Source of the DNA: Escherichia coli
Lineage (GTDB): Bacteria > Pseudomonadota > Gammaproteobacteria > Enterobacterales > Enterobacteriaceae
Length of the DNA stretch: 64,000 bases
NCBI RefSeq assembly: GCF_044324785.1
Contig: NZ_CP172127.1
Reading direction: 5' to 3' (one strand)
Shown: positions 1-64,000 of the stretch, one piece after another
Position numbering within the stretch: position 1 is the first letter of the stretch
How the letters are laid out: each line of letters starts with the position of its first letter
Program-made: the position numbers and the translations under genes
The notes under the pieces: model-generated
Databases searched by the model: none
Seen by the model: only the letters and a program-made list of their open reading frames with translations
Told to the model about the DNA's origin: nothing

Positions 1-1340
1 TGCCAAAAGCGGCATTTGCGGATATGTGGTTCACCCTGAAAAAAGGGGAGCCCTGGAGTGGCATCGTGAAAAATCGCCGCAAAAATGGCGACCATTATTG
101 GGTGCGGGCCAATGCGGTACCGATGGTGCGCGAGGGAAAAATCAGTGGCTATATGTCGATTCGTACCCGGGCGACGGATGAAGAGATCGCGGCGGTGGAG
201 CCGCTGTACAAAGCGCTAAATGCCGGACGTACCGGTAAGCGTATTCATAAAGGCCTGGTGGTGCGTAAAGGCTGGCTGGGTAAACTGCCTTCATTACCGC
301 TTCGCTGGCGGGCGCGTGGCGTGATGACCCTGATGTTTATCTTGCTGGCGGTCATGCTTTGGTTTGTTGCTGCCCCGGTGGTGACGTATATCCTCTGTGC
401 GTTAGTGGTATTGTTGGCAAGCGCCTGTTTTGAATGGCAGATTGTGCGCCCGATAGAAAATGTCGCCCGTCAGGCACTGAAGGTGGCGACCGGAGAGCGT
501 AATAGTGTTGAGCATCTGAATCGCAGCGATGAGCTGGGGCTGACATTACGCGCGGTAGGGCAGCTTGGCCTGATGTGCCGTTGGCTAATTAACGATGTCT
601 CAAGCCAGGTGTCCAGTGTCAGAAACGGCAGTGAGACGCTGGCGAAAGGCACCGATGAACTGAACGAACATACCCAGCAGACAGTTGATAACGTTCAGCA
701 AACGGTGGCGACCATGAACCAAATGGCGGCGTCGGTGAAACAGAACTCTGCCACGGCGTCGGCTGCCGATAAACTGTCAATCACTGCCAGTAATGCGGCA
801 GTGCAGGGCGGGGAGGCGATGACCACGGTGATCAAGACAATGGACGATATCGCCGACAGTACCCAGCGCATTGGCACCATTACTTCGCTGATTAACGATA
901 TTGCGTTTCAGACCAATATTCTGGCCCTGAATGCGGCGGTGGAAGCGGCGCGTGCCGGCGAACAAGGCAAAGGTTTTGCAGTGGTGGCAGGGGAAGTGCG
1001 TCATTTAGCCAGCCGCAGCGCCAATGCTGCCAACGATATTCGCAAGCTGATTGATGCCAGTGCTGATAAGGTGCAATCCGGTTCGCAGCAGGTACATGCA
1101 GCCGGACGGACGATGGAAGATATTGTGGCACAGGTGAAAAACGTCACCCAATTGATCGCCCAGATTAGCCATTCAACGCTGGAACAGGCCGATGGGCTTT
1201 CCAGCCTGACCCGTGCAGTGGATGAGCTTAACCTCATCACCCAGAAAAATGCCGAGCTGGTGGAAGAGAGTGCGCAGGTGTCGGCGATGGTGAAACACCG
1301 CGCCAGCCGACTGGAAGACGCGGTGACGGTGCTGCATTAA
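1..1340 (+). CDS. aer: Aerotaxis receptor Aer, C-terminal ~445 codons (5' end outside window)
   Basis: Translation from base 3 reads [18 protein letters not shown]... which is internal to Aer; HAMP plus methyl-accepting signalling domain to stop at 1340. The ORF-track start at 24 is only an internal Met. Confidence 0.9.
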
Positions 1341-1368
1341 TCGGTATGTCGCATCCGGCAATCGGTGA

Positions 1369-1992
1369 TTAATCCAGTTGCGTAATATCAAAAGCGGCGC
1401 GGTCGATCACCGCAATGATCTTTTTTATTTGTGCATCAGTGATATCGCTCTGGTTGACGCGTAAATCCAGCACCGCTTTAAAATTATCCAGCGCCCGCTT
1501 CATTTGCGGGTTCTGGCGCAGCGCTGCGCCAACGCAACGCGCTTTGATGCGTTCTTCAATCATCTTCACCTGTTCGCGGTTTTCTTCCAGCCACTGCGCG
1601 CCTTGTTCGGTCAACGCAATCTGCTTCTTACCACCTTCCTCTTCGCGGATGGTAATCAGCGACTGCTCCTGGAGAAAATCCAGCGTCGGGTAGATGACGC
1701 CCGGGCTTGGGGTGTAATTCCCCTGGGTCAGATTTTCAATCGCTTTAATCAACTCGTAACCGTGGCTGTCATCGCGCGAGAGAATATCCAGAATCACCAG
1801 ACGCAATTCACCGTGACCAAAGAAACGCTGCCGACGACCGCCGCCGCGACCGTGGCGACCACCGCAGCATTGACCGTGTTCATGCTGGTGACCGTGTCCG
1901 CAGTGCTCGTGTTCTGACTTCTCACCTTTGCAGCAGCCCTCATGGCGTGGCTGGCCTTCATGTTTACAACACCCTTCGTGATGATGGCTCAT
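1369..1992 (-). CDS. yqjI: PadR-family Ni/Fe-responsive repressor YqjI with His/Cys-rich N-terminus
   Basis: 207 aa ORF, ATG at 1992; N-terminus MSHHHEGCCKHEG...HEHCGHGHQHEH followed by PadR-like wHTH; divergent from yqjH. Confidence 0.88.
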   Translation of the reverse strand: MSHHHEGCCKHEGQPRHEGCCKGEKSEHEHCGHGHQHEHGQCCGGRHGRGGGRRQRFFGHGELRLVILDILSRDDSHGYELIKAIENLTQGNYTPSPGVIYPTLDFLQEQSLITIREEEGGKKQIALTEQGAQWLEENREQVKMIEERIKARCVGAALRQNPQMKRALDNFKAVLDLRVNQSDITDAQIKKIIAVIDRAAFDITQLD

Positions 1993-2010
1993 ATCAGCCT
2001 CCTTTTGCTT

Positions 2011-2247
2011 AATTAGATATATCTAATTTATATCTGATATGAGCATTACTGCAAGTACAAAAATGATTTTTAAACGTGAATACACCTCACATCCAGGCCG
2101 GATAATACGTTCATGCCGCATCCGACAGCCTTGCTACGACGCTGAATGTCTTCTCATACTTCAGATATATCAGTTCTACAAATCGCTTGCATTTATCATG
2201 ATTAACAATCATTATCATTTGCGAAATTTATTTAGATATATCTGATT
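2011..2247. promoter_or_regulatory. yqjI-yqjH divergent control region: repeated AGATATATCT palindromes (2011-2028, 2162-2173, 2232-2247) and a Fur-box-like site (2195-2219)
   Basis: Perfect 18-bp palindrome AATTAGATATATCTAATT at 2011-2028; near-copy TTAGATATATCTGATT at 2232-2247; ATCATGATTAACAATCATTATCATT resembles the Fur consensus GATAATGATAATCATTATC. Confidence 0.6.
2093..2126. repeat. REP-like palindromic element
   Basis: caggccggataatacgttcatgccgcatccgac matches the E. coli REP consensus in inverted orientation. Confidence 0.5.
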
Positions 2248-2268
2248 ACTATCACGAAGGCGATAACA

Positions 2269-3033
2269 ATGAATAACTCCCCCCGCTACCCGCAGCGCGT
2301 TCGCAATGATCTGCGCTTCCGTGAACTGACTGTGCTACGCGTTGAGCGTATTAGCGCCGGTTTTCAGCGCATTGTCCTTGGCGGCGAGGCGCTGGACGGT
2401 TTTACATCGCGCGGCTTTGACGATCACAGCAAACTCTTCTTTCCTCAATCTGATGCTCACTTTGTGCCGCCAACGGTAACGGAAGAGGGTATCGTCTGGC
2501 CGGAAGGACCACGCCCACCGTCGCGTGACTATACGCCGCTGTATGACGAACTACGCCATGAACTGGCGATTGATTTCTTTATTCACGAAGGTGGCGTCGC
2601 CAGCAGCTGGGCAATGCAGGCGCAACCGGGCGATAAACTCACGGTGGCAGGTCCGCGAGGTTCGCTGGTGGTGCCAGAGGATTACGCGTATCAGCTGTAT
2701 GTCTGCGATGAATCCGGAATGCCCGCACTGCGCCGCCGCCTGGAAACGTTGAGCAAACTTGCCGTTAAACCGCAAGTTAGCGCGCTGGTTAGCGTGCGGG
2801 ATAACGCCTGCCAGGATTATCTCGCGCACCTTGATGGTTTTAATATCGAATGGCTGGCACATGATGAGCAGGCAGTAGATGCGCGTCTGGCGCAGATGCA
2901 AATCCCTGCCGATGATTACTTCATCTGGATAACCGGCGAAGGCAAAGTCGTTAAGAATTTAAGCCGCCGCTTTGAAGCGGAACAGTATGATCCACAGCGG
3001 GTACGTGCAGCGGCTTACTGGCACGCAAAGTAA
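2269..3033 (+). CDS. yqjH: NADPH-dependent ferric-siderophore reductase (siderophore-interacting protein)
   Basis: 254 aa ORF, ATG at 2269; FAD-binding siderophore-interacting family; Fur box and YqjI-type palindromes upstream. Confidence 0.9.
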   Translation: MNNSPRYPQRVRNDLRFRELTVLRVERISAGFQRIVLGGEALDGFTSRGFDDHSKLFFPQSDAHFVPPTVTEEGIVWPEGPRPPSRDYTPLYDELRHELAIDFFIHEGGVASSWAMQAQPGDKLTVAGPRGSLVVPEDYAYQLYVCDESGMPALRRRLETLSKLAVKPQVSALVSVRDNACQDYLAHLDGFNIEWLAHDEQAVDARLAQMQIPADDYFIWITGEGKVVKNLSRRFEAEQYDPQRVRAAAYWHAK

Positions 3034-3039
3034 CTGATA

Positions 3040-3076
3040 TATAAAAAGAAAAAGGCTGACGATTTCTCGTCAGCCT
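3040..3076 (-). terminator. Hairpin aggctgacgatttctcgtcagcct flanked by A/T tracts; terminator for ileX (minus), probably bidirectional for yqjH
   Basis: Inverted repeat GGCTGACGA/TCGTCAGCC; on the minus strand it is followed by a U-rich run. Confidence 0.55.
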
Positions 3077-3086
3077 TTGCTATATC

Positions 3087-3162
3087 TGGTGGCCCCTGCT
3101 GGACTTGAACCAGCGACCAAGCGATTATGAGTCGCCTGCTCTAACCACTGAGCTAAGGGGCC
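3087..3162 (-). tRNA. ileX: tRNA-Ile2 (anticodon CAU, lysidine-modified), with encoded CCA
   Basis: Reverse complement reads GGCCCCTTAGCTCAGTGGTTAGAGCAGGCGACTCATAATCGCTTGGTCGCTGGTTCAAGTCCAGCAGGGGCCACCA: cloverleaf with CAT anticodon and 3' CCA. Confidence 0.92.
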
Positions 3163-3286
3163 ATGGTAGCGGATTATAAAGTAACTCCGTGTCGCAATCC
3201 AGCCATTACCGCGCGCCTGCTGTTTTTATAAACAATGTATTTTCAATCCGTTATACTTTTCCTGGTGATGTTAGAAAGGAGTAAAT

Positions 3287-3793
3287 ATGGTTGAGGATAT
3301 TTTGGCTCCAGGGTTACGGGTCGTGTTTTGCGGTATCAACCCTGGGCTTTCATCCGCCGGGACTGGTTTTCCCTTTGCTCATCCGGCAAATCGCTTCTGG
3401 AAGGTGATATATCAGGCCGGGTTTACCGACCGTCAGTTGAAGCCGGAAGAGGCGCAGCATCTGCTGGATTATCGTTGTGGCGTCACCAAACTGGTAGACC
3501 GTCCAACGGTGCAAGCCAATGAAGTTTCAAAGCAAGAGCTACACGCAGGCGGGCGTAAGCTGATTGAAAAAATTGAAAATTACCAACCACAAGCGTTGGC
3601 GATTCTGGGCAAACAAGCATATGAACAGGGATTCAGCCAGCGCGGTGCACAGTGGGGGAAACAAACGCTCACCATTGGTTCGACGCAGATTTGGGTGCTG
3701 CCAAATCCCAGCGGTTTAAGTCGCGTTTCACTGGAGAAACTGGTTGAAGCGTATCGCGAGCTGGACCAGGCGCTGGTAGTGCGGGGCCTGTGA
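3287..3793 (+). CDS. mug: G/U mismatch-specific DNA glycosylase
   Basis: 168 aa ORF, ATG at 3287; N-terminal motif VFCGINPG typical of Mug/TDG. Confidence 0.92.
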
Positions 3794-3849
3794 AGTGCAG
3801 TGTAACGAAGTTATGAGCGGGCAAAGTACCGCTCCTTACAGATATGGGC

Positions 3850-4413
3850 TTATTCTTCCGCCAAACGGTCTCTGACTACCATAAGCGCAAATCCCAGCAG
3901 ATTTTTCCCCTTCCAGTGAGATGGCACACCGGCATGAGGATGATCTTTTGCAAGGCCAATCCCCCAGAGTTTATCCACCGGGCTGGCTTCAACCAAAATG
4001 CGGGACTGTGTATTTAGCAAGAATGTTTTCAATGCCGAATGTTGGCTAAATTTGTGATAGTTCCCTTCACAGACCAGCTCAAAGCAACTGGCTTGCCAGC
4101 GTTGTTCATCAAAGTTTGTCACCTGCCTCCCCAGCTTTTTGGCTTCTGCCGGGGTCGCCGCCGCCAGAATTCTGGCAAGCGTTTTACTGTCATTAAACAG
4201 CCGCGCTTTTCCTGCCATCATCCAGTGCTCTGCGGTAGCGTAGGTTATACCACCATAGGTAAAAGGCGAACCCTGCCACCACTGACTAAAGCAAGAGGCG
4301 GTAATTTCGTTATTCGAGGCAGGTTGATGGCCCCAGAACCACAGGTATTTCACTTTTTTCCCGGAATCAAGGGCGGAAAGAAGGGCGGGGAGAGAATAGT
4401 ATCCTTGCTGCAT
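3850..4413 (-). CDS. NADAR-domain (YbiA-like, DUF1768) protein; accessory gene between mug and the rpoD terminator
   Basis: 187 aa ORF with features I recognise as the YbiA/NADAR family (e.g. ...WGIGL...); ATG at 4413 immediately downstream of the rpoD terminator. Confidence 0.7.
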   Translation of the reverse strand: MQQGYYSLPALLSALDSGKKVKYLWFWGHQPASNNEITASCFSQWWQGSPFTYGGITYATAEHWMMAGKARLFNDSKTLARILAAATPAEAKKLGRQVTNFDEQRWQASCFELVCEGNYHKFSQHSALKTFLLNTQSRILVEASPVDKLWGIGLAKDHPHAGVPSHWKGKNLLGFALMVVRDRLAEE

Positions 4414-4426
4414 TGCCAGATTTCCT

Positions 4427-4457
4427 TAATAAAAAAGCCCTCACGATGGAGGGCTTA
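4427..4457 (-). terminator. rpoD rho-independent terminator
   Basis: Minus-strand transcript reads aagccctccatcgtgagggcttttttatt: GC-rich hairpin plus U tract directly after the rpoD stop. Confidence 0.75.
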
Positions 4458-4472
4458 TGCATATCTTTACGA

Positions 4473-6314
<1,842 letters not shown>

Positions 6315-6508
6315 AAGACGGTATCCACACTTATTTCATGAGGTTGGTGTTGGGCGATTGACCCGATGTCCTTCAGCCGTTAACGCTGAAATCCAACGGT
6401 TGTTTACCGCCAACGATAATTACGAGGGCGTACTTATATATTTGCCGCTGCCTCTCAGTGCGGCTGTCGGGGGCTTCCCGATCGCTCTTCGGCACTTAAG
6501 CCGTTAAA

Positions 6509-8254
6509 TCACTTTTTCGCCAGCTCCTGGTTTAATGTCCAGAGCTCCAGGCGTTCTTCGTTGCTTAAACCATGCGTGCGCTCACGAGCGATTAACTCTT
6601 CCTGGCGCAGTTCAAGCAGCGAATCAAACATATGGTTGAGTGAGTCGGTGAAGGTTTGCTCAGCAATATTCTTATCTGCTATATCGTCCCACATCGACAG
6701 TTTTTCAAGGGTGGCAGCATTATTTGTACCACGATAGTGCTCTAAAAGTTGCCCGGTGGTCAGACCTGGCTGGGAGAGACAAGTGTTGACCAGTTCTCTG
6801 AATAAGCCAAGTCCAGGGAGCTTATTTTCATCCAGATTCTCAAGCGGCGGGACCAACGTCGCTAATTCTGGATTTTGCACCAGCAACCCTATAAGTATAC
6901 GCATGGTCGTGCGTTTTAGCTGCGGAACAGGGCGAGAAACGCCGCTCTCTGCCGCTTTTGGGATTAATCGTTCAAGCTGGCTGTCATCAAGTATGCCTAA
7001 TTTGTTGCCTAATTCCTGACGAAGATATATTCGCAGCGTTTCGCCCGGCACTTGCGATATCAATGGCAGTGCCAGCGTACTCAAACGTGCCCGCCCGTCA
7101 GGGGTACTCAGATCAACTTGCGGCATCAGGCTGTTAAACAGAAATGCGGAGAGCGGCATCGCCTGCTCCATCCGCGCTTCAAACGCTTCTTTACCTTCTT
7201 TTCGTACCAGCGTGTCAGGGTCTTCGCCATCAGGCAAAAACATAAAGCGTAGCTGACGACCGTCTGTCATGTAAGGCAGCGCCGTTTCCAGCGCTCGCCA
7301 TGCGGCATCGCGGCCTGCACGGTCGCCGTCATAACAGCAAATGACATTGTTGGTCGCGCGGAACAACAGTTGTATGTGGTCGGCGGTGGTTGACGTACCT
7401 AACGACGCAACGGCGTAATTAATACCGTATTGCGCCAGCGCCACCACGTCCATATAGCCTTCGACCACAAGCAGACGATTGGGTTCAGCGTTATCCTGCT
7501 GCGCTTCATAAAGACCGTAAAGCTGGCGGCCTTTATGGAAAATGTCCGTTTCCGGCGAGTTCAGGTATTTGGGGGTATCGTTGCCCAGCACGCGTCCGCC
7601 AAAACCAATCACCCGACCGCGTTTATCGCGAATGGGGAACATCACCCGCTCGCGGAAACGATCGTAACTGCGTCCCTGATCGTTAGTGACCAACATGCCC
7701 GCATCAATCAATGACTGGCGATTTTCTGGATTGCCGCCAAACCGCTTCAGGACGTTGTCCCAGCCAGGGGGGGCAAAACCAATCGCAAAGCGGGCGATAA
7801 CCTCGTGGCTTAATCCGCGTTTTTCCAGATACTGGCGCGCAGACGTGGCAACAGGTTGCTGTAAAGATTGTTGGTAAAACGTATTCAGACCGTCCATCAA
7901 CTGATAAAGCGTTTGTCGTTGATGGCGCTCGATCTGGCTGGGGCCGCTACCTGCTTCAAATGGCACTTCAAGATTGTGCATTGCTGCCAGCTCTTCGACC
8001 GTTTCGACGAACTCAAGCTTGTCGTAGTTCATCAGGAAGTCGATCGCGTTGCCGTGCGCGCCACATCCAAAGCAGTGGTAAAACTGTTTCTCACCGTTAA
8101 CGGTGAATGATGGGGTTTTCTCGTTGTGGAATGGACAACACGCGTGGAAATTCTTGCCCTGCTTTTTCAGCTTCACACGGGCATCGATCAGATCGACGAT
8201 GTCAGTGCGTGCCAGCAGATCATTAATGAATACGCGTGGGATTCGTCCAGCCAT
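6509..8254 (-). CDS. dnaG: DNA primase
   Basis: 581 aa; zinc-ribbon CHC2 motif (CPFHNEKTPSF...HCFGCG), TOPRIM domain; in the rpsU-dnaG-rpoD operon. Confidence 0.98.
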   Translation of the reverse strand: MAGRIPRVFINDLLARTDIVDLIDARVKLKKQGKNFHACCPFHNEKTPSFTVNGEKQFYHCFGCGAHGNAIDFLMNYDKLEFVETVEELAAMHNLEVPFEAGSGPSQIERHQRQTLYQLMDGLNTFYQQSLQQPVATSARQYLEKRGLSHEVIARFAIGFAPPGWDNVLKRFGGNPENRQSLIDAGMLVTNDQGRSYDRFRERVMFPIRDKRGRVIGFGGRVLGNDTPKYLNSPETDIFHKGRQLYGLYEAQQDNAEPNRLLVVEGYMDVVALAQYGINYAVASLGTSTTADHIQLLFRATNNVICCYDGDRAGRDAAWRALETALPYMTDGRQLRFMFLPDGEDPDTLVRKEGKEAFEARMEQAMPLSAFLFNSLMPQVDLSTPDGRARLSTLALPLISQVPGETLRIYLRQELGNKLGILDDSQLERLIPKAAESGVSRPVPQLKRTTMRILIGLLVQNPELATLVPPLENLDENKLPGLGLFRELVNTCLSQPGLTTGQLLEHYRGTNNAATLEKLSMWDDIADKNIAEQTFTDSLNHMFDSLLELRQEELIARERTHGLSNEERLELWTLNQELAKK

Positions 8255-8364
8255 AGGCCCCGATTTTTAGCAATTCATAAACGAAAATAAGCCGCGCATT
8301 CCTTTCGGAAGCACGGCCTTACAACTACAACTCGGTCTGATCGGAGAGCAACGCTCTCGGGGAA

Positions 8365-8619
<255 letters not shown>

Positions 8620-8817
8620 TCAACGCCAGCTTATTTCAAAATGGTGCGGAATTTTACTGCAATTGCTGCTGCTTTGTAAAGCACCGCGGCCTTTTTTGAA
8701 AGGGACTTTTATAAGGGTGAGAAGTATACACGAGGCTTTCTCCAGGGGCGAACAAAGTTTTACATCAACCCGCATTGGTCCTACACTGCGCGGTAATAAA
8801 GCGAGGTAAAACAAGTC

Positions 8818-9831
8818 ATGCGTGTACTGGGTATTGAAACTTCCTGCGATGAAACCGGCATCGCCATTTACGACGATGAAAAAGGTTTGTTAGCCAACCA
8901 ATTGTATAGTCAGGTGAAATTGCACGCTGACTACGGCGGCGTAGTGCCTGAGCTGGCCTCCCGCGATCATGTGCGTAAAACCGTACCGTTGATCCAGGCG
9001 GCGCTAAAGGAGTCTGGTTTAACGGCAAAAGACATTGATGCTGTGGCCTATACCGCAGGCCCTGGATTAGTCGGCGCACTGCTGGTTGGCGCGACCGTGG
9101 GGCGTTCTCTGGCGTTTGCCTGGAACGTTCCGGCGATCCCTGTACACCATATGGAAGGGCATCTGTTAGCGCCGATGCTGGAAGATAACCCACCGGAATT
9201 TCCGTTTGTGGCGCTGCTGGTTTCCGGCGGTCATACGCAGTTAATCAGCGTGACTGGCATTGGTCAGTACGAGCTGCTCGGCGAGTCTATCGATGATGCG
9301 GCTGGTGAAGCGTTTGATAAAACCGCGAAGCTGCTGGGGCTGGATTATCCTGGCGGGCCATTACTGTCGAAAATGGCGGCTCAGGGTACAGCCGGGCGCT
9401 TTGTCTTCCCGCGCCCGATGACCGACCGTCCGGGGCTGGATTTCAGCTTCTCCGGCCTGAAAACCTTCGCGGCAAATACCATTCGTGACAACGGCACCGA
9501 CGACCAGACGCGTGCTGATATCGCCCGCGCCTTTGAAGATGCGGTGGTCGATACGCTGATGATTAAGTGCAAGCGGGCGCTGGATCAGACGGGCTTTAAG
9601 CGACTGGTCATGGCGGGCGGCGTGAGTGCTAACCGTACGTTACGGGCGAAGCTGGCTGAAATGATGAAAAAACGCCGCGGCGAAGTGTTCTACGCGCGTC
9701 CGGAATTTTGTACTGATAACGGCGCGATGATCGCCTATGCCGGAATGGTGCGGTTTAAAGCAGGCGCGACGGCGGATCTCGGCGTTAGCGTGCGTCCGCG
9801 CTGGCCGCTGGCGGAGTTACCGGCTGCGTAA
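8818..9831 (+). CDS. tsaD: tRNA N6-threonylcarbamoyladenosine synthase TsaD (Kae1/YgjD)
   Basis: 337 aa; [14 protein letters not shown]... ; divergent from rpsU. Confidence 0.96.
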
Positions 9832-9840
9832 AACTATCGA

Positions 9841-9864
9841 GTGCCGGAGAGTTACTTCCGGCAC
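9841..9864. terminator. Bidirectional hairpin between convergent tsaD and ttdT
   Basis: gtgccggagagttacttccggcac perfect stem. Confidence 0.5.
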
Positions 9865-9873
9865 CGTCCTTAC

Positions 9874-11337
9874 TTAAAGCAACACCACGGGCATCCACAG
9901 TAAGCCGGTAATCACCAGCAATACGAGGAATATCAGCCCAAAAATCGCCCCCAGTCGCCAGTAATCCGCCGTTGGCAGATAACCACTGCCGTAGTAAATC
10001 GGACTGGGGCCGGTGGCGTATGGTGTAAGAATGCTCCCCAGACCAATTGCCGCACCAACCATCAGGCAGAACACCGGCAGCGGGATTTCCGGCATCGCCA
10101 GCGCAGCGGCAATCATCATCGGTGCGAGGGCGGAGGTATACGCCGTGGCGCTGGCAAAGAAGTAGCGCAGCAGATAAAAGACCACAATCAACGCCACCAT
10201 CACCATCGTCGGCGAATAACCGCTTAAGCTGCCTGCTAACAGTTTGCCAAACCAGCTAATAAAACCGGTGTTGTTGAGTCCGGTAGCGAGGGTGATAAGC
10301 GAGGCCAGCCAGAAGAAAACGTTCCACGCGGCTTTATTACTGACAATGTCGTCCCAACTGATAATGCGCAGAAGCAGCATCAGCGCCACCACGCTGTAAC
10401 CGACCATCGCGGCATCGATATAATCACCGCCGAAAATCCACAGCACCAGCGCGCCTACCATCAGCCCAAGCATCCGTTTTTCACGAGAACAGAGCGGGCC
10501 CATTGCCTGCAGTTCCGTCTCTGCCCAGCGCGGCACCTGATCACCAGACTTCAGTACCGGCGGGTACAGCACGTAAGCCAGCCAGGGAACCAGCAGAACC
10601 AGTAAAATACTGAGCGGCAACATCCCGAGGAACCAGTCGCCCCAACTCAGTGTGGCGTGAGATGCGCTTTTCATCAGGCCAATTAACAGCAAGTTAGGTG
10701 CCATCGCCGTCAGGAAAATGGCGCTGGTCACGCAGTCGGCAACAATCCCCATCCACATGATGTACGAGCCAATGCTGCGTGAACTGCTGTCGTTTGGTTG
10801 TGATTGATAGAGCGGTGGCAGGTTACGGATGATGGGATAGATAATCCCCGCACCGCGCGCCGAGTTGGACGGTGTTACAGGTGCCAGGATCAGCTCGGAG
10901 AACATCACCGCATAGCCGAGAAACAGCGTACGATGCCCCATCTTTTTCACCAGAATCAGCGCGATACGTCGCCCCAGCCCGGTTTTTTCATAGCCTGTGC
11001 CAAACATAAAGGCGGCGAAAATCAGCCAGATAACCGAATTAGAAAAACCAGAAACCGCCCAGGAGAGGGATTTGGCGGTGAACTTAAAACCTGGCTGGGC
11101 GAGCTGCTCCGGGCTAAACAGCAGCCACGGCGAGAGAATGGCGATAATGGAGATACCCACCATCGCCACCACGGCACCCGGCACGGGTTCGAGGATCAGT
11201 CCAACGATCACGCCAGTAAAAACGGCAAAGTAGAGCCAGGTATGACTCTCCAGCCCTGCGGGAACCGGAATTAGAGCAATAATGGCGATGACCGCCAGCG
11301 GCGCAAGGTATCGCCACCATTCAGTGGAAGGTTTCAT
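9874..11337 (-). CDS. ttdT: L-tartrate/succinate antiporter (DASS family anion permease)
   Basis: 487 aa polytopic membrane protein; immediately downstream of ttdAB. Confidence 0.9.
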   Translation of the reverse strand: MKPSTEWWRYLAPLAVIAIIALIPVPAGLESHTWLYFAVFTGVIVGLILEPVPGAVVAMVGISIIAILSPWLLFSPEQLAQPGFKFTAKSLSWAVSGFSNSVIWLIFAAFMFGTGYEKTGLGRRIALILVKKMGHRTLFLGYAVMFSELILAPVTPSNSARGAGIIYPIIRNLPPLYQSQPNDSSSRSIGSYIMWMGIVADCVTSAIFLTAMAPNLLLIGLMKSASHATLSWGDWFLGMLPLSILLVLLVPWLAYVLYPPVLKSGDQVPRWAETELQAMGPLCSREKRMLGLMVGALVLWIFGGDYIDAAMVGYSVVALMLLLRIISWDDIVSNKAAWNVFFWLASLITLATGLNNTGFISWFGKLLAGSLSGYSPTMVMVALIVVFYLLRYFFASATAYTSALAPMMIAAALAMPEIPLPVFCLMVGAAIGLGSILTPYATGPSPIYYGSGYLPTADYWRLGAIFGLIFLVLLVITGLLWMPVVLL

Positions 11338-11385
11338 CGTGTTATGCCTGCGAAAAAGGAGAGGGGGTGAGCCTCTCCGGGAGGG

Positions 11386-11991
11386 TTATTTGATGTAGTG
11401 GACGTGCTCGCAAATCTCTTCCACGATGGGATCGCGGCGTTCGGCGAACAGCTTTTTGTTTTCGGCTATCAGGTTGTTGCCGTGGGTATCAATAGAGACA
11501 ATCAGCGGACCGAACTCTTTGACCCGGCAGACCCACAGCGACTCCGGCATCCCGAGTTCTGTCCAGTGCACTTCTTCAATCTCTTCCACCTGGGTTGCCG
11601 CCAGTACTGCGCAGCCTGCCGGGAAAATCACATGCAGCGCCTTGAATTTCTGGCAGCCTTCTTCGGTCAGCGGCCCCATTCCGCCTTTGCCGACCACCAG
11701 TTTCACGCCGGTCTGTTCGATAAATTCACGTTCAAAACTTTCCATACGCATACTGGTTGTCGGGCCGACGGATACCATCTCCCATTTGTCGCCGTTTTTG
11801 CGCACGATGGGGCCAGCGTGGAAAATCGCTTTGCCGTTGAGATCGTAAGGGATCGGACGTTTCAGTTCGATCAAGCGGCGGTGACAAACGTCGCGGCAGG
11901 TTACCAGCGTACCGGTCAGGTAGATCACATCGCCGACGCGAATATCTTGCAGATCTTCAGCTTTGATCGGGGTTGTCAGGATCTTTTTCAT
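11386..11991 (-). CDS. ttdB: L(+)-tartrate dehydratase beta subunit
   Basis: 201 aa fumarase class I C-terminal-like subunit; start overlaps the ttdA stop. Confidence 0.93.
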
Positions 11992-12899
11992 AACGCGCTC
12001 CGGGTGTGAGACAGATTTTCAAAGGTGAGATCGGCATGAACCAGCAGTGTGCCGCGACGATGCGCCCAGCAGCCTGTAGAAACAGCAACGCCGATGGTTG
12101 ACGGATGGCGGGCGGCAGATTCGATATGTACGCCCATCACTGAACTGTTGCCAGTCAGCCCTTGTGGACCAATCCCCAGACGGTTGAGTCCTTCTTCCAG
12201 GCGTACTTCCAGCTCTGCCGCTTTTGGATTTGGATGGCGGCTGCCAATCGGGCGCAAAATGGCTTTACGCGAGAGCACTGCGGCGGTTTCCACCGAGGTG
12301 GCGATGCCCACGCCTACCAGTACCGGTGGACAGGCGTTTACGGCGAGGGTGGAGATATTTTCGAAGACGAATTTCACCACGCCTTCGTATCCTTCCGACG
12401 GCATTAACACTTTCGAACGACCAGGTAGTGTGCAGCCGCCGCCTGCCATGTAAACTTCGATTTCCGCATCGTCACCGTCGGGGATGATATCCCAAGTGAC
12501 CCACGGTACGCCGCTGCCGGTATTTTTGCCGGTGTTCACTTCGTCAAAAATTTCTACCGCATTGTGACGCAGTGGCGCTTTGACGGTTGCCTCTTCCACG
12601 GCTTGCTTAAGAATGCTTTGCAGCTCGCCAAGCAGTGGGAAACGGGAACCGACCTTAACAAAAAACATGATTTCGCCGGTGTCCTGGCAGGCCGGGCGAT
12701 TCAGGTCGATTGCTTTTTGCATGTTGTCGAACATCGTGTGGTAGATGATTTTCCCCATCGACGACGTTTCGGCATCCTTTAGCTGTTTTAGTTTGTCCAC
12801 CACGTCATCGGGCATTCGGGTAGAAATCATGGCGGTAAAGTTAGCGACAATCTCCGTCAACTTATTCACTGCCTGTTGCTTATTACTTTCGCTCATCAT
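11988..12899 (-). CDS. ttdA: L(+)-tartrate dehydratase alpha subunit
   Basis: 303 aa, starts [11 protein letters not shown]...; Fe-S hydro-lyase alpha-type. Confidence 0.93.
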
Positions 12900-13105
12900 G
12901 GCAACTCCAGTTTATGTATTTGTCTGGAAAAATTCACCGCCACAAACTACCACTAAAAATGTGGTTTTATATTTTTTGCCGCCGTGAATATGTAATTCAC
13001 AGTTCGTGAATCAACGCGAAAATAAGAATGAATATTGCGCCAGAGCAGGGAATGGCAATGTTTTGCGAAATACACTGCGCTTATCACAACTGCGGATAAT
13101 TAACG

Positions 13106-14038
13106 ATGCTGAATAGCTGGCCTTTAGCCAAAGATTTGCAGGTACTGGTAGAAATCGTCCACAGCGGGAGTTTTAGCGCCGCAGCGGCGACGCTTGGGCA
13201 AACGCCTGCATTTGTCACCAAGCGGATCCAAATCCTTGAAAATACGCTGGCAACAACGCTGCTGAACCGCTCCGCTCGCGGCGTGGCGCTGACTGAAAGT
13301 GGCCAACGTTGTTACGAGCATGCGCTGGAAATCCTCACCCAATATCAGCGACTGGTCGATGACGTTACGCAAATCAAAACGCGCCCGGAGGGGATGATTC
13401 GTATTGGCTGTAGTTTTGGTTTTGGGCGCAGCCATATTGCGCCAGCTATTACCGAACTGATGCGCAATTATCCTGAGTTACAAGTGCATTTTGAATTGTT
13501 CGATCGGCAAATTGATTTAGTGCAGGATAATATTGATCTGGATATTCGTATTAATGACGAAATTCCTGATTATTATATTGCGCATCTTTTGACAAAAAAT
13601 AAACGAATATTATGTGCTGCACCTGAGTATCTGCAAAAATATCCGCAGCCACAATCCTTGCAGGAATTAAGTCGTCATGACTGTCTGGTGACCAAAGAGC
13701 GTGATATGACCCACGGAATATGGGAGTTGGGGAACGGTCAGGAGAAAAAATCGGTGAAGGTAAGCGGGCACCTTTCCTCCAATAGTGGTGAGATTGTGCT
13801 GCAATGGGCGCTGGAAGGAAAAGGAATTATGCTGCGTTCTGAGTGGGATGTTTTGCCGTTTCTGGAGAGTGGCAAACTGGTGCGAGTATTGCCGGAGTAT
13901 GCACAAAGCGCCAATATCTGGGCTGTTTACCGGGAGCCGCTCTATCGCAGCATGAAATTACGTGTCTGCGTGGAATTTCTGGCGGCATGGTGCCAGCAAC
14001 GGCTGGGCAAGCCCGACGAAGGCTATCAGGTTATGTAG
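13106..14038 (+). CDS. ttdR: LysR-family activator of the ttd operon
   Basis: 310 aa; LysR HTH N-terminus; divergent from ttdA. Confidence 0.92.
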
Positions 14039-14050
14039 ACTCGCGAAAAA

Positions 14051-14668
14051 TCACTCAGGATCCTTTTCGCGCTTTCTTTTGAATTTCGTCCAGATTTTTG
14101 TCTCTTGACGACGCCACAGACGCTGGATGTTGTCATGATGGCGCAGCAGGATCAGGCATGAGAGCATCGAAACCGGGAAGGTGAATTGTGGTTTAAACCA
14201 CCAGACGTAAAACGGAGCAATCAGTGCACTTACAATCGCTCCCAGCGACGAGTATCCGCTCAATAGCACGGTCAGTAACCAGGTTCCCGCCATTACTCCG
14301 GTGAGATCCCAGCCAATTGGTGCGATGGCACCAAAAGCGGTAGCAACGCCTTTTCCTCCTTTAAAACCGAAGAAAACGGGCCAGATGTGTCCAAGGCAGG
14401 CGGCGATGGCAATTAAGCCTAGCCAGAAGGGGCTGACACCTAATTCATACGCGCCCCAGACGGGCAACATTCCTTTCAGAACGTCGAAAATCAGTACTGC
14501 TACGGCTGCTCCCTTGCCACCGATACGTAACACATTGGTTGCGCCTGGATTGCCGGAGCCGCTGGTTCGCGGATCGGGCAGCCCACACAAGCGGCAAACC
14601 AGAATGGCACTGGAAATGGAGCCGCAGAGGTACGCGATGAGGATCATTCCAGGCGCGATTGCACTCAT
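14051..14668 (-). CDS. plsY: Glycerol-3-phosphate acyltransferase PlsY
   Basis: 205 aa membrane protein of the PlsY family. Confidence 0.93.
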
Positions 14669-14772
14669 AAGCTGTTCCGTTTTGAAAATTCGTGTTCAAC
14701 GATGAATCTGTGGATAATACGCACATTTCGCCGGAAGTGGTATCCGGTTAGCCAAAAAGCAGGCAGGACGTG

Positions 14773-15141
14773 ATGGATATTGTATTTATAGAGCAACTTT
14801 CGGTAATCACCACTATTGGTGTTTACGACTGGGAACAGACCATCGAACAGAAGTTAGTGTTCGATATCGAAATGGCGTGGGATAACCGTAAAGCGGCGAA
14901 AAGTGATGATGTGGCGGATTGCCTCAGTTACGCTGACATTGCAGAAACGGTGGTCAGCCATGTTGAGGGAGCGCGTTTTGCGTTGGTGGAGCGCGTGGCG
15001 GAAGAGGTGGCAGAATTACTGCTAACACGCTTTAACTCACCGTGGGTACGTATCAAACTCAGTAAGCCAGGCGCGGTGGCACGTGCCACGAATGTCGGCG
15101 TCATTATTGAGCGTGGCAATAATCCTAAAGAAAATAATTAA
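14773..15141 (+). CDS. folB: Dihydroneopterin aldolase
   Basis: 122 aa from ATG 14773 (MDIVFIEQLSVITTIGVYDWEQ...); the track start at 14770 is an in-frame GTG one codon upstream. Confidence 0.93.
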   Translation: MDIVFIEQLSVITTIGVYDWEQTIEQKLVFDIEMAWDNRKAAKSDDVADCLSYADIAETVVSHVEGARFALVERVAEEVAELLLTRFNSPWVRIKLSKPGAVARATNVGVIIERGNNPKENN

Positions 15142-15231
15142 TTTTACAGTTATAAAACCAAACGGCTATAACCGAGTCTTATTGCAGTATTTTTGACGAG
15201 CAATACATTTTTATTATTTAGGGGTTTATTG

Positions 15232-16053
15232 ATGAGCGATATGCACTCGCTGCTGGTAGCGGCAATATTGGGTGTGGTCGAAGGATTGACAGAATTTCTG
15301 CCGGTATCCAGCACAGGCCACATGATTATTGTCGGTCATTTGTTGGGATTTGAGGGAGATACGGCGAAAACCTTTGAAGTGGTGATCCAGTTAGGATCGA
15401 TTCTGGCTGTGGTTGTCATGTTCTGGCGACGTCTGTTTGGGCTGATCGGTATTCACTTTGGTCGCCCGTTGCAGCACGAAGGAGAAAGCAAAGGCCGTTT
15501 AACGCTGATCCACATTCTGCTTGGCATGATCCCGGCGGTGGTGCTGGGGTTGTTATTCCATGATGCTATCAAGTCCTTGTTTAATCCGATAAATGTGATG
15601 TATGCGCTGGTCGTTGGCGGTTTGTTGCTGATTGCCGCCGAATGCCTGAAACCAAAAGAACCGCGTGCGCCGGGTCTCGATGATATGACCTATCGTCAGG
15701 CGTTTATGATTGGTTGCTTCCAGTGTCTGGCGCTGTGGCCGGGTTTCTCTCGCTCCGGGGCGACCATTTCAGGTGGGATGCTGATGGGCGTGAGCCGTTA
15801 CGCTGCTTCCGAGTTCTCGTTCCTGCTGGCGGTGCCGATGATGATGGGTGCAACGGCGCTCGATCTCTACAAAAGCTGGGGCTTCCTGACAACCGGCGAT
15901 ATCCCGATGTTTGCCGTTGGGTTTATCACCGCTTTTGTGGTGGCGCTGATAGCGATTAAAACCTTCCTGCAATTGATTAAGCGCATTTCGTTTATCCCTT
16001 TCGCCATTTATCGCTTTATTGTGGCGGCTGCGGTGTATGTCGTGTTCTTTTGA
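15232..16053 (+). CDS. uppP: Undecaprenyl-diphosphate phosphatase
   Basis: 273 aa from ATG 15232 ([30 protein letters not shown]...); track ORF begins at an upstream TTG. Confidence 0.93.
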
Positions 16054-16065
16054 TTGAGGAATAGT

Positions 16066-16105
16066 GTCGGATATGACGCTTGTGCGTCTTATCCGACCTG
16101 GCCGG
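16066..16105. repeat. REP-like palindromic element between uppP and cca
   Basis: gtcggatatgacgcttgtgcgtcttatccgacctggccgg. Confidence 0.45.
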
Positions 16106-16133
16106 TGTCTGCAATATATTGAAATTCAAGTGC

Positions 16134-17372
16134 TTAATCAGGCTTTGGGCAACGTTGTTCCTTCCAGTTGGCTACCGCCGCAATCCGCCGTCGGGTCAGC
16201 TCCTCGCGAATCTCCACACCTTTAAATCCCGCTTCAACGACCGCTTTTGTCGGCACTGACTGCGCCACTTCCCAGGCTTCGCGCAACCAGCGGCCTTGCG
16301 GGTAGTCCGCTGATTCAAAACCGGTTCTGCCGCGCACGTCAGCCTCGCTGGTCAGCGCCAGTTGCTCGACACGCTGCGGTTTACGCCAGGCGTCAATGGA
16401 ATCAAATAATTTGACGATGGTTTTTGGGTTCAGCATTGGGAAGGTGTGGATGAGATCGTGAAACTCAGCCACCAGTCGGGCTAAATCGCGAATTTCATTT
16501 GGCACGCGCAGACGCTGGCATAGTTGTTCCACTAACTTCACACCCGCCGGGCCATGACCATGATGACGCGGCCAAAGTTCTGGCGGCGTCAGTCCTTTAC
16601 CGAGATCGTGGCATAGCGTTGCGAAACGGACATCGACCTGCGGACTCAGCATCGCCGCCATTGAGAGCGTCATTAAGGTGTGAATACCGGTGTCGATTTC
16701 CGGATGCCACCTGGCAGGGGCCGGAACGCCAAACAGGGCGTCAATTTCCGGGAATAAAACGCGCAGTGCGCCGCAATCACGCAGTACCTGGAAGAACACC
16801 TGGGGATTGCGGGTAGTGAGGGCGCTTTCCGTCTCTTTCCACACCCGTTCAGGCGTCAGGTGTTCCAGTTCACCCGCGTGGATCATCTCGCGCATCAGCG
16901 CCAGAGTTTCATCGGCAATACGAAAACCGAGGTGGGCATAACGCGCAGCAAAACGCGCCACGCGCAGTACGCGTAACGGATCTTCGCCAAAAGCGGGGGA
17001 AACATGGCGCAACAGACGATTTTGCAGATCGCCCAGACCGTTGTACGGGTCGATAATCTCGCCGTTATCGTCCTGGGCCAGCGCATTAATGGTCAGATCG
17101 CGCCGCTTAAGATCATCTTCCAGCGTGACATCCGGTGCGGCATAGCAGGTAAAACCGGTGTAACCGGAACCGGATTTCCGTTCGGTTCGTGCCAGCGCAT
17201 ACTCTTCATGGGTTTGCGGATGCAGAAAAACAGGAAAATCGCGGCCTACCTGCTGGTAGCCCGCGTCGAGCATCTCCTGTGGCGTACTGCCGACTACTAC
17301 CCAATCTCTGTCTTTGACCGGTAGCCCTAACAATGCATCCCGAACAGCACCACCGACCAGATAAATCTTCAC
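16134..17372 (-). CDS. cca: tRNA nucleotidyltransferase (CCA-adding enzyme) with HD domain
   Basis: 412 aa; [28 protein letters not shown]... Confidence 0.96.
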
Positions 17373-17435
17373 GCCATCATCCCTTCGTCAAATACACAAT
17401 TCCTAATAATAAGACAGTGCAACGAAGAAGGCGAT

Positions 17436-18056
17436 TTAGTTCATCCAGCGATCTTTACGTTTACGCGTTGGGATCAGGTGCGGCAGTACCAGGCCGAGCA
17501 GCAAGCCAAGCCCCAGCACGCCACCGCCATACATAAACCACTGCATGATGATGGTGCGCTGTTTGTCATCCAGCTGTACGCTGGCGGCATCGACCTTTTT
17601 CTGCGCGACAATCAGCTCGTTTTTCAGTTTCTGATTTTCTTCTTTTAACCCGTTGATCACGCTGTCGCTCTGCGCCACTTTTTGCTGCATTTCTGCGGTG
17701 CGCTGATTCCAGGTGTTATCGATATTGGTGAGCTTATCGGTCAGGGTTTTGACCTGATTTTCCAGATCTGGCACACGGGAGCGCAGGCTTGGCTCTGTGC
17801 TAAGTTGTTTCAACGGGATCCAGGCGGTACGGCCAGAGCTGTCTTTCACCTGGGCATAATTGGTGTTGGCGTCAGTTTGTAATAAGGTCACTTCCTCGCC
17901 GGCGTTAACCGTGCCCACGAGGCGATAATGGTCTCCCGGACCGCTACGGACCCAGGTGTTCAGTTCGTCAGAAACATAGCGCGTTTCTTCAGCGTGTGAG
18001 ACGGCAGTCGCGCTAAGTGCGAGTAAAGTTAATCCGATCAGGCGTAATTTTGGCAT
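17436..18056 (-). CDS. ygiM: SH3-domain protein YgiM (signal peptide, C-terminal TM anchor)
   Basis: 206 aa; N-terminal signal peptide, coiled-coil, C-terminal hydrophobic segment. Confidence 0.88.
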   Translation of the reverse strand: MPKLRLIGLTLLALSATAVSHAEETRYVSDELNTWVRSGPGDHYRLVGTVNAGEEVTLLQTDANTNYAQVKDSSGRTAWIPLKQLSTEPSLRSRVPDLENQVKTLTDKLTNIDNTWNQRTAEMQQKVAQSDSVINGLKEENQKLKNELIVAQKKVDAASVQLDDKQRTIIMQWFMYGGGVLGLGLLLGLVLPHLIPTRKRKDRWMN

Positions 18057-18297
18057 CAGGCTGTCGTTATTGTCATGGAAAGTGGAACGATAGTAGTGGC
18101 ATCAGTGTCGCTACGCAAAGCATTCGACATCAATCGGAATCCTCTGTGTCAGGTCTTGCCACTGCTTCAAACTTTTACGCCCGTCAAATTGCCCGTTGCA
18201 TGGCAATTTGGCGCAAAATACTATCTACTGACAAAAAAGATCGCATTAAGTTCGCCGTTCATCGTCACTTATGTGACATAACCGATAAGTAAAGGCT

Positions 18298-19599
18298 ATG
18301 GCTCAGGAAATCGAATTAAAGTTTATTGTTAATCACAGTGCCGTTGCGGCGCTGCGTGACCATCTCAATACGCTGGGCGGCGAGCACCATGACCCCGTGC
18401 AGTTGCTGAATATTTACTACGAAACGCCGGATAACTGGCTGCGTGGGCACGACATGGGCCTGCGTATTCGTGGCGAAAACGGTCGCTATGAGATGACCAT
18501 GAAAGTTGCAGGAAGAGTGACAGGCGGCTTACACCAGCGCCCGGAATATAACGTGGCGTTGAGCGAACCGACGCTCGACCTGGCGCAGTTACCGACGGAA
18601 GTCTGGCCGAATGGCGAATTGCCTGCCGATCTCGCTTCCCGCGTACAACCGCTGTTCAGCACCGATTTTTATCGCGAAAAGTGGCTGGTAGAGGTCGATG
18701 GTAGCCAAATTGAAATCGCCCTCGACCAGGGGGAAGTGAAAGCGGGGGAATTTGCTGAGCCTATCTGCGAGCTGGAACTGGAACTGCTTAGCGGCGACAC
18801 GCGCGCGGTGCTGAAACTGGCGAACCAACTGGTATCGCAAACCGGATTACGCCAGGGCAGCCTGAGCAAAGCGGCGCGTGGCTATCATCTGGCGCAGGGC
18901 AATCCCGCGCGTGAAATCAAACCGACCACCATTTTGCATGTTGCGGCAAAAGCTGATGTGGAACAGGGGCTGGAAGCGGCGCTCGAGCTGGCGTTAGCGC
19001 AATGGCAGTATCATGAAGAACTGTGGGTACGTGGCAACGATACGGCGAAAGAGCAGGTGCTGGCAGCCATTGGCCTTGTTCGCCATACGCTGATGCTGTT
19101 CGGTGGCATTGTGCCGCGTAAAGCGAGCACTCACTTACGTGATTTACTGACTCAATGCGAAGCGACCATCGCTTCTGCGGTGTCTGCCGTAACGGCGGTC
19201 TACTCTACCGAAACGGCAATGGCGAAGCTGGCGTTGACCGAATGGCTGGTAAGCAAAGCCTGGCAGCCGTTTTTAGATGCCAAAGCGCAGAGTAAAATGA
19301 GCGATTCCTTCAAACGCTTTGCCGATATCCATCTTTCCCGCCATGCCGCTGAACTGAAAAGCGTTTTCTGCCAGCCGTTGGGCGATCGCTACCGTGACCA
19401 GTTGCCACGCCTGACGCGTGATATTGACTCAATCCTGTTGCTGGCGGGTTACTACGATCCTGTCGTCGCGCAAGCCTGGCTGGAGAACTGGCAGGGGCTG
19501 CGTCACGCTATTGCGACCGGACAACGCATTGAAATTGAACATTTCCGTAATGAGGCAAACAATCAGGAACCGTTCTGGTTGCACAGCGGAAAACGTTAA
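18298..19599 (+). CDS. ygiF: Inorganic triphosphatase (CYTH plus CHAD domains)
   Basis: 433 aa; [11 protein letters not shown]... CYTH signature. Confidence 0.92.
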
Positions 19600-19621
19600 T
19601 CAGGCAAGGATAAAATCGCTT

Positions 19622-22462
19622 ATGAAGCCGCTCTCTTCACCATTACAGCAGTACTGGCAGACCGTTGTTGAGCGGCTGCCAGAGCCTTTAGCCGAGGAAT
19701 CACTTAGCATACAGGCGAAGTCAGTACTTACTTTCAGTGATTTTGTGCAGGACAGCGTGATTGCGCATCCAGAGTGGCTGACGGAACTGGAAAGCCAACC
19801 GCCGCAGGCCGACGAATGGCAGCATTACGCTGCCTGGTTGCAGGAGGCGCTCAGTAATGTGAGTGACGAAGCCGGGTTAATGCGCGAGCTGCGGCTATTC
19901 CGGCGGCGCATTATGGTGCGCATCGCCTGGGCGCAAACGCTGGCACTGGTTACTGAAGAGAGCATTTTGCAGCAGCTCAGTCATCTGGCGGAGACGCTGA
20001 TTGTTGCGGCGCGTGACTGGCTGTATGACGCCTGCTGCCGCGAGTGGGGAACGCCGTGCAATGCGCAGGGCGAAGCGCAACCGCTGCTGATTTTAGGCAT
20101 GGGTAAGCTGGGTGGCGGGGAATTGAATTTCTCCTCAGATATCGATCTGATTTTTGCCTGGCCGGAACATGGTTGTACCCAGGGCGGACGCCGGGAACTG
20201 GATAACGCCCAGTTTTTTACCCGCATGGGGCAGCGGCTGATTAAAGTGCTGGATCAACCAACGCAGGATGGCTTCGTCTATCGCGTGGATATGCGACTGC
20301 GTCCGTTTGGCGAAAGTGGCCCGCTGGTGCTGAGCTTTGCGGCGCTGGAAGATTATTACCAGGAGCAGGGGCGCGACTGGGAGCGTTACGCGATGGTCAA
20401 GGCGCGGATTATGGGCGATAGCGAAGGCGTCTATGCTAACGAGTTGCGTGCGATGCTGCGCCCGTTTGTTTTCCGTCGTTACATCGATTTCAGCGTGATT
20501 CAGTCGCTGCGCAACATGAAAGGAATGATTGCCCGTGAAGTGCGTCGACGCGGTTTGACCGACAACATCAAACTTGGCGCAGGCGGCATTCGCGAAATTG
20601 AATTTATCGTCCAGGTGTTCCAGCTCATTCGCGGCGGGCGTGAACCGTCGCTGCAATCGCGCTCTTTACTGCCAACGCTCAGCGCCATTTCCGCGCTGCA
20701 TCTGCTTTCTGAAAACGATGCTGAACTATTGCGAGTGGCGTATCTGTTCCTGCGGCGTCTGGAAAACCTGCTGCAAAGCATTAACGACGAACAAACCCAG
20801 ACGCTTCCTTCTGATGAGCTTAACCGTGCGCGGCTGGCGTGGGCGATGGACTTTGCTGACTGGCCGCAACTGACCGGGGCGCTGACCGTACATATGACCA
20901 ATGTGCGTCGGGTGTTTAATGAATTGATTGGCGACGATGAAAGTGAAACTCAGGAAGAGTCGCTGTCGGAACAGTGGCGTGAGCTGTGGCAGGATGCGTT
21001 GCAGGAAGATGACACCACGCCAGTGCTTGCGCATCTTAGCGAGGATGATCGCAAACAGGTGCTAACGCTGATTGCTGATTTTCGCAAAGAGCTGGATAAG
21101 CGTACCATCGGGCCGCGCGGGCGTCAGGTGCTCGACCATCTGATGCCGCATCTGCTAAGTGATGTCTGTGCGCGTGAAGACGCTGCTGTCACGCTGTCGC
21201 GCATTACCGCCTTGCTGGTGGGAATTGTTACCCGCACTACCTATTTAGAATTGCTCAGTGAATTCCCCGCGGCGCTTAAGCATTTGATTTCTCTGTGTGC
21301 CGCATCGCCGATGATTGCCAGCCAGCTAGCGCGTTATCCATTATTGCTGGACGAACTGCTCGATCCAAACACTCTCTACCAACCGACGGCGACGGATGCC
21401 TACCGTGATGAACTGCGCCAGTATTTGCTGCGCGTGCCGGAAGATGACGAAGAACAACAGCTTGAGGCGCTGCGTCAGTTCAAACAGGCGCAACTGTTAC
21501 GTATTGCGGCAGCGGATATCGCCGGTACGCTACCGGTAATGAAAGTGAGCGATCACTTAACCTGGCTGGCGGAGGCTATGATAGATGCCGTCGTTCAGCA
21601 GGCGTGGGTTCAAATGGTTGCCCGCTACGGTAAGCCAAATCACCTGAACGAACGCGAAGGGCGTGGTTTTGCGGTGGTCGGCTACGGCAAGCTGGGCGGC
21701 TGGGAGTTAGGCTACAGTTCCGATCTTGACCTGATCTTCCTCCATGATTGCCCGATGGATGCGATGACTGACGGCGAGCGGGAAATCGACGGGCGACAGT
21801 TTTATCTGCGTCTGGCGCAACGCATTATGCATCTGTTCAGTACGCGAACCTCTTCCGGCATTTTGTATGAAGTGGATGCACGGTTGCGTCCGTCCGGGGC
21901 GGCGGGAATGCTGGTGACATCCGCAGAAGCGTTTGCCGATTATCAGAAAAACGAGGCCTGGACGTGGGAACATCAGGCGCTGGTGCGTGCGCGTGTAGTG
22001 TACGGCGATCCGCAGCTCACCGCGCACTTTGACGCAGTACGCCGGGAGATTATGACGCTGCCGCGCGAAGGCAAAACCCTGCAAACAGAAGTGCGGGAAA
22101 TGCGCGAGAAAATGCGTGCCCATCTCGGCAATAAACATCGCGATCGCTTTGATATCAAAGCCGATGAAGGCGGAATTACCGATATCGAATTTATTACTCA
22201 ATATCTGGTGTTGCGCTACGCTCATGAAAAACCGAAGTTAACGCGCTGGTCAGACAACGTGCGCATTCTGGAACTACTGGCGCAAAACGACATTATGGAA
22301 GAGCAGGAAGCGATGGCGCTGACCCGTGCTTACACGACGCTGCGCGATGAACTTCATCATCTGGCATTACAGGAATTGCCGGGCCATGTGTCGGAGGATT
22401 GCTTCACCGCAGAGCGTGAACTGGTGCGGGCAAGCTGGCAGAAGTGGCTGGTGGAAGAATGA
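19622..22462 (+). CDS. glnE: Glutamine synthetase adenylyltransferase/deadenylylase
   Basis: 946 aa from ATG 19622 ([19 protein letters not shown]...); the track's 1014-aa version is an in-frame upstream extension overlapping ygiF. Confidence 0.95.
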
Positions 22463-22509
22463 AGTATGGTATTATCGCGCGCAAATTTTGAATCTCTCAG
22501 GAGACAGGA

Positions 22510-23943
22510 ATGAAAGTAACGCTGCCAGAGTTTGAACGTGCAGGAGTGATGGTGGTTGGTGATGTGATGCTGGATCGTTACTGGTACGGTCCCACCAGCC
22601 GTATCTCGCCGGAAGCGCCGGTGCCCGTGGTTAAAGTAAATACCATCGAAGAACGTCCGGGCGGCGCGGCTAACGTGGCGATGAATATCGCTTCTCTCGG
22701 TGCTAATGCACGCCTGGTCGGGTTGACGGGCATTGACGATGCGGCGCGCGCGCTGAGTAAATCTCTGGCCGACGTCAACGTCAAATGCGACTTCGTTTCT
22801 GTACCGACGCATCCGACCATCACCAAATTACGGGTACTTTCCCGCAACCAACAGCTGATCCGTCTGGATTTTGAAGAAGGTTTCGAAGGGGTTGATCCGC
22901 AGCCGCTGCACGAGCGGATTAATCAGGCGCTGAGTTCGATTGGCGCGCTGGTGCTCTCTGACTACGCGAAAGGTGCGCTGGCAAGCGTGCAGCAGATGAT
23001 CCAACTGGCGCGTAAAGCGGGCGTTCCGGTGCTGATTGATCCAAAAGGTACCGATTTTGAGCGCTACCGCGGCGCTACGCTGTTAACGCCGAATCTCTCG
23101 GAATTTGAAGCTGTTGTCGGTAAATGTAAGACCGAAGAAGAGATTGTTGAACGCGGCATGAAACTGATTGCCGATTACGAACTCTCGGCTCTGTTGGTGA
23201 CCCGTTCCGAACAGGGTATGTCGCTGCTGCAACCGGGTAAAGCGCCGCTGCATATGCCAACCCAGGCGCAGGAAGTGTATGACGTTACCGGTGCGGGCGA
23301 CACGGTGATTGGCGTCCTGGCGGCAACGCTGGCTGCGGGTAATTCACTGGAAGAAGCCTGCTTCTTTGCCAATGCGGCGGCAGGCGTGGTGGTCGGCAAA
23401 CTGGGGACATCCACGGTATCGCCGATCGAGCTGGAAAATGCAGTACGTGGACGTGCAGATACCGGCTTTGGTGTGATGACCGAAGAGGAACTGAAGCTTG
23501 CTGTAGCGGCGGCGCGTAAACGTGGTGAAAAAGTGGTAATGACCAACGGTGTCTTCGATATCCTACATGCCGGGCACGTCTCTTATCTGGCAAATGCCCG
23601 CAAGCTGGGTGACCGCTTGATTGTTGCCGTCAACAGCGATGCCTCCACCAAACGGCTGAAAGGGGATTCCCGCCCCGTTAACCCGCTCGAACAGCGTATG
23701 ATTGTGCTGGGCGCACTGGAAGCGGTCGACTGGGTAGTGTCGTTTGAAGAAGACACGCCGCAGCGCTTGATCGCCGGGATCCTGCCAGACCTGCTGGTGA
23801 AAGGTGGCGACTATAAACCAGAAGAGATTGCCGGGAGTAAAGAAGTCTGGGCCAACGGCGGCGAAGTGTTGGTGCTCAACTTTGAAGACGGTTGCTCGAC
23901 GACCAACATCATCAAGAAGATCCAACAGGATAAAAAAGGCTAA
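22510..23943 (+). CDS. hldE: Bifunctional heptose 7-phosphate kinase / heptose 1-phosphate adenylyltransferase
   Basis: 477 aa; ribokinase-like N-domain and cytidylyltransferase-like C-domain. Confidence 0.96.
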
Positions 23944-24021
23944 CCGGAAAGCGGTTCACAGATCTCGCTTCGAACCTGGCAGGCCTATTGACGCTGTTGT
24001 TTTTTCAACCTAGAGTAAAGG

Positions 24022-24170
24022 AACAAGGGTAAGGGAGGATTTCTCCCCCCTCTGAATTGGTTGTTAATAAGCCTGGAAACTTACTAGTAACAACACAATC
24101 AGTATGATGACGAGCTTCATCATAACCCTTTCCTTCTATAAGGCCCCTTCCTCGGGAGGGGCTTTCCCGT
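24022..24170 (+). ncRNA. sibE: Sib-type antisense sRNA (antitoxin), copy 1; ends approximate
   Basis: Sigma70-like promoter TTGACG-17-TAGAGT at 23988-24016; transcript would be fully complementary to the minus-strand ibs ORF; hairpin gccccttcctcgggaggggc plus T-rich tail near 24145-24170. The D/E label is positional inference from K-12 order. Confidence 0.6.
24064..24123 (-). CDS. ibsE: Ibs-family 19-aa hydrophobic toxin peptide MMKLVIILIVLLLVSFQAY
   Basis: Reverse complement is ATGATGAAGCTCGTCATCATACTGATTGTGTTGTTACTAGTAAGTTTCCAGGCTTATTAA; classic Ibs peptide; the overlapping plus-strand track ORF is an artefact. The D/E label is positional inference. Confidence 0.75.
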   Translation of the reverse strand: MMKLVIILIVLLLVSFQAY

Positions 24171-24397
24171 TTCAGCTCCTTGCTGACTCCCCGATTGTTG
24201 ATGAGCGCCAGACCCCGCGCAACGCTTTCCCAGAGGCAGTTTTCCTTTCCCCGAGCGGTCACGCAAAACGTTGCAACAGCCTGATCATTTGCACCTTTTA
24301 GCGGAACGCAGATATAAAAAATCCCCGGTTTTTTGGGCCAGGGATATGTGTTAATGAAACCTTCTTGACGCTGTTTTTTTTTCAACCTAAAGTAAAG

Positions 24398-24548
24398 GAA
24401 CAAGGGTGAGGGAGGATTTCTCCCCCCTCTGATTGGCTGTTAGTAAGCGTGGAAACTTATCAGTAACAACACAATCAGTATGATGATGAGCTTCATCATA
24501 ACCCTTTCCTTATACAAGGCCCCTTCTTCGGGAGGGGCTTTCCCGTTT
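24398..24548 (+). ncRNA. sibD: Sib-type antisense sRNA (antitoxin), copy 2; ends approximate
   Basis: Promoter TTGACG-17-TAAAGT at 24366-24394; complementary to the second ibs ORF; hairpin ggccccttcttcgggaggggc downstream. Confidence 0.6.
24440..24499 (-). CDS. ibsD: Ibs-family 19-aa hydrophobic toxin peptide MMKLIIILIVLLLISFHAY
   Basis: Reverse complement is ATGATGAAGCTCATCATCATACTGATTGTGTTGTTACTGATAAGTTTCCACGCTTACTAA. Confidence 0.75.
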   Translation of the reverse strand: MMKLIIILIVLLLISFHAY

Positions 24549-26248
24549 CAGCCCCTTGCTGACTTCCCGATTGTTGATGAACGCCGGACCCCGCGCAATG
24601 CTTTCCCAGAGGCAGTTTTGCCTTCCCCGAGCGGTCACGCAAAATGCTGCAACAGCCCGATCATTTGCACTTTTTATCGGAACGCAGATATAAAGAATCC
24701 CCGGCTTTTTGGGCCAGGGATGTTCATAGTTGAAAATTTATTCTACGTTTTCTGCGACGGGAGTTGTTGAGGTTAAGGGGGAAGTCAATGCCGCCAGCGA
24801 GCCGCCTGAAACGCCAATTTCATTGAGTAAGGAGTCAATCAGCGGTGCTTGTGTGCGGTAAGAGAGTGCGGCTGATAACGCTTGTTCCGCCAGGTTTCCG
24901 CCCCCCACATTACCCGTGTTTGCATCACCCGCAGCGCTGCCACGATTCAGACCATCGACCTGAATAATCTTGATACCGTCAATAGATTTCATCGGCTCAA
25001 CGGATTTTTCTATTACCGCAGGTAGCGCCTGCAACAAGGCCAGTTTGAATTTAAGGCTGGTTTGTTCATCAGAAAGTACGTTGATAGCATCGTTCAGCGC
25101 ACGTTGTGCTTCTGCTTCCGCCAGACCCTTTTTACGTGTAGCTTCGGCTAACTCAACGATAGCCGCCGCCTGCATCTCTGCGGCTTCTTTTTCTGCTTTT
25201 GCCCGGACAGTCAGTTCAACTGCTTTGGTTTCTGCATCCTGCGCGGCAGCGATTAGGGCAACTTGTTTAGCACGATCGGCTTCTGCGGTCTGGCGAGTGG
25301 TTTCTACGTTTTGTTGGGCGCTTACTGCTTCTGCGAGTGCAAGGTTAGCACGCGCTTCTGCCTGGGACTGTTGTTCCGATTTGGCGGCAATAGCGATCGA
25401 TTTCGTCTGGTTGGCGATTTCGGTGACCTGCTGCTGTTCGATCTCTTTAATGCGAACTTCACGTTCAGCTTCAACTTTTCTGGAACGGACGGCCTGTTCG
25501 CGGTCGATTTCCGTTTCCTGAATCTGTCGTTCAGCCAGAATTCGCGTCTGCTCTGCTTCCCGACGACGCTCGGCCTCAAAAGCTGCAATTTTCGCATTCT
25601 GCTCAGCGGTACGGGTTTTAACCTGCTGCTCCTGTTCAAGCGTCATAAACGCTTCTTGTTGTTCAATCTCCAGCTTCCGCGAAAGCGCATCACGATTTTT
25701 CTCACGCACCGCAACTTCTACATCCTGTTCAACTTCGTTACGTTCGCGACGACGGCGCTCCGTCTCCTGCGTCAGCTTGGTTAAACCTTCGGCGTCAAAG
25801 GCGTTGTTAGGATTGAAATGTTCTTTCGACGTCTGGTTAAAGTTGGTAAGTGAAACGCTTTCCAGTTCCAGACCGTTTTTCGACAGATCTTCAGCTACGG
25901 TATTTTGTACTCCCTGCACGAAGTTCTCGCGGGTATCCTGTAACTCATGCATGGTCATTTGTGCAGCTGTTGCACGGAGGGCATCGACGAATTTATCTTC
26001 AACCAACATACGTAAATCTTCTGGTGATAGCGTGCGTTGCCCCAACGTTTGGGCAGCGGTGGCAATCCCTTCTACTGAAGGTTTTACCCGCACAAAGAAA
26101 GCGACTACTACATCGACGCGCATACGATCTTTCGTAATCAGGCTATCAATGGTTGAGCGGCTGACTTCCAGCTTCAGAGTATTCATATTGATGGGGATTA
26201 TTTCATGAAAGATCGGCATCACGATTGCGCCACCGCTCATTACCACTT

Positions 26249-26257
26249 TTTGCCCAC
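26249..26257. repeat. Target-site duplication TTTGCCCAC (left copy)
   Basis: Identical 9-mer directly abuts both ends of the IS (26249-26257 and 27315-27323). Confidence 0.9.
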
Positions 26258-27314
26258 GGCTTTGTTGAATAAATCAGATTTCGGGTAAGTCTCCCCCGTA
26301 GCGGGTTGTGTTTTCAGGCAATACGCACGCTTTCAGGCATACCTGCTTTCGTCATTTTGTTCAGCGCTCGTACCAGGGCCATAGCCTCCGCAACCTGACC
26401 ATCGTAGTCACGCAGCGTCAGTGAACCCCCGAACAGCTGTTTTACCCGGTACATCGCCGTTTCCGCTATCGAGCGACGGTTGTAATCTGTTGTCCATTTC
26501 CACCGCGCATTACTCCCGGTCATTCGCTGATTAGCCACTGCACGGTTACGGTCTGCATATTCACCGGGCCAGTAACCCGCACCTTTTCGGGGAGGGATAA
26601 GCGCGCTGATTTTCTTACGCCGCAGTTCATCGTGACATAGCCGGGTATCGTAAGCGCCATCGGCGGCGGCTGACCTGATTTTCCGGTGGGTTTGCCGGAT
26701 TAACCCGGGGAAGGCCTCTGAGTCCGTAACGTTGTTCAGCGACAGGTCAGCGCAGATGATTTCATGTGTTTTACTGTCAACGGCGAGATGCAGCTTACGC
26801 CAGATACGGCGGCGTTCCTGGCCATGCTTTTTGACTTTCCACTCGCCTTCACCGAAGACCTTCAGCCCGGTGGAATCAATTACCAGGTGTGCGATTTCAC
26901 CCCGGGTGGGCGTTTTGAAACTGACATTAACCGACTTTGCCCGCCTGCTGACACAGCTGTAATCCGGGCAGCGTAGCGGAACGTTCATCAGAGAAAAAAT
27001 GGAATCAATAAAGCCCTGCGCAGCCCGCAGGGTCAGCCTGAATACGCGTTTAATGACCAGCACAGTAGTGATGGCAAGGTCAGAATAGCGCTGAGGTCTG
27101 CCTCGTGAAGAAGGTGTTGCTGACTCATACCAGGCCTGAATAGCTTCATCATCCAGCCAGAAAGTTATGGAGCCACGGTTGATGAGGGCTTTATTGTAGG
27201 TGGGCCAGTTGGTGATTTTGAACTTTTGCTTTGCCACGGAACGGTCTGCGTTGTCGGGAAGATACGTGATCTGATCCTTCAACTCAGCAAAAGTTCGATT
27301 TATTCAACAAAGCC
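26258..27314 (-). mobile_element. IS903-group insertion sequence (IS5 family), 1057 bp with 18-bp terminal inverted repeats GGCTTTGTTGAATAAATC
   Basis: Left IR at 26258-26275, right IR (reverse complement) at 27297-27314; length exactly 1057 bp; single transposase ORF; 9-bp TSD as expected for IS903. Confidence 0.93.
26314..27282 (-). CDS. IS903-type DDE transposase
   Basis: 322-aa ORF (TTG start in track) MKDQITYLPDNADRSVAKQKFKITNWPTYNKALINRGSITFWLDD...; lies within the IS boundaries. Confidence 0.9.
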   Translation of the reverse strand: MKDQITYLPDNADRSVAKQKFKITNWPTYNKALINRGSITFWLDDEAIQAWYESATPSSRGRPQRYSDLAITTVLVIKRVFRLTLRAAQGFIDSIFSLMNVPLRCPDYSCVSRRAKSVNVSFKTPTRGEIAHLVIDSTGLKVFGEGEWKVKKHGQERRRIWRKLHLAVDSKTHEIICADLSLNNVTDSEAFPGLIRQTHRKIRSAAADGAYDTRLCHDELRRKKISALIPPRKGAGYWPGEYADRNRAVANQRMTGSNARWKWTTDYNRRSIAETAMYRVKQLFGGSLTLRDYDGQVAEAMALVRALNKMTKAGMPESVRIA

Positions 27315-27323
27315 TTTGCCCAC
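27315..27323. repeat. Target-site duplication TTTGCCCAC (right copy)
   Basis: See left copy. Confidence 0.9.
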
Positions 27324-27491
27324 CTAAACCAGTACGAACAAAAGCTTGCTCTGCCGAAGCGCGACGATAGAGCCTGGCGAAAATAATTCCAATAATAAAC
27401 AGAATGCATACGGCAATAATCGCGGTAAACATCCAGGAGGGCACAGAATTAACAATATCATCCATTATTAAATTTCCTTTTGATTAATAAA

Positions 27492-28121
27492 TTACAATAT
27501 TTGGGGCCAGGGATTGTTTTCCGCCAAATATCGCGTTGCAGAAAGTCGGCAAATAATTAACACTTTGTCTCCTTTAGTGAAAATTTTTCCTTCTTCAGGC
27601 TCCAGTAGTAAATAATGTATTTGGCCAAATTGATCGGTGAGTTTTCCTTCGCAGGGATTACCTGAAGTGGCCTGATGACCGGTAATTAACGCCATGCTAC
27701 CAATATATTCTTCTTCTGTAATAGCTGAACTATGGTCGCGTGGAATCCAGGGCGCAACTATTTTACCGGTATAATGCACCGCAATAATCGTAAACAGTAA
27801 ACTGACAGGAACCACGAACAGGTTCGAAAGTGGTGATTGCCAGACCATGATGCAGGCATGCTGCAACAGGATGCCAATAAGACCAAAAAAACCAGCCAGT
27901 AAGCAGAGAACGACGAGAGCTGGCAATCTTCCGATATTGAGATAATGAAGTGCCTGGCTAATATGACCTGTGGTTATGGAATCATAATGGTCAAGATGTG
28001 CATCAAGAGCACCGGAGAGCATGTGACCGCAGATAAGCGCAAAAATTTCTAAAAGGCCGATCAACAGTACAAAGGAAATAGCGAAAAGATAAGGGGTATT
28101 ATAGTCGGCGAATAAAATCAT
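27492..28121 (-). CDS. yqiJ: NfeD-like inner membrane protein YqiJ (partner of YqiK)
   Basis: 209 aa, multiple TM helices; directly upstream of yqiK on the same strand. Confidence 0.88.
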
Positions 28122-28389
28122 ATGTCACTCCAATGTCCATTTAGTGACGCAATATTTACTTTGGGATAGTTTCCTTGCTTACATTTATCTTTGTTAATAA
28201 TAACACATGTTAGAGAAGTTCTGGAAGAGAAAGTCTTTTAATATGGTTTTTTATTTTTCACTAAAAAGTGTGATCGGGGACAATATATTTACGCACGTTA
28301 TGTTTAAAGGCACTACACTGATTGGGGAATACTGAAATCAGAAAAAGCATATGGCCTTAAAAGGTATGCGATAACCGGAGGATGTGCTT

Positions 28390-28590
28390 ATGGATCATAG
28401 TCTTAATTCTTTAAATAATTTCGATTTCCTGGCGCGTAGTTTTGCCAGAATGCACGCAGAAGGTCGCCCGGTCGATATTCTGGCCGTTACTGGTAACATG
28501 GATGAAGAACATAGAACCTGGTTTTGCGCACGTTATGCCTGGTATTGCCAACAGATGATGCAAACCAGAGAACTTGAATTAGAACACTGA
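28390..28590 (+). CDS. glgS: Surface composition regulator GlgS
   Basis: 66 aa from ATG 28390 [66 protein letters not shown]. Confidence 0.93.
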
Positions 28591-28595
28591 TATTA

Positions 28596-28618
28596 CGGGC
28601 CGTCTGGCCCGTTTTTGT
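28596..28618 (+). terminator. glgS rho-independent terminator
   Basis: gggccgtctggcccg hairpin followed by TTTTTGTGTT. Confidence 0.7.
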
Positions 28619-28624
28619 GTTGCT

Positions 28625-28924
28625 TTATTCTGCTTTATCAATAGGCGGGATAGCCGGAGGAGATTGAAGATCTGCTACCGAATTATTGCGCGCTTCCAGT
28701 TCACTGATGCGCTGCTCTAGTAATGCCAGTTTCTCACGAGTCCGTAACAGGACTTGCGTCTGTACGTCGAATTCTTCGCGGCTCACCAGATCGAGACGCG
28801 TCAGCTGCGCTTGTAGGGTTTGGCGGATTTTTTTCTCCACATCTTCCCCGAACTCCCTGATTCCTTTAGGCATTGATTCGTGAACCTGGCGAGCGATTTG
28901 CTCAATTTTTTTCGGGTCAATCAT
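28625..28924 (-). CDS. ubiK: Ubiquinone biosynthesis accessory factor UbiK (YqiC)
   Basis: Coiled-coil protein [60 protein letters not shown]...; start chosen at the MIDPKK Met, since the track ORF extends further upstream. Confidence 0.85.
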
Positions 28925-29044
28925 TGTAGTTTCCCTGTACTGATAGGTGTTGAGTGCCATTGTAGTGCGATAAGGGTAAGTCATAAACCAGAATTATGTG
29001 AAGCTATGCGTTGCTGCCGCTAATCATTAGCGTTATAGTGAATC

Positions 29045-29290
29045 CGCTTATTCTCAGGGCGGGGCGAAATTCCCCACCGGCGGTAAATCAACTCAGTTGA
29101 AAGCCCGCGAGCGCTTTGGGTGCGAACTCAAAGGACAGCAGATCCGGTGTAATTCCGGGGCCGACGGTTAGAGTCCGGATGGGAGAGAGTAACGATTCTG
29201 TCGGGCATGGACCCGCTCACGTTATTTTGGCTATATGCCGCCACTCCTAAGACTGCCCTGATTCTGGTAACCATAATTTTAGTGAGGTTT
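29045..29290 (+). ncRNA. FMN riboswitch (RFN element) and ribB leader
   Basis: Conserved RFN core AGGGCGGGGCGAAATTCCCCACCGGCGGTAAA...AGCCCGCGAGCGC...CAGATCCGGTGTAATTCCGGGGCCGACGGTTAGAGTCCGGATGGGAGAG directly upstream of ribB. Confidence 0.85.
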
Positions 29291-29297
29291 TTTTACC

Positions 29298-29951
29298 ATG
29301 AATCAGACGCTACTTTCCTCTTTTGGTACGCCTTTCGAACGTGTTGAAAATGCACTGGCTGCGCTGCGTGAAGGACGCGGTGTAATGGTGCTTGATGATG
29401 AAGACCGTGAAAACGAAGGCGATATGATCTTCCCGGCAGAAACCATGACCGTTGAGCAGATGGCGCTGACCATTCGCCACGGTAGCGGTATTGTTTGCCT
29501 GTGCATTACTGAAGATCGCCGTAAACAACTCGATCTGCCAATGATGGTAGAAAATAACACCAGCGCCTATGGCACCGGTTTTACCGTGACCATTGAAGCG
29601 GCTGAAGGTGTGACTACCGGTGTTTCTGCCGCTGACCGTATTACGACCGTTCGCGCAGCGATTGCCGATGGCGCAAAACCGTCAGATCTGAATCGCCCAG
29701 GCCACGTTTTCCCACTTCGCGCTCAGGCTGGTGGTGTACTGACGCGTGGCGGCCATACTGAAGCGACTATTGATCTGATGACGCTGGCAGGCTTTAAACC
29801 GGCTGGTGTGCTGTGTGAGCTGACTAATGACGATGGCACGATGGCGCGTGCACCAGAGTGCATTGAGTTTGCCAATAAACACAATATGGCGCTCGTGACT
29901 ATTGAAGACCTGGTGGCATACCGTCAGGCACATGAGCGTAAAGCCAGCTGA
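29298..29951 (+). CDS. ribB: 3,4-dihydroxy-2-butanone 4-phosphate synthase
   Basis: 217 aa; [42 protein letters not shown]... Confidence 0.96.
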
Positions 29952-29982
29952 AAACCGCTGCTTAATTTACTGCCTTAATCAA

Positions 29983-30020
29983 GAAACCGAAGTTGTAGCA
30001 GGCTTCGGTTTTTATTTTTC
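29983..30020 (+). terminator. ribB rho-independent terminator
   Basis: gaaaccgaagttgtagcaggcttcggttt hairpin followed by TTATTTTTC. Confidence 0.7.
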
Positions 30021-30212
30021 CCTGCTATGTAAGATGTTAATTCCGCTTCTCTTTCTATGAGAAAATTTCATTAATATCAGGCATTCTTTTTCATTATGAT
30101 CAAAATCATATAATTGTTCCGTTATTATGCGACCATATGAATATATCCGAAAAAGGATATGTGAAATTTATGCGCTAAATGTTTAGTATTGTTAAATATT
30201 AAGGGTAAAAGG

Positions 30213-30383
30213 ATGTTTATCGCCTGGTACTGGATTGTATTGATTGCTCTGGTTGTGGTGGGTTATTTCCTGCATTTGAAACGATATTGTCGGGCGTTTC
30301 GCCAGGACAGAGACGCCCTGCTTGAAGCGCGGAACAAATACTTAAACAGTACGAGAGAAGAGACAGCCGAAAAGGTAGAATAA
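30213..30383 (+). CDS. Small (56-aa) single-TM protein of unknown function
   Basis: ATG at 30213 preceded by aagggtaaaagg; MFIAWYWIVLIALVVVGYFLHLKRYCRAFRQDRDALLEARNKYLNSTREETAEKVE; one N-terminal TM helix and a charged tail. Confidence 0.5.
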   Translation: MFIAWYWIVLIALVVVGYFLHLKRYCRAFRQDRDALLEARNKYLNSTREETAEKVE

Positions 30384-30440
30384 GACTTTAGTGAAGCTGA
30401 CAGAAGTTGTCCATGCGCTGGACAACTTCTGATGTTGCTT

Positions 30441-31214
30441 TTAACCAATTCCCGCCGTTTGTAGCAGCACTAAACTGAATCCCATCACTGACATTCCACA
30501 TAGTACGCCATAGCTGGGGTTATTATTGGGGTCAATCTCTTTGGCGAGCGGCATTAATTCATCAACCGAGAGCGCCACCATAATTCCTGCAACCGCCGCC
30601 ATGATTGCCGCCATGACCACCGGAGAAATCATGCTACCGAGGATTAACCATGCCAGCACACCACCAAGAATTTCTGCCAGTCCGGAAATCCCCGCCCACA
30701 GAATCGCGGTACGTTTCGATCCTGTTGCAGCGTAAACCGGCCCTGCAACCGCCAGACCTTCAGGAATATTGTGCAACGCTACGGCCAGGGCGATACCAAA
30801 TCCCAGCTCCAGGTTGCTGCTCGCCGTGACAAAGGTGGCAATCCCTTCCGGGAAGTTATGCAGACTGATGCCGAGAGTGAGCAGAATGGCTGTGCGCTTG
30901 ATCGATTTTGGCAACGGCTGCACCGATTTTTGCATTAAATCCTGCGGATGTGCATGTGGCAACATGCGGTCTAGACCAAAATAGCCAAGCAGACCGAAGA
31001 TAAACATTCCATAACCCAACACAGGCGACATTCCTTCGGCGGCTAGTGCGGCAGGAAGCATTTCCATTAATGAGATGAGCAACATGATCCCCGCCGCAAA
31101 TCCTAGCGAAAACGCCAGTAAGCGGTTCGAGGGTTTTTGCCCGAGAACGCCGAGAAACGCGCCAATAAACGTGGCTGCCCCCGCCAGTATGGTCAGAATG
31201 AGAGGTACTGACAT
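30441..31214 (-). CDS. zupT: Zinc transporter ZupT (ZIP family)
   Basis: 257 aa from the Met of [22 protein letters not shown]...; track ORF has a 14-codon upstream extension. Confidence 0.93.
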
Positions 31215-31356
31215 CGACAACTCCTTATAAATCTTCACCTTCAGGCAGATCGTCAAAATAACTGATGATCATCATCATTGTTATCCGGGTTCTTACTCCG
31301 CCGAACAAGCGTATTGTGAGGATATCAAAATGACACCTTTAGTTAAGGATATCATC

Positions 31357-32145
31357 ATGTCTTCAACACGTATGCCAGCATTGTTTTTAGGTCACGGTAG
31401 TCCGATGAACGTGCTGGAAGATAATTTGTATACCCGCAGCTGGCAGAAGTTGGGGATGACATTGCCACGCCCGCAAGCGATTGTGGTGGTTTCGGCTCAC
31501 TGGTTTACCCGTGGAACAGGAGTGACCGCGATGGAGACGCCGCCCACGATTCATGACTTTGGTGGCTTCCCGCAGGCGCTGTACGATACGCATTATCCTG
31601 CTCCGGGTTCGCCTGCGCTGGCACAGCGTCTGGTTGAGCTGTTAGCGCCGATCCCGGTGACGCTGGATAAAGAAGCCTGGGGCTTTGACCACGGTTCCTG
31701 GGGCGTGCTGATTAAGATGTATCCTGACGCGGATATCCCGATGGTGCAGTTGAGTATCGACAGTAGCAAACCTGCCGCCTGGCATTTCGAAATGGGGCGC
31801 AAACTGGCAGCGCTGCGAGATGAAGGAATAATGTTGGTCGCCAGCGGTAACGTGGTGCATAACCTGCGCACAGTGAAGTGGCACGGTGATAGTTCACCGT
31901 ATCCGTGGGCGACGTCGTTTAATGAGTATGTGAAAGCGAATCTGACGTGGCAAGGGCCGGTAGAGCAGCATCCTCTGGTGAATTATCTCGACCATGAAGG
32001 TGGCGCGTTATCGAACCCAACGCCAGAGCACTATCTGCCGTTGTTGTATGTCTTAGGTGCGTGGGATGGGCAGGAGCCAATTACCATTCCGGTCGATGGT
32101 ATAGAAATGGGCAGTTTAAGTATGTTGTCGGTGCAGATAGGCTAA
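31357..32145 (+). CDS. ygiD: 4,5-DOPA dioxygenase extradiol-like protein
   Basis: Extradiol ring-cleavage dioxygenase class III family; start set at MSSTRMPALFLGHGSPMN; ATG at 31330 is an alternative. Confidence 0.88.
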   Translation: MSSTRMPALFLGHGSPMNVLEDNLYTRSWQKLGMTLPRPQAIVVVSAHWFTRGTGVTAMETPPTIHDFGGFPQALYDTHYPAPGSPALAQRLVELLAPIPVTLDKEAWGFDHGSWGVLIKMYPDADIPMVQLSIDSSKPAAWHFEMGRKLAALRDEGIMLVASGNVVHNLRTVKWHGDSSPYPWATSFNEYVKANLTWQGPVEQHPLVNYLDHEGGALSNPTPEHYLPLLYVLGAWDGQEPITIPVDGIEMGSLSMLSVQIG

Positions 32146-32150
32146 TAATT

Positions 32151-32174
32151 ACCGGATGGCGAGTGCCATCCGGT
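32151..32174. terminator. Bidirectional hairpin between convergent ygiD and ygiC
   Basis: accggatggcgagtgccatccggt perfect stem. Confidence 0.55.
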
Positions 32175-32182
32175 ATCATGGC

Positions 32183-33343
32183 TTATTCAACAAAAATATG
32201 TGGATAAAACCGAGACATATCCTGGGTGATCAATGCACGGTCTTCACGAATGCCAATTCCGGCAGGTTGATCGTTCACCAGCCAGCTACCAATCAGCATA
32301 TAGCTGTCGCCAAATTTCGGTAACGGGTGGAATTGCTGAACAATCATCCCTTCTTCGCCATACGGACCTTCCGCTGCTTCAATGGTTTTGCCGTTCTCAA
32401 TGATCGACACGTTTGCGCCTTCACGGGAGAAGATCGGTTTAACCACATATTTTTCCATTTGCGGATGATCATCTTCCGCAAAATAAGCAGGCAGCAGGTT
32501 CGGGTGATTCGGGAACATCTCCCACAGTAGCGGCAGAAGCGCTTTGTTGGAGATAATGCTCTTCCACGCCGGTTCCAGCCAGCGTACGCCTGCATCCTCC
32601 AGCTTGGTGGAGAACATCTCACGCAGCATAAATTCCCACGGGTACAGCTTGAACAGGTTAGAAATCACCTGATCCTGTAAATCCGTGAACTGACCTTTTT
32701 CGCCTAAACCGATATCGTCGATGTAGAGGAATTCAGTAGCGATTTCAGCTTCTGTCGCGCAGTCCTGCAAATACTGAATGGTTCCGCGATCTTCCACCGT
32801 GTCGCGACAGCAGGTGAGATGCAGCAACTGGAAGCCATACTGTTCACGCAGCTCGACAAAGCGATCGATCAGCTTCTCTTGCAGACTGTTAAACTGGTCG
32901 CTGCCTTCCGGCAGGTTACCGGCGTTAAGCTGATCTTCCAGCCAGATCCACTGAAAGAATGCGGCTTCATACAGTGACGTTGGCGTATCGGCGTTATTTT
33001 CCAGAAGTTTAGGTTCGCCAGTACCATCCCACGCCAGATCAAGACGCGAATAAAGCGATGGCTGGTGAGTCAGCCATGACTGGCGCACAAAACTCCAGGT
33101 GTGTTTTGGAATGCGGAATTTGGTCATCAGCTCATCGCTGGCGATCACTTTTTCCACCACTTTCAGGCACATCTGGTGCAGTTCGGCGGTGACTTCTTCC
33201 AGCTTTTCAACCTGGGCGAGGGTCAACTTGTAGTAAGCATCTTCACACCAGTACGGCTCGCCGTACATGGTGTGAAAATTGAAACCGTATTCGTGGGCTT
33301 TTTCGCGCCAGTCCGGGCGCTCGGTAATACTGACTCTTTCCAT
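32183..33343 (-). CDS. ygiC: Glutathionylspermidine synthase-like ATP-grasp protein
   Basis: 386 aa; in the tolC-ygiB-ygiC operon. Confidence 0.9.
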
Positions 33344-33348
33344 CGGTA

Positions 33349-34020
33349 TCAGCCACCCATTGAACGAGAAGAGGTGCCGGTTGCGCTACGCTGCATAGTG
33401 CTTTGTTTGACAACAGATTCACCAAAACCGCCACGGGTAACAGTAGTAGTGGTCGCCGGTTTTGGTGCCATTGCCGTCTTCGGTACGGTCATGGTGCGGC
33501 CTGGCTGGGCTGCGCCATAGTTTTTACCCGTCGCGTCGGTATATTTACCGTAAGCCGGGCTGGCTGGGTTTTTCGAGGAGAACAGCGGCTGCTGTGCAAA
33601 TCCCGCGCCGCCGCCCATCAGACGCCCCATCATGTAACCGGCCATCAGCGGCATCCAGAAACTCCCGCTGGATTGCTGGGCCTGCGCCTGGTTTTCTGGT
33701 GCCATACCAGCCTGGGCTGGTGCCTGCTGGCACTGACCTTCACCAAATTCAGCAACACAGTCTTCACGGGTGGCGTATTTCGGCGCAGTACGTTCGGCTT
33801 CTTTCAGCGCATTGTTGTACGCAGTGGTACATTCGGCGCTTTTGCCTGGGTTTGCAGCTGAACAGTCGTCAGCATTTTGATAGAGAGACACTGTTTCATC
33901 ACTCTTTTCACAGCCAGCCAGCATAAAAACAGTGGCAACCGCGAGAGCGACTGGTGTCAGATGGCGTGCGCTCCAGTTTTTGCGGAACGATGCGTGGCGT
34001 ATGGATTTTGTCCGTTTCAT
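33349..34020 (-). CDS. ygiB: DUF1190 lipoprotein YgiB
   Basis: 223 aa from [37 protein letters not shown] (lipobox). Confidence 0.88.
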
Positions 34021-34167
34021 TTTTGTCTTCCGGGACCAGTGGTAAATACCCATCAGAATAGAGGATGGCTGGTCGAAATTGAAGCGAGAAGGGGGAAGAA
34101 TGCGGCAGATAACCCGTATCTTTACGTTGCCTTACGTTCAGACGGGGCCGAAGCCCCGTCGTCGTCA

Positions 34168-35649
34168 TCAGTTACGGAAAGGGTTATGACCGTTACTGGT
34201 GGTAGTGCGTGCGGATGTTTGCTGAACGACGGGTGCCGGGCTATCAGGCGCATAACCATCAGCAATAGCATTCTGTTCCGGCGTTTGCGGGGCAACGTTT
34301 TCCGGATTAGTGGAAACCGGTTTGCTCAGCGCATTGTTCAGTGCCAGCAGATCCTGCTCGTTCAACGTACCCAGAGCTGATTTAATATTCAACTGGTTAA
34401 TCAGGTAGTTATAACGCGCATTCGCCAGCTCTTGCTTGGCGTTGTACAGCGTGGTGGTCGCATCTAACACATCAACGATGGTACGCGTACCGACCGAGTA
34501 GCCCGCTTCCATCGCGTCTAATGAGCTTTGAGCGGAAACTACGGCTTGTTTGTAGGCGTTAATACTACTGATAGAAGCATTAATGTTGTTGAAGGAGGAA
34601 CGTACGGTTTGCACGACGCTACGATGCGCGCTTTCCAGTTGCTCGCTGGCACCAACAAAGTTGTACTGTGCCTGTTTCACCTGCGAGTTAACCATTCCGC
34701 CCTGATAAATCGGCAGCGAGAAGCTCAGGCCAACTTTGTTCTGGCCCATATTGCTATCGTCATACTGGGTACCCGCGGCACCACGGGTTTTCGAACCGCT
34801 ATAAGAGGTGTCAGAAATCCCGGTAGAAGCCGTTAAATCCAGAGTCGGTAAGTGACCATCCTGCGCCTGGCGAATTTGCTCGCGCGCCAGGTCCTGGCTC
34901 AAGCGTGCCTGTAACAGCGACAGGTTGCGTTTTTCGGCTTCTTTCAGCAGCGCGTTAACCGGCTGCGGTTTGTCGGTTTTAAAGTTTTCAACATTCAGCG
35001 CCGCCAGTTCCGGATAGTAGTTACCGGTGATCTGGCGCAGCTGCTCTACCGCGTTATCAAGGTTATTACGTGCGGTCACTTCGTTCGCCAGCACGGTATC
35101 GTACTGCGCGCGGGCGTTCTGCACGTCGGTGATCGCTACCAGGCCCACGTTAAAACGTTGGGTGGTTTGATCTAATTGACGGTAGATCGCTTCTTTTTGT
35201 GCCTGTGTATAGGAAAGAACGTCAATAGCATTCAACACGTTGAAATAAGCGGTCGCGGTGTTGAGGATCAAGGTTTGCTGATCGGTCTGATACGTGACGT
35301 CCTGAATCCCTGCTGCTTTTTCCTGCAGCGTTAACGCACGCCATTTCGACATATCAAAAATGGATTGAGTTAACTGCAGGGACGCACTGGTCGCGTTAGA
35401 GTTGATGCCGTTCGCGTCGCGGTAGCCGTTGCTATAGGTGTAATCTGCACCTAAACCTAGCTGTGGCAGTAATGGACTGCGCGCTTCATTAATTTTTTCA
35501 AAGGCAGCATCACGATCGGCGGCAGACTTACGCAATTCCGGGTTACTAAGGCGTGCTTGCTGATAAACTTGCATCAGGTTCTCGGCCTGGCTCAACGAAC
35601 TGAACCCAGAAAGGCTCAGGCCGATAAGAATGGGGAGCAATTTCTTCAT
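34168..35649 (-). CDS. tolC: Outer membrane channel TolC
   Basis: 493 aa from MKKLLPILIGLSLSGFSSLSQAENLMQVYQQARLSNPELRKS... Confidence 0.98.
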   Translation of the reverse strand: MKKLLPILIGLSLSGFSSLSQAENLMQVYQQARLSNPELRKSAADRDAAFEKINEARSPLLPQLGLGADYTYSNGYRDANGINSNATSASLQLTQSIFDMSKWRALTLQEKAAGIQDVTYQTDQQTLILNTATAYFNVLNAIDVLSYTQAQKEAIYRQLDQTTQRFNVGLVAITDVQNARAQYDTVLANEVTARNNLDNAVEQLRQITGNYYPELAALNVENFKTDKPQPVNALLKEAEKRNLSLLQARLSQDLAREQIRQAQDGHLPTLDLTASTGISDTSYSGSKTRGAAGTQYDDSNMGQNKVGLSFSLPIYQGGMVNSQVKQAQYNFVGASEQLESAHRSVVQTVRSSFNNINASISSINAYKQAVVSAQSSLDAMEAGYSVGTRTIVDVLDATTTLYNAKQELANARYNYLINQLNIKSALGTLNEQDLLALNNALSKPVSTNPENVAPQTPEQNAIADGYAPDSPAPVVQQTSARTTTSNGHNPFRN

Positions 35650-35853
35650 TTGCATTCCTTGTGGTGAAGCAGTATTTAGCGCGATCAAACTGTAAAATTA
35701 TTGCGGATTCTAGCAGAAGCCGCTACCGCAAAAGGTTGGCGTTACGTGCCATAGGGCGTTAATGTGCCTCAATTTAACACATGACTGCTCAAACGGCAGT
35801 CAAACGTCGCTGAAATTCACATTTAATTCACTATTAGTGCCAGGACATTAACA

Positions 35854-36483
35854 ATGCTTAAGCCAGACAACCTGCCCGTTACATTTGGCAAAAACGATGT
35901 AGAAATTATTGCACGAGAAACACTTTATCGCGGCTTTTTTTCATTAGATCTTTATAGATTTCGTCATCGTCTATTCAACGGGCAAATGAGTCATGAGGTA
36001 CGGCGGGAAATTTTTGAGCGCGGTCACGCCGCAGTCTTGCTACCCTTTGACCCAGTGCGTGATGAAGTTGTGCTGATTGAGCAGATTCGGATTGCCGCGT
36101 ACGACACCAGCGAAACCCCCTGGCTACTGGAGATGGTTGCCGGGATGATTGAAGAGGGGGAAAGTGTGGAAGATGTTGCCCGTCGCGAAGCGATTGAAGA
36201 GGCGGGGCTGATAGTCAAACGGACCAAACCGGTGTTAAGTTTCCTGGCAAGCCCGGGGGGCACCAGTGAGCGTTCGTCAATTATGGTGGGCGAAGTGGAC
36301 GCCACGACCGCAAGCGGTATTCACGGTCTGGCTGATGAAAACGAAGATATTCGCGTTCATGTGGTAAGCCGGGAACAGGCATACCAGTGGGTAGAAGAGG
36401 GGAAAATCGACAACGCAGCGTCGGTCATCGCTTTGCAATGGCTGCAGCTGCATCATCAAGCGTTAAAAAATGAGTGGGCATAA
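35854..36483 (+). CDS. nudF: ADP-ribose pyrophosphatase (Nudix)
   Basis: 209 aa; Nudix box GX5EX7REUXEEXGU present ([22 protein letters not shown]). Confidence 0.95.
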
Positions 36484-36906
36484 ATGAAGCGTTACACACC
36501 TGACTTTCCTGAAATGATGCGCCTGTGCGAGATGAACTTTTCACAATTGCGCCGTTTGTTACCGCGCAATGACGCACCCGGCGAAACTGTAAGCTATCAG
36601 GTGGCAAACGCACAATATCGGCTGACGATTGTGGAATCGACCCGATACACTACCCTGGTGACAATAGAACAGACTGCGCCCGCGATCAGTTACTGGAGCC
36701 TTCCGTCAATGACGGTGCGTCTGTATCATGACGCGATGGTGGCTGAAGTGTGTTCAAGCCAGCAGATTTTTCGCTTCAAAGCGCGGTATGATTATCCTAA
36801 TAAAAAGTTGCATCAACGCGACGAAAAGCATCAAATTAATCAGTTTCTAGCGGACTGGTTGCGATACTGTTTAGCACATGGAGCGATGGCGATTCCGGTT
36901 TACTAG
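36484..36906 (+). CDS. yqiB: DUF1249 protein YqiB
   Basis: 140 aa; conserved position between nudF and cpdA. Confidence 0.88.
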
Positions 36907-36930
36907 CGTCGTGAAACCTAAGGACACCAT

Positions 36931-37758
36931 TTGGAAAGCCTGTTAACCCTTCCTCTGGCTGGTGAGGCCAGAGTCAGGATTTTACAAATTACCGACACTC
37001 ACCTGTTTGCGCAAAAGCACGAAGCCCTGTTGGGGGTAAACACCTGGGAAAGCTACCAGGCGGTGCTGGAGGCGATTCGGCCACACCAGCACGAATTCGA
37101 CCTGATTGTCGCGACAGGTGATTTAGCGCAGGATCAATCCTCTGCGGCCTATCAGCATTTCGCTGAAGGCATCGCAAGTTTTCGTGCGCCCTGCGTCTGG
37201 CTGCCGGGCAACCACGATTTCCAGCCCGCGATGTACAGCGCGTTACAGGATGCGGGTATCTCCCCGGCGAAGCGGGTGTTTATTGGTGAGCAATGGCAAA
37301 TCCTGTTGCTGGATAGCCAGGTGTTTGGCGTGCCGCACGGTGAGCTGAGCGAGTTTCAGCTTGAGTGGCTGGAACGTAAACTGGCCGATGCGCCAGAACG
37401 CCATACGTTGCTGCTGCTGCATCATCATCCGCTACCTGCAGGTTGTAGTTGGCTTGATCAACACAGCCTGCGTAACGCGGGCGAACTGGATACCGTGCTG
37501 GCGAAGTTTCCGCACGTCAAATACTTGCTGTGCGGTCATATTCATCAGGAGCTGGATCTCGACTGGAACGGTCGCCGCCTGCTGGCAACGCCGTCGACCT
37601 GTGTGCAATTTAAGCCGCACTGTTCCAACTTTACGCTGGACACCATCGCGCCCGGCTGGCGTACTCTCGAGTTACATGCTGATGGCACGCTGACCACCGA
37701 GGTGCATCGCCTGGCGGACACACGTTTCCAACCTGATACCGCTTCTGAAGGCTACTGA
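36931..37758 (+). CDS. cpdA: 3',5'-cyclic AMP phosphodiesterase (class III, metallophosphatase)
   Basis: 275 aa, [26 protein letters not shown]...; start codon at 36931 is TTG. Confidence 0.92.
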
Positions 37759-38339
37759 TGTCTACGCTTCTTTATTTACACGGTTTCAACAGCTCGCCGC
37801 GCTCTGCAAAAGCGAGCTTGTTAAAAAACTGGCTGGCGGAACATCACCCTGACGTTGAGATGATCATTCCGCAGTTGCCGCCGTATCCTTCCGACGCGGC
37901 AGAACTGCTGGAATCCATTGTCCTGGAACATGGCGGCGATTCGCTGGGTATTGTCGGTTCGTCACTGGGGGGATATTACGCCACCTGGTTGTCGCAATGT
38001 TTTATGCTGCCCGCAGTGGTGGTAAACCCGGCGGTGCGCCCGTTTGAACTGCTGACGGACTATCTCGGTCAGAACGAGAACCCCTACACCGGGCAGCAAT
38101 ATGTGCTAGAGTCACGCCATATTTACGATCTCAAAGTCATGCAGATTGACCCGCTGGAAGCGCCGGATTTGATCTGGCTGCTGCAACAGACGGGAGATGA
38201 AGTGCTGGATTACCGCCAGGCGGTGGCGTACTACGCTTCCTGCCGCCAGACTGTCATAGAAGGCGGCAACCACGCATTCACGGGCTTCGAAGATTATTTC
38301 AACCCGATCGTCGATTTTCTTGGTCTGCACCATCTCTGA
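37758..38339 (+). CDS. yqiA: Esterase YqiA (alpha/beta hydrolase)
   Basis: 193 aa; ATG overlaps the cpdA stop. Confidence 0.92.
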
Positions 38340-38364
38340 CGATCAACTCGAATTGCTAACTTAA

Positions 38365-40260
<1,896 letters not shown>

Positions 40261-40288
40261 TAATCCTCCCGGCAGAAGAATAAAACAT

Positions 40289-40322
40289 AGCCCGGTATAC
40301 AAGTGTATACCGGGCTTTTTTG
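40289..40322. terminator. Hairpin plus T-tract after parE, probably bidirectional with the convergent receptor gene
   Basis: agcccggtatacaagtgtataccgggct followed by TTTTTTT. Confidence 0.7.
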
Positions 40323-40323
40323 A

Positions 40324-42465
40324 TCAAAATTCCATTTTCACCGTGAATTGCACTGCACGCGGATCGCCAATCTGATTCCCCAGATTATTTGTGGCGATGG
40401 AAGAGGTGTAATACGTTTTATCAAACAGGTTTTTGACGTTTAATTGCAGTGTGACCGGATACTGCAATTTCATTTTGTATGCGGCGAAGGCATCGGCAAC
40501 GAAATAGCCAGGCAGATAATAGTCAGCCCCATTGGTTGCCGAACGACGGCTTACGCCATGTCCACCACCGCCAAACGTCAGTGTGTTATTGCCTGGCATG
40601 TTATGAATGTCATAGGTCAGGAATAGCGAACCGGTATGACGAGGAACATTCGGCAATGGTTTCCCTGCATAATCAGGATCTTCCAGAACCTTAGCATCGG
40701 TATAGCCGTAGCTGGCAATGATATTAATGTTTTCAGTTAATGCTCCCGCAAGGTCGACTTCTACCCCTCTTGAACGAACGCGGCCTGCCGTTTTGGCGAT
40801 GGTTTCATCACCAATACTTTCGGTATACAACACGTTACGTTTATGGATATCAAACAGCGCAATATCTGCGGTTATACCATCGAACAGCTCGAATTTTGCC
40901 CCGACTTCGTAAGCATTAGATGATTCCGGTGGAAGATCTCCGATGTAGCTGGCAATTGACGATTGCGGCATAAATGTTTGCGAATAATTAGCAAATAAGG
41001 ATACCGATGGCGTCAGTTTGTAGACTAACCCCAGTTTGGGCGTCCATTGTTCATCGCGGCTGTCAGTATTGACATTAAAAGGACGGCCTTTACCCGCATA
41101 CTGCGTGTAATACTGATAGCGGATCCCGGCGACGGCAATCCAGTTATCGGTCAGATAGAGCGCGTCCTGTGCATACGCTGAGTAGCTCTCCTGTTTGATC
41201 GTCTGATCACTGTCCGACGCCGAAACCGTTGTGCATTTGCTGGTAATACCATAAACGGGGTTGTAGATATTGAAATCTTTAGCTTTTTTACAGCGAATCA
41301 TATCTGTGCGCAGAAGATCATAATATTCATATGACACCCCACCCAGAATCTCATTATAGAATCCGGCAATATCAACATTCCCTTGCAGATCCGCACGAGT
41401 AGCATGCATACGCTGGGTAGATCCTTGGGTTGCATCAACACGCCGTGTCAGCGTTCCTGTCGTTGCATCATATGCGGTAACACGCGCCTGATTATCGCTG
41501 TATTTATCCTGGCTGTAGCTGTAATCAAAGCGCGCTGTCCACTGGCTATTGAGATGATATTCTGCGTTGAGTTGCGCCAGATCGGACTGACCATCTGTAA
41601 TATTAAACGGTTCGTCAAAACGTATTTTTCGATCAACGTTTACGGGCTGTTTCGTCGTAAGGTCGAAAATCGTTCCACGATCGAACGGAGTTTTATAGTC
41701 CCGATGGGAATAGAGCATGGTTACTGTTGCATTATCACCAAACCAGGTGAGTGACGGGGCAATAAATGTACTGCGCTCTTTACCGAAGTTTCGCCAGTAA
41801 TCTTCATCCTGCACTTCCCCGGTAAGGCGATACGCCAGCTGAGTGCCTTCAATGGGACCTGTGATATCAAGTTGCCCAGTGCCGCCACCAAAACTGGAGG
41901 AGGTGGCTGAAACCGAACCATGGAATGTTTTTTCCGGGCGCTTGGTCACGACGTTAATCAGTCCACCAGGATCGAGAATGCCATACAGCGTGGAGGCCGG
42001 ACCTTTTAGCACTTCCACACGTTCTGTGGCGGCGTTGAAACTGCGAGGAAGTACAGTTCGCAGGCCGTTGGTCATGATGGAGCCATCCCGGTTAGCACCA
42101 AACCCACGACGTACAAAGGCGTCCTGAGTTCCGCCTAATGTATTGGTCTGTACCACGTTACTGACGTTATAAAGCGCTTCATCCAGCGTCGTCGCATTCT
42201 GATTTTCCAGAACCTGATCGCTAACCGTATTGACCACCTGCGGGATATCCAGCATCGGCATATCGGTTAATGTCGCCGTGGAAGTGCTCAGAGGTTGATA
42301 ACCATCGGTCGCCTCAGTTGCGGTATTTGCATCCGCTGTAACAGTGATTGTTTCGCCATCTTTGGTCGTTGCAGTGTCGGTTGCATGAATCATTGGTGCT
42401 GCAAAGAGCAGTGAAAAGAGCGCCCGACCTTTGATTCCTGAGAATGAAGGTGTGAACTTAGCCAT
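40324..42465 (-). CDS. TonB-dependent outer-membrane siderophore receptor
   Basis: 713 aa; signal peptide, plug domain, beta-barrel, C-terminal aromatic residue (...FTVKMEF). Confidence 0.88.
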   Translation of the reverse strand: MAKFTPSFSGIKGRALFSLLFAAPMIHATDTATTKDGETITVTADANTATEATDGYQPLSTSTATLTDMPMLDIPQVVNTVSDQVLENQNATTLDEALYNVSNVVQTNTLGGTQDAFVRRGFGANRDGSIMTNGLRTVLPRSFNAATERVEVLKGPASTLYGILDPGGLINVVTKRPEKTFHGSVSATSSSFGGGTGQLDITGPIEGTQLAYRLTGEVQDEDYWRNFGKERSTFIAPSLTWFGDNATVTMLYSHRDYKTPFDRGTIFDLTTKQPVNVDRKIRFDEPFNITDGQSDLAQLNAEYHLNSQWTARFDYSYSQDKYSDNQARVTAYDATTGTLTRRVDATQGSTQRMHATRADLQGNVDIAGFYNEILGGVSYEYYDLLRTDMIRCKKAKDFNIYNPVYGITSKCTTVSASDSDQTIKQESYSAYAQDALYLTDNWIAVAGIRYQYYTQYAGKGRPFNVNTDSRDEQWTPKLGLVYKLTPSVSLFANYSQTFMPQSSIASYIGDLPPESSNAYEVGAKFELFDGITADIALFDIHKRNVLYTESIGDETIAKTAGRVRSRGVEVDLAGALTENINIIASYGYTDAKVLEDPDYAGKPLPNVPRHTGSLFLTYDIHNMPGNNTLTFGGGGHGVSRRSATNGADYYLPGYFVADAFAAYKMKLQYPVTLQLNVKNLFDKTYYTSSIATNNLGNQIGDPRAVQFTVKMEF

Positions 42466-42563
42466 TTAGTCTGTTATCCCAAAAACTCACGGATTGTCGT
42501 GAGTGAAAATTGTTTCTTGTTGCTCACTAAGCACTATCCGTTTGTTATCTCACCATCGGATAT

Positions 42564-42584
42564 GTAATTGAGAATCATTCAATC
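42564..42584. promoter_or_regulatory. Fur-box-like site in the divergent promoter region between the receptor and the ABC operon
   Basis: gtaattgagaatcattcaatc compared with consensus GATAATGATAATCATTATC; embedded in an AT-rich 370-bp intergenic region. Confidence 0.5.
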
Positions 42585-42838
42585 ATGCGGTGATGTAGTA
42601 GTAAATGAGAAATAACAAAAAATTGCTACATGTGTTTTTATGAGAGGTTAATGCAATTCAATTGATTGTAATTTATTAATATTTAATGGTTTTATTTTTA
42701 TCTTTAAAAATATTTCACCTGTTATTTACCTTGTTTTTGTATGGCTTTTAACTTCTTGACTACTACATTTTGTGGCGTCAAACTCTCAAAGGAGAATGAG
42801 TTTTATTTTTGTTTGTCTTTGATTAAGTTGGCGTACAC

Positions 42839-43648
42839 GTGGCACATAACGCAAAAGGGCAGGGGCTGATCCTCGACAATGTTTCTGCCGGGTATCACAC
42901 GAAAATCATTGTTGATGGTGTTTCTTTCTCCGTTCCCACAGAAAAAATGACCGTTCTGGTTGGGGCAAACGGCTGTGGAAAGTCGACGTTGCTCAGCACC
43001 ATTGCACGTATCTTGCAACCTATGGGCGGCTCGATATTGCTGGATGGTAAAGCGATTCACGAGCAACCAACGAAAGCGTTATCCCGTAGACTTGGGATCT
43101 TGCCGCAGTCGCCATTATTGCCGGAGGGATTAACCGTTTATGAACTGGTGTCGCGTGGGCGTTTTCCCTGGCAGAATTTCATTCGTCAATGGAGCGACGC
43201 CGACGAGCAGGCGGTAGAAGAGGCCCTGAAATTAACCGGTACGCAGGAGTTTGCACATTTACCTGTTGAAAAACTTTCTGGTGGGCAGCGCCAGCGTTGC
43301 TGGATTGCGATGGTGTTGGCGCAAAAGACGCCTTATATCCTGCTGGATGAACCCACAACCTGGCTTGATTTACGTTATCAGGTTGAAATTCTTGAGTTAT
43401 TACATGATTTAACGCGTCATCACGGGCGTACAGTCGTCGTGGTGTTGCATGATCTGAATTTTGCCGTCAATTATGGTGATACGTTGATATTTTTACGCCA
43501 GGGGAAAGTGGTGCGTGTGTTGAATGAGGGGGAACATTGCACGCCTGAGCTGGTAAAAGCTGTCTTTGACGTTGATGTTCACGCATCAATAAATCCTCTG
43601 ACGGGAAAGCCGTTCTTCATGCCGTTTCGTGGTGTAGAAAAAGTATGA
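42839..43648 (+). CDS. ABC transporter ATP-binding protein, FepC/FecE-like
   Basis: 269 aa; Walker A GANGCGKST, signature LSGGQRQR, Walker B ILLDEPT; GTG start at 42839 is the most upstream in-frame start. Confidence 0.88.
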   Translation: MAHNAKGQGLILDNVSAGYHTKIIVDGVSFSVPTEKMTVLVGANGCGKSTLLSTIARILQPMGGSILLDGKAIHEQPTKALSRRLGILPQSPLLPEGLTVYELVSRGRFPWQNFIRQWSDADEQAVEEALKLTGTQEFAHLPVEKLSGGQRQRCWIAMVLAQKTPYILLDEPTTWLDLRYQVEILELLHDLTRHHGRTVVVVLHDLNFAVNYGDTLIFLRQGKVVRVLNEGEHCTPELVKAVFDVDVHASINPLTGKPFFMPFRGVEKV

Positions 43649-44628
43649 TGCGCACAGGGCTGGTTACTGTAATTTTCCTCGCCTTACTGCTGGTGGGATG
43701 CGTGGTATATCCAGGGATTGGTGCCCGATTTATTGCACCACAAACGGTGTTGCAGGCATTTCTTCATTTTGATCCGCAAAACTTCGATCACAACGTAATT
43801 GTAAGACTCCGTTTGCCGCGTTTAGCGGCAGCATTGCTTACCGGTGCTTCTCTTGGAGTTGCTGGTGCTTTGTTGCAGGCTGTCATTCGTAACCCATTGG
43901 GGGAGCCACATATTTTAGGCTTAAATGCCGGAGCCGCTCTTGCTGTCGTTGCTGCCAGTGCGCTTGGGCTGGCCTTTCCGGTTGGACGCCCACTGCTGGC
44001 ATCTACGGGCGGCGCGTTATTGTTCCTGTTGATATTGCTGCTTTCCTCCGCAGGGCGTTCAGGGTTAACGCCAATGAAAGTTACTTTATGCGGCGTGGCG
44101 CTATCGGCGTTCGTGTCCTCAATAACGGCTGCAATCCTGATTCTTGACGAACAAACACTGCTGGCGATGCGGACATGGCTAGCAGGTGATTTAGCGGGGC
44201 AGGATTGGGCGACGCTGGGTACGTCCGCCTGGTTTTCTCTGGGGGGGGTTGTGTTAGCCATTTACCTTGCGCCCTCTCTTAACATGTTGGCACTGGGTGA
44301 TCGCATGGCGCAGGGGCTGGGCGTCTCGGTACTCCGCACGCGAACATTCACTCTGCTTGCGATCGCGTTGCTCTGTGGCGCAGCCGTATCGATTGCTGGC
44401 CCCATTGGTTTTGTCGGTCTGCTAGTACCGCAGATTGTCAGGCGTCTGGTATCTGCGGATCTGCGCGTTCTGCTCCCTCTTTCAGCTTGTGTCGGTGCCT
44501 TACTGCTATTACTGGCAGATATTATTGCCCGGACGCTTTTCACGCCCCATGAGCTGGCGACCGGTGTCATGACGGCGTTAGTTGGTGCGCCCGTTTTTGT
44601 CATTATGGCGACGAGGATGTTCAAATGA
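43645..44628 (+). CDS. ABC transporter permease (FecCD family)
   Basis: 327 aa polytopic membrane protein; start overlaps the upstream stop. Confidence 0.85.
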   Translation: MMRTGLVTVIFLALLLVGCVVYPGIGARFIAPQTVLQAFLHFDPQNFDHNVIVRLRLPRLAAALLTGASLGVAGALLQAVIRNPLGEPHILGLNAGAALAVVAASALGLAFPVGRPLLASTGGALLFLLILLLSSAGRSGLTPMKVTLCGVALSAFVSSITAAILILDEQTLLAMRTWLAGDLAGQDWATLGTSAWFSLGGVVLAIYLAPSLNMLALGDRMAQGLGVSVLRTRTFTLLAIALLCGAAVSIAGPIGFVGLLVPQIVRRLVSADLRVLLPLSACVGALLLLLADIIARTLFTPHELATGVMTALVGAPVFVIMATRMFK

Positions 44629-45674
44629 GTCGGATAATGAACGTCGGGCTACGTCCACTACGTGTTGGTAAGTTTTCGACACTGGTACGCCCTAAAAATC
44701 TGGTGTTGCTTGGTGGGCTGTTTCTGTTTGCGGTTGGAATACTGATATTCGGTCTGATGCATGGTTCTTTTTCTGTCCCGGCATCGGAAGTAGGACGAGC
44801 GTTGTTTGCTCCAGAAAACGTAAGCACAGACGCACGTTATATTGTGCAGGATATTCGCTTGCCGAGAGTCATCATGGCATTGCTATGCGGAGCCATGTTA
44901 GGTATGGCGGGGGCCGCGATGCAATCCATTGCGCGTAACGGCCTTGCCGATCCTGGTTTAATCGGCGTCAAAGAAGGATGTAGCGTGGCGGTGCTGTGGC
45001 TGATTTTCCAGTTTCCAATGCTGGGAATGTTCTGGCGTCCAGTGGCTGGTCTTGCTGGTGGCTTGTTGGTGGCTTTAATCGTGATTTTTTGTGCGCGCGA
45101 TATTTCCCGCCCGCGATTTGTTCTGATTGGTATTGGTGTTTCCTGGTTTTTCGCCGCCGGTATCGGTGTATTTATGACCACTGCAGATGTTCGAGATGTA
45201 CAAACTGCATTGATGTGGTTATCGGGAAGCCTGCATGCAGCTAACTGGATGTTAGTCGGTATTTCAGCCTGTTGGATGTTGCCAGCCGCTCTTTTATTGC
45301 TGTTCACCGCCAGGACGGCGGATATCGCTCTGCTTGGTCATCAGGTGGCAACCGGGTTAGGCGTGAATAGTTCTCGCCTGGCGTTGTTACGTGTCGCCGC
45401 ACCCATAATCCTGACAGCCGTCTGCGTTTCGTGTGTTGGTAACATCGGTTTTGTCGGATTGATAGCACCCCATATATCACGTTTTATTCTACGTGGCGGG
45501 CAGACGACATTACTGCTGGGGAGCGCGGTATCGGGGGCGTTGTTAGTCATCCTGGCGGATAGCATTGGTCGTTTGGCTTTTTTGCCTTTGCAACTGCCTG
45601 CCGGAATCATTATTTCATTGATTGGTGGACCATTCTTTTTGCTACTGCTCTGGCAGCGCAGGAACAGTTTTTAA
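44625..45674 (+). CDS. ABC transporter permease (FecCD family), second subunit
   Basis: 349 aa polytopic membrane protein; start overlaps the upstream stop. Confidence 0.85.
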   Translation: MSRIMNVGLRPLRVGKFSTLVRPKNLVLLGGLFLFAVGILIFGLMHGSFSVPASEVGRALFAPENVSTDARYIVQDIRLPRVIMALLCGAMLGMAGAAMQSIARNGLADPGLIGVKEGCSVAVLWLIFQFPMLGMFWRPVAGLAGGLLVALIVIFCARDISRPRFVLIGIGVSWFFAAGIGVFMTTADVRDVQTALMWLSGSLHAANWMLVGISACWMLPAALLLLFTARTADIALLGHQVATGLGVNSSRLALLRVAAPIILTAVCVSCVGNIGFVGLIAPHISRFILRGGQTTLLLGSAVSGALLVILADSIGRLAFLPLQLPAGIIISLIGGPFFLLLLWQRRNSF

Positions 45675-45684
45675 TGGGAGTTAT

Positions 45685-46632
45685 ATGCGTTTATTTTTTT
45701 CTCTGCTGATACTGTTGTCATTCTTTGCCCGCGCGACAGAACCTGTTCAGGTCTTTACTGATGATTTAGGGCGCAAAGTCACTGTTCCTGCTCATCCAAA
45801 GAGAATTGTCTCTTTACACGATCTTGATATCACTATTCCTCTGATTGAGCTCGGTGTACCTCCTGTCGCCAGCCACGGGCGAACCCGGCCTGACGGTAGC
45901 CATTTCATTCGATCAGGCGCGTTATTGACAGGTGTCGACTTTGATAATTCATCGATCGCTTTTATTGGCACCGCTGATATTGATATTGAAGCGATTGTGG
46001 CGGCAAAGCCTGACCTGATCATCACAGAACCGACCCGTAATACGCCCATTGAACAACTGGAAAAAATTGCGCCCACGGTGAGCATTGATCATCTCAAAGG
46101 CGGCGCGCCAGAAATCTACCGCAAGCTGGCAGAACTTACAGGAACGCAGTCGCAGCTGGCGATACTTGAACGCCGCTATCAGGCACAAATCAATGCGCTG
46201 AAGGCGACGCTGGACAGCCAAAAAATAACGGTATCGGTGATTCAGGCAAATCAGGGAAAAATTAATGTGATGCATAGCTATCATTCGCTGGGGCGGGTAT
46301 TACGCGATGCTGGTTTTCGCTTTCCGCCGCTGATTGAGAGCATTCCTGAAGGTGGGCGAATGGATGTGAGCGCAGAGCGTTTACCTGAACTGGATGCCGA
46401 TTTTGTTTTTGCAACCTGGCGCGGTGACACCGGTGGTAAACCTCAGGATGAGCTGGCAGCAATGGAAAAAGTCATGCCGGGATGGTGTCAGTTTCTGACG
46501 GCCTGTCGTTCCGGGCGCTATGTGCTGATTTCTCGTGAAGAGGCGATTTCTAACTCCTTTGCATCTCTGGGGCTGATGGCTGCGCAGATACAATCACAAA
46601 TTGCGGGACGACCTCTACCGGAGGCTAAATGA
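45685..46632 (+). CDS. Periplasmic substrate-binding protein (siderophore/chelate-binding cluster)
   Basis: 315 aa from ATG 45685 (MRLFFSLLILLSFFARA signal peptide) preceded by aatgggag RBS; track ORF extends upstream. Confidence 0.8.
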   Translation: MRLFFSLLILLSFFARATEPVQVFTDDLGRKVTVPAHPKRIVSLHDLDITIPLIELGVPPVASHGRTRPDGSHFIRSGALLTGVDFDNSSIAFIGTADIDIEAIVAAKPDLIITEPTRNTPIEQLEKIAPTVSIDHLKGGAPEIYRKLAELTGTQSQLAILERRYQAQINALKATLDSQKITVSVIQANQGKINVMHSYHSLGRVLRDAGFRFPPLIESIPEGGRMDVSAERLPELDADFVFATWRGDTGGKPQDELAAMEKVMPGWCQFLTACRSGRYVLISREEAISNSFASLGLMAAQIQSQIAGRPLPEAK

Positions 46633-47516
46633 TCCAGAAAGACAAAACGCGGGTTGATATTTATGGTGAGCGTTTTCGCACTCGCGCGAGTCAGTTAACG
46701 CCTGGGTTAAGAACTGTCGCAAGCTACATTAATGAGCATCGTGAAGTGGTACTCGAGCAAACGGCGATGGAAATTGCGGCCACGTTGAACACTTCCGATG
46801 CCACAGTTATCAGGGCTATACAGGCTCTGGGGTTTGCCGGGCTGCGTGATCTGAAACGCACTCTGGAACAGTGGCTTGGTCCAGCCCTTAGTTCCAGCGA
46901 AAAGATGTCTACGACGGTGAGTAACTTGACGAGCGATGTTAACACCGCAATCGACTTTGTTCTTGAAGGGCATTTGTATACTTGTAATGTCCTGTCAGAG
47001 CCTGAAAACCGCCACGCGCTTGCGCAAGCTGTAGCGTTGTTGGTGCAGGCACGGCAAGTCGCTATTTTTGGCATTGGCGCTTCGGGTATCCTGGCGGACT
47101 ATACCGCACGACTATTCAACCGCATAGGTTTGCCTGCCACGGCACTAAACCGTACGGGTATTGGCCTTGCCGAGCAACTGATCGCGCTTCAACGTGGCGA
47201 TGTTCTGATCATGATGGCGCAAAAATCTGCGCACCGGGAAGGGCTGACAACGCTTCGTGAGGCGAGGCGGCTGGGGATCCCTGTTATTTTGCTGACAAAC
47301 GCGCTGGATTCACGTTTTAGCAAAGACGCCAGTATCGTGATTCATGTTCCGCGCGGGGATGAAAAGGGGAAAACGCCACTACATGGTACGGTATTGTTGT
47401 GCCTGGAAATGATTGTTTGGTCGGTGGCTTCCGCGATGCCGCAGCGTGCGGTTAAAACCATTAAGCGAATTAACGATTTCCATCGGGGTTTGAAAACGGG
47501 AAGAAAGAATGGCTAA
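46629..47516 (+). CDS. RpiR/MurR-family transcriptional regulator (N-terminal HTH, C-terminal SIS domain)
   Basis: 295 aa; SIS-type nucleotide/sugar-phosphate-binding fold recognisable (…VAIFGIGASG…); start overlaps the SBP stop. Confidence 0.8.
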   Translation: MIQKDKTRVDIYGERFRTRASQLTPGLRTVASYINEHREVVLEQTAMEIAATLNTSDATVIRAIQALGFAGLRDLKRTLEQWLGPALSSSEKMSTTVSNLTSDVNTAIDFVLEGHLYTCNVLSEPENRHALAQAVALLVQARQVAIFGIGASGILADYTARLFNRIGLPATALNRTGIGLAEQLIALQRGDVLIMMAQKSAHREGLTTLREARRLGIPVILLTNALDSRFSKDASIVIHVPRGDEKGKTPLHGTVLLCLEMIVWSVASAMPQRAVKTIKRINDFHRGLKTGRKNG

Positions 47517-47524
47517 TCTGACCT

Positions 47525-47553
47525 GAGGCCGGTAGCAACACCGGCCTCTTTTC
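47525..47553. terminator. Hairpin plus T-tract between the regulator and ygiN
   Basis: gaggccggtagcaacaccggcctc followed by TTTTC. Confidence 0.65.
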
Positions 47554-47560
47554 AGGAATG

Positions 47561-47875
47561 TTAAATCCCCGGTTGCAGAATACGGATATTCATCTCCAGC
47601 ACGTCGCCTTTTACGGCTTCGCTGTACGCCTTCATGTGCGGGGTTTGCAGATGCGCTTCAAGATGCGCGATGCTTTCCCACTGCTCAATCATCACGATAG
47701 AATCCGGTGCCATAGACTGGAAACTCACGCCAGCAGCGCAATCCACCATTGGCGCATAGCCGTGGCAACCTTCTTCTTTCAGTACGGTTGGAACGATTTT
47801 AGCAAACTGATCCAATACCGCCTGACGGTGATGTTGACCAGGACGAGTACGGATTTCTGCGATTACGGTAAGCAT
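47561..47875 (-). CDS. ygiN: Quinol monooxygenase YgiN
   Basis: 104 aa MLTVIAEIRTRPGQHHRQAVLDQF... Confidence 0.93.
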   Translation of the reverse strand: MLTVIAEIRTRPGQHHRQAVLDQFAKIVPTVLKEEGCHGYAPMVDCAAGVSFQSMAPDSIVMIEQWESIAHLEAHLQTPHMKAYSEAVKGDVLEMNIRILQPGI

Positions 47876-47905
47876 GGTTAACTCCTTCTAAAGCCTGAGC
47901 TCTAG

Positions 47906-48487
47906 TTAACCAAAAATTTCCACAAGATGCTTGCGATATTCTTCAGTATAGCGGGGAACATCAGGCATTTTTATCACGTCATTAGCGATAAATGTCGGCA
48001 GCGGTTCCATGCCAAGGAATTGGTTTGCTTTATGGAATGGCAGATACACACCGTCAACGCCAACGCCGTGGAAGAACTGATCTTTTTCGGTGAAGGCTTC
48101 CATTGGTGCGTTCCAGGTCAGAGAAAGCATATATTTTTTGCCCTGTACCAGGCCGCCGGAACCGTATTTTTTCGACGGATCTTTGCGGGTACGACCATCG
48201 CTGGCATACAGAGTCCCGTGACCTTCGGTGAATACATCATCAATGTATTTTTTCACTGTCCACGGCGCGCCCATCCACCAGCCTGGCATCTGCCAGATCA
48301 CCACATCAGCCCAGAGAAAGTTTTGTACTTCCGCTTTGACATCGTAGTCGCTGTCGGCGCGAACGATGCGAACATCATGCCCGAGGTCGCGCAGTGTGCC
48401 ATCCGCGACTTCGGTCAGGGTGTTGTTCAGTTGACCATTGGAGTGGGCGAATTTTTTCGCGCCGTTGATAATCAGGATGTTGCTCAT
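47906..48487 (-). CDS. mdaB: NADPH:quinone oxidoreductase MdaB
   Basis: 193 aa MSNILIINGAKKFAHSNGQLNNTLTEVADG... Confidence 0.95.
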   Translation of the reverse strand: MSNILIINGAKKFAHSNGQLNNTLTEVADGTLRDLGHDVRIVRADSDYDVKAEVQNFLWADVVIWQMPGWWMGAPWTVKKYIDDVFTEGHGTLYASDGRTRKDPSKKYGSGGLVQGKKYMLSLTWNAPMEAFTEKDQFFHGVGVDGVYLPFHKANQFLGMEPLPTFIANDVIKMPDVPRYTEEYRKHLVEIFG

Positions 48488-48548
48488 TTTTTAACCTCAA
48501 GGTGAGACGTTTGTCGACTATAGTACGTCACAGAGCGGTACGGTGAAA

Positions 48549-48580
48549 TTAGCAAAATGTGCAAAGTCTTTTGCTAATTT
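48549..48580. promoter_or_regulatory. Perfect 10-bp inverted repeat ATTAGCAAAA-N12-TTTTGCTAAT upstream of mdaB and of the Hcp island
   Basis: attagcaaaatgtgcaaagtcttttgctaat, with an extra direct copy ttagcaaaag immediately 3'. Confidence 0.4.
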
Positions 48581-48736
48581 AGCAAAAGTCTGATCTTGCT
48601 CTGATTCACCGATGCGGGATAAATATTTTCTGAAAATGACAATACTGAAATCAACTTCCTATAAGTTCCCACAGGAGAGATGTATTATGTAAATGATAAA
48701 GTAGTTTTTCGGAAAAAATAATCATGGAGAATATAT

Positions 48737-49216
48737 ATGTCAAATATCATATACTTATCAATTAAAGGAAAAACACAAGGTTTGATCTCTGAGGGCTGTG
48801 GTTCGTATGCATCTATTGGTAATAAATATCAAATAAATCATGTGGATGAAATTTTTGTTTTACAGTTCGACCATTCTTTAAGTCGAGAATATAATGTAGT
48901 GCATCATCCCATAAAATTTTACAAGCCAATAGATAAATCCTCTCCTTTATTAAATGCTGCTCTTTCTGAAAATGAAGAGTTATCAGCTGTATTTAATTTT
49001 TATAGAATTAATTCTGGCGGTTGTATTGAAAGGTTTTACACAATTGAATTGCAAGGGGCATATTTATCGAATATTCTGACTTGTTATCCACACTCAATTA
49101 CACATGCGGGTAATCAACCGGAAGAGGTCATTGTTCTTAATTATAAAAATATAACATGGAAGCACCATATCGCGAGTACGGAATCATATAGCTGTTGGGA
49201 AGAAAGGATTTTTTAA
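48737..49216 (+). CDS. hcp: Hcp-family protein (type VI secretion tube protein), orphan copy
   Basis: 159 aa; conserved Hcp blocks: N-terminal Y-x-I-K-G...QGLI-x-GC, FVLQFDH, HHPIKFYKPIDKSSPLLNAAL, VIVLNYKNITWKH; RBS ggag 7 nt upstream; AT-rich context. Confidence 0.85.
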   Translation: MSNIIYLSIKGKTQGLISEGCGSYASIGNKYQINHVDEIFVLQFDHSLSREYNVVHHPIKFYKPIDKSSPLLNAALSENEELSAVFNFYRINSGGCIERFYTIELQGAYLSNILTCYPHSITHAGNQPEEVIVLNYKNITWKHHIASTESYSCWEERIF

Positions 49217-49218
49217 AT

Positions 49219-49926
49219 ATGAAAAGCGATCTCACTATAAAAAATAGATATTGTACAATTCCACAAACGAAGTTCCGTAAATGGGATGAAATGGACGTTT
49301 TACTCTGGAAGTTAGGAAAAAATGATTCGCGTCGCCGTTCAGGAGTATATTATTTAAATGCTTATAAAGATGCATATGTACAATATAATAGGGACAAAAT
49401 AATTAAACATGCATATGCCGCAGGGATTCGTCCAGAGTTATTGGGCGGCGTGGCCTGGATTGAGTCAGGAGGTATGCCTGAAAATTATAAGTTTCAGATA
49501 TATGAAACAAAAAGAATGATCGGATCGTTAGATATGCCTGAAAATAAAACATCATTTGGCTCAATGGGTATACAAATACGAACCGCAGCGATTACTCTAG
49601 GCCTTGACCCTTCAGAATTAACTACCAGAAATCAGTTAGAGTTAGCGACATGCCTGATGGAAGATGATTTTACCTTTAAAATTGCTGCTACTCATTTAAG
49701 AGATCTTGCCCTTTTTGATTATCCCTCTTCGGCAACACTGTATATGACGAATGAGCAGTATATTATGGCTGGTATTAGATATAATCGTGGTGTTGAACGA
49801 GATTTGGGTTTTTTTATTTATTTAATTAATAATTTGCCTGCGCGTGATACAGATGATTATAAATTCATCTCTTATGGTATGAGGTTGTTAGAGATTAGAG
49901 AACATATCAAAAAATTGATTAATTAG
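49219..49926 (+). CDS. Hypothetical protein with lytic-transglycosylase/lysozyme-like motifs; candidate Hcp-associated effector
   Basis: 235 aa from ATG 49219 (RBS ggaagaaagga); motifs WIESGG, SMGIQI and AGIRYNRG with spacing like the ES / GLMQ / AYNxG motifs of family-1 lytic transglycosylases; start 3 nt after the hcp stop. Confidence 0.6.
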   Translation: MKSDLTIKNRYCTIPQTKFRKWDEMDVLLWKLGKNDSRRRSGVYYLNAYKDAYVQYNRDKIIKHAYAAGIRPELLGGVAWIESGGMPENYKFQIYETKRMIGSLDMPENKTSFGSMGIQIRTAAITLGLDPSELTTRNQLELATCLMEDDFTFKIAATHLRDLALFDYPSSATLYMTNEQYIMAGIRYNRGVERDLGFFIYLINNLPARDTDDYKFISYGMRLLEIREHIKKLIN

Positions 49927-49935
49927 TAATCAGAG

Positions 49936-50265
49936 ATGTTAAAAAAACAACTACTATCAATATTTGAAGCACTATTATACATAATGCTTACTTATTGGTT
50001 AATAGATGCTTTTTTTGCTTTCAATAAGTATGACTGGATGCTTGAGTCGGGAGACAATATTTGCAGTATACCTTCCGTTTCAGGCGAAGATCGTATATTG
50101 CAAGCAATGATTGCAGCATTTTTTCTTCTGACGCCACTTATTATTCTTATCTTAAGAAAACTCTTTATGCGGGAAATGTTCGAGTTTTGGCTATATGTAT
50201 TCACGCTCGTTATTTGTTTGGTTTGTGGTTGGTGGCTTTTTTGGGGACGGTTTATATTTTGCTAA
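49936..50265 (+). CDS. Small 3-TM inner-membrane protein; candidate cognate immunity protein (possibly the YgiZ orthologue)
   Basis: 109 aa with three hydrophobic helices; immediately downstream of the putative effector; AT-rich. Confidence 0.55.
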   Translation: MLKKQLLSIFEALLYIMLTYWLIDAFFAFNKYDWMLESGDNICSIPSVSGEDRILQAMIAAFFLLTPLIILILRKLFMREMFEFWLYVFTLVICLVCGWWLFWGRFIFC

Positions 50266-50269
50266 TAGT

Positions 50270-50306
50270 AAAATCTATGAGAGTCGTTTTAACGGCTCTC
50301 ATAGAC
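50270..50306. terminator. 10-bp-stem hairpin closing the Hcp island, convergent with qseC
   Basis: tctatgagagtcgttttaacggctctcataga. Confidence 0.5.
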
Positions 50307-50313
50307 AGAGAAG

Positions 50314-51663
50314 TTACCAGCTCACCTTCGCCTCAAATCCACCTTGTTCCGCATTCCCAAACTCAACATTCATGCCATGCAATTTGGCGATTCGCTGGAC
50401 AATCGATAGCCCAAGTCCACTGCCGGTAGCGGTTTGTCCGGGTGGGCGATAGAAGCGTTCGCCAATTCTCGCCAGTGCCTCTGGTGTCACACCGGGGCCG
50501 TTATCCCTCACGATGAAATTATCGGCATTCAGCGTGACGTCTACCACGCTGCCCTGTGGACTGTAACGCACGGCGTTATCCAGAAGGTTTCGTACCAACA
50601 AACTTAGCAACAGCGGTTGTCCGGTGCGTTTGATGCCGTGGGCATTGAGTGTCAGTCGCACGTCAATTTTCGCCTGCTGCGCCGTGTGGTAAATATCCAT
50701 CACCGACGATTGCAGGAGATCTTCAAGCGGGATCTCCGCGACGTCCTGAAGGTTATCCAGTGAGTCCAGCCGCGATAGCGTGAGCAGTTGATCAACCAGA
50801 CGAGTAGCACGATCGATTCCGGAATGTAATTGAAGCAGCGCTTTTTTCCGCGCCTGCGGATCATCGTCAGAGAGCTGCGCAACTTCGGTTTGCACTTTCA
50901 GCGCCGTTAACGGGCTACGAAGTTCGTGAGCTGCGTCGGAGGTAAAGCGTCGTTCACGAACCATCATCGCATGTGTGCGGGCGAACAGTTGATTCAACGA
51001 CTCAACCAGTGGACGCACTTCGCTGGGTACGCCCGTCGCGTTTAGTGGTTTTTCCGAGTCAGGGTCACGCATACGTAGTGCCAGCGCCAGTTTGTTCAGC
51101 GGCGTGAGTTCACGACCCAGTAGTACCATCATGATGATTAACATAATCGGCAGTGCGACCAGCCACGGGATCAATTGTCCGGCAACAATCGCCAGCGCCA
51201 TGTCTTCACGGTATTCCCATTCCTGACCAACAACGATGCGATATTTGCCATCAGGTGAGGTCATCCAGACAAAACGCCAGGGATCGTCTTCACCGACCAG
51301 TTGCCCGTCAGCAAAACCTTCCCGCTGATAGCTATAGGGAATATCTTCTCCGTTATCGCCATCGTTAAGGACCATTCTGCCGTCGTGGGTAAAGATGGCA
51401 AAGGTCAGCGCATCGTCATCAACATGACCGTGTTTTAATTTATTTGGCGTCTGTGCCATGCGATCCGCCGCGTTGATTTCGTTGAGATCGAGCGTACTTA
51501 ACCGTTTGGCAAACAGCATCAGTTGGGTGTCGAACAACTCATCGACGTTATCCGTTGTTTGTTTCCAGGCGACAAAGCTGGAAAGCAGCCAGGTCACTGA
51601 GGCCAGAATTAAAAAGATTAGCGTCAGCCTGACTCGCAGACTAAGACGTTGGGTAAATTTCAT
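50314..51663 (-). CDS. qseC: Quorum-sensing/adrenergic sensor histidine kinase QseC
   Basis: 449 aa; two TM segments, HisKA and HATPase_c domains. Confidence 0.95.
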
Positions 51664-52319
51664 TTCTCACCTAATGTGTAGCCAATACCATGAACGGTAC
51701 GAATAAAATCACTGCCGAGTTTGCGTCGCAGATGATGCACATGCACTTCAACGGCATTACTGGTGACCTCTTCGTCCCAGGTATACAGTTTCTCTTCAAT
51801 CAGTTTGCGCGGCAGTACCCGACCAGCGTTACGCATCAGTAATTCCAGCAGGGCAAATTCTTTTGGTTTCAGTGTTAAGGGTTCGCCAGCCAGCGTGGCG
51901 ATACGTTTGCCGGGGTCGAGCATGACGTTACCGTGGCGCAGTTCGTTGCTGGCCTGGCCGTTGGTTCGGCGCATCAGAGCTTCCAGCCTGGCGGCGACTT
52001 CTATCAACGCAAAAGGTTTACACAGATAATCGTCAGCTCCCAGACGCAGCCCCTCTACACGTTCCGCTAACGCATCGCGCGCGGTCAGGATCAGTACCGG
52101 CTCACGCTGACCTTTTTCTCGCCATTCGCGCAAAATATCGCGACCATCCATGCCTGGTAAGGTTAAATCCAGGATCACCGCATCATAAGGCGCACTATAT
52201 AGCGCCTCTTTTCCCTGACGACCTTGTGTAAACCAGTCGACGCTAAAACCCATTTTACTAAGGCCCGTTTTGATGCCGTCGCCAATCAGCATGTCATCTT
52301 CTATCAGTAAAATTCGCAT
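51660..52319 (-). CDS. qseB: Response regulator QseB (OmpR family)
   Basis: 219 aa [20 protein letters not shown]...; stop overlaps the qseC start. Confidence 0.95.
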
Positions 52320-52470
52320 TTTTTCATCCCTGCGATAACCGTATTTGCTGCCAGTAAACCGTGTTGTAACGCGCTCTGTACAGCATTAAATTTTATTTTT
52401 TTCCCTTAAGAAGTTGTTAAGGACTATCTTGTTAAATGCTCGGAAACAGACATTAAAGGGAGTAATAAAC

Positions 52471-52863
52471 ATGAAAAAATTCGCAGCAGTAATCGCAGTA
52501 ATGGCCCTGTGCAGCGCACCGGTGATGGCAGCAGAGCAGGGCGGTTTTTCTGGCCCATCGGCAACGCAAAGTCAGGCCGGAGGATTCCAGGGGCCGAACG
52601 GCAGCGTAACGACCGTAGAAAGCGCAAAATCCCTGCGTGACGACACCTGGGTAACCCTGCGCGGCAATATCGTTGAACGCATCTCTGACGATCTCTACGT
52701 GTTCAAAGATGCCAGCGGTACTATCAATGTTGATATCGACCACAAACGCTGGAACGGCGTGACGGTGACGCCGAAAGATACGGTTGAGATTCAGGGTGAA
52801 GTCGATAAAGACTGGAATTCTGTTGAAATTGACGTCAAACAGATCCGCAAAGTAAATCCGTAA
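52471..52863 (+). CDS. ygiW: BOF/OB-fold periplasmic stress protein YgiW (VisP)
   Basis: 130 aa from MKKFAAVIAVMALCSAPVMA signal peptide. Confidence 0.9.
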   Translation: MKKFAAVIAVMALCSAPVMAAEQGGFSGPSATQSQAGGFQGPNGSVTTVESAKSLRDDTWVTLRGNIVERISDDLYVFKDASGTINVDIDHKRWNGVTVTPKDTVEIQGEVDKDWNSVEIDVKQIRKVNP

Positions 52864-52915
52864 TTGTTACCGCTCCCGGGACGCATTCCCGGGAATAATT
52901 TCGCAGGGAGGCAAA

Positions 52916-53398
52916 ATGACAAACCTGACACTGGATGTAAATATTATCGATTTCCCATCAATCCCTGTGGCGATGTTGCCGCACCGCTGTAGCCCTGAGT
53001 TGCTCAACTACAGCGTGGCGAAATTTATCATGTGGCGTAAAGAGACGGGGCTTTCTCCTGTTAACCAAAGCCAGACTTTTGGCGTCGCCTGGGACGACCC
53101 TGCCACCACCGCACCGGAAGCGTTTCGCTTTGATATCTGCGGCAGCGTTAGCGAACCGATCCCCGATAATCGTTATGGTGTGAGTAATGGTGAACTTACC
53201 GGTGGACGTTATGCTGTGGCCCGCCATGTTGGCGAGCTGGACGATATTTCACACACGATATGGGGCATCATTCGCCACTGGCTACCTGCAAGCGGCGAGA
53301 AAATGCGTAAAGCACCGATTCTGTTTCACTACACCAATCTTGCCGAAGGAGTGACAGAGCAGCGACTGGAAACGGATGTTTATGTACCGTTAGCGTGA
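52916..53398 (+). CDS. ygiV: GyrI-like (AraC effector-binding-domain) transcriptional repressor YgiV
   Basis: 160 aa. Confidence 0.88.
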   Translation: MTNLTLDVNIIDFPSIPVAMLPHRCSPELLNYSVAKFIMWRKETGLSPVNQSQTFGVAWDDPATTAPEAFRFDICGSVSEPIPDNRYGVSNGELTGGRYAVARHVGELDDISHTIWGIIRHWLPASGEKMRKAPILFHYTNLAEGVTEQRLETDVYVPLA

Positions 53399-53506
53399 TG
53401 GAGAATCTTTACCGGAGTGTGAGCCACATCACTCGCGATAAGTTTGAGCGAACAATGCCACAGGCGTATTGTTGTCGGGCTTATAATTTCTCCGGTAAGG
53501 AATACC

Positions 53507-55114
53507 ATGTATACGCGAAATTTATTATGGCTGGTCAGCCTGGTAAGTGCGGCTCCTCTCTACGCTGCTGACGTTCCCGCCAACACACCGCTCGCCCCGC
53601 AACAAGTCTTTCGTTACAACAATCATAGCGACCCAGGTACGCTCGACCCGCAAAAGGTAGAGGAGAATACTGCCGCGCAGATTGTGCTGGATCTGTTTGA
53701 AGGTCTGGTATGGATGGACGGTGAAGGCCAGGTGCAGCCCGCTCAGGCTGAACGCTGGGAGATACTGGACGGCGGCAAGCGCTATATTTTCCATCTGCGT
53801 AGCGGTTTGCAGTGGTCAGACGGTCAGCCTCTGACGGCAGAGGATTTTGTCCTCGGCTGGCAGCGCGCGGTTGACCCGAAAACGGCAAGCCCTTTTGCTG
53901 GCTATCTGGCACAGGCGCACATTAACAATGCCGCGGCTATTGTTGCGGGTAAAGCAGATGTTACATCGCTGGGTGTCAAAGCGATGGATGATCGTACTCT
54001 TGAAGTTACGCTTGAGCAGCCGGTTCCTTGGTTCACGACGATGCTCGCCTGGCCGACGCTGTTCCCGGTTCCCCATCATGTCATCGCGAAATATGGCGAT
54101 AGCTGGAGTAAGCCTGCGCATATGGTTTACAACGGTGCCTTTGTGCTTGAACAGTGGGTAGTTAACGAAAAGATTACTGCACGCAAAAATCCAAAGTACC
54201 GCGATGCGCAACATACAGTATTGCAACAGGTTGAGTATCTGGCGCTGGATAATTCGGTCACCGGCTATAACCGCTATCGCGCGGGAGAGGTCGATCTCAC
54301 CTGGGTTCCGGCGCAGCAAATTCCCACCATTGAAAAATCACTGCCTGGCGAGCTACGAATTATCCCGCGTCTGAACAGCGAATATTACAACTTTAACCTT
54401 GAGAAACCGCCATTTAACGATGTGCGGGTGCGTCGGGCGCTATATCTTACGGTTGATCGACAGCTTATTGCGCAAAAGGTACTGGGGTTGAGAACGCCCG
54501 CAACCACGCTGACGCCGCCAGAGGTAAAAGGCTTTAGCGCGACGACGTTCGATGAACTGCAAAAGCCAATGAGTGAGCGTGTCGCGATGGCAAAAGCCTT
54601 GCTGAAACAGGCGGGATACGACGCCTCTCATCCGCTACGCTTTGAGCTGTTCTACAACAAGTACGATCTGCATGAAAAAACCGCGATAGCGTTGTCTTCC
54701 GAATGGAAAAAATGGCTGGGTGCACAGGTGACGCTGCGCACAATGGAGTGGAAAACTTATCTTGATGCCCGACGAGCCGGTGATTTCATGCTGTCGCGGC
54801 AGTCGTGGGATGCGACGTATAATGATGCTTCCAGCTTCCTGAACACGCTCAAAAGCGATAGTGAAGAAAACGTCGGTCACTGGAAAAATGCGCAGTATGA
54901 CGCCTTACTAAACCAGGCCACGCAGATCACTGATGCGACAAAGCGTAATGCGTTGTATCAGCAGGCAGAAGTGATCATCAACCAACAGGCACCGCTGATT
55001 CCTATCTACTATCAGCCGTTAATCAAACTGCTTAAACCCTACGTTGGCGGTTTTCCGCTGCATAATCCCCAGGATTATGTCTACAGCAAAGAGTTGTATA
55101 TCAAGGCACATTGA
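53507..55114 (+). CDS. ygiS: Periplasmic solute-binding protein family 5 (oligopeptide/bile-salt binding) YgiS
   Basis: 535 aa from MYTRNLLWLVSLVSAAPLYA signal peptide. Confidence 0.9.
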   Translation: MYTRNLLWLVSLVSAAPLYAADVPANTPLAPQQVFRYNNHSDPGTLDPQKVEENTAAQIVLDLFEGLVWMDGEGQVQPAQAERWEILDGGKRYIFHLRSGLQWSDGQPLTAEDFVLGWQRAVDPKTASPFAGYLAQAHINNAAAIVAGKADVTSLGVKAMDDRTLEVTLEQPVPWFTTMLAWPTLFPVPHHVIAKYGDSWSKPAHMVYNGAFVLEQWVVNEKITARKNPKYRDAQHTVLQQVEYLALDNSVTGYNRYRAGEVDLTWVPAQQIPTIEKSLPGELRIIPRLNSEYYNFNLEKPPFNDVRVRRALYLTVDRQLIAQKVLGLRTPATTLTPPEVKGFSATTFDELQKPMSERVAMAKALLKQAGYDASHPLRFELFYNKYDLHEKTAIALSSEWKKWLGAQVTLRTMEWKTYLDARRAGDFMLSRQSWDATYNDASSFLNTLKSDSEENVGHWKNAQYDALLNQATQITDATKRNALYQQAEVIINQQAPLIPIYYQPLIKLLKPYVGGFPLHNPQDYVYSKELYIKAH

Positions 55115-55251
55115 TGCCTTTATCGCCGTCGGAGCACGTCCGGCGGCGCTATTCACGCTGATCTCCTGTGACTCGACGCGGCAGATAATGTAGTATCTCC
55201 GGCAATATTGCCCCTTTGAAGGCTGGCGAATAAGTTGAGGAATCAGAATTA

Positions 55252-57510
55252 ATGAGCGATATGGCAGAGCGCCTTGCGCTACATGAATTTACGGAAAACG
55301 CCTACTTAAACTACTCCATGTACGTGATCATGGACCGTGCGTTGCCGTTTATTGGTGATGGTCTGAAACCTGTTCAGCGCCGCATTGTGTATGCGATGTC
55401 TGAGCTGGGCCTGAATGCCAGCGCCAAATTTAAAAAATCGGCCCGTACCGTCGGTGACGTACTGGGTAAATACCATCCGCACGGCGATAGCGCCTGTTAT
55501 GAAGCGATGGTCCTGATGGCGCAGCCGTTCTCTTACCGTTATCCGCTGGTTGATGGTCAGGGGAACTGGGGAGCGCCGGACGATCCGAAATCGTTCGCAG
55601 CAATGCGTTACACCGAATCCCGGTTGTCGAAATATTCCGAGCTGCTATTGAGCGAGCTGGGGCAGGGGACGGCTGACTGGGTGCCAAACTTCGACGGCAC
55701 TTTGCAGGAGCCGAAAATGCTACCTGCCCGTCTGCCAAACATTTTGCTTAACGGCACCACCGGTATTGCCGTCGGCATGGCGACCGATATTCCACCGCAT
55801 AACCTGCGTGAAGTGGCTCAGGCGGCAATCGCATTAATCGACCAGCCGAAAACCACGCTCGACCAGCTGCTGGATATCGTGCAGGGGCCGGATTATCCGA
55901 CTGAAGCGGAAATTATCACTTCGCGCGCCGAGATCCGTAAAATCTACGAGAACGGACGTGGTTCAGTGCGTATGCGCGCGGTTTGGAAGAAAGAAGATGG
56001 CGCGGTGGTTATCAGCGCATTGCCGCATCAGGTTTCAGGTGCGCGCGTACTGGAGCAAATTGCTGCGCAAATGCGCAACAAAAAGCTGCCGATGGTTGAC
56101 GATCTGCGCGATGAATCTGACCACGAGAACCCGACCCGTCTGGTGATTGTGCCGCGTTCCAACCGCGTGGATATGGATCAGGTGATGAACCACCTCTTCG
56201 CAACCACCGATCTGGAAAAGAGCTATCGTATTAACCTCAATATGATCGGTCTGGATGGTCGTCCGGCGGTGAAAAACCTGCTGGAAATCCTCTCCGAATG
56301 GCTGGTGTTCCGCCGCGATACCGTGCGCCGCCGACTGAACTATCGTCTGGAGAAAGTCCTCAAGCGCCTGCATATCCTCGAAGGTTTGCTGGTGGCGTTT
56401 CTCAATATCGACGAAGTGATTGAGATCATTCGTAATGAAGATGAACCGAAACCGGCGCTGATGTCGCGGTTTGGCCTTACGGAAACCCAGGCGGAAGCGA
56501 TCCTCGAACTGAAACTGCGTCATCTTGCCAAACTGGAAGAGATGAAGATTCGCGGTGAGCAGAGTGAGCTGGAAAAAGAGCGCGACCAGTTGCAGGGCAT
56601 TTTGGCTTCCGAGCGTAAAATGAATAACCTGCTGAAGAAAGAACTGCAGGCAGACGCGCAAGCCTACGGTGACGAACGTCGTTCGCCGTTGCAGGAACGC
56701 GAAGAAGCGAAAGCGATGAGCGAGCACGACATGCTGCCGTCTGAACCTGTCACCATTGTGCTATCGCAGATGGGCTGGGTACGCAGCGCTAAAGGCCATG
56801 ATATCGACGCGCCGGGCCTGAATTATAAAGCGGGCGATAGCTTCAAAGCGGCGGTGAAAGGTAAGAGCAACCAACCGGTAGTGTTTGTTGATTCCACCGG
56901 TCGTAGCTATGCCATCGACCCGATCACGCTGCCGTCGGCGCGTGGTCAGGGCGAACCGCTCACCGGCAAATTAACGTTGCCGCCTGGGGCGACCGTTGAC
57001 CATATGCTGATGGAAAGCGACGATCAGAAACTGCTGATGGCTTCCGATGCGGGTTACGGTTTCGTCTGTACCTTTAACGATCTGGTGGCGCGTAACCGTG
57101 CAGGTAAGGCTTTGATCACCTTACCGGAAAATGCCCATGTTATGCCGCCGGTGGTGATTGAAGATGCTTCCGATATGCTGCTGGCAATCACTCAGGCAGG
57201 CCGTATGTTGATGTTCCCGGTAAGCGATCTGCCGCAGCTGTCGAAGGGCAAAGGCAACAAGATTATCAACATTCCATCGGCAGAAGCCGCGCGTGGAGAA
57301 GATGGTCTGGCGCAACTGTACGTTCTGCCGCCGCAAAGCACGCTGACCATTCATGTTGGGAAACGCAAAATTAAACTGCGTCCGGAAGAGCTACAGAAAG
57401 TCACTGGCGAACGTGGACGCCGCGGTACGTTGATGCGCGGTTTGCAGCGTATCGATCGTGTTGAGATCGACTCTCCTCGCCGTGCCAGCAGCGGTGATAG
57501 CGAAGAGTAA
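55252..57510 (+). CDS. parC: DNA topoisomerase IV subunit A
   Basis: 752 aa; active-site tyrosine region AMRYTE. Confidence 0.98.
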
Positions 57511-57550
57511 TATGCCGGGGAGGGCGCTGTTTCCTCCCGCTTGCAAGGAA

Positions 57551-57583
57551 CGCCGGATGAAACGTTAAGTCGTCATCCGGCAG
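57551..57583. repeat. REP-like palindromic element after parC
   Basis: cgccggatgaaacgttaagtcgtcatccggcag. Confidence 0.5.
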
Positions 57584-57743
57584 CGTATTCAACCCCCGGA
57601 AACGATAAAAATTCCCTTGAAACCGTTGTTTATTCATGCGTTGCGATTAACAATACGCTTTTCCAGAGAGCGGCTTTTAACAATGCCCTAACCTGATTTC
57701 AGGTGACGTACAATGCCAGTCTCTCAGACCTTCAGAGGGTGTT

Positions 57744-58481
57744 ATGCTATATATCTTTCGTCTTATTATTACCGTGATTTACAGCATCTTAGTCTGTGTA
57801 TTCGGCTCCATTTACTGCCTTTTCAGCCCGCGTAACCCGAAACATGTGGCCACCTTTGGGCATATGTTTGGTCGTCTTGCACCGCTGTTCGGCCTGAAAG
57901 TTGAGTGCCGCAAACCTGCGGATGCTGAAAGCTACGGCAATGCTATTTATATCGCTAACCACCAGAACAACTATGACATGGTGACAGCATCGAACATTGT
58001 GCAACCGCCGACGGTGACGGTAGGTAAAAAGAGCTTGCTGTGGATCCCCTTCTTCGGGCAGTTGTACTGGTTAACCGGCAACTTATTGATCGACAGAAAC
58101 AATCGCACTAAAGCTCACGGCACTATTGCGGAAGTCGTGAATCACTTCAAAAAACGCCGCATTTCCATCTGGATGTTCCCGGAAGGAACTCGCAGCCGTG
58201 GTCGCGGCCTGCTACCGTTCAAGACCGGGGCATTTCACGCGGCAATTGCGGCGGGCGTCCCGATTATTCCCGTGTGCGTCTCTACAACTTCGAATAAGAT
58301 TAATCTTAATCGTCTACACAACGGTCTGGTGATTGTCGAAATGCTGCCGCCAATTGACGTCAGTCAGTATGGCAAAGATCAGGTTCGCGAGTTGGCTGCC
58401 CATTGTCGTTCGATAATGGAACAAAAAATCGCTGAGCTCGATAAAGAAGTCGCAGAGCGCGAAGCCGCCGGAAAAGTTTAA
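57744..58481 (+). CDS. plsC: 1-acyl-sn-glycerol-3-phosphate acyltransferase
   Basis: 245 aa; acyltransferase HX4D motif NHQNNYD. Confidence 0.96.
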   Translation: MLYIFRLIITVIYSILVCVFGSIYCLFSPRNPKHVATFGHMFGRLAPLFGLKVECRKPADAESYGNAIYIANHQNNYDMVTASNIVQPPTVTVGKKSLLWIPFFGQLYWLTGNLLIDRNNRTKAHGTIAEVVNHFKKRRISIWMFPEGTRSRGRGLLPFKTGAFHAAIAAGVPIIPVCVSTTSNKINLNRLHNGLVIVEMLPPIDVSQYGKDQVRELAAHCRSIMEQKIAELDKEVAEREAAGKV

Positions 58482-58555
58482 GTCGGCAATCTGTATTTTT
58501 GCGGGGAACACTTTCCTGCACGGTATTACTTTAGCCAGTTTTACATGGAGCAAAT

Positions 58556-59968
58556 ATGTCACTCAGTCGGCGTCAGTTCATTCAGGCATCGGGGATTGCA
58601 CTTTGTGCAGGCGCTGTTCCCCTGAAGGCCAGCGCAGCCGGGCAACAGCAACCGCTACCCGTTCCGCCGCTGCTTGAATCTCGCCGTGGGCAACCGCTGT
58701 TTATGACTGTACAACGTGCGCACTGGTCATTTACGCCAGGGACACGCGCGTCGGTCTGGGGAATCAATGGTCGTTACCTGGGGCCGACTATCCGCGTCTG
58801 GAAGGGCGACGATGTTAAGCTTATTTACAGCAACCGCCTGACAGAAAATGTCTCAATGACGGTGGCCGGGCTACAGGTACCAGGCCCGCTGATGGGCGGT
58901 CCGGCACGGATGATGTCGCCAAACGCTGACTGGGCACCCGTACTGCCTATTCGCCAGAACGCAGCTACTCTGTGGTATCACGCCAATACTCCCAACCGCA
59001 CGGCTCAGCAGGTCTATAACGGCCTTGCCGGAATGTGGCTGGTGGAAGATGAAGTCAGCAAGTCGCTGCCTATCCCCAACCATTATGGTGTGGATGATTT
59101 TCCGGTCATTATCCAGGATAAACGGCTGGATAACTTTGGTACGCCAGAATACAACGAACCGGGAAGCGGCGGCTTTGTTGGTGATACGCTGCTGGTTAAC
59201 GGTGTACAAAGCCCGTACGTTGAAGTCTCGCGTGGCTGGGTGCGCTTGCGTCTGTTGAACGCGTCGAACTCTCGACGCTATCAACTACAGATGAGCGATG
59301 GTCGCCCGTTACATGTGATTTCTGGCGATCAGGGATTCCTGCCTGCTCCTGTATCGGTGAAGCAACTTTCGCTGGCACCGGGCGAGCGTCGTGAGATTCT
59401 GGTGGATATGAGCAACGGTGATGAAGTGTCGATCACCTGTGGCGAAGCGGCGAGCATTGTTGATCGTATTCGTGGCTTCTTTGAGCCATCCAGCATTCTG
59501 GTTTCTACGCTGGTGCTCACGCTGCGCCCAACCGGCCTTCTGCCGCTGGTCACAGACAGTCTTCCGATGCGCTTGCTGCCAACTGAAATCATGGCTGGTT
59601 CGCCGATTCGCAGTCGTGATATCAGTCTGGGTGATGACCCGGGTATTAATGGACAACTGTGGGACGTCAACCGTATTGATGTCACCGCGCAGCAAGGAAC
59701 GTGGGAACGCTGGACGGTACGCGCGGACGAGCCGCAAGCGTTCCATATTGAAGGCGTGATGTTCCAGATCCGTAACGTGAATGGTGCGATGCCGTTCCCG
59801 GAAGACAGAGGCTGGAAAGATACCGTTTGGGTTGACGGACAAGTGGAGCTGCTGGTTTATTTCGGTCAGCCTTCTTGGGCGCACTTCCCGTTCTACTTCA
59901 ACAGTCAGACGCTGGAAATGGCGGACCGTGGCTCGATAGGGCAACTGTTGGTCAATCCGGTACCGTAA
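58556..59968 (+). CDS. ftsP: Cell division protein FtsP (SufI), Tat-exported multicopper-oxidase-like
   Basis: 470 aa; twin-arginine signal MSLSRRQFIQASGIALCAGA. Confidence 0.96.
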   Translation: MSLSRRQFIQASGIALCAGAVPLKASAAGQQQPLPVPPLLESRRGQPLFMTVQRAHWSFTPGTRASVWGINGRYLGPTIRVWKGDDVKLIYSNRLTENVSMTVAGLQVPGPLMGGPARMMSPNADWAPVLPIRQNAATLWYHANTPNRTAQQVYNGLAGMWLVEDEVSKSLPIPNHYGVDDFPVIIQDKRLDNFGTPEYNEPGSGGFVGDTLLVNGVQSPYVEVSRGWVRLRLLNASNSRRYQLQMSDGRPLHVISGDQGFLPAPVSVKQLSLAPGERREILVDMSNGDEVSITCGEAASIVDRIRGFFEPSSILVSTLVLTLRPTGLLPLVTDSLPMRLLPTEIMAGSPIRSRDISLGDDPGINGQLWDVNRIDVTAQQGTWERWTVRADEPQAFHIEGVMFQIRNVNGAMPFPEDRGWKDTVWVDGQVELLVYFGQPSWAHFPFYFNSQTLEMADRGSIGQLLVNPVP

Positions 59969-60078
59969 TCTTCATACTCGCCCGAGGAGGGCGAGTATGG
60001 AATACCTTTCGATTTCTCTTTCGTTCCGGCTTATAATCCCCGGCCTTTGATTATTTTTTTATCATTTCTGGAAGCAAA

Positions 60079-62298
60079 ATGAGCTCTATCTCCCTGATCC
60101 AACCGGATCGCGACCTGTTCTCCTGGCCGCAGTACTGGGCCGCCTGTTTTGGACCGGCACCGTTTTTGCCGATGTCTCGTGAAGAGATGGATCAACTTGG
60201 CTGGGATAGCTGCGACATCATTTTGGTTACTGGCGACGCGTATGTCGATCACCCAAGCTTCGGGATGGCGATTTGCGGTCGTATGCTGGAAGCGCAGGGC
60301 TTTCGTGTCGGGATCATTGCCCAACCGGACTGGAGCAGCAAAGACGACTTTATGCGTCTGGGTAAACCGAATCTGTTTTTCGGTGTTACTGCTGGCAACA
60401 TGGACTCGATGATCAACCGCTATACCGCCGATCGCCGTTTACGTCATGACGATGCCTACACACCGGATAACGTCGCGGGTAAGCGCCCGGATCGCGCCAC
60501 GCTAGTTTATACCCAGCGTTGTAAAGAGGCGTGGAAAGATGTGCCGGTGATCCTCGGCGGTATTGAGGCTAGTCTGCGCCGTACCGCGCATTATGATTAC
60601 TGGTCCGATACCGTGCGCCGTTCCGTGCTGGTGGATTCGAAAGCCGACATGCTGATGTTCGGTAACGGTGAGCGTCCGCTGGTGGAAGTGGCGCATCGTC
60701 TGGCGATGGGCGAGCCGATTAGTGAAATCCGCGATGTGCGTAATACCGCGATTATCGTAAAAGAGGCGTTGCCAGGCTGGAGCGGTGTGGATTCCACCCG
60801 TCTTGATACCCCAGGGAAAATCGACCCAATCCCGCATCCGTATGGCGAAGATTTGCCCTGTGCGGATAACAAACCGGTGGCCCCGAAAAAGCAGGAAGCC
60901 AAAGCCGTAACCGTGCAGCCGCCGCGCCCGAAACCGTGGGAAAAAACCTACGTATTGCTGCCTTCTTTCGAGAAAGTGAAGGGCGATAAAGTGCTGTACG
61001 CCCATGCTTCGCGTATTCTGCACCACGAAACTAACCCAGGCTGCGCCCGCGCATTGATGCAAAAACATGGCGACCGCTATGTGTGGATCAACCCGCCTGC
61101 TATTCCGCTCTCTACCGAAGAGATGGACAGCGTTTTTGCGCTGCCGTACAAGCGCGTGCCGCATCCGGCCTATGGCAATGCTCGTATTCCGGCTTACGAA
61201 ATGATCCGTTTCTCGGTCAACATTATGCGTGGCTGCTTTGGTGGCTGTTCTTTCTGTTCTATTACCGAGCATGAAGGGCGCATTATTCAGAGCCGTTCGG
61301 AAGATTCGATCATCAATGAGATCGAAGCGATCCGCGACACCGTTCCAGGTTTTACGGGCGTAATTTCCGATCTCGGTGGGCCAACTGCCAACATGTATAT
61401 GTTGCGCTGCAAATCGCCACGCGCTGAACAGACCTGCCGCCGCTTGTCGTGTGTTTACCCGGATATTTGTCCGCATATGGACACTAACCACGAACCGACG
61501 ATCAACCTCTATCGCCGTGCGCGTGATCTGAAAGGCATTAAAAAGATCCTGATCGCTTCCGGCGTACGTTATGACATCGCCGTGGAAGATCCGCGCTATA
61601 TCAAAGAGCTGGCGACCCATCACGTCGGCGGTTATCTGAAGATTGCCCCGGAACATACCGAAGAAGGGCCGTTGTCGAAGATGATGAAGCCGGGCATGGG
61701 CAGCTATGACCGCTTTAAAGAGTTGTTCGATACCTACTCGAAACAGGCAGGTAAAGAGCAGTATTTGATCCCGTATTTCATCTCGGCACACCCCGGTACG
61801 CGCGATGAAGATATGGTGAATCTGGCGCTGTGGCTGAAAAAGCACCGCTTCCGCCTCGACCAGGTACAGAACTTCTACCCGTCGCCGCTGGCTAACTCGA
61901 CCACTATGTATTACACCGGCAAAAACCCGCTGGCGAAGATTGGTTATAAAAGTGAAGACGTCTTTGTACCGAAGGGCGACAAGCAGCGTCGCCTGCATAA
62001 AGCGTTGTTGCGTTACCACGATCCGGCAAACTGGCCGTTAATCCGCCAGGCGCTGGAAGCGATGGGCAAAAAGCATCTGATTGGCAGCCGTCGCGATTGC
62101 TTAGTGCCTGCGCCAACCATTGAAGAGATGCGTGAGGCTCGTCGCCAGAACCGCAATACCCGTCCGGCGTTGACTAAACATACGCCGATGGCGACCCAGC
62201 GTCAGATGCCTGCTACAGCAAAAAAAGCGTCGTCTACGCAATCTCGTCCGGTGAATACTGGTGCGAAGAAACGCCCTAAAGCGGCGGTTGGACGTTAA
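60079..62298 (+). CDS. ygiQ: Radical SAM protein YgiQ (UPF0313)
   Basis: 739 aa; Cys-rich radical-SAM region CFGGCSFCS; lysine-rich C-terminal tail. Confidence 0.93.
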
Positions 62299-62304
62299 AA
62301 AATA

Positions 62305-62340
62305 TCCCCGGCAACTGACACGCTACCGGGGATTTTTTTA
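62305..62340. terminator. Bidirectional rho-independent terminator between ygiQ and yqhH
   Basis: atccccggcaactgacacgctaccggggat flanked by A-tract upstream and T-tract downstream. Confidence 0.75.
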
Positions 62341-62598
62341 TCATTCTGCGTACATACGCAAGCAGCGCAGGCAATCAAAATAGTCCTGAGCATCAAGACG
62401 CGTATTGGCTCTGTTAGCGTCGGATTTGGCAGCATAGATTTGTGGGCGTAATGCTTTCATATCCTGCTCAAGCCGGGCGATTTTGGCATTTAATGTTTGC
62501 ACATTGCTCGCCAGCTGATTGACCTTTTGCTCATTGACGCAGCCACTGAGCAAGCAGGTTGCCAGAACAACAGCTCCCACGGTGAAAATCGTTTTCAT
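62341..62598 (-). CDS. yqhH: Small lipoprotein YqhH (Lpp-like coiled coil)
   Basis: 85 aa [20 protein letters not shown] lipobox followed by heptad repeats. Confidence 0.88.
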
Positions 62599-62648
62599 AT
62601 AGTGTTCCCTTTTATTTATTGTTCCGGCTAATTGTTATTTAATTCAGC

Positions 62649-63575
62649 TCATTGCTTTAATCTGGCGGCGGTTTTTGCCTCGATCTGCTTAAGTAGGCTG
62701 CCGCTGTTCGGGCGGATAAAATCAGCGATTTCCCACTTACCTTCGCGCCGCTGTAAAACCAGTTCTTGCTCTTCGTTGTTGCCATTGGTCAGCGTAAAAC
62801 GAACATGAATGCGGGCGGAATCGGCGGTTTTATCCAGGACACGGATTTCATCAACGCGTGAAAATAGCGACTCTTCGCCAAAACAGATCGGATTGTCGTA
62901 AATAAATTGCCGTTCTATTTGCATATCTTCATCGGGATTGTTGGCAGTCTTGAAGGTGGTTTTGTAGAAGGCATTGACCGCCTGGCGGTAAGAGTCGGAA
63001 ACCACCCACGTCCACGGCCAGCTATAATCAGCAATATGTTCAAAGAGTTCGGCAACAAAGGCTTCCGGCTGTTCTTTTTGCAACGAAGCTATAGCGGCCA
63101 GCGTTTTTTCATTCTCGCTATTAACTGCTTGTAAGACGCTGCCATGATTGCTGACAATATCGTCAATGACCCAACGACCATTTTCCGCCACCATTTTCAG
63201 TGTCTGCGTGGTCTTTTCTTTATCGTCTTTAAAGATACGAAAGCGCACAACGGCATCGGCATGATCGGCGTCAGGTTGGGTTATCGCTACGCTTTCTAAC
63301 ACCAGATCGCCAAAATCCTGACAATCACAAACCGGATCATAATCCAGCCAGCCAATATTGCCCGGTAGTGTAAGATTGTCGTTCAGGGTAAGCGCCTGTT
63401 GAATACGCGCTGAAGTTATCGCCCGCTCTCCGGTTTCACCGAAATAAGGCGTACTGGCATCTGATTTATAGTTCTGATAAATCTGCCGGACTGTTTGTTC
63501 TACGGTCTGTGAGGGGGGCTGTGCGTGTACGGTAAAACTTGCCAGGGCTGCTAAAAACAGAAGTATTATTTTCAT
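62649..63575 (-). CDS. yqhG: DUF3828 periplasmic protein YqhG
   Basis: 308 aa with signal peptide MKIILLFLAALASFTVHA. Confidence 0.88.
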   Translation of the reverse strand: MKIILLFLAALASFTVHAQPPSQTVEQTVRQIYQNYKSDASTPYFGETGERAITSARIQQALTLNDNLTLPGNIGWLDYDPVCDCQDFGDLVLESVAITQPDADHADAVVRFRIFKDDKEKTTQTLKMVAENGRWVIDDIVSNHGSVLQAVNSENEKTLAAIASLQKEQPEAFVAELFEHIADYSWPWTWVVSDSYRQAVNAFYKTTFKTANNPDEDMQIERQFIYDNPICFGEESLFSRVDEIRVLDKTADSARIHVRFTLTNGNNEEQELVLQRREGKWEIADFIRPNSGSLLKQIEAKTAARLKQ

Positions 63576-63774
63576 CTGTTTTTCACCTCTCCGTTGCGTT
63601 TATCCCGGATATAGATGAGTTGTTCTTTTAAGAGCTTCCGGCTCTGCATGATGATGTCCTTATATTTGGCATTCCTGAACAAGGAAGAGTAACAACGGGC
63701 GGGACGCGAGGGGAATAAATGATTTCTGAAAAGTCCGGTAGCGGAACATTACCGCCACCGGGAGAATTTGCATG

Positions 63775-64000
63775 TTAGCCGCCGAACTGGTCAGGATCGG
63801 GACCGAGACGCTTGCCCTGATCGAGTTTTGCAATTTCGCCGAGTTCGTCTTTGTCGAGACGGAAATCCCAGACATCAAAGTTTTCGGCAATACGTGAAGG
63901 TGTGACCGATTTCGGGATCACCACCAGGCCGCTATCCAGATGCCAGCGGATAACAATCTGCGCCGGGGTTTTGCCGTATTTATCTGCCAGATCGCGAATG
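63775..64000 (-). CDS. dkgA: 2,5-diketo-D-gluconate reductase A / methylglyoxal reductase (aldo-keto reductase), C-terminal ~75 codons; 5' end outside window
   Basis: Minus-strand reading ends ...GLDPDQFGG* at 63775; aldo-keto reductase C-terminal region. Confidence 0.8.
   Translation of the reverse strand, partial: IRDLADKYGKTPAQIVIRWHLDSGLVVIPKSVTPSRIAENFDVWDFRLDKDELGEIAKLDQGKRLGPDPDQFGG

Follow-up and report, generated by a model that had tools for sequence, protein, structure and literature searches.

The 276-bp spacer at positions 1993-2268, which separates two divergent open reading frames as read from the sequence of the 64-kb window (the whole stretch of DNA analysed, 64,000 nucleotides), is very probably the control region through which NfeR and Fur regulate nfeR (yqjI) and nfeF (yqjH). 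Such a region is already known, since it has been published for Escherichia coli K-12 as the NfeR (YqjI)/Fur region, and the same operators are present in the window. A sequence-only reading of this DNA had proposed dual control by Fur and YqjI with autoregulation of yqjI; the identities of both genes, the literature, the identity to K-12 and the conservation of the elements in six genera are all consistent with this proposal and argue for it. The locus can be considered a textbook-level case in which Fur, responding to iron, and NfeR, responding to nickel, converge on one promoter for the release of iron from siderophores. To the published description the present analysis adds a fixed operator geometry across six genera, a half-site designated IIb, the polymorphism of a third core, variable REP and indel haplotypes, and a site matching the IHF consensus in Citrobacter and Raoultella. 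The elements, their clustering, the identity to K-12, the conservation and the geometry were computed here, and repression by NfeR, its relief by nickel and control by Fur are taken from the literature.

The gene to the left of the spacer, nfeR, occupies nucleotides 1369-1992 on the minus strand (207 amino acids, start codon CAT at 1990-1992) and encodes a PadR-family repressor with a PadR winged-helix domain (Pfam, E value 2.5e-15) and a His/Cys-rich N-terminal extension, the protein starting MSHHHEGCCKHEGQPRHEGCC. A search for a solved NfeR structure returned none, the nearest solved relatives being PadR proteins. The gene to the right, nfeF, occupies 2269-3033 on the plus strand (254 amino acids, ATG at 2269) and encodes an NADPH-dependent ferric-siderophore reductase that includes the FAD_binding_9 (7.7e-37) and SIP (1.6e-25) domains of siderophore-interacting reductases (Pfam). 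The NfeR(YqjI)/NfeF(YqjH) divergon is recognized by a PadR regulator divergent from a SIP-type reductase and by an inverted-repeat operator at both promoters, those of yqjH and yqjI, and both features were found in the window. Megablast analysis of the gene pair gave matches in 5423 of 5426 complete E. coli genomes, with at least 80% query coverage in 5421, and among the matches listed the pair is labelled nfeR and nfeF by RefSeq. The closest match was strain N3 (99.3% identity), most others ranging from 95 to 99%. At the protein level NfeR and NfeF are 99% and 98% identical to their K-12 counterparts, and the neighbouring genes, aer on one side and mug and rpoD on the other, agree with the K-12 map.

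The genes, their divergent arrangement and the position of a REP element are the same as in the K-12 yqjH-yqjI region (Wang, Wu & Outten 2011; Wang et al. 2014, J Bacteriol). Its spacer measures 287 bp, against 276 bp in the window, as a result of an 11-bp indel just to the right of the REP, and these two lengths define a window-type and a K-12-type haplotype of the E. coli spacer. Identity to K-12 is base for base at both ends, one of them comprising the yqjI ribosome-binding site, site IIa and site IIb, and the other running from ATATCAGTTCTACAAATCGCTTGCATTT through the Fur box and site I to the yqjH ribosome-binding site. The central stretch of about 120 bp has diverged from K-12 by many substitutions. 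It includes a decayed REP (GCCGGATAATACGTTCATGCCGCATCCGAC, 2097-2126), which is intergenic, resembles the consensus GCCGGATAAGGCGTTCACGCCGCATCCGGC and shares 26 of 30 bases with the intact REP found at this position in K-12; some of its stem positions carry mutations. In a comparison of 32 loci the REP was seen only in those of Escherichia. Shortening the K-12 spacer or mutating the REP is said to weaken repression.

The 9-mer AGATATATC gives five strand matches at three sites in the whole 64-kb window, and all three sites are located in the nfeR/nfeF spacer; in 100 shuffles of the window the mean number of matches was 0.10 and the maximum was 1. The site closest to nfeR, site IIa (AATTAGATATATCTAATT, 2011-2028), is a perfect 18-bp palindrome with a 14-bp core at 2013-2026 and is a putative NfeR operator. 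The sequence-only reading had described this palindrome at 19 bp from the yqjI start codon; the palindrome is there and the gap is 18 nt. Site IIa lies over the -10/+1 region of the yqjI promoter and has the same bases in K-12 when the spacers are aligned. Its outermost base varies within E. coli (GATTAG in A3024). The near-identical copy that had been noted about 22 bp upstream of yqjH, here site I (TTAGATATATCTGATT, 2232-2247), was likewise located, 21 nt before the yqjH ATG. Its 14-bp core (2232-2245) matches the palindrome at 13 of 14 positions, making it a second putative NfeR operator, and its sequence is the same in K-12 and unchanged in all 12 of the 12 Escherichia sequences sampled. 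A scan of the 64-kb window with the 14-mer TTAGATATATCTAA gave zero mismatches at 2013 and one at 2232.

Three additional candidates in the window, at 35345, 49494 and 49528, were rejected as NfeR sites, each having three mismatches to the 14-mer, which is the level expected by chance (1.23 expected). The matches at 49494 and 49528 bear no relation to NfeR and are a consequence of a repeated segment in an ORF on the plus strand (49195-49926), where a peptide-coding segment is duplicated (GGTATGCCTGAAAATTATAAG and AGATATGCCTGAAAATAAAAC, within 49470-49545). A census of sites I and II in complete E. coli genomes by means of short megablast queries gave only partial information, since the 28-nt seed is interrupted by SNPs in the flanks, and it was clean only for the alleles of the third core, the Fur block and a rare SNP allele of site IIa. 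The latter, a core substitution that generates TTAGATGTATCTAA, was found in 31 of 5426 genomes, including GPEC1210 and O145:H28 strains.

A fourth element that had gone unmentioned in the sequence-only reading is site IIb (TATATCTGA, 2030-2038), a direct half-site at a distance of one helical turn (11 bp) from the half of site IIa that it matches. It repeats the right half of site IIa on the same face of the helix and overlaps the putative -10 hexamer of yqjI. In K-12, YqjI reportedly gives footprints over site I and over an extended site II. The extent of this second footprint fits the structure composed of IIa and IIb, and the conserved half-site probably accounts for the extension of the NfeR footprint at the yqjI promoter.

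A consensus scan of the spacer for sigma-70 promoters detected no site with at least 9 of 12 matches, and the promoters were for this reason placed on the basis of conservation and of PMC3946193. The putative yqjI promoter (2027-2054, minus strand) consists of the -35 hexamer TTGCAG (2054-2049), a 16-nt spacer and the -10 hexamer TATAAA (2032-2027), and its transcript would start near position 2020, within site IIa. This placement is that of the K-12 nfeR promoter, which has been predicted as TTGCAA-16-TATAAA under an RpoD holoenzyme gSELEX peak (PMC3946193), and TGCAAG or GCAAG, corresponding to a CTTGC -35 motif on the minus strand, is kept on the yqjI side across genera. For yqjH, the preferred placement (2186-2215, plus strand) includes a -35 element (C)TTGCAT at 2186-2192, a 17-nt spacer and the -10 hexamer CATTAT at 2210-2215. 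An alternative, TTAACA-18-TTTTAT, has been put forward (PMC3946193), which in the window corresponds to TTAACA at 2202-2207, 18 nt, and ATTTAT at 2226-2231. With either placement the core promoter would be covered by the Fur array and site I would be located at +1 or within approximately the first 25 nt of the transcript. A terminator scan of the spacer gave none at the threshold used.

The location of the palindromes 18 and 21 nt from the start codons, where they are probably at least partly transcribed, would be compatible with a function in RNA, as hairpins in the 5' leaders that affect mRNA stability or translation. An 11-nt perfect inverted repeat (GCTCATATCAG and CTGATATGAGC, 1987-1997 and 2034-2044), which flanks site II on both sides and takes in the yqjI start codon, could be taken in the same sense. 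However, the minimum-energy folds of both putative leaders, weak at -4.6 and -8.4 kcal/mol, skip the palindromes, and the outer symmetry of the palindromes is broken between genera without compensation (TTAGATATATCGTA in Citrobacter and Enterobacter), which together make a role at the RNA level unlikely. As for the 11-nt repeat, its upstream arm falls in the putative promoter spacer and would be left untranscribed from the predicted start, so that an mRNA hairpin is unlikely; the repeat is imperfect in E. albertii and lacks conservation outside Escherichia. We consider a function of the palindromes in RNA extremely improbable and continue to regard them as putative operators bound by NfeR as DNA.

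The Fur-like box that had been indicated at 2195-2219, over the yqjH promoter, is present (ATCATGATTAACAATCATTATCATT) and forms part of a larger cluster at 2185-2222, an array of overlapping GATAAT-type hexamers that would extend over the -35/-10 region of yqjH. Across this cluster, matches of 11 to 14 out of 19 positions to the consensus GATAATGATAATCATTATC overlap with register shifts of 3 and 6 bp, as would be expected for an array of Fur hexamers. The two top registers, 2198-2216 (13/19, plus strand) and 2204-2222 (14/19, minus strand), are 6 bp apart, and the second of them is tied for second place among approximately 128,000 positions in the window. The right half of the box, CAATCATTATC, shares 10 of 11 positions with the consensus; with a weak left half, no single register exceeds 14/19. 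The sequence AATCATTATCAT within the box showed no variation across all 32 loci from six genera, and an exact 28-mer over the Fur/-10 block was found in 5388 of the 5426 E. coli genomes. Overlapping registers shifted by 3 and 6 bp across a promoter are also found in the Fur boxes of other enterobacterial genes for iron release and siderophore utilisation, from which the nfeF box differs in sharing its promoter with a second, metal-specific repressor and in the weakness of its left half. A second Fur box at the conserved TGATTTTTAAACG motif (2062-2079) was considered and rejected, given that it is 83% related to the Fur box as an inverted repeat, yet scores below 11/19 against the consensus.

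The palindromes themselves have some resemblance to Fur sites: their GATA...TATC arrangement recalls Fur hexamers and they score 12/19 against the Fur consensus, so that NfeR and Fur sites cannot be fully separated by sequence alone. In addition, PMC8249747 describes the nfeF/nfeR spacer as the sole target selected by PepA from the K-12 genome in six cycles of gSELEX. On these grounds the palindromes could be bound mainly by Fur or PepA, with NfeR acting elsewhere. What speaks against this is that a palindrome with the GATATATC core accompanies nfeR in 32 of 32 loci, on the promoter of nfeR itself, as is usual for a local repressor that regulates its own gene, and that 2185-2222 holds a distinct Fur array with a much better match. 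The literature also gives the inverted repeats to YqjI, as far as the titles of the YqjI papers indicate. We think it very unlikely that Fur or PepA is the main ligand of the palindromes, and assign them to NfeR. In the K-12 studies the inverted repeats are reportedly attributed to YqjI, and both sites are said to be needed for full repression of either promoter.

The conservation of these elements was assessed in 32 loci from species-representative genomes of Escherichia, Citrobacter, Enterobacter, Lelliottia, Superficieibacter and Raoultella. The divergent nfeF-nfeR order is kept in all 31 of the 31 loci that have both genes. On the yqjI side, every one of the 32 loci includes a 14-mer with at least 11 of 14 matches to TTAGATATATCTAA and an intact GATATATC core, mostly in the form TT[AT]GATATATCTAA; on the yqjH side, TT[AC]GATATATC[GT]NN is found, again in 32 of 32, at a fixed distance from the -35 element. 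In the loci a -35 motif of the CTTG[CA] type precedes site I by 44-46 nt; for three Citrobacter loci the script settled on a CTTG further along, and the printed sequence shows the CTTGCA. The equivalent of site IIb, TATATCTAA or a close variant, is located at +11 in almost every one of the 32 loci, and in Enterobacter and Lelliottia a third unit at +22 results in three contiguous units with 11-bp spacing. The sequence between the conserved blocks showed no conservation across the 32 loci.

The distance between the centres of site II and site I varies widely: it is 217-230 bp in Escherichia, 172-185 bp in Citrobacter, 183 bp in Raoultella, 174 bp in Enterobacter sp. kpr-6, 166 bp in Superficieibacter, and 96-97 bp in the other Enterobacter and in Lelliottia. 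In E. coli the distances of the two haplotypes, 219 and 230 bp, correspond to 20.9 and 21.9 helical turns and so are one turn apart. Helical phasing of sites I and II was rejected as a conserved feature, as no phase is common to all genera over the range of 96-230 bp.

A perfect match to the IHF consensus WATCAANNNNTTR (for example AATCAATTAATTA) was observed at +63 from site IIa, on the minus strand, in 10 Citrobacter and Raoultella spacers, where a summed 0.5 would be expected by chance. Three further Citrobacter loci and Enterobacter sp. kpr-6 have versions with one mismatch at +62 or +63. In this comparison Escherichia has just the related TGATTTTTAAACG motif (2064-2076 in the window). The Citrobacter/Raoultella site might have an architectural role like the one that the REP is reported to have in E. 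coli.

The third core (CAGATATATCAG, 2162-2173) combines the GATATATC core with the half-site TCAGATA and is separated by 13 nt from the conserved yqjH -35 element downstream of it. The sequence-only reading had placed it on a par with the other two copies; the core is present, but equal status is not supported. It matches the 14-mer TTAGATATATCTAA at 10 of 14 positions, the fit being limited to the 8-bp core and one half-site, and is consequently better described as a core accompanied by one good half-site than as a complete third copy. It also differs between strains, being a perfect AGATATATC in the window and AGACATATC in K-12. By seed-based counts, the window-type allele (exact 28-mer) is carried by 2142 of 5426 E. 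coli genomes (about 39%) and the K-12-type allele by 2475 of 5426 (about 46%); the remaining genomes have other alleles, such as AGATGTTTC in one strain. Outside Escherichia its place is taken by (C)TATATCAAAAAA or by the more degenerate TGTATC, CTATC or GTATC, abutting the -35 element, and Citrobacter, Raoultella and Superficieibacter have a TATATC-type remnant at about the same position. This TATC-A-tract could be the remnant of a half-site or equally a promoter-proximal A-tract (UP-like) element. In view of its polymorphism and partial conservation, the third core was rated as a possible weak auxiliary site and not as an equal operator. It is the weakest of the elements and at most a candidate for a weak, dispensable auxiliary NfeR site just upstream of the nfeF -35.

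A more ambitious interpretation is that IIa, IIb, the third core and site I are all working NfeR contacts, that an NfeR oligomer loops the spacer, and that the third core provides lineage-specific tuning, with stronger repression in strains having the perfect AGATATATC allele. Several observations speak for it. The left half of the third core, TCAGATA, is the reverse complement of the right half of site I (11 nt, 100%), the position of the core close to the -35 element is shared by the TATATC-type remnants of the three other genera, Enterobacter has its three contiguous units at 11-bp spacing, and the 11-bp indel of E. coli leaves sites II and I separated by nearly the same fraction of a turn (20.9 and 21.9 turns). 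Furthermore, the title of the 2014 paper (Wang et al. 2014) states that the binding sites communicate. The third core, however, is far more variable than sites I and IIa, which are nearly invariant; the part of it that is conserved in other genera is largely an A-tract and equally possibly an UP element; and the distance between sites II and I has no helical phase common to all genera. We regard this interpretation as a tentative possibility only. Its most elaborate form holds that the four parts make up a looping array in which the third core, with at least three appreciable alleles, is a polymorphic tuning site, and that the helper of the loop has been exchanged in the course of evolution, an IHF site serving in Citrobacter and Raoultella, the REP in Escherichia, and neither in the contracted 97-bp, three-unit Enterobacter arrangement; this form we find unlikely. 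If such a four-part array did exist, E. coli lineages would differ in the tightness with which nickel and iron gate the reductase. The third core and the REP, both variable within E. coli, represent natural alleles for the published idea of communication between sites.

The regulatory behaviour of the two genes has been described in the literature. PMC7981267, citing Wang 2011 and 2014, states that NfeR represses nfeF and that nickel relieves the repression, and it reports that deletion of nfeR in K. pneumoniae raised nfeF expression 85-fold and that virulence without nfeR was lower in an insect model. PMC9501238 includes yqjH (nfeF) in the Fur regulon, RegulonDB-derived summaries in PMC6649764 give nickel and Fe2+ as effectors of YqjI, and the titles of Wang et al. 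2011 and 2014 refer to control by Fur and YqjI and to communicating YqjI sites in the yqjH-yqjI spacer.

A mechanism consistent with these reports and with the arrangement of the spacer can be proposed. The PadR-type winged-helix protein NfeR would bind the GATATATC-centred palindromes. On site IIa and the phased site IIb it would block the -10/+1 region of the nfeR promoter, resulting in autorepression, and on site I, which would coincide with the nfeF transcription start or immediately follow it, it would repress the reductase gene. Fur-Fe2+ would occupy the hexamer array covering the nfeF -35/-10 region. With both Fur and NfeR acting on the nfeF promoter, expression of nfeF would require both low iron and the release of NfeR. 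Nickel bound to the His/Cys-rich N-terminal region of NfeR would lower the affinity for DNA and derepress both genes. Occlusion as the mode of repression, the exact promoter hexamers and the start sites are predictions from the layout of the region.

The NfeR N-termini of Enterobacter, Lelliottia and Raoultella start MRHEHEGGGRR or MRHHHEEGRG and are devoid of the Cys-Cys motifs found at the N-termini of the Escherichia and Citrobacter proteins, and the operators are kept in these genera. Cys-poor N-termini together with conserved operators suggest that the nickel switch may not be universal, and metal sensing may differ between genera.

Among PadR-family systems, PadR-padC of Bacillus subtilis and LmrR-lmrCD of Lactococcus lactis resemble the NfeR system in combining a PadR domain with palindromic operators at the promoters of the regulator and of a neighbouring target. 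NfeR differs from these regulators in its His/Cys-rich metal-sensing extension and in responding, according to the literature, to nickel and not to phenolic acids or drugs, and its system has a phased half-site in addition to two operators separated by approximately 220 bp. NikR at nikA and RcnR at rcnA-rcnR also respond to nickel by way of palindromic or repeated operators, RcnR being autoregulated from a divergent spacer. NikR, a ribbon-helix-helix protein, and RcnR, a CsoR-like protein, belong to families other than that of the PadR protein NfeR and recognize other operator sequences; they tie nickel to its own import or export, while NfeR ties nickel stress to the acquisition of iron.

A 10-mer, ATCACGAAGG, is shared by the two transcripts. 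It is found at 1973-1982 (minus strand), where it corresponds to codons 4-7 of yqjI (His-His-Glu-Gly), and at 2251-2260 (plus strand), in the yqjH leader including the ribosome-binding site, and its presence in both transcripts is probably due to chance.

Follow-up and report, generated by a model that had tools for sequence, protein, structure and literature searches.

A NADAR-family gene between rpoD and mug in Escherichia coli, an ortholog of the published sigma-70-linked stand-alone subtype

Four NADAR subtypes in E. coli were described by Cihlova et al. (2024, Toxins 16:208, PMC11125620), one of which, present in strains such as EPEC O127:H6, is a stand-alone protein whose gene forms part of the conserved sigma-70/primase/S21 operon. 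Residues 1-187 of the EPEC protein hydrolyzed guanosine-ADPr but not thymidine-ADPr in vitro and gave a partial, weak rescue from DarT1 toxicity, below that conferred by the cognate DarT1-linked NADAR; YbiA also hydrolyzed guanosine-ADPr in vitro and gave no rescue of DarT1 toxicity (PMC11125620). The supplement of that study lists WP_001183948.1 as the accession of the EPEC stand-alone NADAR ("Bacterial stand-alone E. coli"), and the E2348/69 annotation has this protein between rpoD and mug. Two later papers from the same group (PMC12945103, PMC11833690) make no mention of the EPEC or rpoD-linked NADAR. A sigma-70-linked NADAR behind rpoD, with removal of ADP-ribose from DNA guanine demonstrated for the EPEC counterpart, was already described in 2024, and the present finding adds little to that description.

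The window analyzed here is a stretch of 64,000 nucleotides from E. coli (NZ_CP172127.1), in which the gene order is antiparallel to the K-12 map: aer, nfeR, nfeF, ileX, mug, then rpoD, dnaG, and onward. The stop-to-stop spacing between mug and rpoD is 679 bp (3794..4472), and a single supported ORF with an ATG start lies within it, so that the claim made from the letters alone, namely a 187-aa NADAR-domain ORF in a mug-rpoD interval of about 680 bp, proved correct. The features of the locus are the following.

3287..3793, plus strand: mug (G/U mismatch-specific DNA glycosylase), convergent with the NADAR gene (ORF, annotation, alignment)
3788..4469, no strand: segment differing from K-12, 682 bp versus 80 bp (K-12 3214892-3214971), representing the NADAR haplotype and including the last two mug codons (megablast against MG1655, alignment)
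3815..3834, no strand: short hairpin (6-bp stem, 8-nt loop) located where the NADAR gene and mug converge, between their stops (sequence)
3850..4413, minus strand: NADAR-family gene, 187 aa, sigma-70-linked stand-alone subtype, predicted ADP-ribosyl-guanine N-glycohydrolase (ORF, Pfam, TIGR02464, AlphaFold and PDB folds, orthologs, dN/dS)
4423..4427, minus strand: Shine-Dalgarno sequence AAGGA, 9 nt 5' of the NADAR ATG at 4413 (read from the sequence)
4428..4456, minus strand: rpoD intrinsic terminator with stem 4456-4449/4442-4435, loop 4448-4443, and T-tract 4434-4428 (terminator scan, RNA fold)
4473..6314, minus strand: rpoD (sigma-70), same-strand gene upstream of the NADAR gene (ORF, annotation of matching E. 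coli records)
6509..8254, minus strand: dnaG (ORF)

In the alignment, the C-terminus of Mug reads VVRGL in the window and VVRGR in K-12-type genomes.

The window protein is equal in length to EPEC WP_001183948.1 and shares 94.7% aa identity with it (10 of 187 residues differ); its identity to the ortholog of SMS-3-5 is likewise 94.7%. The dN/dS ratio of the gene is 0.09 against the SMS-3-5 allele (range 0.09-0.10), and the gene is under strong purifying selection and maintained. By its Pfam and TIGR02464 matches and its dN/dS, 3850..4413 is a genuine gene and not a chance ORF. The GC content of the gene is 50.2% and its GC3 is 52.1%; neither is anomalous against the window mean of 51.4%, and a foreign origin by composition was rejected. 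The window ORF is an ortholog of the published sigma-70-linked stand-alone NADAR. The preferred explanation as a whole, which combines orthology with guanine de-ADP-ribosylation, a safeguard function, expression by terminator read-through, and an old haplotype, is given a probability of about 0.65. The domain, the fold, the conservation of the ADP-ribose-binding and catalytic residues, the orthologous and syntenic relationship to the EPEC protein, the purifying selection, and the distribution of the gene are shown by the data, while the activity of this allele, its expression by read-through, and its physiological role are inferred.

Family, active site, and predicted activity

The Pfam NADAR family PF08719 (DUF1768) matched residues 31-184 of the protein with an E value of 1.7e-53 over model positions 7-162 of 163, and TIGR02464 (riboflavin biosynthesis intermediates N-glycosidase domain) matched with 160.8 bits against a cut-off of 73.7; the latter is a domain-level model, and passing its cut-off does not establish orthology. 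The HMM search suggested in the sequence-only reading thus confirmed the NADAR family. The AlphaFold model of the window protein, built with 29 homologs in the alignment, reached a pLDDT of 94.2 and a pTM of 0.90 and has the alpha-helical core typical of YbiA-like folds. The sole significant PDB folds found by Foldseek were the ADP-ribose-bound NADAR 8BAU (E 5.5e-11, TM 0.75) and YbiA 2B3W (TM 0.70-0.77), and the nearest solved structures by sequence were 8BAU (E 4e-16) followed by E. coli YbiA 2B3W (E 8e-11).

For the NADAR of P. nicotianae, Schuller et al. 2023 gave the residues with a part in ADP-ribose binding or in catalysis, including the conserved catalytic Glu/Lys pair of NADARs, which is E43/K50 in P. 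nicotianae and E88/K95 in E. coli C7 (PMC11543638). By alignment, 8BAU residues E43, K50, R79, W89, E125, D130, and W133 correspond to E62, K69, R96, W106, E142, D147, and W150 of the window protein, respectively, with E62 and K69 as the equivalents of the catalytic pair. All seven are invariant in the 29 homologs, which were drawn from four phyla and comprise Enterobacterales, Bacteroidota, Actinomycetota, and one alphaproteobacterium. E142 lies in the motif LVEASP and aligns to E125 of 8BAU, the glutamate of the last beta-strand, which marks the protein as a Glu-type NADAR of the YbiA subfamily sensu de Souza and Aravind. The 8BAU residue R93, which contacts an ADP-ribose phosphate, is replaced by C110 in the window protein, at a position that is variable in the family.

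These matches bear on the possibility that the protein is a metabolic damage-control N-glycosidase, that is, a second YbiA paralog acting on riboflavin-pathway intermediates of the 5-amino-6-ribosylamino-pyrimidinedione phosphate type, with a position behind rpoD that is unrelated to nucleic-acid ADP-ribosylation. The TIGR02464 score, from which a small-molecule substrate of the window protein is possible, would fit this explanation, as would the name ybiA given to the ortholog in several RefSeq records and the Glu hallmark of the YbiA subfamily at E142. However, identity to K-12 YbiA is just 32%, the sequence is nearer to ADP-ribose-bound 8BAU than to YbiA, and both the EPEC ortholog and YbiA hydrolyze guanosine-ADPr in vitro (PMC11125620). 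Furthermore, no riboflavin gene lies near the window gene, and no conserved rib neighbor was found among 80 loci. A metabolic role of this kind is therefore considered unlikely. Through the EPEC protein, hydrolysis of guanine-ADP-ribose on nucleic acid is the experimentally best supported activity of the ortholog group and would be predicted for the window allele, whereas the riboflavin-intermediate cleavage named in the sequence-only reading is less supported. The family assignment in that reading was right, but the description "YbiA-like" was loose and overstated the relationship, the nearer structure being 8BAU.

The rpoD terminator and expression of the gene

In the terminator scan, the rpoD terminator (4456..4435, minus strand) is an 8-bp stem with a 6-nt loop followed by TTTTTTATT, and the folding energy of the hairpin is -12.5 kcal/mol. 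Only about 15 nt separate the end of the T-tract from the NADAR start codon, in agreement with the earlier observation that the ORF lies on the rpoD strand and starts just past the U-tract of the terminator. The hairpin and T-run are kept in E. coli SMS-3-5, E2348/69, E. fergusonii, Superficieibacter, Citrobacter sp. NCU1, and Intestinirhabdus, where one stem base is altered with pairing retained. In every NADAR-positive genus examined (five genera), the terminator is followed directly by a Shine-Dalgarno sequence and an ATG, with GGAG or AGGA at the equivalent Shine-Dalgarno position in the other genera.

A consensus promoter scan, to which promoters in the 3' end of rpoD may be invisible if they are weak or not of the sigma-70 type, found no sigma-70-like promoter on the minus strand in 3200-4800 and no promoter-like site on that strand within 390 bp, and the gap between the T-tract and the Shine-Dalgarno sequence is too small for a promoter. 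Since no promoter was found and there is no room for one, NADAR transcripts must pass the rpoD hairpin, and partial read-through of the rpoD terminator is a plausible and the simplest model for expression of the gene. This model, which follows from promoter-less spacing, agrees with the co-regulation of the NADAR gene with the rpsU-dnaG-rpoD operon suggested by Cihlova et al. (PMC11125620). The terminator looks strong, having a GC-rich 8-bp stem and a U6 tract, and read-through may therefore be very low. An Rfam scan (E<=1, 3000-4700) returned only tRNA, with the remaining matches far under their gathering scores, and a structured RNA or riboswitch near the terminator was rejected.

Downstream of the gene, the hairpin at 3815-3834 has no T-tract on either strand, was not called by the terminator scan, and is not a canonical terminator. 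The whole stop-to-stop spacer between the NADAR gene and mug folds at -10.6 and -13.8 kcal/mol on the two strands. Because the downstream hairpin has no T-tract, NADAR and mug transcripts may overlap in antisense.

Two forms of the rpoD-mug interval and a proposed role

In K-12 MG1655, 78 bp separate rpoD and mug and the NADAR gene is absent, so that the short K-12 spacer given in the sequence-only reading as about 50 bp was close enough. The K-12-type and NADAR-type intervals have no common sequence; the whole interval is replaced, not interrupted, and on the mug side homology ends two codons short of the stop, on the rpoD side 3 nt past the stop (megablast, alignment). In the K-12-type interval, a REP-like element is accompanied by a terminator that works in both directions, AAACGCCACC-TTTTC-GGTGGCGTTTTTT, and this hairpin recurs in recognizable form in E. 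albertii, C. rodentium, and Salmonella. A common terminator, AAACGCCRCC/GGYGGCGTTT, is found in NADAR-less E. coli, E. albertii, Salmonella, and C. rodentium, and NADAR-positive loci in five genera have a common rpoD terminator of their own, GCCCTCC-N5/6-GAGGGC plus a T-run.

A search for direct and inverted repeats in 3700-4560 identified no target duplication or terminal repeat, and no mobility gene such as an integrase or transposase is present there; insertion by a mobile element was rejected on these grounds. The word "inserted" used for this gene was not supported, in that the polarity of the change is not given by the data, no mobile signature was seen in an interval that is replaced as a whole, and synteny extends to five further enterobacterial species, E. 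fergusonii among them, at Mug-like divergence. Repeats in 3700-4560 occur at chance level only, namely a 14-nt inverted pair with 86% identity, one arm of which falls within rpoD, and a pair of 10 nt close to the ends of the cassette.

Among 5,426 complete E. coli genomes, the NADAR gene was found at the rpoD-mug site in 62 (1.1%) and at no other site, and these 62 loci have 92-93% nt identity to the window. The best match of the window among the same genomes was 98.0% over 19.5 kb versus 97.5% for K-12, and the window is, judged by these values, from a divergent E. coli. The exact window NADAR and Mug proteins, which bear the label E. coli, occur on 296 contigs each. The rpoD-NADAR-mug layout is also present in E. 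fergusonii and, with 74-79% aa identity, in Superficieibacter, Citrobacter sp. NCU1, Intestinirhabdus alba, and, seen on the mug side only, Citrobacter sp. R56. The species list obtained from the contig search is incomplete, as it missed the NADAR-positive E. fergusonii. In E. albertii, Salmonella enterica, and C. rodentium, NADAR is absent from the rpoD-mug interval. Chitinophaga and Streptomyces commonly carry remoter homologs, with 55-63% identity. The comparison of this interval across the Enterobacteriaceae, proposed beforehand as a check, thus places the gene in five genera and not in the three NADAR-less species named above, and what might have spoken against the initial claim was not observed: the gene is rare in E. 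coli, K-12 has none, and the protein scores as NADAR.

Between genera, NADAR identity (73-80%) roughly tracks Mug identity (74-85%). The window NADAR gene is 96.5% identical in nt and 97.3% in aa to that of E. fergusonii versus 93.6% and 94.7% to that of SMS-3-5, while for the window mug the order is reversed, with 83.6% nt identity to E. fergusonii and 97.2% to SMS-3-5. In addition, dS between the window and SMS-3-5 is 0.25 in NADAR versus 0.11 in mug and nfeF. By these measures, the NADAR alleles of E. coli and E. fergusonii are incongruent with their flanks, which is read here as a sign of allele exchange within Escherichia via homologous recombination through the conserved flanks. As part of the preferred explanation, K-12-type and NADAR-type intervals would probably be two old, mutually exclusive rpoD-mug haplotypes, the latter not being a recent mobile-element insertion.

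The surroundings of NADAR genes were compared at 80 loci by six-frame ORF prediction, all-against-all BLASTP, and clustering, and no family within 1.5 kb of NADAR was common to two phylum-level groups; conserved partner genes were rejected as a candidate on this result. The high-GC Streptomyces loci gave many spurious ORFs, and within-phylum synteny was left out of the interpretation. The lack of a cross-phylum neighbor agrees with the "stand-alone" label. It also bears on the proposal that the protein is an anti-phage component or an antitoxin, paired with an ADP-ribosyltransferase in the manner of DarT1-NADAR, YarT-YbiA, DS32, or the PADLOC candidate PDC-M42. For such a role speak a PADLOC match to PDC-M42C (E 3.5e-39), phage homologs (phrog_1017, E 1.9e-44), a weak match to the DS32_2 NADAR family anti-phage protein NF053876, and the partial neutralization of DarT1 by the EPEC ortholog (PMC11125620). 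However, no partner gene is adjacent, rpoD and mug flank the gene in every NADAR-positive genus, and no neighbor is conserved across phyla, while the NF053876 match reached 33.1 bits against a cut-off of 240. Furthermore, the protein has neither the Asp replacement that defines DarT1-linked (BC4488) NADARs nor their long basic extension, and the subtype is classed as stand-alone in published work (PMC11125620). A partnered defense function is accordingly regarded as quite unlikely, and a phage-defense role of sigma-70-linked NADAR, as raised in the sequence-only reading, is speculation.

The distribution and the upstream hairpin would also suit a dispensable hitch-hiker that a strong terminator leaves silent or poorly expressed, that persists only through its linkage to rpoD, and that is being lost, as in roughly 99% of E. 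coli. Its rarity (62 of 5,426 E. coli genomes), its absence from E. albertii, Salmonella, and C. rodentium, the canonical terminator directly upstream, and the lack of a proper terminator downstream are all compatible with such a fate. The strong purifying selection (dN/dS 0.09) argues against it, as do the intact ORF, whose residues for ADP-ribose binding and catalysis do not vary in any of the genera, the preservation of the terminator, Shine-Dalgarno, and ATG architecture across five genera, and the occurrence of the exact protein on 296 contigs, which together leave this explanation very improbable.

According to the preferred explanation, a possible role for the gene can be outlined as follows. 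The single-domain N-glycohydrolase would bind ADP-ribose and, acting on ADP-ribosylated guanine of DNA and probably also of RNA, cleave the ribose-N2 bond to restore the unmodified base. With no cognate toxin alongside, the enzyme would most likely be a low-level, constitutive safeguard or repair enzyme, which may counter ADP-ribosyltransferases that target guanine, whether these come from phages, from competitors, or from other systems of the cell itself; Cihlova et al. likewise raised the protection of cells from exogenous ARTs (PMC11125620). The gene would most likely be expressed at an attenuated level as the fourth member of the rpsU-dnaG-rpoD operon, when transcription partly reads through the terminator. 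A further-reaching and rather doubtful proposal is that the rpoD terminator is a conserved attenuator by which a small amount of NADAR is made in step with expression of the operon, for continuous guanine de-ADP-ribosylation of DNA or RNA, and that the haplotypes represent an old trans-species polymorphism of the Enterobacteriaceae, which could be kept by fluctuating exposure to guanine-targeting ART toxins or phages and moved by recombination through the conserved rpoD flank. The two haplotypes with their own conserved terminators form a defined system in which it can be asked whether nucleic-acid ADP-ribosylation pressure shapes the polymorphism. The residual interest of the locus lies in the physiological role of the gene, in the two-haplotype polymorphism, and in why a minority of enterobacterial lineages link an enzyme that de-ADP-ribosylates guanine to the sigma-70/primase/S21 operon.

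Comparison with known systems

The NADAR domain of the window protein is homologous to component C of the PADLOC candidate system PDC-M42 and to phage NADARs such as phrog_1017 and T4 gp30.3. No A or B partner of PDC-M42 lies beside the window gene, the neighbors of which are rpoD and mug only, and the gene is chromosomal in a core-gene context. The cited papers give His as the hallmark residue of phage NADARs.

The DarT1-associated NADAR antitoxin (DarG1, BC4488 subfamily) of E. coli C7 and G. lovleyi belongs to the same NADAR superfamily, has equivalents of the catalytic Glu and Lys, and reverses guanine ADP-ribosylation, an activity predicted likewise for the window protein. The gene of this antitoxin adjoins DarT1, and the protein, of about 230 aa, carries a basic N-terminal extension that binds DNA, whereas the window protein, with 187 aa, has neither the neighbor nor the extension. 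In addition, the antitoxin has a catalytic Asp (D171 in C7; PMC11543638) where the window protein has the YbiA-type Glu, E142.

K-12 YbiA (2B3W) and the window protein share the NADAR/YbiA fold, the Glu hallmark, and a TIGR02464 match. Their 32% identity extends over 148 aa, and YbiA, with 160 aa, is without the N-terminal extension of about 30 residues seen in the window protein. The ybiA locus (b0798) has rhlE, dinG, and ybiB as neighbors, whereas the window gene lies at rpoD-mug. On these grounds, the window protein is regarded as a distant paralog of YbiA and not as "YbiA" itself.

The NADAR of P. nicotianae var. parasitica, represented by 8BAU (Schuller et al. 2023, PMC11543638), is likewise stand-alone and not DarT-linked, shares the seven residues described above, and hydrolyzes guanine-ADPr, the activity predicted for the window protein. 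It differs in being eukaryotic, with about 30% identity, in having R93 where the window protein has Cys110, and in the make-up of its N-terminal extension.

The closest described system is that of EPEC O127:H6 (E2348/69), in which the locus has the same order of rpoD, terminator, NADAR gene, and convergent mug, together with the same terminator hairpin, a protein of 187 aa with a single NADAR domain, and no partner gene. The two loci differ at the level of the allele, as the window allele is nearer to that of E. fergusonii (96.5% nt identity) than to those of EPEC or SMS-3-5 (93.6% nt identity).

Segments of the K-12 map absent from the window

Relative to K-12 (MG1655), the fimbrial operon ygiL-yqiGHI is absent from the window together with its IS2 (K-12 3185070-3191708), and its place is taken by approximately 72 bp at window 28622-28693. 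The toxin-antitoxin locus mqsR-mqsA (K-12 3167819-3168747, approximately 930 bp) is likewise absent at window 53401-53405, and 128 bp of K-12 sequence is gone from the aer-nfeR intergenic region at window 1360-1362.

Additional and replaced segments

The yqiK of the window carries approximately 1,057 bp more than that of K-12, at window 26258-27314, which includes the following feature:

26314..27282, minus strand, IS5-family transposase ORF (NF033579, E 6e-107)

At this segment the K-12 coordinates overlap by 9 bp, which suggests a 9-bp target duplication, and yqiK looks to have been disrupted by an IS903-group insertion. Between parE and ygiN lies a 7.3-kb block not found in K-12 (window 40257-47560), the genes of which encode a 713-aa TonB-dependent siderophore receptor, an ABC ATPase, two permeases, a substrate-binding protein, and an RpiR-family regulator; taken together, these genes resemble an accessory system for iron/siderophore uptake. 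At window 48669-49957, the K-12 ygiZ region has given way to other sequence, which includes the following gene:

48737..49216, orphan type VI secretion Hcp/TssD gene (TIGR03344, E 4.5e-59)

The 243-aa ORF downstream of this gene gave no match in an NCBIfam search, and the two may constitute an Hcp-effector pair.

mug and its flanks

The tRNA gene beside mug was called as follows:

3087-3162, minus strand, tRNA ileX (ARAGORN call: Met (CAT))

This gene matches ileX as annotated in K-12, namely the lysidine-modified tRNA-Ile(CAU). In the locus of a genome with the same NADAR allele (L086), mug is followed by a CbtA/CbeA island that replaces nfeF. In EPEC strain E2348/69, the annotation marks the mug adjoining the characterised NADAR (L003 1494-2000) as a pseudogene containing an internal stop. 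The mug of E. fergusonii (L089 2501-3007) shows only 83.6% nucleotide identity to that of the window (3287-3793), whereas NADAR and rpoD, at 96.5% and 96.4%, respectively, are both far above the adjoining mug. The mug/NADAR junction appears to be the site of the recombination boundary.

What the first reader, a model, noticed from the sequence alone, without database searches (positions are those of the whole stretch)
23985..24740. Tandem duplicated ibs/sib type I toxin-antitoxin units downstream of hldE
Two ~378-bp direct repeats each encode, on the minus strand, a 19-aa hydrophobic Ibs-type peptide (MMKLVIILIVLLLVSFQAY and MMKLIIILIVLLLISFHAY) and, on the plus strand, a promoter (TTGACG-17-TAGAGT or TAAAGT) positioned to make a fully complementary Sib antisense RNA. 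The plus-strand ORFs in the track over these loci are artefacts. The two peptides differ at three positions (I5, V14/I14, Q17/H17), and the copies also differ in the antisense region, so each pair may be specific for its own partner.
Basis: partly seen in the sequence, partly recalled or inferred. Interest (0 to 1): 0.4.

Follow-up and report, generated by a model that had tools for sequence, protein, structure and literature searches.

The report
Known Sib/Ibs toxin-antitoxin tandem pair

Summary
Two direct repeats lie 376-377 bp apart and are 90-96% identical. Each gives a full-length Rfam SIB_RNA match on the + strand (141.8 and 150.2 bits; gathering score 56). Each also carries an intact 19-codon ORF on the - strand that passes Pfam Ibs_toxin (44 and 39.5 bits; cut-off 27). 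The position, between hldE and yqiK, is that of sibE/ibsE and sibD/ibsD in E. coli K-12. The locus is found in 5,425 of 5,426 complete E. coli genomes, and RefSeq already annotates peptides identical to these as Ibs family toxins. The plus-strand ORFs are artefacts: they match no family and their frames break in K-12.

[quoted passage not shown] It is not proven here, because the two copies differ less in TRD1 than K-12 SibD and SibE do.

Three minor extras turned up. The alleles are uncommon and mosaic relative to K-12. Some strains carry only one unit. A terminator-like hairpin is part of each repeat.

Verdict: already known, low interest.

The parts
23988..24364 (.). Repeat unit 1 (next to hldE; the position of sibE/ibsE in K-12)
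   Evidence: Direct-repeat families D1 and D2, spacing 376-377 bp. Aligns with the K-12 sibE unit.
24365..24737 (.). Repeat unit 2 (next to yqiK; the position of sibD/ibsD in K-12). It ends at the yqiK stop codon (24738-24740).
   Evidence: yqiK ORF end.
23988..24016 (+). Sib-1 promoter, TTGACG-17-TAGAGT
   Evidence: Promoter scan. Identical in K-12 sibE. It lies 7 nt before the start mapped from K-12.
24023..24167 (+). Sib-1 antisense RNA, 145 nt. Ends were transferred from the K-12 sibE annotation. TRD1 is about 24070-24092, TRD2 about 24123-24141, and the terminator hairpin about 24140-24165.
   Evidence: Rfam RF00113, 141.8 bits, covering 23988-24138 (the model includes the promoter). K-12 coordinates mapped through alignments. 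Fold -54.7 kcal/mol, z = -4.9, with a closing stem, three hairpins, a single-stranded linker and a terminator hairpin.
24064..24123 (-). ibs-1 ORF, 19 codons plus stop: MMKLVIILIVLLLVSFQAY. The Shine-Dalgarno-like AAGGAAAGGG lies just upstream (24126-24135, - strand).
   Evidence: Translation. Pfam PF13956, 44 bits vs cut-off 27. The identical peptide is annotated in E. coli N3 as an Ibs family toxin, WP_071528379.1.
24194..24222 (-). Inferred ibs-1 promoter (TTGCGC-17-AACAAT), with a predicted start near 24187
   Evidence: Inference. The motif is conserved in both window units and in K-12 ibsD, and there is an aligned TTGTGT...TACGAT in ibsC. The position fits the 163-nt ibsD mRNA of Han et al. 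2010. It falls below the promoter tool's threshold.
24321..24345 (-). Terminator-like hairpin inside the repeat: ATCCCTGG-CCCAAAAAA-CCGGGGAT followed by TTTTTATAT. It duplicates the yqiK terminator and lies between ibs-2 and the ibs-1 promoter.
   Evidence: Read from the sequence. It is the repeat partner of the hairpin at 24697-24721. The tool missed it because its loop is 9 nt.
24365..24393 (+). Sib-2 promoter, TTGACG-17-TAAAGT
   Evidence: The hexamers are identical in K-12 sibD.
24400..24543 (+). Sib-2 antisense RNA, 144 nt. TRD1 is about 24446-24468 and TRD2 about 24499-24517.
   Evidence: Rfam RF00113, 150.2 bits, covering 24365-24514. Ends mapped from K-12 sibD. Fold -57.0 kcal/mol, z = -4.1.
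24440..24499 (-). ibs-2 ORF, 19 codons plus stop: MMKLIIILIVLLLISFHAY
   Evidence: Translation. Pfam PF13956, 39.5 bits. The identical peptide is annotated as WP_105461410.1 in E. coli N3 and Ecol_316.
24570..24598 (-). Inferred ibs-2 promoter (TTGCGC-17-AACAAT), with a predicted start near 24563
   Evidence: Inference, on the same grounds as for unit 1.
24697..24721 (-). Terminator-like hairpin directly after the yqiK stop codon (9 pairs, 6 G-C, then TCTTTATATC)
   Evidence: Terminator scan.
23942..23956 (-). Small terminator-like hairpin on the - strand, overlapping the hldE stop codon and followed by AGCCTTTTTT. It may end ibs-1 transcripts.
   Evidence: Terminator scan. The role is inferred.

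Best explanation
The region holds two tandem copies of the Sib/Ibs type I toxin-antitoxin module. It is the Escherichia locus that K-12 annotates as sibE/ibsE (next to hldE) and sibD/ibsD (next to yqiK).

In each 377-bp unit the - strand encodes an ibs mRNA. It has a weak promoter, a 5' UTR of about 64 nt and a 19-codon ORF for a hydrophobic inner-membrane peptide. That peptide depolarises the membrane and lowers ATP when made in excess.

The + strand carries a near-consensus sigma-70 promoter that makes a Sib RNA of about 145 nt. This RNA is perfectly complementary to the ibs ribosome-binding site, the whole ORF and most of the 5' UTR.

Sib nucleates pairing through two exposed segments. TRD1 is a hairpin loop opposite codons 11-18. 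TRD2 is a single-stranded linker opposite the start codon and Shine-Dalgarno sequence. Pairing blocks translation and exposes the duplex to RNase III, so the toxin stays off while Sib is made.

The two copies differ mainly in and near TRD1 and TRD2. By analogy with K-12, this should bias each Sib towards its own ibs.

Shown here: the sequence features, family membership, synteny and conservation of the ORF. Taken from the literature or inferred: transcription, toxicity, the repression mechanism and specificity.
For: Family membership:
- Two full-length SIB_RNA matches far above the gathering score.
- Both peptides pass Pfam Ibs_toxin.

Synteny and prior annotation:
- Same position and anatomy as the annotated K-12 sibD/ibsD and sibE/ibsE.
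- The locus is present in 5,425 of 5,426 complete E. coli genomes.
- RefSeq annotates identical peptides as Ibs family toxins in strain N3.

Expression signals and structure:
- Both Sib promoters are detected.
- The Sib folds have the closing stem, loops, linker and terminator described by Han et al. (z = -4.9 and -4.1).

ORF conservation:
- All 20 units sampled from 11 genomes keep an intact 19-codon ORF despite 7 different peptide alleles.
- The overlapping + strand ORFs break frame.

Literature:
- Mechanism and specificity: Han et al. 2010, PMC2943612, and the reviews PMC4147584 and PMC8309996.
- The single unit at the same yqiK-rfaE(hldE) site in Salmonella is an experimentally shown 19-aa toxin that inhibits the Fo sector of ATP synthase, and it is repressed from its Sib promoter (bioRxiv 10.1101/2025.05.26.656083).
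Against: There is no expression data for this organism. The ibs promoter is inferred from weak hexamers (3/6 and 4/6) that the promoter scan did not call. NCBIfam gave no Ibs hit, although the library may simply hold no model for a 19-residue peptide, since Pfam does match. Specificity of each Sib for its own ibs is less certain than in K-12, because TRD1 differs at only 3 positions.
Confidence: 0.95

Rival explanations
1. The two modules are not insulated from each other. Because they differ little in TRD1 and TRD2, each Sib also represses the other ibs. The pair would then act as a redundant double dose rather than two private toxin-antitoxin pairs.
For: Sib-1 and Sib-2 differ at only 3 columns in TRD1 and 2 in TRD2, against 5 and 3 for K-12 SibD/SibE. 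Non-cognate TRD1 duplexes are still predicted at -25.5 and -28.5 kcal/mol, against -17.5 and -19.4 in K-12. In K-12, ibsA is reported to be recognised by non-cognate Sib RNAs.
Against: In Han et al. a 3-nt change in TRD1, or the TRD2 swap, was enough to redirect SibC to ibsD. The differences here fall in the same loop and linker segments.
Confidence: 0.3
2. The repeats are decaying relics of an intergenic repeat family, and their ibs genes are no longer expressed or toxic.
For: The ibs promoter hexamers are weak. Some E. coli strains have lost one unit.
Against: All 20 sampled units keep exactly 19 codons, a start codon, a Shine-Dalgarno sequence and a hydrophobic core despite many nucleotide changes. 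The Sib promoters are near-consensus and conserved. Both CM and HMM scores are far above threshold.
Confidence: 0.04
3. The plus-strand ORFs (65 aa at 24104-24301 and 96 aa at 24480-24770) are real protein genes, and the Sib signal is incidental.
For: The ORFs exist and start with ATG.
Against: They match no Pfam or NCBIfam family. Their lengths differ between the two copies. In K-12 the frames are broken by indels, giving 59 aa with a different tail and 27 aa. Each begins inside a structured RNA that scores 140-150 bits as Sib.
Confidence: 0.01

Closest known systems
E. coli K-12 sibE/ibsE and sibD/ibsD (b4611/b4666, b4447/b4664)
   Same: Same site between hldE and yqiK and the same tandem arrangement with about 376-bp spacing. 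The Sib promoter hexamers are identical, and so are the Sib 5' stems and terminators. The ORFs are 19 codons. Overall identity is 93%.
   Different: The peptide alleles differ...VSFQAY and MMKLIIIL...ISFHAY here, against IbsE ...LLSFPTY and IbsD ...VSFAAY in K-12. The TRD1 and TRD2 segments are mosaic relative to K-12: the window's Sib-2 carries the K-12 SibE form of TRD2, and its Sib-1 carries a SibD-like TRD2.
E. coli strain N3 (NZ_CP031609.1) ibs pair, WP_071528379.1 and WP_105461410.1
   Same: 98.9% identity over the whole intergenic region, with both peptides identical and already annotated as Ibs family toxins.
   Different: Nine mismatches in 821 bp. N3 has an intact yqiK, whereas the window's yqiK carries an insertion sequence.
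Salmonella Typhimurium ibsA/sibA at yqiK-rfaE
   Same: Same chromosomal site, with a 19-aa toxin and an overlapping Sib antisense RNA. Function has been shown by experiment.
   Different: Salmonella has a single unit where the window has two. Residues important for its activity include His3, whereas the window peptides have Lys3 (outline).
K-12 sibA/ibsA, sibB/ibsB and sibC/ibsC
   Same: Homology runs from the Sib -35 hexamer to about 20 nt past the Sib terminator.
   Different: The roughly 190 bp on the ibs-upstream side of each window unit (24180-24360), which includes the ibs promoter, is shared only with the K-12 D and E units, not with A, B or C.

Membership tests
Sib RNA (Rfam RF00113, SIB_RNA) | Match to the covariance model (sequence plus structure) at or above the gathering score | tested here: met
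   141.8 and 150.2 bits against a gathering score of 56, with all 147 model positions matched.
Sib RNA (Rfam RF00113, SIB_RNA) | Encoded exactly opposite an ibs ORF, covering its ribosome-binding site and the whole coding region | tested here: met
   Sib-1 (24023-24167) contains ibs-1 (24064-24123) and its Shine-Dalgarno sequence. Sib-2 (24400-24543) contains ibs-2 (24440-24499).
Sib RNA (Rfam RF00113, SIB_RNA) | Own promoter and intrinsic terminator giving a transcript of about 140 nt | tested here: met
   Consensus-like promoters. G+C-rich terminal hairpin followed by CUUUCC. Lengths of 145 and 144 nt by transfer from the K-12 annotation. Actual transcription was not tested.
Sib RNA (Rfam RF00113, SIB_RNA) | Represses its cognate ibs mRNA | not testable with these tools
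   Only duplex energies could be computed. The function is known from K-12 and Salmonella.
Ibs toxin (Pfam PF13956) | Match to the family HMM above the gathering score | tested here: met
   44.0 and 39.5 bits against a cut-off of 27, with profile positions 1-19 of 19 matched. NCBIfam gave no Ibs hit.
Ibs toxin (Pfam PF13956) | Hydrophobic peptide of 18-19 residues with a conserved reading frame | tested here: met
   All 20 units from 11 genomes have 19 codons, across 7 alleles.
Ibs toxin (Pfam PF13956) | Toxic when over-produced (growth arrest, membrane depolarisation, ATP drop) | not testable with these tools
   Taken from the literature only.
Orthologues of K-12 sibD/ibsD and sibE/ibsE | Same chromosomal position between hldE and yqiK | tested here: met
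Orthologues of K-12 sibD/ibsD and sibE/ibsE | Each copy is closest in sequence to its positional counterpart | tested here: inconclusive
   Sib-1 differs from SibE at 12 columns and from SibD at 10. Sib-2 differs from SibD at 11 and from SibE at 10. The same core allele occupies either slot in different strains (DG351-2).

The most novel reading that the evidence does not exclude
The recognition segments (TRD1, which also sets the toxin's C-terminal residues, and TRD2) may be reshuffled between the two tandem slots and between strains by gene conversion or recombination, producing new Sib/ibs specificity combinations.

The sampled genomes are consistent with this. All four combinations of two TRD1 and two TRD2 variants occur. 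The window's unit-1 core sits in the other slot in strain DG351-2. The window's allele pair is uncommon: the unit-1 core is at least 99% identical in 264 of 5,426 genomes, and the unit-2 core in 32.

If this diversity is maintained by selection, the locus would be a small natural experiment in how antisense specificity evolves.
Probability: 0.3. Interest if true: 0.3.

Novelty: already known. Interest (0 to 1): 0.08.

Why it matters
It matters little beyond correct annotation. Gene callers miss the 19-codon toxins and instead call spurious ORFs on the opposite strand, so recognising the locus removes two or three false genes and adds two real peptides and two small RNAs. The allele mosaic and the variation between one and two units could feed a population study of how antisense RNAs keep or lose partner specificity. 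That would extend published work rather than open something new.

Tried and rejected
- NCBIfam scan of both peptides (with a few upstream residues, to reach the 20-residue minimum) found no Ibs model. It gave only sub-threshold chance hits. Pfam did match.
- A permissive Rfam scan of 23900-24800 added nothing real. It returned sub-threshold reverse-strand echoes of SIB_RNA (37.7 and 33.8 bits against 56) and a chance mir-7 hit.
- The primary paper by Fozo et al. 2008 (PMC2597788) is not held, and the supplement of Han et al. is not held. The mapped ibs transcription start could therefore not be read directly. The ibs promoter is inferred from motif conservation and from the published mRNA lengths of 159 and 163 nt.
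- The promoter tool found no - strand promoter at its threshold.
- The plus-strand ORFs and the 132-aa - strand ORF at 24005-24403 were considered as genes and rejected. The plus-strand ORFs match no family and their frames are not conserved. The 132-aa ORF has no counterpart in unit 2.
- I did not use the costly genome or metagenome scans, or structure prediction. The identification did not need them.

Full report

Yes. The region from 23988 to 24737 consists of two direct repeat units spaced 376-377 bp apart. The first 68 nt of each unit are 96% identical and the next 300 nt are 90% identical. These are the only long repeats in the whole 64-kb window.

On the - strand, 24064-24123 translates to MMKLVIILIVLLLVSFQAY* and 24440-24499 to MMKLIIILIVLLLISFHAY*.

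On the + strand, the promoter scan finds TTGACG-17-TAGAGT (23988-24016) and TTGACG-17-TAAAGT (24365-24393). It found 3 promoter-like sites against 0.7 expected from shuffles.

**2. What is it?**

A scan of the whole window against Rfam gives two full-length SIB_RNA (RF00113) matches on the + strand. They lie at 23988-24138 (141.8 bits) and 24365-24514 (150.2 bits), against a gathering score of 56. The Rfam model begins at the -35 hexamer, so the hit coordinates include the promoter. Both peptides pass Pfam Ibs_toxin (PF13956) at 44.0 and 39.5 bits against a cut-off of 27, over all 19 profile positions.

The neighbours are hldE (22510-23943, + strand) and yqiK (ending at 24738, - strand). In E. 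coli K-12 the same intergenic space is annotated as yqiK - sibD/ibsD - sibE/ibsE - hldE. The alignment is collinear throughout.

The 821-bp region has a match in 5,425 of 5,426 complete E. coli genomes. In strain N3 it is 98.9% identical, and both peptides there are identical to the window's and annotated as "type I toxin-antitoxin system Ibs family toxin".

**3. Anatomy**

Transferring the K-12 sibE and sibD ends through the alignments gives Sib-1 at 24023-24167 (145 nt) and Sib-2 at 24400-24543 (144 nt). Each starts 7 nt after its -10 hexamer.

Both RNAs fold well below shuffled controls (-54.7 and -57.0 kcal/mol; z = -4.9 and -4.1). The fold has a closing stem, three internal hairpins, a single-stranded linker and a G+C-rich terminal hairpin. 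This is the architecture described for SibC.

Each Sib covers its ibs ORF, the Shine-Dalgarno-like AAGGAAAGGG and most of the ibs 5' UTR.

The ibs promoters are inferred, not shown. A conserved TTGCGC-17-AACAAT lies on the - strand at 24222-24194 and at 24598-24570. It is also present before K-12 ibsD and aligns with TTGTGT...TACGAT before ibsC. It would put the ibs starts near 24187 and 24563. That fits the 163-nt ibsD mRNA and the "conserved promoter elements" reported by Han et al.. The hexamers are weak, and the promoter tool did not call them.

Comparison with all five K-12 units shows how far family-wide homology extends. It runs from the Sib -35 hexamer to about 20 nt beyond the Sib terminator. 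The remaining roughly 190 bp of each unit is shared only with the K-12 D and E units.

That D/E-specific part ends in a - strand terminator-like hairpin. One copy lies directly after the yqiK stop codon (24721-24697). Its duplicate lies at 24345-24321, between ibs-2 and the ibs-1 promoter. A further small - strand hairpin with a T-run overlaps the hldE stop codon (23956-23942). I infer that these hairpins stop - strand read-through from yqiK into ibs-2 and from ibs-2 into ibs-1.

**4. The plus-strand ORFs**

The 65-aa and 96-aa + strand ORFs start at the ATGATGA that is antisense to the ibs start codons. They match no Pfam or NCBIfam family. They differ in length between the two copies. In K-12 indels turn them into a 59-aa product with a different tail and a 27-aa product.

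By contrast, all 20 ibs units sampled from 11 genomes keep exactly 19 codons.

**5. How it works**

The mechanism is taken from the literature. Sib RNAs are made constitutively and repress the ibs mRNAs encoded opposite them. Excess Ibs damages the envelope and is lethal.

SibC has two independent target-recognition domains. TRD1 (+46 to +68) is a hairpin loop that pairs inside the ORF. TRD2 (+99 to +115) is a single-stranded linker that pairs with the translation initiation region. Pairing spreads outward from these sites. Swapping either domain for that of SibD redirects SibC to ibsD.

Repression blocks ribosome binding, and the duplex is probably processed by RNase III. Over-produced IbsC depolarises the membrane within minutes.

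In Salmonella, the single unit at this same yqiK-rfaE(hldE) site encodes a verified 19-aa toxin. It binds the a and b subunits of Fo and lowers ATP. Mutating the Sib promoter removes the antisense RNA.

**6. Specificity of the two copies**

Sib-1 and Sib-2 differ at 11 alignment columns. Three lie in TRD1, two in TRD2, and several more sit just beside them. The TRD1 differences also produce the V14/I14 and Q17/H17 peptide differences.

| Pairing | Window, cognate (kcal/mol) | Window, non-cognate | K-12 SibD/SibE, cognate | K-12, non-cognate |
|---|---|---|---|---|
| TRD1 | about -38 | -25.5 and -28.5 | -39.2 and -37.6 | -17.5 and -19.4 |
| TRD2 | about -28 | -20.2 and -21.9 | -30.2 and -28.1 | -19.6 and -20.2 |

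K-12 SibD and SibE, which are reported to discriminate, differ at 5 positions in TRD1 and 3 in TRD2. I give partial cross-repression about a 30% chance.

**7. Variation between strains**

- **Organism.** The window is not identical to any sampled genome. hldE is at best 98.3% identical to any complete E. coli genome, and a 24-kb stretch is at best about 97-98% identical. The source is an Escherichia lineage slightly apart from the sequenced strains.
- **Divergence.** The intergenic region is 90-95% identical to most strains.
- **Allele frequency.** The 101-nt core of unit 1 is at least 99% identical in 264 of 5,426 genomes, and the core of unit 2 in 32.
- **Mosaic alleles.** In 11 genomes I found 7 peptide alleles. 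TRD1 and TRD2 haplotypes occur in all four combinations (K12_1, RM13516_1, K12_2 and DG351-2_1). The window's unit-1 core sits in the yqiK-proximal slot in strain DG351-2. This points to recombination or gene conversion between the units.
- **Copy number.** Eight of 40 evenly sampled genomes show a single unit at this site. Two of them were inspected directly.

**8. Comparison and verdict**

This is the known sibD/ibsD - sibE/ibsE locus with uncommon but already annotated alleles. Every membership feature that can be tested here is met. One-to-one orthology of each copy with K-12 D or E is inconclusive because of the mosaic. Expression, toxicity and repression cannot be tested with these tools.

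Novelty: already known. Interest: low.

Noticed in passing
window 26249-27323: An insertion sequence of the IS5 family, IS903-like from my memory of its 1057-bp length, splits yqiK about 48 codons from its start. The element spans 26258-27314 (1057 bp) and has terminal inverted repeats at 26258-26290 and 27282-27314. A 9-bp target duplication, TTTGCCCAC, lies at 26249-26257 and 27315-27323. The transposase ORF is at 26314-27282 (- strand) and matches Pfam DDE_Tnp_1_5 and DDE_Tnp_1. E. coli N3 is uninterrupted at this point.
   Followed up: yes
window 24321-24345 and 24697-24721 (- strand): The yqiK terminator-like hairpin is part of the 377-bp repeat, so it is present twice. The second copy lies between ibs-2 and the ibs-1 promoter and may insulate the two toxin genes from read-through. 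It pairs better on the - strand (a G-U wobble) than on the + strand (a C-A mismatch).
   Followed up: partly
L010 (E. coli KN12-1) and L011 (SCU-176), between hldE and yqiK: Copy number varies at this locus. These genomes carry one Sib/ibs unit instead of two, as did 8 of 40 evenly sampled genomes.
   Followed up: partly
L008 (E. coli DG351-2) 229-288 and 606-665; L005-L012: Alleles move between slots and TRD modules are mosaic. The window's unit-1 peptide (...VSFQAY) sits in the yqiK-proximal slot in DG351-2. The K-12 IbsD allele sits in that strain's hldE-proximal slot. TRD1 and TRD2 variants occur in all four combinations across strains.
   Followed up: partly
window 12000-36000: The window is only about 97-98% identical to the best of 5,426 complete E. 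coli genomes over 24 kb, and hldE is at best 98.3% identical. The source seems to be an Escherichia lineage slightly outside the sequenced strains. The many extra hits on plasmids probably come from the insertion sequence.
   Followed up: no
window 29046-29194 (+): An FMN riboswitch (Rfam RF00050, 120.9 bits) lies upstream of a 217-aa ORF at 29298-29951. From its position near yqiJ, glgS and ubiK in E. coli, the ORF is presumably ribB.
   Followed up: no
window 3090-3162 (-): A tRNA gene (73.1 bits) whose anticodon loop reads CUCAUAA, giving a CAU anticodon.
   Followed up: no
window 24005-24403 (-): A 132-aa TTG-start ORF spans unit 1 in a different frame from ibs. Unit 2 has no counterpart (only 42- and 48-aa fragments), so it is most likely another artefact of the ORF track.
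   Followed up: partly

Follow-up and report, generated by a model that had tools for sequence, protein, structure and literature searches.

Simple insertion of an IS903B element in yqiK on the chromosome of an Escherichia coli strain

The name IS903B comes from the copy in transposon Tn2680 of plasmid Rts1, according to the statement in PMC12670165 that cites Mollet et al. 1985, and members of the IS903 group are reportedly >94% identical to each other (PMC12670165). The Rts1 element is 1057 bp long, with 18-bp ends, a 9-bp target-site duplication and a single 307-residue transposase. IS102, from plasmid pSC101, and the IS903 of Tn903 are sister elements in this group; IS102 has the same architecture and identical inverted repeats. 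In Klebsiella pneumoniae, IS903B inactivates chromosomal genes by simple insertion, as described for mgrB (PMC7556023), and knock-outs of the same kind in Klebsiella O-antigen rfb genes and wbaZ are the subject of PMC10569121 and PMC9769513. A preferred IS903 target motif, WTTYA-N9-TRAAW, which flanks the duplication, is given in PMC2577343.

The yqiK gene of E. coli codes for a flotillin-like protein, and its pairing with yqiJ has been described (PMC10434171). In that work, no phenotype in growth, biofilm or stress was seen on deletion of yqiK, a quadruple deletion of SPFH genes likewise had none except for effects traced to hflKC, and natively expressed YqiK-GFP was undetectable (PMC10434171). 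For effects on motility and ampicillin, the same paper refers to one earlier study.

We analysed a 64-kb window, i.e. the whole stretch of E. coli DNA under study, in which an IS903B element lies within yqiK. The element shares with the Rts1 copy its length, the size of its ends and duplication and its single transposase gene, and with IS102 its architecture and inverted repeats. The locus also resembles the Klebsiella knock-outs, in that a chromosomal gene appears to be inactivated by simple insertion. In contrast, the Klebsiella knock-outs are selectable (colistin resistance, serotype change, phage resistance), whereas yqiK loss has no established strong phenotype (PMC10434171). The case is a textbook example of the simple insertion of an insertion sequence that is very common; it is known both in kind and as an element, and only the insertion site is particular to the lineage.

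The IS903B element and its relatives

An earlier note, made on this DNA from its sequence, had described a 1057-bp element of the IS903 group, with 18-bp terminal inverted repeats, a single transposase ORF and flanking direct repeats. All of these claims were borne out, and the element and the features around it are listed in Table 1. The inverted repeats match at 18/18 positions, and their similarity ends at base 18, as determined both by direct reading and with a script; absence of the repeats on re-inspection, which the note gave as an observation that would speak against it, was thus not what we found. The direct repeats form a perfect 9-bp duplication that cannot be extended in either direction and that reads GTGGGCAAA on the yqiK strand. 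Together, the element and both copies of the duplication make up positions 26249-27323.

Table 1. Coordinates of the insertion and of the genes that surround it
Feature	Position	Strand	Remarks
IS903B insertion sequence (IS5 family, IS903 group)	26258..27314	-	1057 bp
Target-site duplication, copy 1	26249..26257		TTTGCCCAC; identical 9-mer on both sides of IS903B
Target-site duplication, copy 2	27315..27323		TTTGCCCAC; 9/9 identical to copy 1
Terminal inverted repeat IRR	26258..26275		GGCTTTGTTGAATAAATC; end downstream of the transposase stop codon
Terminal inverted repeat IRL	27297..27314		Transposase-proximal end; exact reverse complement of IRR
Transposase ORF, 307 aa	26314..27237	-	GTG start at 27237, stop codon at 26314-26316
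yqiK 5' fragment, 53-aa ORF	27304..27465	-	Native residues 1-50, then R-L-C and a stop codon from the IS end
yqiK 3' fragment	24738..26257	-	Native codon 51 onward; open from GTG 26246 or ATG 26240
yqiJ (NfeD-like/OB-fold)	27492..28121	-	Intact; directly upstream of yqiK

A search of the 64-kb window for the 18-mer end, with up to three mismatches allowed, returned two sites, both of them the ends of the element. Shuffled versions of the window gave a mean of 0.05 matches, and two or more matches were obtained in 0/100 shuffles. IS903B is therefore present as a single copy in the window, and its repeats are not due to chance. A composite transposon was also considered and ruled out, the ends of IS903B being present as one copy in the window. 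A length of about 1057 bp, perfect 18-bp ends and a 9-bp duplication are the hallmarks of IS903B, and all of them were found. The Rts1 IS903B and IS102 have the same 18-bp ends, and 9-bp duplications also flank the Rts1 copy and the IS903B copies of two other E. coli lineages described below (isolate 23 and an ST167-like clade).

The single ORF is long, lies on the minus strand and is co-directional with yqiK. Its product, a DDE transposase of the expected size of about 307 residues, scores 357 bits against the IS5-family equivalog model NCBIfam NF033579 (cut-off 140 bits) and matches the Pfam domains DDE_Tnp_1_5 (4e-39) and DDE_Tnp_1 (7e-33). The reading frame is open from a TTG codon at 27282, 15 codons earlier, which corresponds to the 322-aa form in the RefSeq annotation. 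Residues D121, D193 and E259 are all present, as is the Y252-R255-E259-K266 spacing of the Y(2)R(3)E(6)K signature. These are reportedly the catalytic residues of IS903, from the work of the Derbyshire laboratory; a literature search for this assignment returned no relevant source.

At least 30 RefSeq copies from E. coli chromosomes and plasmids, all labelled 'IS5-like element IS903B family transposase', match the element with 100% identity over its 1057 bp. Of the 5426 complete E. coli genomes searched, 1993 carry an IS903B match, at a median of 2 places and a maximum of 47 per genome having any; matches of ≥99% come from at least 1054 E. coli records. In the plasmid collection, at least 5000 records match IS903B, mostly from Klebsiella and Escherichia among the matches listed.

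The earlier note had proposed an alignment to IS903 or IS102 references. We compared the element with the Rts1 IS903B (NC_003905) and with IS102, the IS903 of Tn903 (V00359) being left out, and this sharpened its identity to IS903B. Unlike a strict copy of the Rts1 type element, that of the window carries 31 substitutions over 1057 bp (97.07% nucleotide identity), and the two transposases are identical at 305/307 positions (99.3%), the differences being K156N and S189A (window to Rts1). An isoform is given the same IS name at about ≥95% nucleotide and ≥98% amino acid identity to the reference copy, and both values are exceeded with the Rts1 copy as the reference. The element is therefore the common E. 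coli isoform of IS903B. It is not IS102, because despite a gapless alignment across 1057 bp, its nucleotide identity to the latter is only 92.9%, with 75 mismatches.

The substitutions relative to the Rts1 copy are unevenly distributed: 28 of the 31 fall in element positions 321-552, a segment of 232 bp that corresponds to window positions 26578-26809. Positions 1-320 are identical across the window copy, the Rts1 copy and IS102. This clustering suggests that the element is a recombinant, mosaic variant among IS903-group elements.

The interrupted yqiK gene and its surroundings

In silico excision of the element and of one copy of the duplication gives an open yqiK frame of 1662 nt, i.e. 553 residues and a stop codon, in agreement with the restorable 554-codon frame claimed from the sequence beforehand. 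Across the former insertion site, the restored product reads ...FVRTGLGGQKVVMSGG... The flanks are exactly adjacent halves of one gene, which places the insertion inside yqiK, as also claimed, and the duplication corresponds to yqiK nucleotides 143-151, in codons 48-51. A comparison of yqiK integrity in related strains had been recommended; intact alleles of strains N3 and GF3-3 code for a protein, WP_000341036.1, that is identical to the restored YqiK. At the nucleotide level, the restored gene differs from the N3 allele at 31 positions, all of them synonymous. Divergence of this type indicates strong purifying selection on a protein whose knock-out has no clear phenotype.

The restored protein has the features that define YqiK, namely an N-terminal membrane segment, a Band_7 domain and a C-terminal Flot domain, with an NfeD-like yqiJ gene upstream; yqiJ is annotated in syntenic loci of other E. 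coli. The Pfam domains Band_7/SPFH and Flot span residues 39-192 and 406-530, respectively, and a hydrophobic segment was found by direct reading at about residues 12-31. The break after residue 50 separates this N-terminal hydrophobic anchor from most of the SPFH domain and from the Flot domain.

The DNA of the window belongs to the ordinary core chromosome of E. coli, with aer, rpoD, dnaG, ttd, glnE, hldE, yqiK, yqiJ, glgS, ubiK, ribB, tolC, parE, qseBC and parC. The 71-bp empty site is present exactly in N3 and in the ST167-like strain SCEC020007, and a 600-bp empty site is 100% identical to that of GF3-3. The right flank has its best complete-genome match in N3 (99.3%), and no very close relative was found among the complete E. 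coli genomes of the collection. GF3-3 was considered as a close relative and rejected, since its flanks are only 94.6-98.3% identical despite the perfectly matching empty site. An identical empty site amid divergent flanks indicates a recombination mosaic.

Several other features of the window were recorded. Two tandem genes for Sib antitoxin RNAs (Rfam RF00113; 142 and 150 bits) are located at 23988-24138 and 24365-24514, just downstream of yqiK; the 65-132-aa ORFs at these repeats are probably spurious, and GF3-3 has one annotated ibs copy. The ygiL-yqiGHI fimbrial operon is absent between glgS and ubiK (28590-28625), as it is in N3 and GF3-3; in the isolate 23 and ST167-like loci, yqiI, yqiH and usher genes directly follow glgS. 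A 1.7-kb segment between mdaB and qseC (48737-50265) is absent from N3. It contains an orphan Hcp/TssD gene (TIGR03344, 199 bits), followed by ORFs of 243 aa and of 109 aa, the latter hydrophobic, neither of which has an NCBIfam match, and its layout resembles that of an orphan type VI Hcp-effector-immunity islet. Between ygiV and parC, a stretch of 1.5 kb, which measures only about 240 bp in N3, is occupied by a 556-aa ORF at 53444-55114 that codes for a putative periplasmic solute-binding protein and is probably ygiS by the K-12 gene order. Finally, a tRNA gene between yqjH and mug (3090-3162, minus strand) and an FMN riboswitch upstream of ribB (29046-29194, plus strand) are ordinary features at their expected places.

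Origin of the insertion and alternative explanations

We are highly confident that this locus arose when an intact IS903B recently moved into chromosomal yqiK by simple transposition. By the established mechanism of IS903, the DDE transposase would bind the two 18-bp terminal inverted repeats and cut the ends of the element, these ends would be joined to a target whose two strands are cut 9 bp apart, and repair of the gaps would yield the 9-bp direct repeat. The insertion leaves a 53-aa N-terminal peptide, made up of 50 native residues including the membrane anchor and three residues from the IS, and a promoterless 3' fragment that codes for the bulk of the SPFH domain together with the coiled-coil region and the Flot domain.

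A query made up of the element and 300-bp flanks had no single-piece, full-length match in the complete E. coli genomes, so that this exact insertion is found in 0/5426 of them. The left junction was found elsewhere, through an exact match to the 500-aa protein of the yqiK fragment that starts at the ATG. It is present on a 2138-bp Logan contig of run SRR31073010, found in 2 samples, that is 100% identical to window positions 24147-26284. The first 27 bp of this contig belong to the IS end and precede the duplication, and it thus reproduces the junction base for base. Exact look-ups of the 53-aa ORF at the right junction and of the 502-aa GTG-start fragment found neither on record.

These data bear on two readings other than a recent insertion. 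The insertion might be an assembly artefact, with a repeated IS misplaced inside yqiK: many E. coli genomes carry several copies of IS903B, such repeats do cause mis-joins, and the absence of the exact insertion from all 5426 complete genomes would fit as well. However, a mis-join would produce neither a perfect 9-bp target duplication nor flanks that are exactly adjacent halves of one gene. Moreover, the junctions, whose irreproducibility would have pointed to a chimera according to the earlier note, recur on the left side in the independently assembled reads of SRR31073010, which argues against an artefact; we regard this explanation as extremely improbable. The element could also be an old, decayed or inactive relic that was fixed long ago. 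The GTG start codon of its transposase gene has no Shine-Dalgarno pairing (+0.3 kcal/mol), as a relic might; however, weak translation signals are the norm for the IS903 transposase. The inverted repeats and the duplication are undiverged, the transposase ORF is complete and keeps its catalytic residues, the copy is identical to many circulating ones, and neither yqiK fragment has a further lesion, which is why the insertion looks recent, as had been noted. That the restored product equals that of intact alleles and that the insertion is missing from all the complete genomes also speak against a relic, which is thus very improbable. None of the observations speaks against the structure described here.

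IS903B was found near yqiK in 20 of the 5426 complete genomes, in all cases at other sites. In isolate 23 (NZ_OW848980), it is inserted 78 bp further into yqiK, with the duplication GCTTCAGAG (equivalent to window positions 26171-26179) and a single mismatch to the window copy. About 18 genomes of an ST167-like clade (strains SCEC020007, Ec-050 and 'ST167' among others; accession NZ_CP025627, for example) have it in the yqiJ-yqiK spacer, with the duplication TTAATAAAT (equivalent to 27484-27492) and 11 mismatches to the window copy. The element, orientation and locus are the same as in the window, but the target sites and the duplications differ; therefore, the three insertions are independent events rather than one allele. 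They fall within 256 bp of native sequence with 40% GC. A literature search combining yqiK and IS903 returned only one paper, unrelated, on plasmid-borne yqiJK homologues.

This recurrence raises the possibility that the yqiK 5' end and the yqiJ-yqiK junction form a preferred target of IS903B, or that loss of yqiK expression has been repeatedly selected. Two further independent insertions so close by and in the same orientation, in an AT-rich stretch, would be in keeping with either. The flanks of the ST167-like duplication, read by eye, match the WTTYA-N9-TRAAW motif at 4/5 and 4/5 positions; in contrast, those of the window site, CACTT and CTAAA, fit poorly (1/5 and 3/5), although the motif describes a statistical preference and not a requirement for membership. 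Three events would share one orientation by chance about 1/4 of the time. Genomes devoid of a single-place match of ≥80% number 34 for the 600 bp at the yqiK 5' end versus 20 and 30 for the two remaining 600-bp stretches of the gene, hence no clear excess, in counts confounded by the different divergence of the slices and by a measure that mixes insertions with broken alignments. The phenotype-free deletion and the undetectable native expression (PMC10434171) also speak against this reading. Altogether, a hotspot or repeated selection appears unlikely, and the insertion in the window is readily described as an ordinary transposition event.

Another question is whether read-through, starting in the IS or at the yqiJ promoter, leads to expression of the 3' fragment as an N-terminally truncated YqiK that would be functional or dominant-negative. 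The earlier note was correct in that this fragment keeps in-frame GTG and ATG codons right after the junction, at 26246 (502 aa) and 26240 (500 aa); its suggestion that they might be used found no support. Their anti-Shine-Dalgarno pairing, -2.6 and -3.6 kcal/mol, respectively, is near the window background of -2.2 +/- 2.3 kcal/mol, compared with -5.6 kcal/mol for the native yqiK start. A later in-frame ATG at 26219 pairs better (-5.1 kcal/mol), gene prediction on the Logan contig of SRR31073010 yielded the 500-aa ORF, and read-through transcripts are possible as the IS is co-directional with yqiK. However, a scan for promoters and terminators found no more sites than in shuffled sequences, with no site at the IS end directed towards the 3' fragment, and an in-frame TGA at 26276-26274, in the IS end, closes the frame upstream and bars fusion translation. 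The product would also be devoid of the membrane anchor and of the first dozen SPFH residues. We thus consider a functional or dominant-negative truncated protein quite improbable.

Consequences for the strain

As the break splits the membrane anchor from the SPFH and Flot domains, the earlier proposal that YqiK is likely null is reasonable: full-length YqiK is probably not made, and the strain would be functionally yqiK-null. Downstream of yqiK there is no co-directional gene but only ibs/sib type I toxin-antitoxin repeats, so that polar effects on other protein-coding genes are not expected. The phenotype of yqiK::IS903B is expected to be mild or absent, in view of the published findings on yqiK deletion.

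Beyond annotation, the significance of this insertion is small, since it is the probable knock-out of a dispensable gene. In this strain, yqiK should be annotated as a pseudogene interrupted by IS903B. Present in 0/5426 complete genomes and in at least one public read set, yqiK::IS903B is usable as a lineage marker, and an intact chromosomal IS903B may represent a live source of further insertions. If the yqiJ-yqiK region were indeed a favoured target, or if silencing of the YqiJK flotillin module were repeatedly selected, including in the clinically important ST167-like lineage, the window would provide the third independent hit at one 256-bp stretch; that IS903B recurs at yqiJK in other lineages gives a minor clue to how IS903 chooses its targets. 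As a natural yqiK knock-out, the strain could serve studies of bacterial flotillin-like proteins.

Follow-up and report, generated by a model that had tools for sequence, protein, structure and literature searches.

The leader of ribB in the stretch of Escherichia coli DNA analysed here (64,000 nucleotides in full, hereafter the window) carries at 29046-29306 the FMN riboswitch of this gene, to which we attribute, with a probability of approximately 0.93, a dual mode of switching off that combines translational control and Rho-dependent termination of transcription. The element is already known, publicly annotated and experimentally characterised in exactly this sequence. The riboswitch, to our knowledge the only one for FMN in E. 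coli, governs a committed step in riboflavin synthesis and acts as an OFF switch, repressing this synthesis at high FMN supply. It is also a validated antibacterial target (ribocil, roseoflavin) and serves as a model of how riboswitches direct Rho-dependent termination.

Approximately 260 nucleotides lying between ubiK and ribB constitute a functional RNA, which stays invisible to a track based on open reading frames (ORFs). Three small ORFs overlapping the riboswitch (29128-29274 on the minus strand, 29116-29250 and 29207-29347 on the plus strand) should not be called genes. A minus-strand ORF at 29303-29560, earlier thought to overlap the element, does exist (85 aa, GTG start), but it is located inside ribB and has no overlap with 29045-29290.

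Identity of the ribB leader and its genomic setting

The leader and its transcription unit are delimited by the following features.

29011-29016, plus strand: putative -35 element (TTGCTG) of a sigma-70-like promoter, recognised by inspection
29034-29039, plus strand: putative -10 element (TATAGT) of the same promoter, with a 17-nt spacer and 6 nt before the G at 29046
29046-29194, plus strand: FMN riboswitch aptamer (RFN element), six-helix junction P1-P6, RF00050
29048-29055 with 29185-29192, plus strand: aptamer helix P1, paired in 99.4% of cells across 88 species
29298-29951, plus strand: ribB, 3,4-dihydroxy-2-butanone-4-phosphate synthase, 217 aa, an ORF also annotated in RefSeq; the regulated gene
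29982-30021, plus strand: terminator-like hairpin, a 13-pair stem followed by ATTTTT, downstream of the ribB stop codon

Scanning with covariance models returned a match to the FMN riboswitch family RF00050 at 29046-29194 of the plus strand, covering model positions 1-138 of 138 and scoring 120.9 bits where the gathering threshold is 66.2, i.e., nearly twice that value (E = 8.6e-29 for a 5-kb stretch, 1.1e-27 when all 64 kb are scanned), and this is the sole FMN riboswitch match within the window. The gene that follows 103 nt after the aptamer end on the same (plus) strand encodes RibB, as judged by TIGR00506 (287.7 bits, cut-off 177.45). The preliminary description of this DNA had proposed an FMN (RFN) riboswitch in the ribB leader and an RF00050 scan as the way to check it; the full-length, significant match together with RibB downstream bears this out. 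Mapping of the consensus structure onto the sequence recovers the complete set of six helices, P1-P6, with canonical pairing in 27 of the 28 consensus pairs, the one exception being a G-A pair in P3, a helix that is locally extended by CUUUGGG/CUCAAAG. Bases in the junctions forming the FMN pocket (e.g., AGGGC in J1/2 and GGAUGGGAGA in J6/1) agree with the upper-case consensus in the cmscan alignment, and these junction positions are invariant across 86 related leaders. A sub-threshold match to the AdoCbl-II family at 29124-29192 (22.3 bits, threshold 36.5), which falls inside the FMN aptamer, was treated as a chance one.

The status of the element as a well-known one, also claimed earlier, is confirmed by RefSeq annotation of the same span and by sequence identity to K-12 MG1655. 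The ‘FMN riboswitch’ feature in an O157:H7 record covers these 149 bases as well, its end lying 103 nt ahead of ribB, and the RefSeq label on the match of the leader query couples ‘riboswitch’ with ‘ribB’. Since positions 28925-29330 of the window match K-12 MG1655 with 100% identity, the published biochemistry of the K-12 ribB riboswitch applies to this very sequence. It includes direct FMN binding with Kswitch of approximately 176-206 nM as estimated by RNase H probing (PMC11571811), as well as RBS sequestration and Rho-dependent termination, all reported for the K-12 sequence (PMC11571811, PMC5499598, PMC5234074). Within a collection of complete E. coli genomes queried with 336 bp of the leader (window 28985-29320) it is present in 5425 of the 5426 entries, with at least 99% identity in 5390. 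One genome is without a copy, one has two copies, and one copy resides on a record labelled as plasmid.

The promoter is a putative one, as a strict consensus promoter scan did not list the TTGCTG-17-TATAGT arrangement in its output. The call is supported by the numbering that it entails: with +1 placed at 29046, all landmarks published by Eschbach et al. 2024 (PMC11571811) are reproduced with the right bases, namely C175 (29220), G176 (29221), U181 (29226) and G164/G165 (29209/29210), while AUG appears at +253 and the published 247-249 pause falls into the U run directly before it. The start proposed earlier for the element, 29045, thus stands one base before the inferred +1.

Upstream of the leader ubiK is transcribed divergently (28625-28924, minus strand). 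On the other side of ribB, the hairpin followed by a T run at 29982-30021 marks the end of the ribB transcription unit and is most simply taken as its intrinsic terminator; a sub-threshold match to the small RNA STnc240 (29950-30021, plus strand; 29.1 bits, threshold 55) coincides with this hairpin and was rejected.

Several observations concern the wider neighbourhood. An IS5-like (IS903B-family) transposase ORF (26314-27282, minus strand) interrupts the flotillin gene yqiK after approximately 53 codons, leaving its N-terminal fragment at 27304-27465 (minus strand); the insertion junction (27180-27520) is covered in a single genome (NZ_OW848980.1) out of the 5426 complete ones of E. coli, and the insertion is thus rare and strain-specific. 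At 28121-28924 the genes ubiK, glgS and yqiJ lie next to one another, an arrangement shared with O157:H7, and the fimbrial cluster ygiL-yqiG(IS2)-yqiH-yqiI, which separates ubiK from glgS in K-12, is absent here. Two tandem SIB antitoxin RNAs (RF00113) at 23988-24138 and 24365-24514 of the plus strand (141.8 and 150.2 bits, respectively) correspond to the K-12 type I toxin-antitoxin pair sibD/sibE-ibsD/ibsE beside yqiK. A tRNA gene with CAT anticodon at 3087-3162 (minus strand) was called tRNA-Met by ARAGORN; its location on the map with respect to ribB suggests that it may be ileX, encoding tRNA-Ile2, in which the CAU anticodon carries the lysidine modification.

The ribB leader is catalogued also as SroG, and certain SAM riboswitch transcripts of Listeria are known to function in trans. 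It could be asked whether the terminated leader of approximately 150-250 nt is a stable small RNA acting additionally in trans, given that the name sroG is used in papers also discussing ribB and that the invariant blocks of the platform described below could in principle serve another interaction. We consider such a role very improbable: each of the invariant blocks is explained by complementarity within the leader, and apart from RF00050 the Rfam scan returned no small RNA family at this leader.

Expression platform and its conservation in Enterobacterales

Downstream of the aptamer the following features compose the expression platform, with numbering from +1 at 29046 in brackets.

29202-29215, plus strand: hairpin A (+157-170; CGGG/CCCG in E. 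coli), revealed by covariation
29220-29228, plus strand: CGUUAUUUU (+175-183), 3′ strand of the published anti*-P1 stem (positions from PMC11571811, landmarks matched in the window)
29229-29242, plus strand: hairpin B (+184-197), with a sequence that varies between species, a few of which lack the hairpin
29244-29249, plus strand: CUCCUA (+199-204), a conserved motif in the C-rich rut-like tract, pairing in minimum-energy folds
29253-29261, plus strand: CUGCCCUGA (+208-216), candidate platform strand of anti-P1, from duplex search and conservation
29258-29270, plus strand: CUGAUUCUGGUAA (+213-225), 5′ strand of the sequestering stem, from folds and conservation
29244-29270, plus strand: CUCCUAAGACUGCCCUGAUUCUGGUAA (+199-225), invariant block of 27 nt in the alignment
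29284-29287, plus strand: Shine-Dalgarno (SD) sequence GAGG (+239-242), 10 nt upstream of AUG and enclosed by the sequestering stem
29288-29294, plus strand: run of seven U (+243-249) between SD and AUG
29293-29306, plus strand: UUACCAUGAAUCAG (+248-261), 3′ strand of the sequestering stem, including AUG (29298-29300) and ribB codons 2-3

The related leaders were collected by means of a DNA-pattern scan of one genome per species, exploiting a 43-nt pattern, 37 bases of it fixed, that was derived from the E. coli aptamer (3′ half). It gave 120 loci, in 88 of which, all from Enterobacterales, a ribB start was found 102-251 nt after the pattern. 86 of these ribB leaders were aligned using MAFFT (alignment A1); a second alignment (L-INS-i) comprises 88 unique leaders, that of the window included, re-extracted with CAGGGC as the 5′ anchor. 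Thirty of the 120 loci do not adjoin a close ribB homologue. The aptamer pattern matches exactly in such distant phyla as those of Thermus (loci L020 and L026), Dehalococcoidia (L012) and Thermotogota (L030), which implies extreme conservation of the FMN pocket.

The central structure of the platform is the sequestering stem formed by +213-225 and +248-261, i.e., 13 base pairs with bulged U254 and the folding energy of -14.4 kcal/mol, which appears in every fold and encloses both SD and AUG; an AU-rich spacer separates SD from the invariant block CUCCUAAGACUGCCCUGAUUCUGGUAA. Across 86 enterobacterial leaders the stem is paired in 99.9% of cells; ten of its 13 pairs never vary and the other three vary on one side only, from A-U to G-U. 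Its 3′ strand UUACCAUGAAUCAG is invariant in 86-88 species, and the two ribB codons belonging to it, 2 (AAT) and 3 (CAG), reveal zero synonymous change in 88 species, while synonymous entropy at codons 4, 5, 7, 10-12, 16, 19 and 20 of the same species reaches 1.0-2.0 bits. The frozen state of codons 2-3 is direct evidence of selection at the level of RNA. Based on the extent of this stem, the functional element runs to 29306, nine bases into ribB. The preliminary description had terminated the platform at the ribB RBS, and this boundary has to be abandoned; its 3′ limit of 29290 should be shifted correspondingly to 29306.

Published probing data agree with the 5′ strand of the stem in position, FMN protecting P1 and +215-227 from RNase H; FMN also raises accessibility of +184-193, and polymerase pauses at C175 (29220) and U181 (29226) (PMC11571811). 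The pause region at +247-249 corresponds to 29292-29294 (PMC11571811, PMC5234074).

Two small hairpins preceding the invariant block covary, since all nine of their pairs changed on both sides, and this covariation is real. For hairpin A such changes were registered in all five pairs with 92.1% of cells paired, and none of 500 shuffles reached the observed values (86 species). For hairpin B they were found in all four pairs with 75.4% of cells paired in a somewhat uncertain register, and gaps in the alignment indicate that this hairpin is missing in some species. Taken as a whole, the OFF-state structure of the platform exceeds all 500 shuffles on every measure and is paired in 90.5% of cells, as compared to 33-47% if the register is slid. 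The fold of the whole leader is no more stable than those of shuffled sequences (z = -0.57).

In its base composition the platform (29195-29297) contains 35% T versus 25% for the window, which places it at the 94th percentile of 103-nt windows. U-richness, assigned to the platform earlier, is hence confirmed as moderate, but the excess of C over G is at least as notable and tells more about function: the C/G ratio of the E. coli platform is 1.6-1.9 over +161 to +230, and in 86 of 88 species the platform has more C than G, the median ratio being 1.40.

Hairpin A and the U-rich segment following it invite comparison with intrinsic terminators. In a scheme resembling that of Bacillus subtilis ribD, hairpin A (29202-29215) followed by CGUUAUUUU would stop polymerase when P1 is closed by FMN; the segment CGUUAUUUU is indeed free only when P1 is formed, the published pauses at C175 and U181 sit within it, and hairpin A together with the CGUUAUUUUU tract conforms to a loose terminator rule in 22 of 88 enterobacterial leaders. 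In E. coli itself, however, the terminator-rule scan detected no terminator-like site in 29046-29297, hairpin A has only 4 bp and is separated from the U run by 7 nt, polymerase reads through to +247-249 in vitro and yields full-length 282-nt transcripts in the presence of FMN (PMC11571811), and transcriptional control is lost in a rho mutant (PMC5499598), all of which makes termination of this kind hardly credible for the present leader. Relatives conforming to the loose rule (e.g., loci L014, L015, L022, L037 and L048) might add or substitute intrinsic termination or pausing.

The lack of a terminator-like site, the C over G bias of the platform and the published effect of the rho mutation lead us to assume the involvement of Rho rather than of an intrinsic terminator. 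Beyond the loss of transcriptional control of ribB in a rho mutant, chromatin immunoprecipitation in the rho R66S mutant gave ribB a Rho termination score of 3.1 (PMC5499598). The rut site itself is placed by us within the C-rich tract from composition, which is a proxy.

It may be argued that the riboswitch is translational only, so that mRNA falls as a result of passive attack by Rho and RNases on the untranslated message with no ligand-controlled exposure of rut. Such an interpretation accords with the frozen codons 2-3 and with conservation within the platform being highest, by a wide margin, in the sequestering stem, and it has a precedent in thiM, where Rho termination follows indirectly from inhibition of translation (PMC5499598). 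For ribB, however, the published classification is that of direct Rho control via rut exposure (PMC5499598, PMC11571811), with reference in both papers to the in vitro study of Hollands et al. 2012; FMN- and Rho-dependent termination of the leader in purified transcription free of ribosomes is reported in the literature. FMN, moreover, raises accessibility of +184-193 (PMC11571811), and it is precisely the C-rich stretch +191-216 that is predicted, without FMN, to pair with the aptamer ends. We therefore regard purely translational control as unlikely and retain the dual translational and Rho-dependent OFF switch as the preferred reading.

FMN-free pairing and the mode of switching

For the FMN-free state a stem termed anti*-P1 has been published, in which +141-149 pairs with +175-183 (PMC11571811). 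In the window it is represented by AGAGUAACG and CGUUAUUUU (29186-29194 with 29220-29228), forms in full-length folds and is paired in 91.8% of cells. The text of the same paper gives no coordinates for anti-P1, so the candidate for this helix was located by means of complementarity search. Thus, CUGCCCUGA (+208-216) turned out to form by far the strongest duplex with the aptamer 5′ end (approximately -18.6 kcal/mol), its candidate counterpart being +9-17 (29054-29062), which comprises the end of the P1 5′ strand, J1/2 and the P2 5′ strand. The candidate helix is paired in 98.2% of cells over 88 species and occurs in the minimum-energy folds while the nascent RNA is 222-247 nt long, being displaced once the 3′ strand of the sequestering stem becomes available. 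Its occurrence in these nascent folds agrees with the low FMN affinity published for complexes stalled at +247 (PMC11571811). Judged from complementarity and conservation, +9-17/+208-216 are probably the true coordinates of anti-P1, with odds somewhat better than even.

One more contact is suggested for the motif CUCCUA (+199-204), which is complementary to the core UGGGAG of J6/1 (+135-140, 29180-29185), pairs with it in minimum-energy folds and retains this pairing in 97.7% of A1 cells as compared to 50-65% upon sliding. No published description of this contact was found in the accessible literature, and it may be proposed as a candidate extra anti-aptamer contact. CUCCU was also considered as an anti-Shine-Dalgarno sequence and rejected, being out of register with the SD GAGG by inspection.

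Jointly, the ON-state helices are paired in 93.7% of cells versus 50-65% for slid registers. Covariation was not observed in alignment A1 for any of them (anti*-P1, anti-P1 and CUCCUA:J6/1), as is expected given that one strand of each helix belongs to the invariant aptamer core; for the same reason their support consists of conservation and register only. An apparent compensatory change from A-U to G-C at +143:+181 of anti*-P1 emerged in the L-INS-i alignment only, while A1 gave 60 AU and 16 GU, and was withdrawn as alignment-dependent.

If combined, these contacts may portray +199-225 as a two-handed clamp holding the FMN-free aptamer by CUCCUA on J6/1 and by CUGCCCUGA on the 5′ end, in addition to anti*-P1. 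We offer this picture tentatively and rate it as less probable than the anti-P1 coordinates taken separately. Were it true, a single rearrangement would disable the FMN pocket and hide the C-rich tract on which Rho is loaded, and the sequestering stem would lose 4 bp (8 kcal/mol); it would then be a refinement of the known mechanism and not a new kind of element.

Altogether, the published scheme of switching has the best support and runs as follows. Transcription would start at approximately 29046, and the first 149 nt would fold into the six-helix FMN aptamer. FMN, if bound while polymerase is between the pauses at +175/181 and +247-249, would lock P1 and the aptamer core, leaving +208-225 free, and the 13-bp stem with +248-261 would then bury SD and AUG and block initiation of translation, while the exposed C-rich and G-poor tract of the platform would allow Rho to terminate transcription early. 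Without FMN, the 3′ strand of P1 would be captured by +175-183 (anti*-P1) and the 5′ end of the aptamer by +208-216 (anti-P1), so that the base of the sequestering stem would be removed, the C-rich tract hidden and ribB expressed. Of this scheme, FMN binding, protection of the RBS, the pauses and Rho dependence are known from the literature on this same sequence, while the intact aptamer and its identity, the gene context, the match to K-12, the conserved complementarity of each helix and the lack of an intrinsic terminator come from the present analysis. The exact pairing of anti-P1, the position of the rut site and the opening of the RBS in the ON state are the parts that we infer.

Calculations illustrate both the capacity of this rearrangement and its bounds. 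Capture of +213-216 by anti-P1 removes four basal pairs and changes the energy of the sequestering hairpin from -14.4 to -6.3 kcal/mol, and within +175-216 there are 30 of 42 nt paired in the ON model versus 13 in the OFF model. Still, a residual sequestering stem of 9 bp forms when anti-P1 is enforced, and in equilibrium folding the pairing probabilities of SD and AUG are the same with the aptamer enforced or P1 blocked, the sequestering stem being present in both cases. Since equilibrium folding fails to free the RBS, switching must include a kinetic component that acts during transcription, in line with the arguments in the literature. Overall, the cross-species data lend modest support to the published folding model, contributing slightly new material and leaving the known picture unchanged.

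Relation to known riboswitches

The K-12 ribB FMN riboswitch (SroG) is the same element and not a relative of the one described here: the sequence, the arrangement with divergent ubiK and downstream ribB, the RefSeq span and the numbering all coincide. The riboswitch itself is unchanged between K-12 and this strain, while the surrounding strain background differs. With the FMN riboswitch of B. subtilis ribD (ribDEAHT) the E. coli element has in common the RF00050 aptamer, its six helices, the junction core and the OFF logic in response to FMN; the two diverge in the expression platform, which in B. subtilis operates with an intrinsic terminator and antiterminator (PMC11571811), whereas ribB of E. 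coli relies on the stem sequestering SD and AUG and on Rho-dependent termination.

In its mode of output, ribB resembles the Salmonella mgtA leader and thiC, thiM and lysC of E. coli, in which translational sequestration is likewise combined with Rho-dependent termination and where, as in ribB, a polymerase pause near the start codon closes the window for ligand sensing (PMC5234074, PMC5499598), although the aptamers and ligands of this group differ from those of ribB. Within it, the literature describes direct control over access to rut for ribB and mgtA, in contrast to thiM, for which the action of Rho is secondary to inhibition of translation (PMC5499598).

Follow-up and report, generated by a model that had tools for sequence, protein, structure and literature searches.

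yqiD, a conserved and translated gene for a small, predicted single-span membrane protein between ribB and zupT of Escherichia coli

The window analysed here, a stretch of 64,000 nucleotides from one Escherichia coli genome, contains a short open reading frame between ribB and zupT. It runs on the plus strand from an ATG at position 30213 to a TAA at 30381–30383 and encodes the 56-residue product MFIAWYWIVLIALVVVGYFLHLKRYCRAFRQDRDALLEARNKYLNSTREETAEKVE. This product was 100% identical over 56 amino acids to YqiD (b4756) of E. coli K-12. In MG1655 the gene (3183381–3183551) is flanked by zupT (b3040) and ribB (b3041); gene order, strand relation and length were the same in the window, and the two coding sequences differed by 2 nucleotides only, both synonymous. 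In a megablast search with positions 29960–30440, the feature beneath the match in RefSeq E. coli genomes carried the annotation 'yqiD: protein YqiD'. By sequence identity and by its orthologous position on the ribB side and convergent to zupT, the gene belongs to the YqiD/DUF4051 family. The frame is almost certainly yqiD and a real gene for a small membrane protein. A version of 64 residues starting from a TTG at 30189 was unsupported, since RefSeq uses the ATG and the homologues from other genera all start with MFIAWYW. The features of the locus are collected in Table 1.

Table 1. Features of the yqiD locus, with positions in the 64,000-nucleotide window
Feature	Position	Strand	Evidence
ribB, upstream neighbour in this strain	29298..29951	+	ORF and annotation
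ribB intrinsic terminator, separating ribB from yqiD	29982..30013	+	13-pair stem followed by a T run
Conserved non-coding upstream region (presumed promoter/operator and 5' UTR)	30088..30212	+	Cross-taxon identity
Perfect 16-bp palindrome TATGATCAAAATCATA, candidate -10 element and/or operator	30095..30110	.	Core TATGATC(A/G)AAATCAT kept in four close taxa
Shine-Dalgarno sequence TAAGGG, 7 nt 5' of the ATG	30200..30205	+	Direct reading; AAGG/GAGG there in 7/7 aligned taxa
yqiD CDS, 56 codons and TAA	30213..30383	+	ORF list; identical to K-12 YqiD b4756; RefSeq 'yqiD: protein YqiD' at the homologous place
Codons 2-20, predicted TM helix FIAWYWIVLIALVVVGYFL	30216..30272	+	Hydropathy, conservation, AlphaFold2 helix with pLDDT 81-87
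Codons 21-42, conserved basic juxtamembrane helix HLKRYCRAFRQDRDALLEARNK, presumably cytoplasmic	30273..30338	+	Most conserved segment of the family
Codons 43-56, variable charged tail	30339..30380	+	Sequence and length vary between genera; block of lowest pLDDT, 57
Hairpin between convergent yqiD and zupT, terminator-like for yqiD	30401..30431	.	13-pair stem with 6 G-C pairs, then ATGTTGCTTT on the plus strand
zupT (ZIP-family metal transporter), convergent neighbour	30441..31214	-	ORF and annotation

The first-pass annotation had described a frame of 56 codons with a good ribosome binding site, an N-terminal transmembrane (TM) helix and a charged C-terminal part in AT-rich intergenic DNA, and all of these features are present. 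The GC content of the 261 bp from the ribB stop to the yqiD ATG is 31%, compared with 51% in the whole window. By its length alone, the ORF is not beyond chance, because 68 ORFs of at least 20 residues overlap the surrounding 4 kb. It rises above chance because of its conservation (dN/dS), its annotation and the published detection of the protein. The proposal that a genuine gene for a small single-TM protein is sited between ribB and zupT is supported. The accompanying remark that such proteins are often missed in annotation does not apply to this one, which is annotated as yqiD/b4756 in MG1655 and as 'protein YqiD' in RefSeq E. coli genomes. The gene is already known; it has been named, shown to be translated and included in the K-12 and RefSeq annotation for years.

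The name YqiD was introduced by VanOrsdel et al. (2018; PMC6001520), whose Table 1 lists a sequence identical to the 56 residues of the window. YqiD was among 36 small proteins detected in that work by immunoblot after chromosomal SPA-tagging. It also appears in a subset of 13 proteins which had been positive in an earlier tetracycline-inhibited ribosome-profiling screen, and high levels in rich medium were reported for most of these 13. Both approaches proposed at first pass as a check of translation, epitope tagging and ribosome profiling, were thus positive, and both results come from PMC6001520. Furthermore, yqiD is listed among the genes with NAD-capped transcripts (PMC13273102), and it belongs to a set of four genes at which the expression effects of cis promoter variants agreed between GWAS, prediction and reporter assays (bioRxiv 10.1101/2025.06.10.658842). 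In enteroaggregative E. coli (EAEC) 042, orf3334 ('DUF4051 family') was one of three genes with raised levels in a mutant of aar, an AraC negative regulator (PMC5570504). Since strain 042 carries a yqiD-type gene beside zupT (L017, 5670-5840), orf3334 is probably that gene, judged by gene position, as the old locus tags are not displayed. Its rise in the aar mutant hints at an H-NS/Aar-linked control of the AT-rich promoter. Most other papers that mention 'yqiD' deal with the unrelated ispA homologue of B. subtilis, and the 'YqiD' paired with ElaB as a tail anchor in a reviewer's comment (PMC5525287) was taken as a slip for YqjD. In the accessible literature we found no experiments on the localisation, topology, partners or phenotype of YqiD.

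Within E. coli the gene occurs as two alleles. The K-12-type allele was found by megablast in 4432 complete genomes, with one match each in nearly all of them. A second allele is present in 995 complete genomes, including those of Nissle 1917, LF82, ATCC 25922 and 042; its product shares 66% amino acid identity with the K-12 type, the synonymous sites are saturated, and it is annotated as 'hypothetical protein' only. The two sets cover all 5426 complete E. coli genomes, the 994 genomes without a megablast match carrying the divergent allele, and none of the complete E. coli genomes in the collection appears to lack yqiD. The dimorphic locus lies at 30213-30383 in the window, at 3001-3171 in L002 and at 5670-5840 in L017. 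In the four loci of the second allele that were viewed, a chaperone-usher fimbrial operon, which comprises four genes in 042, is inserted between ribB and yqiD.

A single-sequence search (phmmer, E-values down to 5e-30) retrieved 108 homologues of YqiD and a profile search 149. The named sources were Escherichia coli, E. albertii, Salmonella enterica, S. bongori, many Citrobacter, Kluyvera, Kosakonia and Phytobacter/Metakosakonia; further records were one 'uncultured Enterobacter' and one labelled Vagococcus sp. WN89Y. Except for the Vagococcus-labelled record, all named homologues belong to the Enterobacteriaceae and represent about seven genera. Several of them, including proteins of Citrobacter, Salmonella and Metakosakonia, are named 'DUF4051 domain-containing protein' by NCBI/UniRef; the precomputed Pfam domains of all homologues read '-', and the DUF4051 label thus rests on the names given by the sources. 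A hmmscan of YqiD against Pfam-A gave only sub-threshold matches to DUF2621, DUF4381 and DUF6526 and none to DUF4051, whose model is possibly absent from the release used. The search of NCBIfam gave nothing above the cut-off and only unrelated, TM-containing DUFs below it. An exhaustive profile HMM search of 1.84 billion cluster representatives returned only 24 proteins, and those that were read were all small and of the same architecture. Longer proteins containing the YqiD module were also sought among these representatives, with only small proteins, fragments and one fusion of 125 residues as the outcome. This fusion (L015, 1499-1876, on a single 2-kb Logan contig) consists of ZupT residues 1-72 followed by a YqiD-like part from about residue 14. 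It looks like an inversion between the convergent genes or an assembly chimera, which fits the BLAST comparison with normal loci.

Conservation across Enterobacteriaceae had been suggested as a check of the gene, and the reading frame is indeed kept in several genera. Family members are 53-74 residues long and diverge in sequence and length past residue 42. In 16 close homologues M1, I3, W5, Y6, W7, Y18, H21, K23, R24, A28, R30, D32, R33, D34, A35, L36 and K42 are invariant; in the widest alignment M1, A28 and R30 remain so, while I3, W5, R24, R33 and A35 are nearly invariant. Within the TM segment the conserved residues are W5, Y6, W7, G17 and Y18. For E. coli, Salmonella, C. freundii and one more distant enterobacterium, dN/dS over codons 1-43 (Nei-Gojobori) was 0.04-0.19 with dS of at least 1.1 or saturated. 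Such low values at saturated synonymous sites indicate that the yqiD frame is selected as a protein and place it under strong purifying selection.

The 19-residue window with the highest Kyte-Doolittle value in YqiD comprises residues 2-20 (mean 2.43), and residues 1-20 contain no charge. The TM segment given in Table 1 is called from this hydropathy calculation and not from a dedicated predictor. Residues 21-56 include 9 K/R and 7 D/E; within codons 21-42 the ratio is 7 K/R to 3 D/E, and windows starting at residues 21 and 22 have a hydrophobic moment of 0.52-0.55, indicating an amphipathic helix. AlphaFold2, run on an alignment of 15 sequences, modelled YqiD as a single continuous helix of residues 3-55 with modest confidence (mean pLDDT 74, pTM 0.35), best over the TM segment and worst in the tail. 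From these properties we infer that the N-terminal 20 residues would form one TM helix from the initiator Met. Since this helix begins at Met1, essentially nothing would protrude on the periplasmic side. According to the positive-inside rule, the predicted orientation is Nout-Cin, with the KRYCRAFRQDR cluster and the rest of YqiD in the cytoplasm. The Arg-rich juxtamembrane helix is the most conserved part of the protein, and A28 and A35 are spaced by one heptad; this helix together with the TM segment is therefore the likely working surface.

The intergenic regions on both sides of yqiD define its transcription unit. Between the ribB terminator and the hairpin downstream of its stop codon, yqiD is monocistronic and is not co-transcribed with zupT; it has a conserved upstream region and a terminator hairpin of its own. 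When both E. coli alleles, Salmonella and C. freundii were compared, approximately 125 nucleotides upstream of the ATG showed 71-79% identity versus 47-63% at the third codon positions of the CDS. Because its identity exceeds the third-position level, this non-coding stretch is constrained. The sole promoter-like site found on the plus strand, a sigma-70-like TTAATA-18-TATGAT, is located at 30071-30100, and its -10 hexamer is overlapped by the palindrome at 30095-30110. A second invariant upstream block, TAAATGTTTAGTAATGTTAAAT, lies immediately 5' of the Shine-Dalgarno sequence.

Several known regulatory elements were considered for this region and rejected. The best Fur and Zur boxes upstream of yqiD matched at 12/19 and 13/23 positions, respectively, which is within the background of the window. 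An FNR site within the palindrome (8/10 to TTGAT-N4-ATCAA) was discarded as well, as 34 matches with at most 2 mismatches occur in the window and 32.8 are expected. A structured leader or riboswitch was not supported: the consensus fold by RNAalifold had 2 compensatory pairs and an energy of -5 kcal/mol, and folding of the single sequence gave a z-score of -1.7. A scan of 29000-30600 with Rfam found no sRNA or antitoxin family at threshold, but only an FMN riboswitch and sub-threshold noise. The FMN riboswitch (RF00050, 121 bits, 29046-29194) is the known and expected one upstream of ribB. Among the sub-threshold matches was STnc240, a Salmonella sRNA candidate, at 29950-30020 (29 bits compared with a gathering score of 55, E 0.077). 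The stretch spans the stop codon of ribB and its terminator, and an RNA derived from the ribB 3' UTR may account for it.

The synteny check proposed at first pass showed that adjacency to zupT is kept at homologous loci. The stops of yqiD and zupT are about 57-58 bp apart in the window. A Zip-family gene convergent to yqiD was found at a distance of 0-65 bp wherever the homologous locus extended far enough for the neighbour to be assessed, namely in the second (B2) type of E. coli, in Salmonella, in C. freundii, on a distant enterobacterial metagenome contig and next to a 41%-identical homologue; on the metagenome contig the stops of the two genes overlap by 4 bp. The other flank of yqiD is formed by ribB in most loci, by the fimbrial operon in the second E. 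coli type and by assT-dsbL-dsbI in Salmonella. The yqiD-zupT neighbourhood is a hotspot of rearrangement and insertion. In some E. coli the assT-dsbL-dsbI genes separate ygiD from ygiC, and in Salmonella they precede yqiD; the side of the yqiD-zupT-ygiD block on which they lie differs by lineage (L001, 4732-5481; L017, 690-3858; L005, 1-2601). They are missing from the window, where ygiC follows directly after ygiD.

The best reading is that yqiD, a real and translated gene transcribed on its own, encodes a bitopic inner-membrane protein of 56 residues, for which we tentatively favour an accessory mode of action. The N-terminal TM helix would anchor YqiD in the inner membrane in Nout-Cin orientation, and the Arg-rich juxtamembrane helix and the TM segment would provide a binding surface. 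Through this surface YqiD may bind a larger inner-membrane protein or complex and modulate it, having no activity of its own. Such a modulator role is drawn by analogy with AcrZ or MgtS and is put forward tentatively.

The AcrB efflux pump has a small bitopic partner in AcrZ, a protein of 49 residues; the partnership is demonstrated by structure, and AcrZ is co-regulated with acrAB by MarA/Rob/SoxS. AcrZ and YqiD are both small enterobacterial proteins in which an N-terminal TM helix is followed by a cytoplasmic helix, predicted in the case of YqiD; they share no sequence similarity, and the likeness is architectural only. MgtS (31 residues) and MntS (42 residues) are small E. coli proteins which act on metal transporters, and yqiD adjoins a metal transporter gene. 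However, neither is homologous to YqiD, and both are induced by the relevant metal signal (through PhoPQ and MntR, respectively), whereas the search upstream of yqiD gave no metal-regulator box. Judged by its hydropathy and helical model, YqiD is predicted to share the single TM segment of small modulators of the AcrZ/MgtS/KdpF type. The co-transcription or co-regulation with a transporter gene that characterizes such modulators was not observed for yqiD, which is convergent to zupT, has its own upstream region and is separated from zupT by the hairpin. ElaB, YqjD and YgaM (DUF883) resemble YqiD in being short and helical, with a single TM anchor in the inner membrane and a charged cytoplasmic helix. 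Unlike YqiD with its TM segment at the N-terminus, they are C-tail-anchored, about 100 residues long and ribosome-associated; classification of YqiD as a DUF883 tail-anchored protein was rejected on account of its N-terminal TM segment and the lack of a Pfam hit to DUF883.

Three other modes of action were considered for the protein. YqiD could be a membrane-tethered basic helix that acts on anionic lipids, RNA or ribosomes, or on YqiD itself as a homo-oligomer. The Arg-rich and amphipathic nature of the conserved segment is consistent with this idea, and the heptad spacing of the invariant A28 and the near-invariant A35 would be compatible with helix-helix self-association. The only hits in a profile search of the PDB, to the helical DNA-binding protein GapR/UPF0335 (E about 0.02), point in the same direction, but they are non-significant, and the match spans no more than 26 profile positions, among them the end of the TM segment. 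As the data give no pointer to ribosomes or nucleic acids, we consider a tethered basic helix of this kind rather unlikely.

Gene order suggests ZupT as the sole candidate for a partner, although a weak one. As a dedicated accessory or regulator of ZupT, YqiD would pack its TM helix on the transporter, contact a cytoplasmic loop with its basic helix and tune metal uptake. Small proteins such as MgtS and MntS regulate metal transporters in E. coli, and the convergent pairing of yqiD with a Zip gene persists where the other flank consists of the fimbrial operon or of assT-dsbL-dsbI. If true, a partnership with ZupT would explain why yqiD stays by zupT while its other flank is rebuilt. Passive adjacency is equally expected, because insertions would seldom hit the gap of approximately 60 bp that separates the two genes but would readily hit the long AT-rich spacer upstream of yqiD. 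ZIP transporters are also far more widespread than the named YqiD homologues with their approximately seven enterobacterial genera and one Vagococcus-labelled record. Regulation offers no link between the two genes either: their promoters are separate, the hairpin between them argues against co-transcription, and no convincing Zur or Fur box precedes yqiD. In addition, constitutive expression has been reported for zupT (Grass 2005, cited in PMC7567609). For these reasons a role of YqiD as a dedicated ZupT regulator seems distinctly unlikely.

In its size, single TM helix and charged tail YqiD resembles type I toxins of the Hok, Ldr and TisB type. In a toxin-like system of this kind the expressed peptide would harm the membrane, an antisense RNA or an sRNA binding to its 5' UTR would restrain it, and the conserved upstream region would be the RNA target. 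The conservation of this region above the neutral level could be read in this way, as could a weak promoter-like site on the minus strand (30413..30385). However, neither a cognate antisense sRNA nor a structured leader was found by the Rfam scan of 29000-30600 and by folding of the leader, although an undescribed sRNA may exist. The gene behaves as a core gene, present as a single copy at a fixed chromosomal place in essentially all E. coli, and its most conserved part is the polar cytoplasmic helix and not the hydrophobic segment. Moreover, type I toxins normally occur at a very low protein level, whereas YqiD belongs to the 13 proteins positive by both immunoblot and ribosome profiling, and the tagged protein was readily detected in rich medium (PMC6001520). 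A toxin-like peptide is therefore very improbable. Finally, the view that the frame is a chance ORF in intergenic DNA which serves only as promoter, terminator or UTR and yields no protein could draw on the number of ORFs of similar size in the six frames, on the AT-richness of the region and on the failure of Pfam and NCBIfam models to match above cut-off, but it is refuted by the tagged protein expressed from the chromosome, the positive ribosome profiling, the dN/dS values at saturated synonymous sites and the retention of frame, start and length class in at least six genera.

For the already known gene yqiD, the present analysis adds the range of the family, a subset of the Enterobacteriaceae, and a map of constrained residues, which places the constraint in the Arg-rich juxtamembrane helix and not in the tail. 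If YqiD did act on ZupT, this helix would gate or stabilise the transporter, and YqiD would have no described precedent as a small-protein regulator of a bacterial ZIP transporter. The residue map, the upstream palindrome and the pairing with zupT are starting points for finding the partner and the regulator of YqiD.
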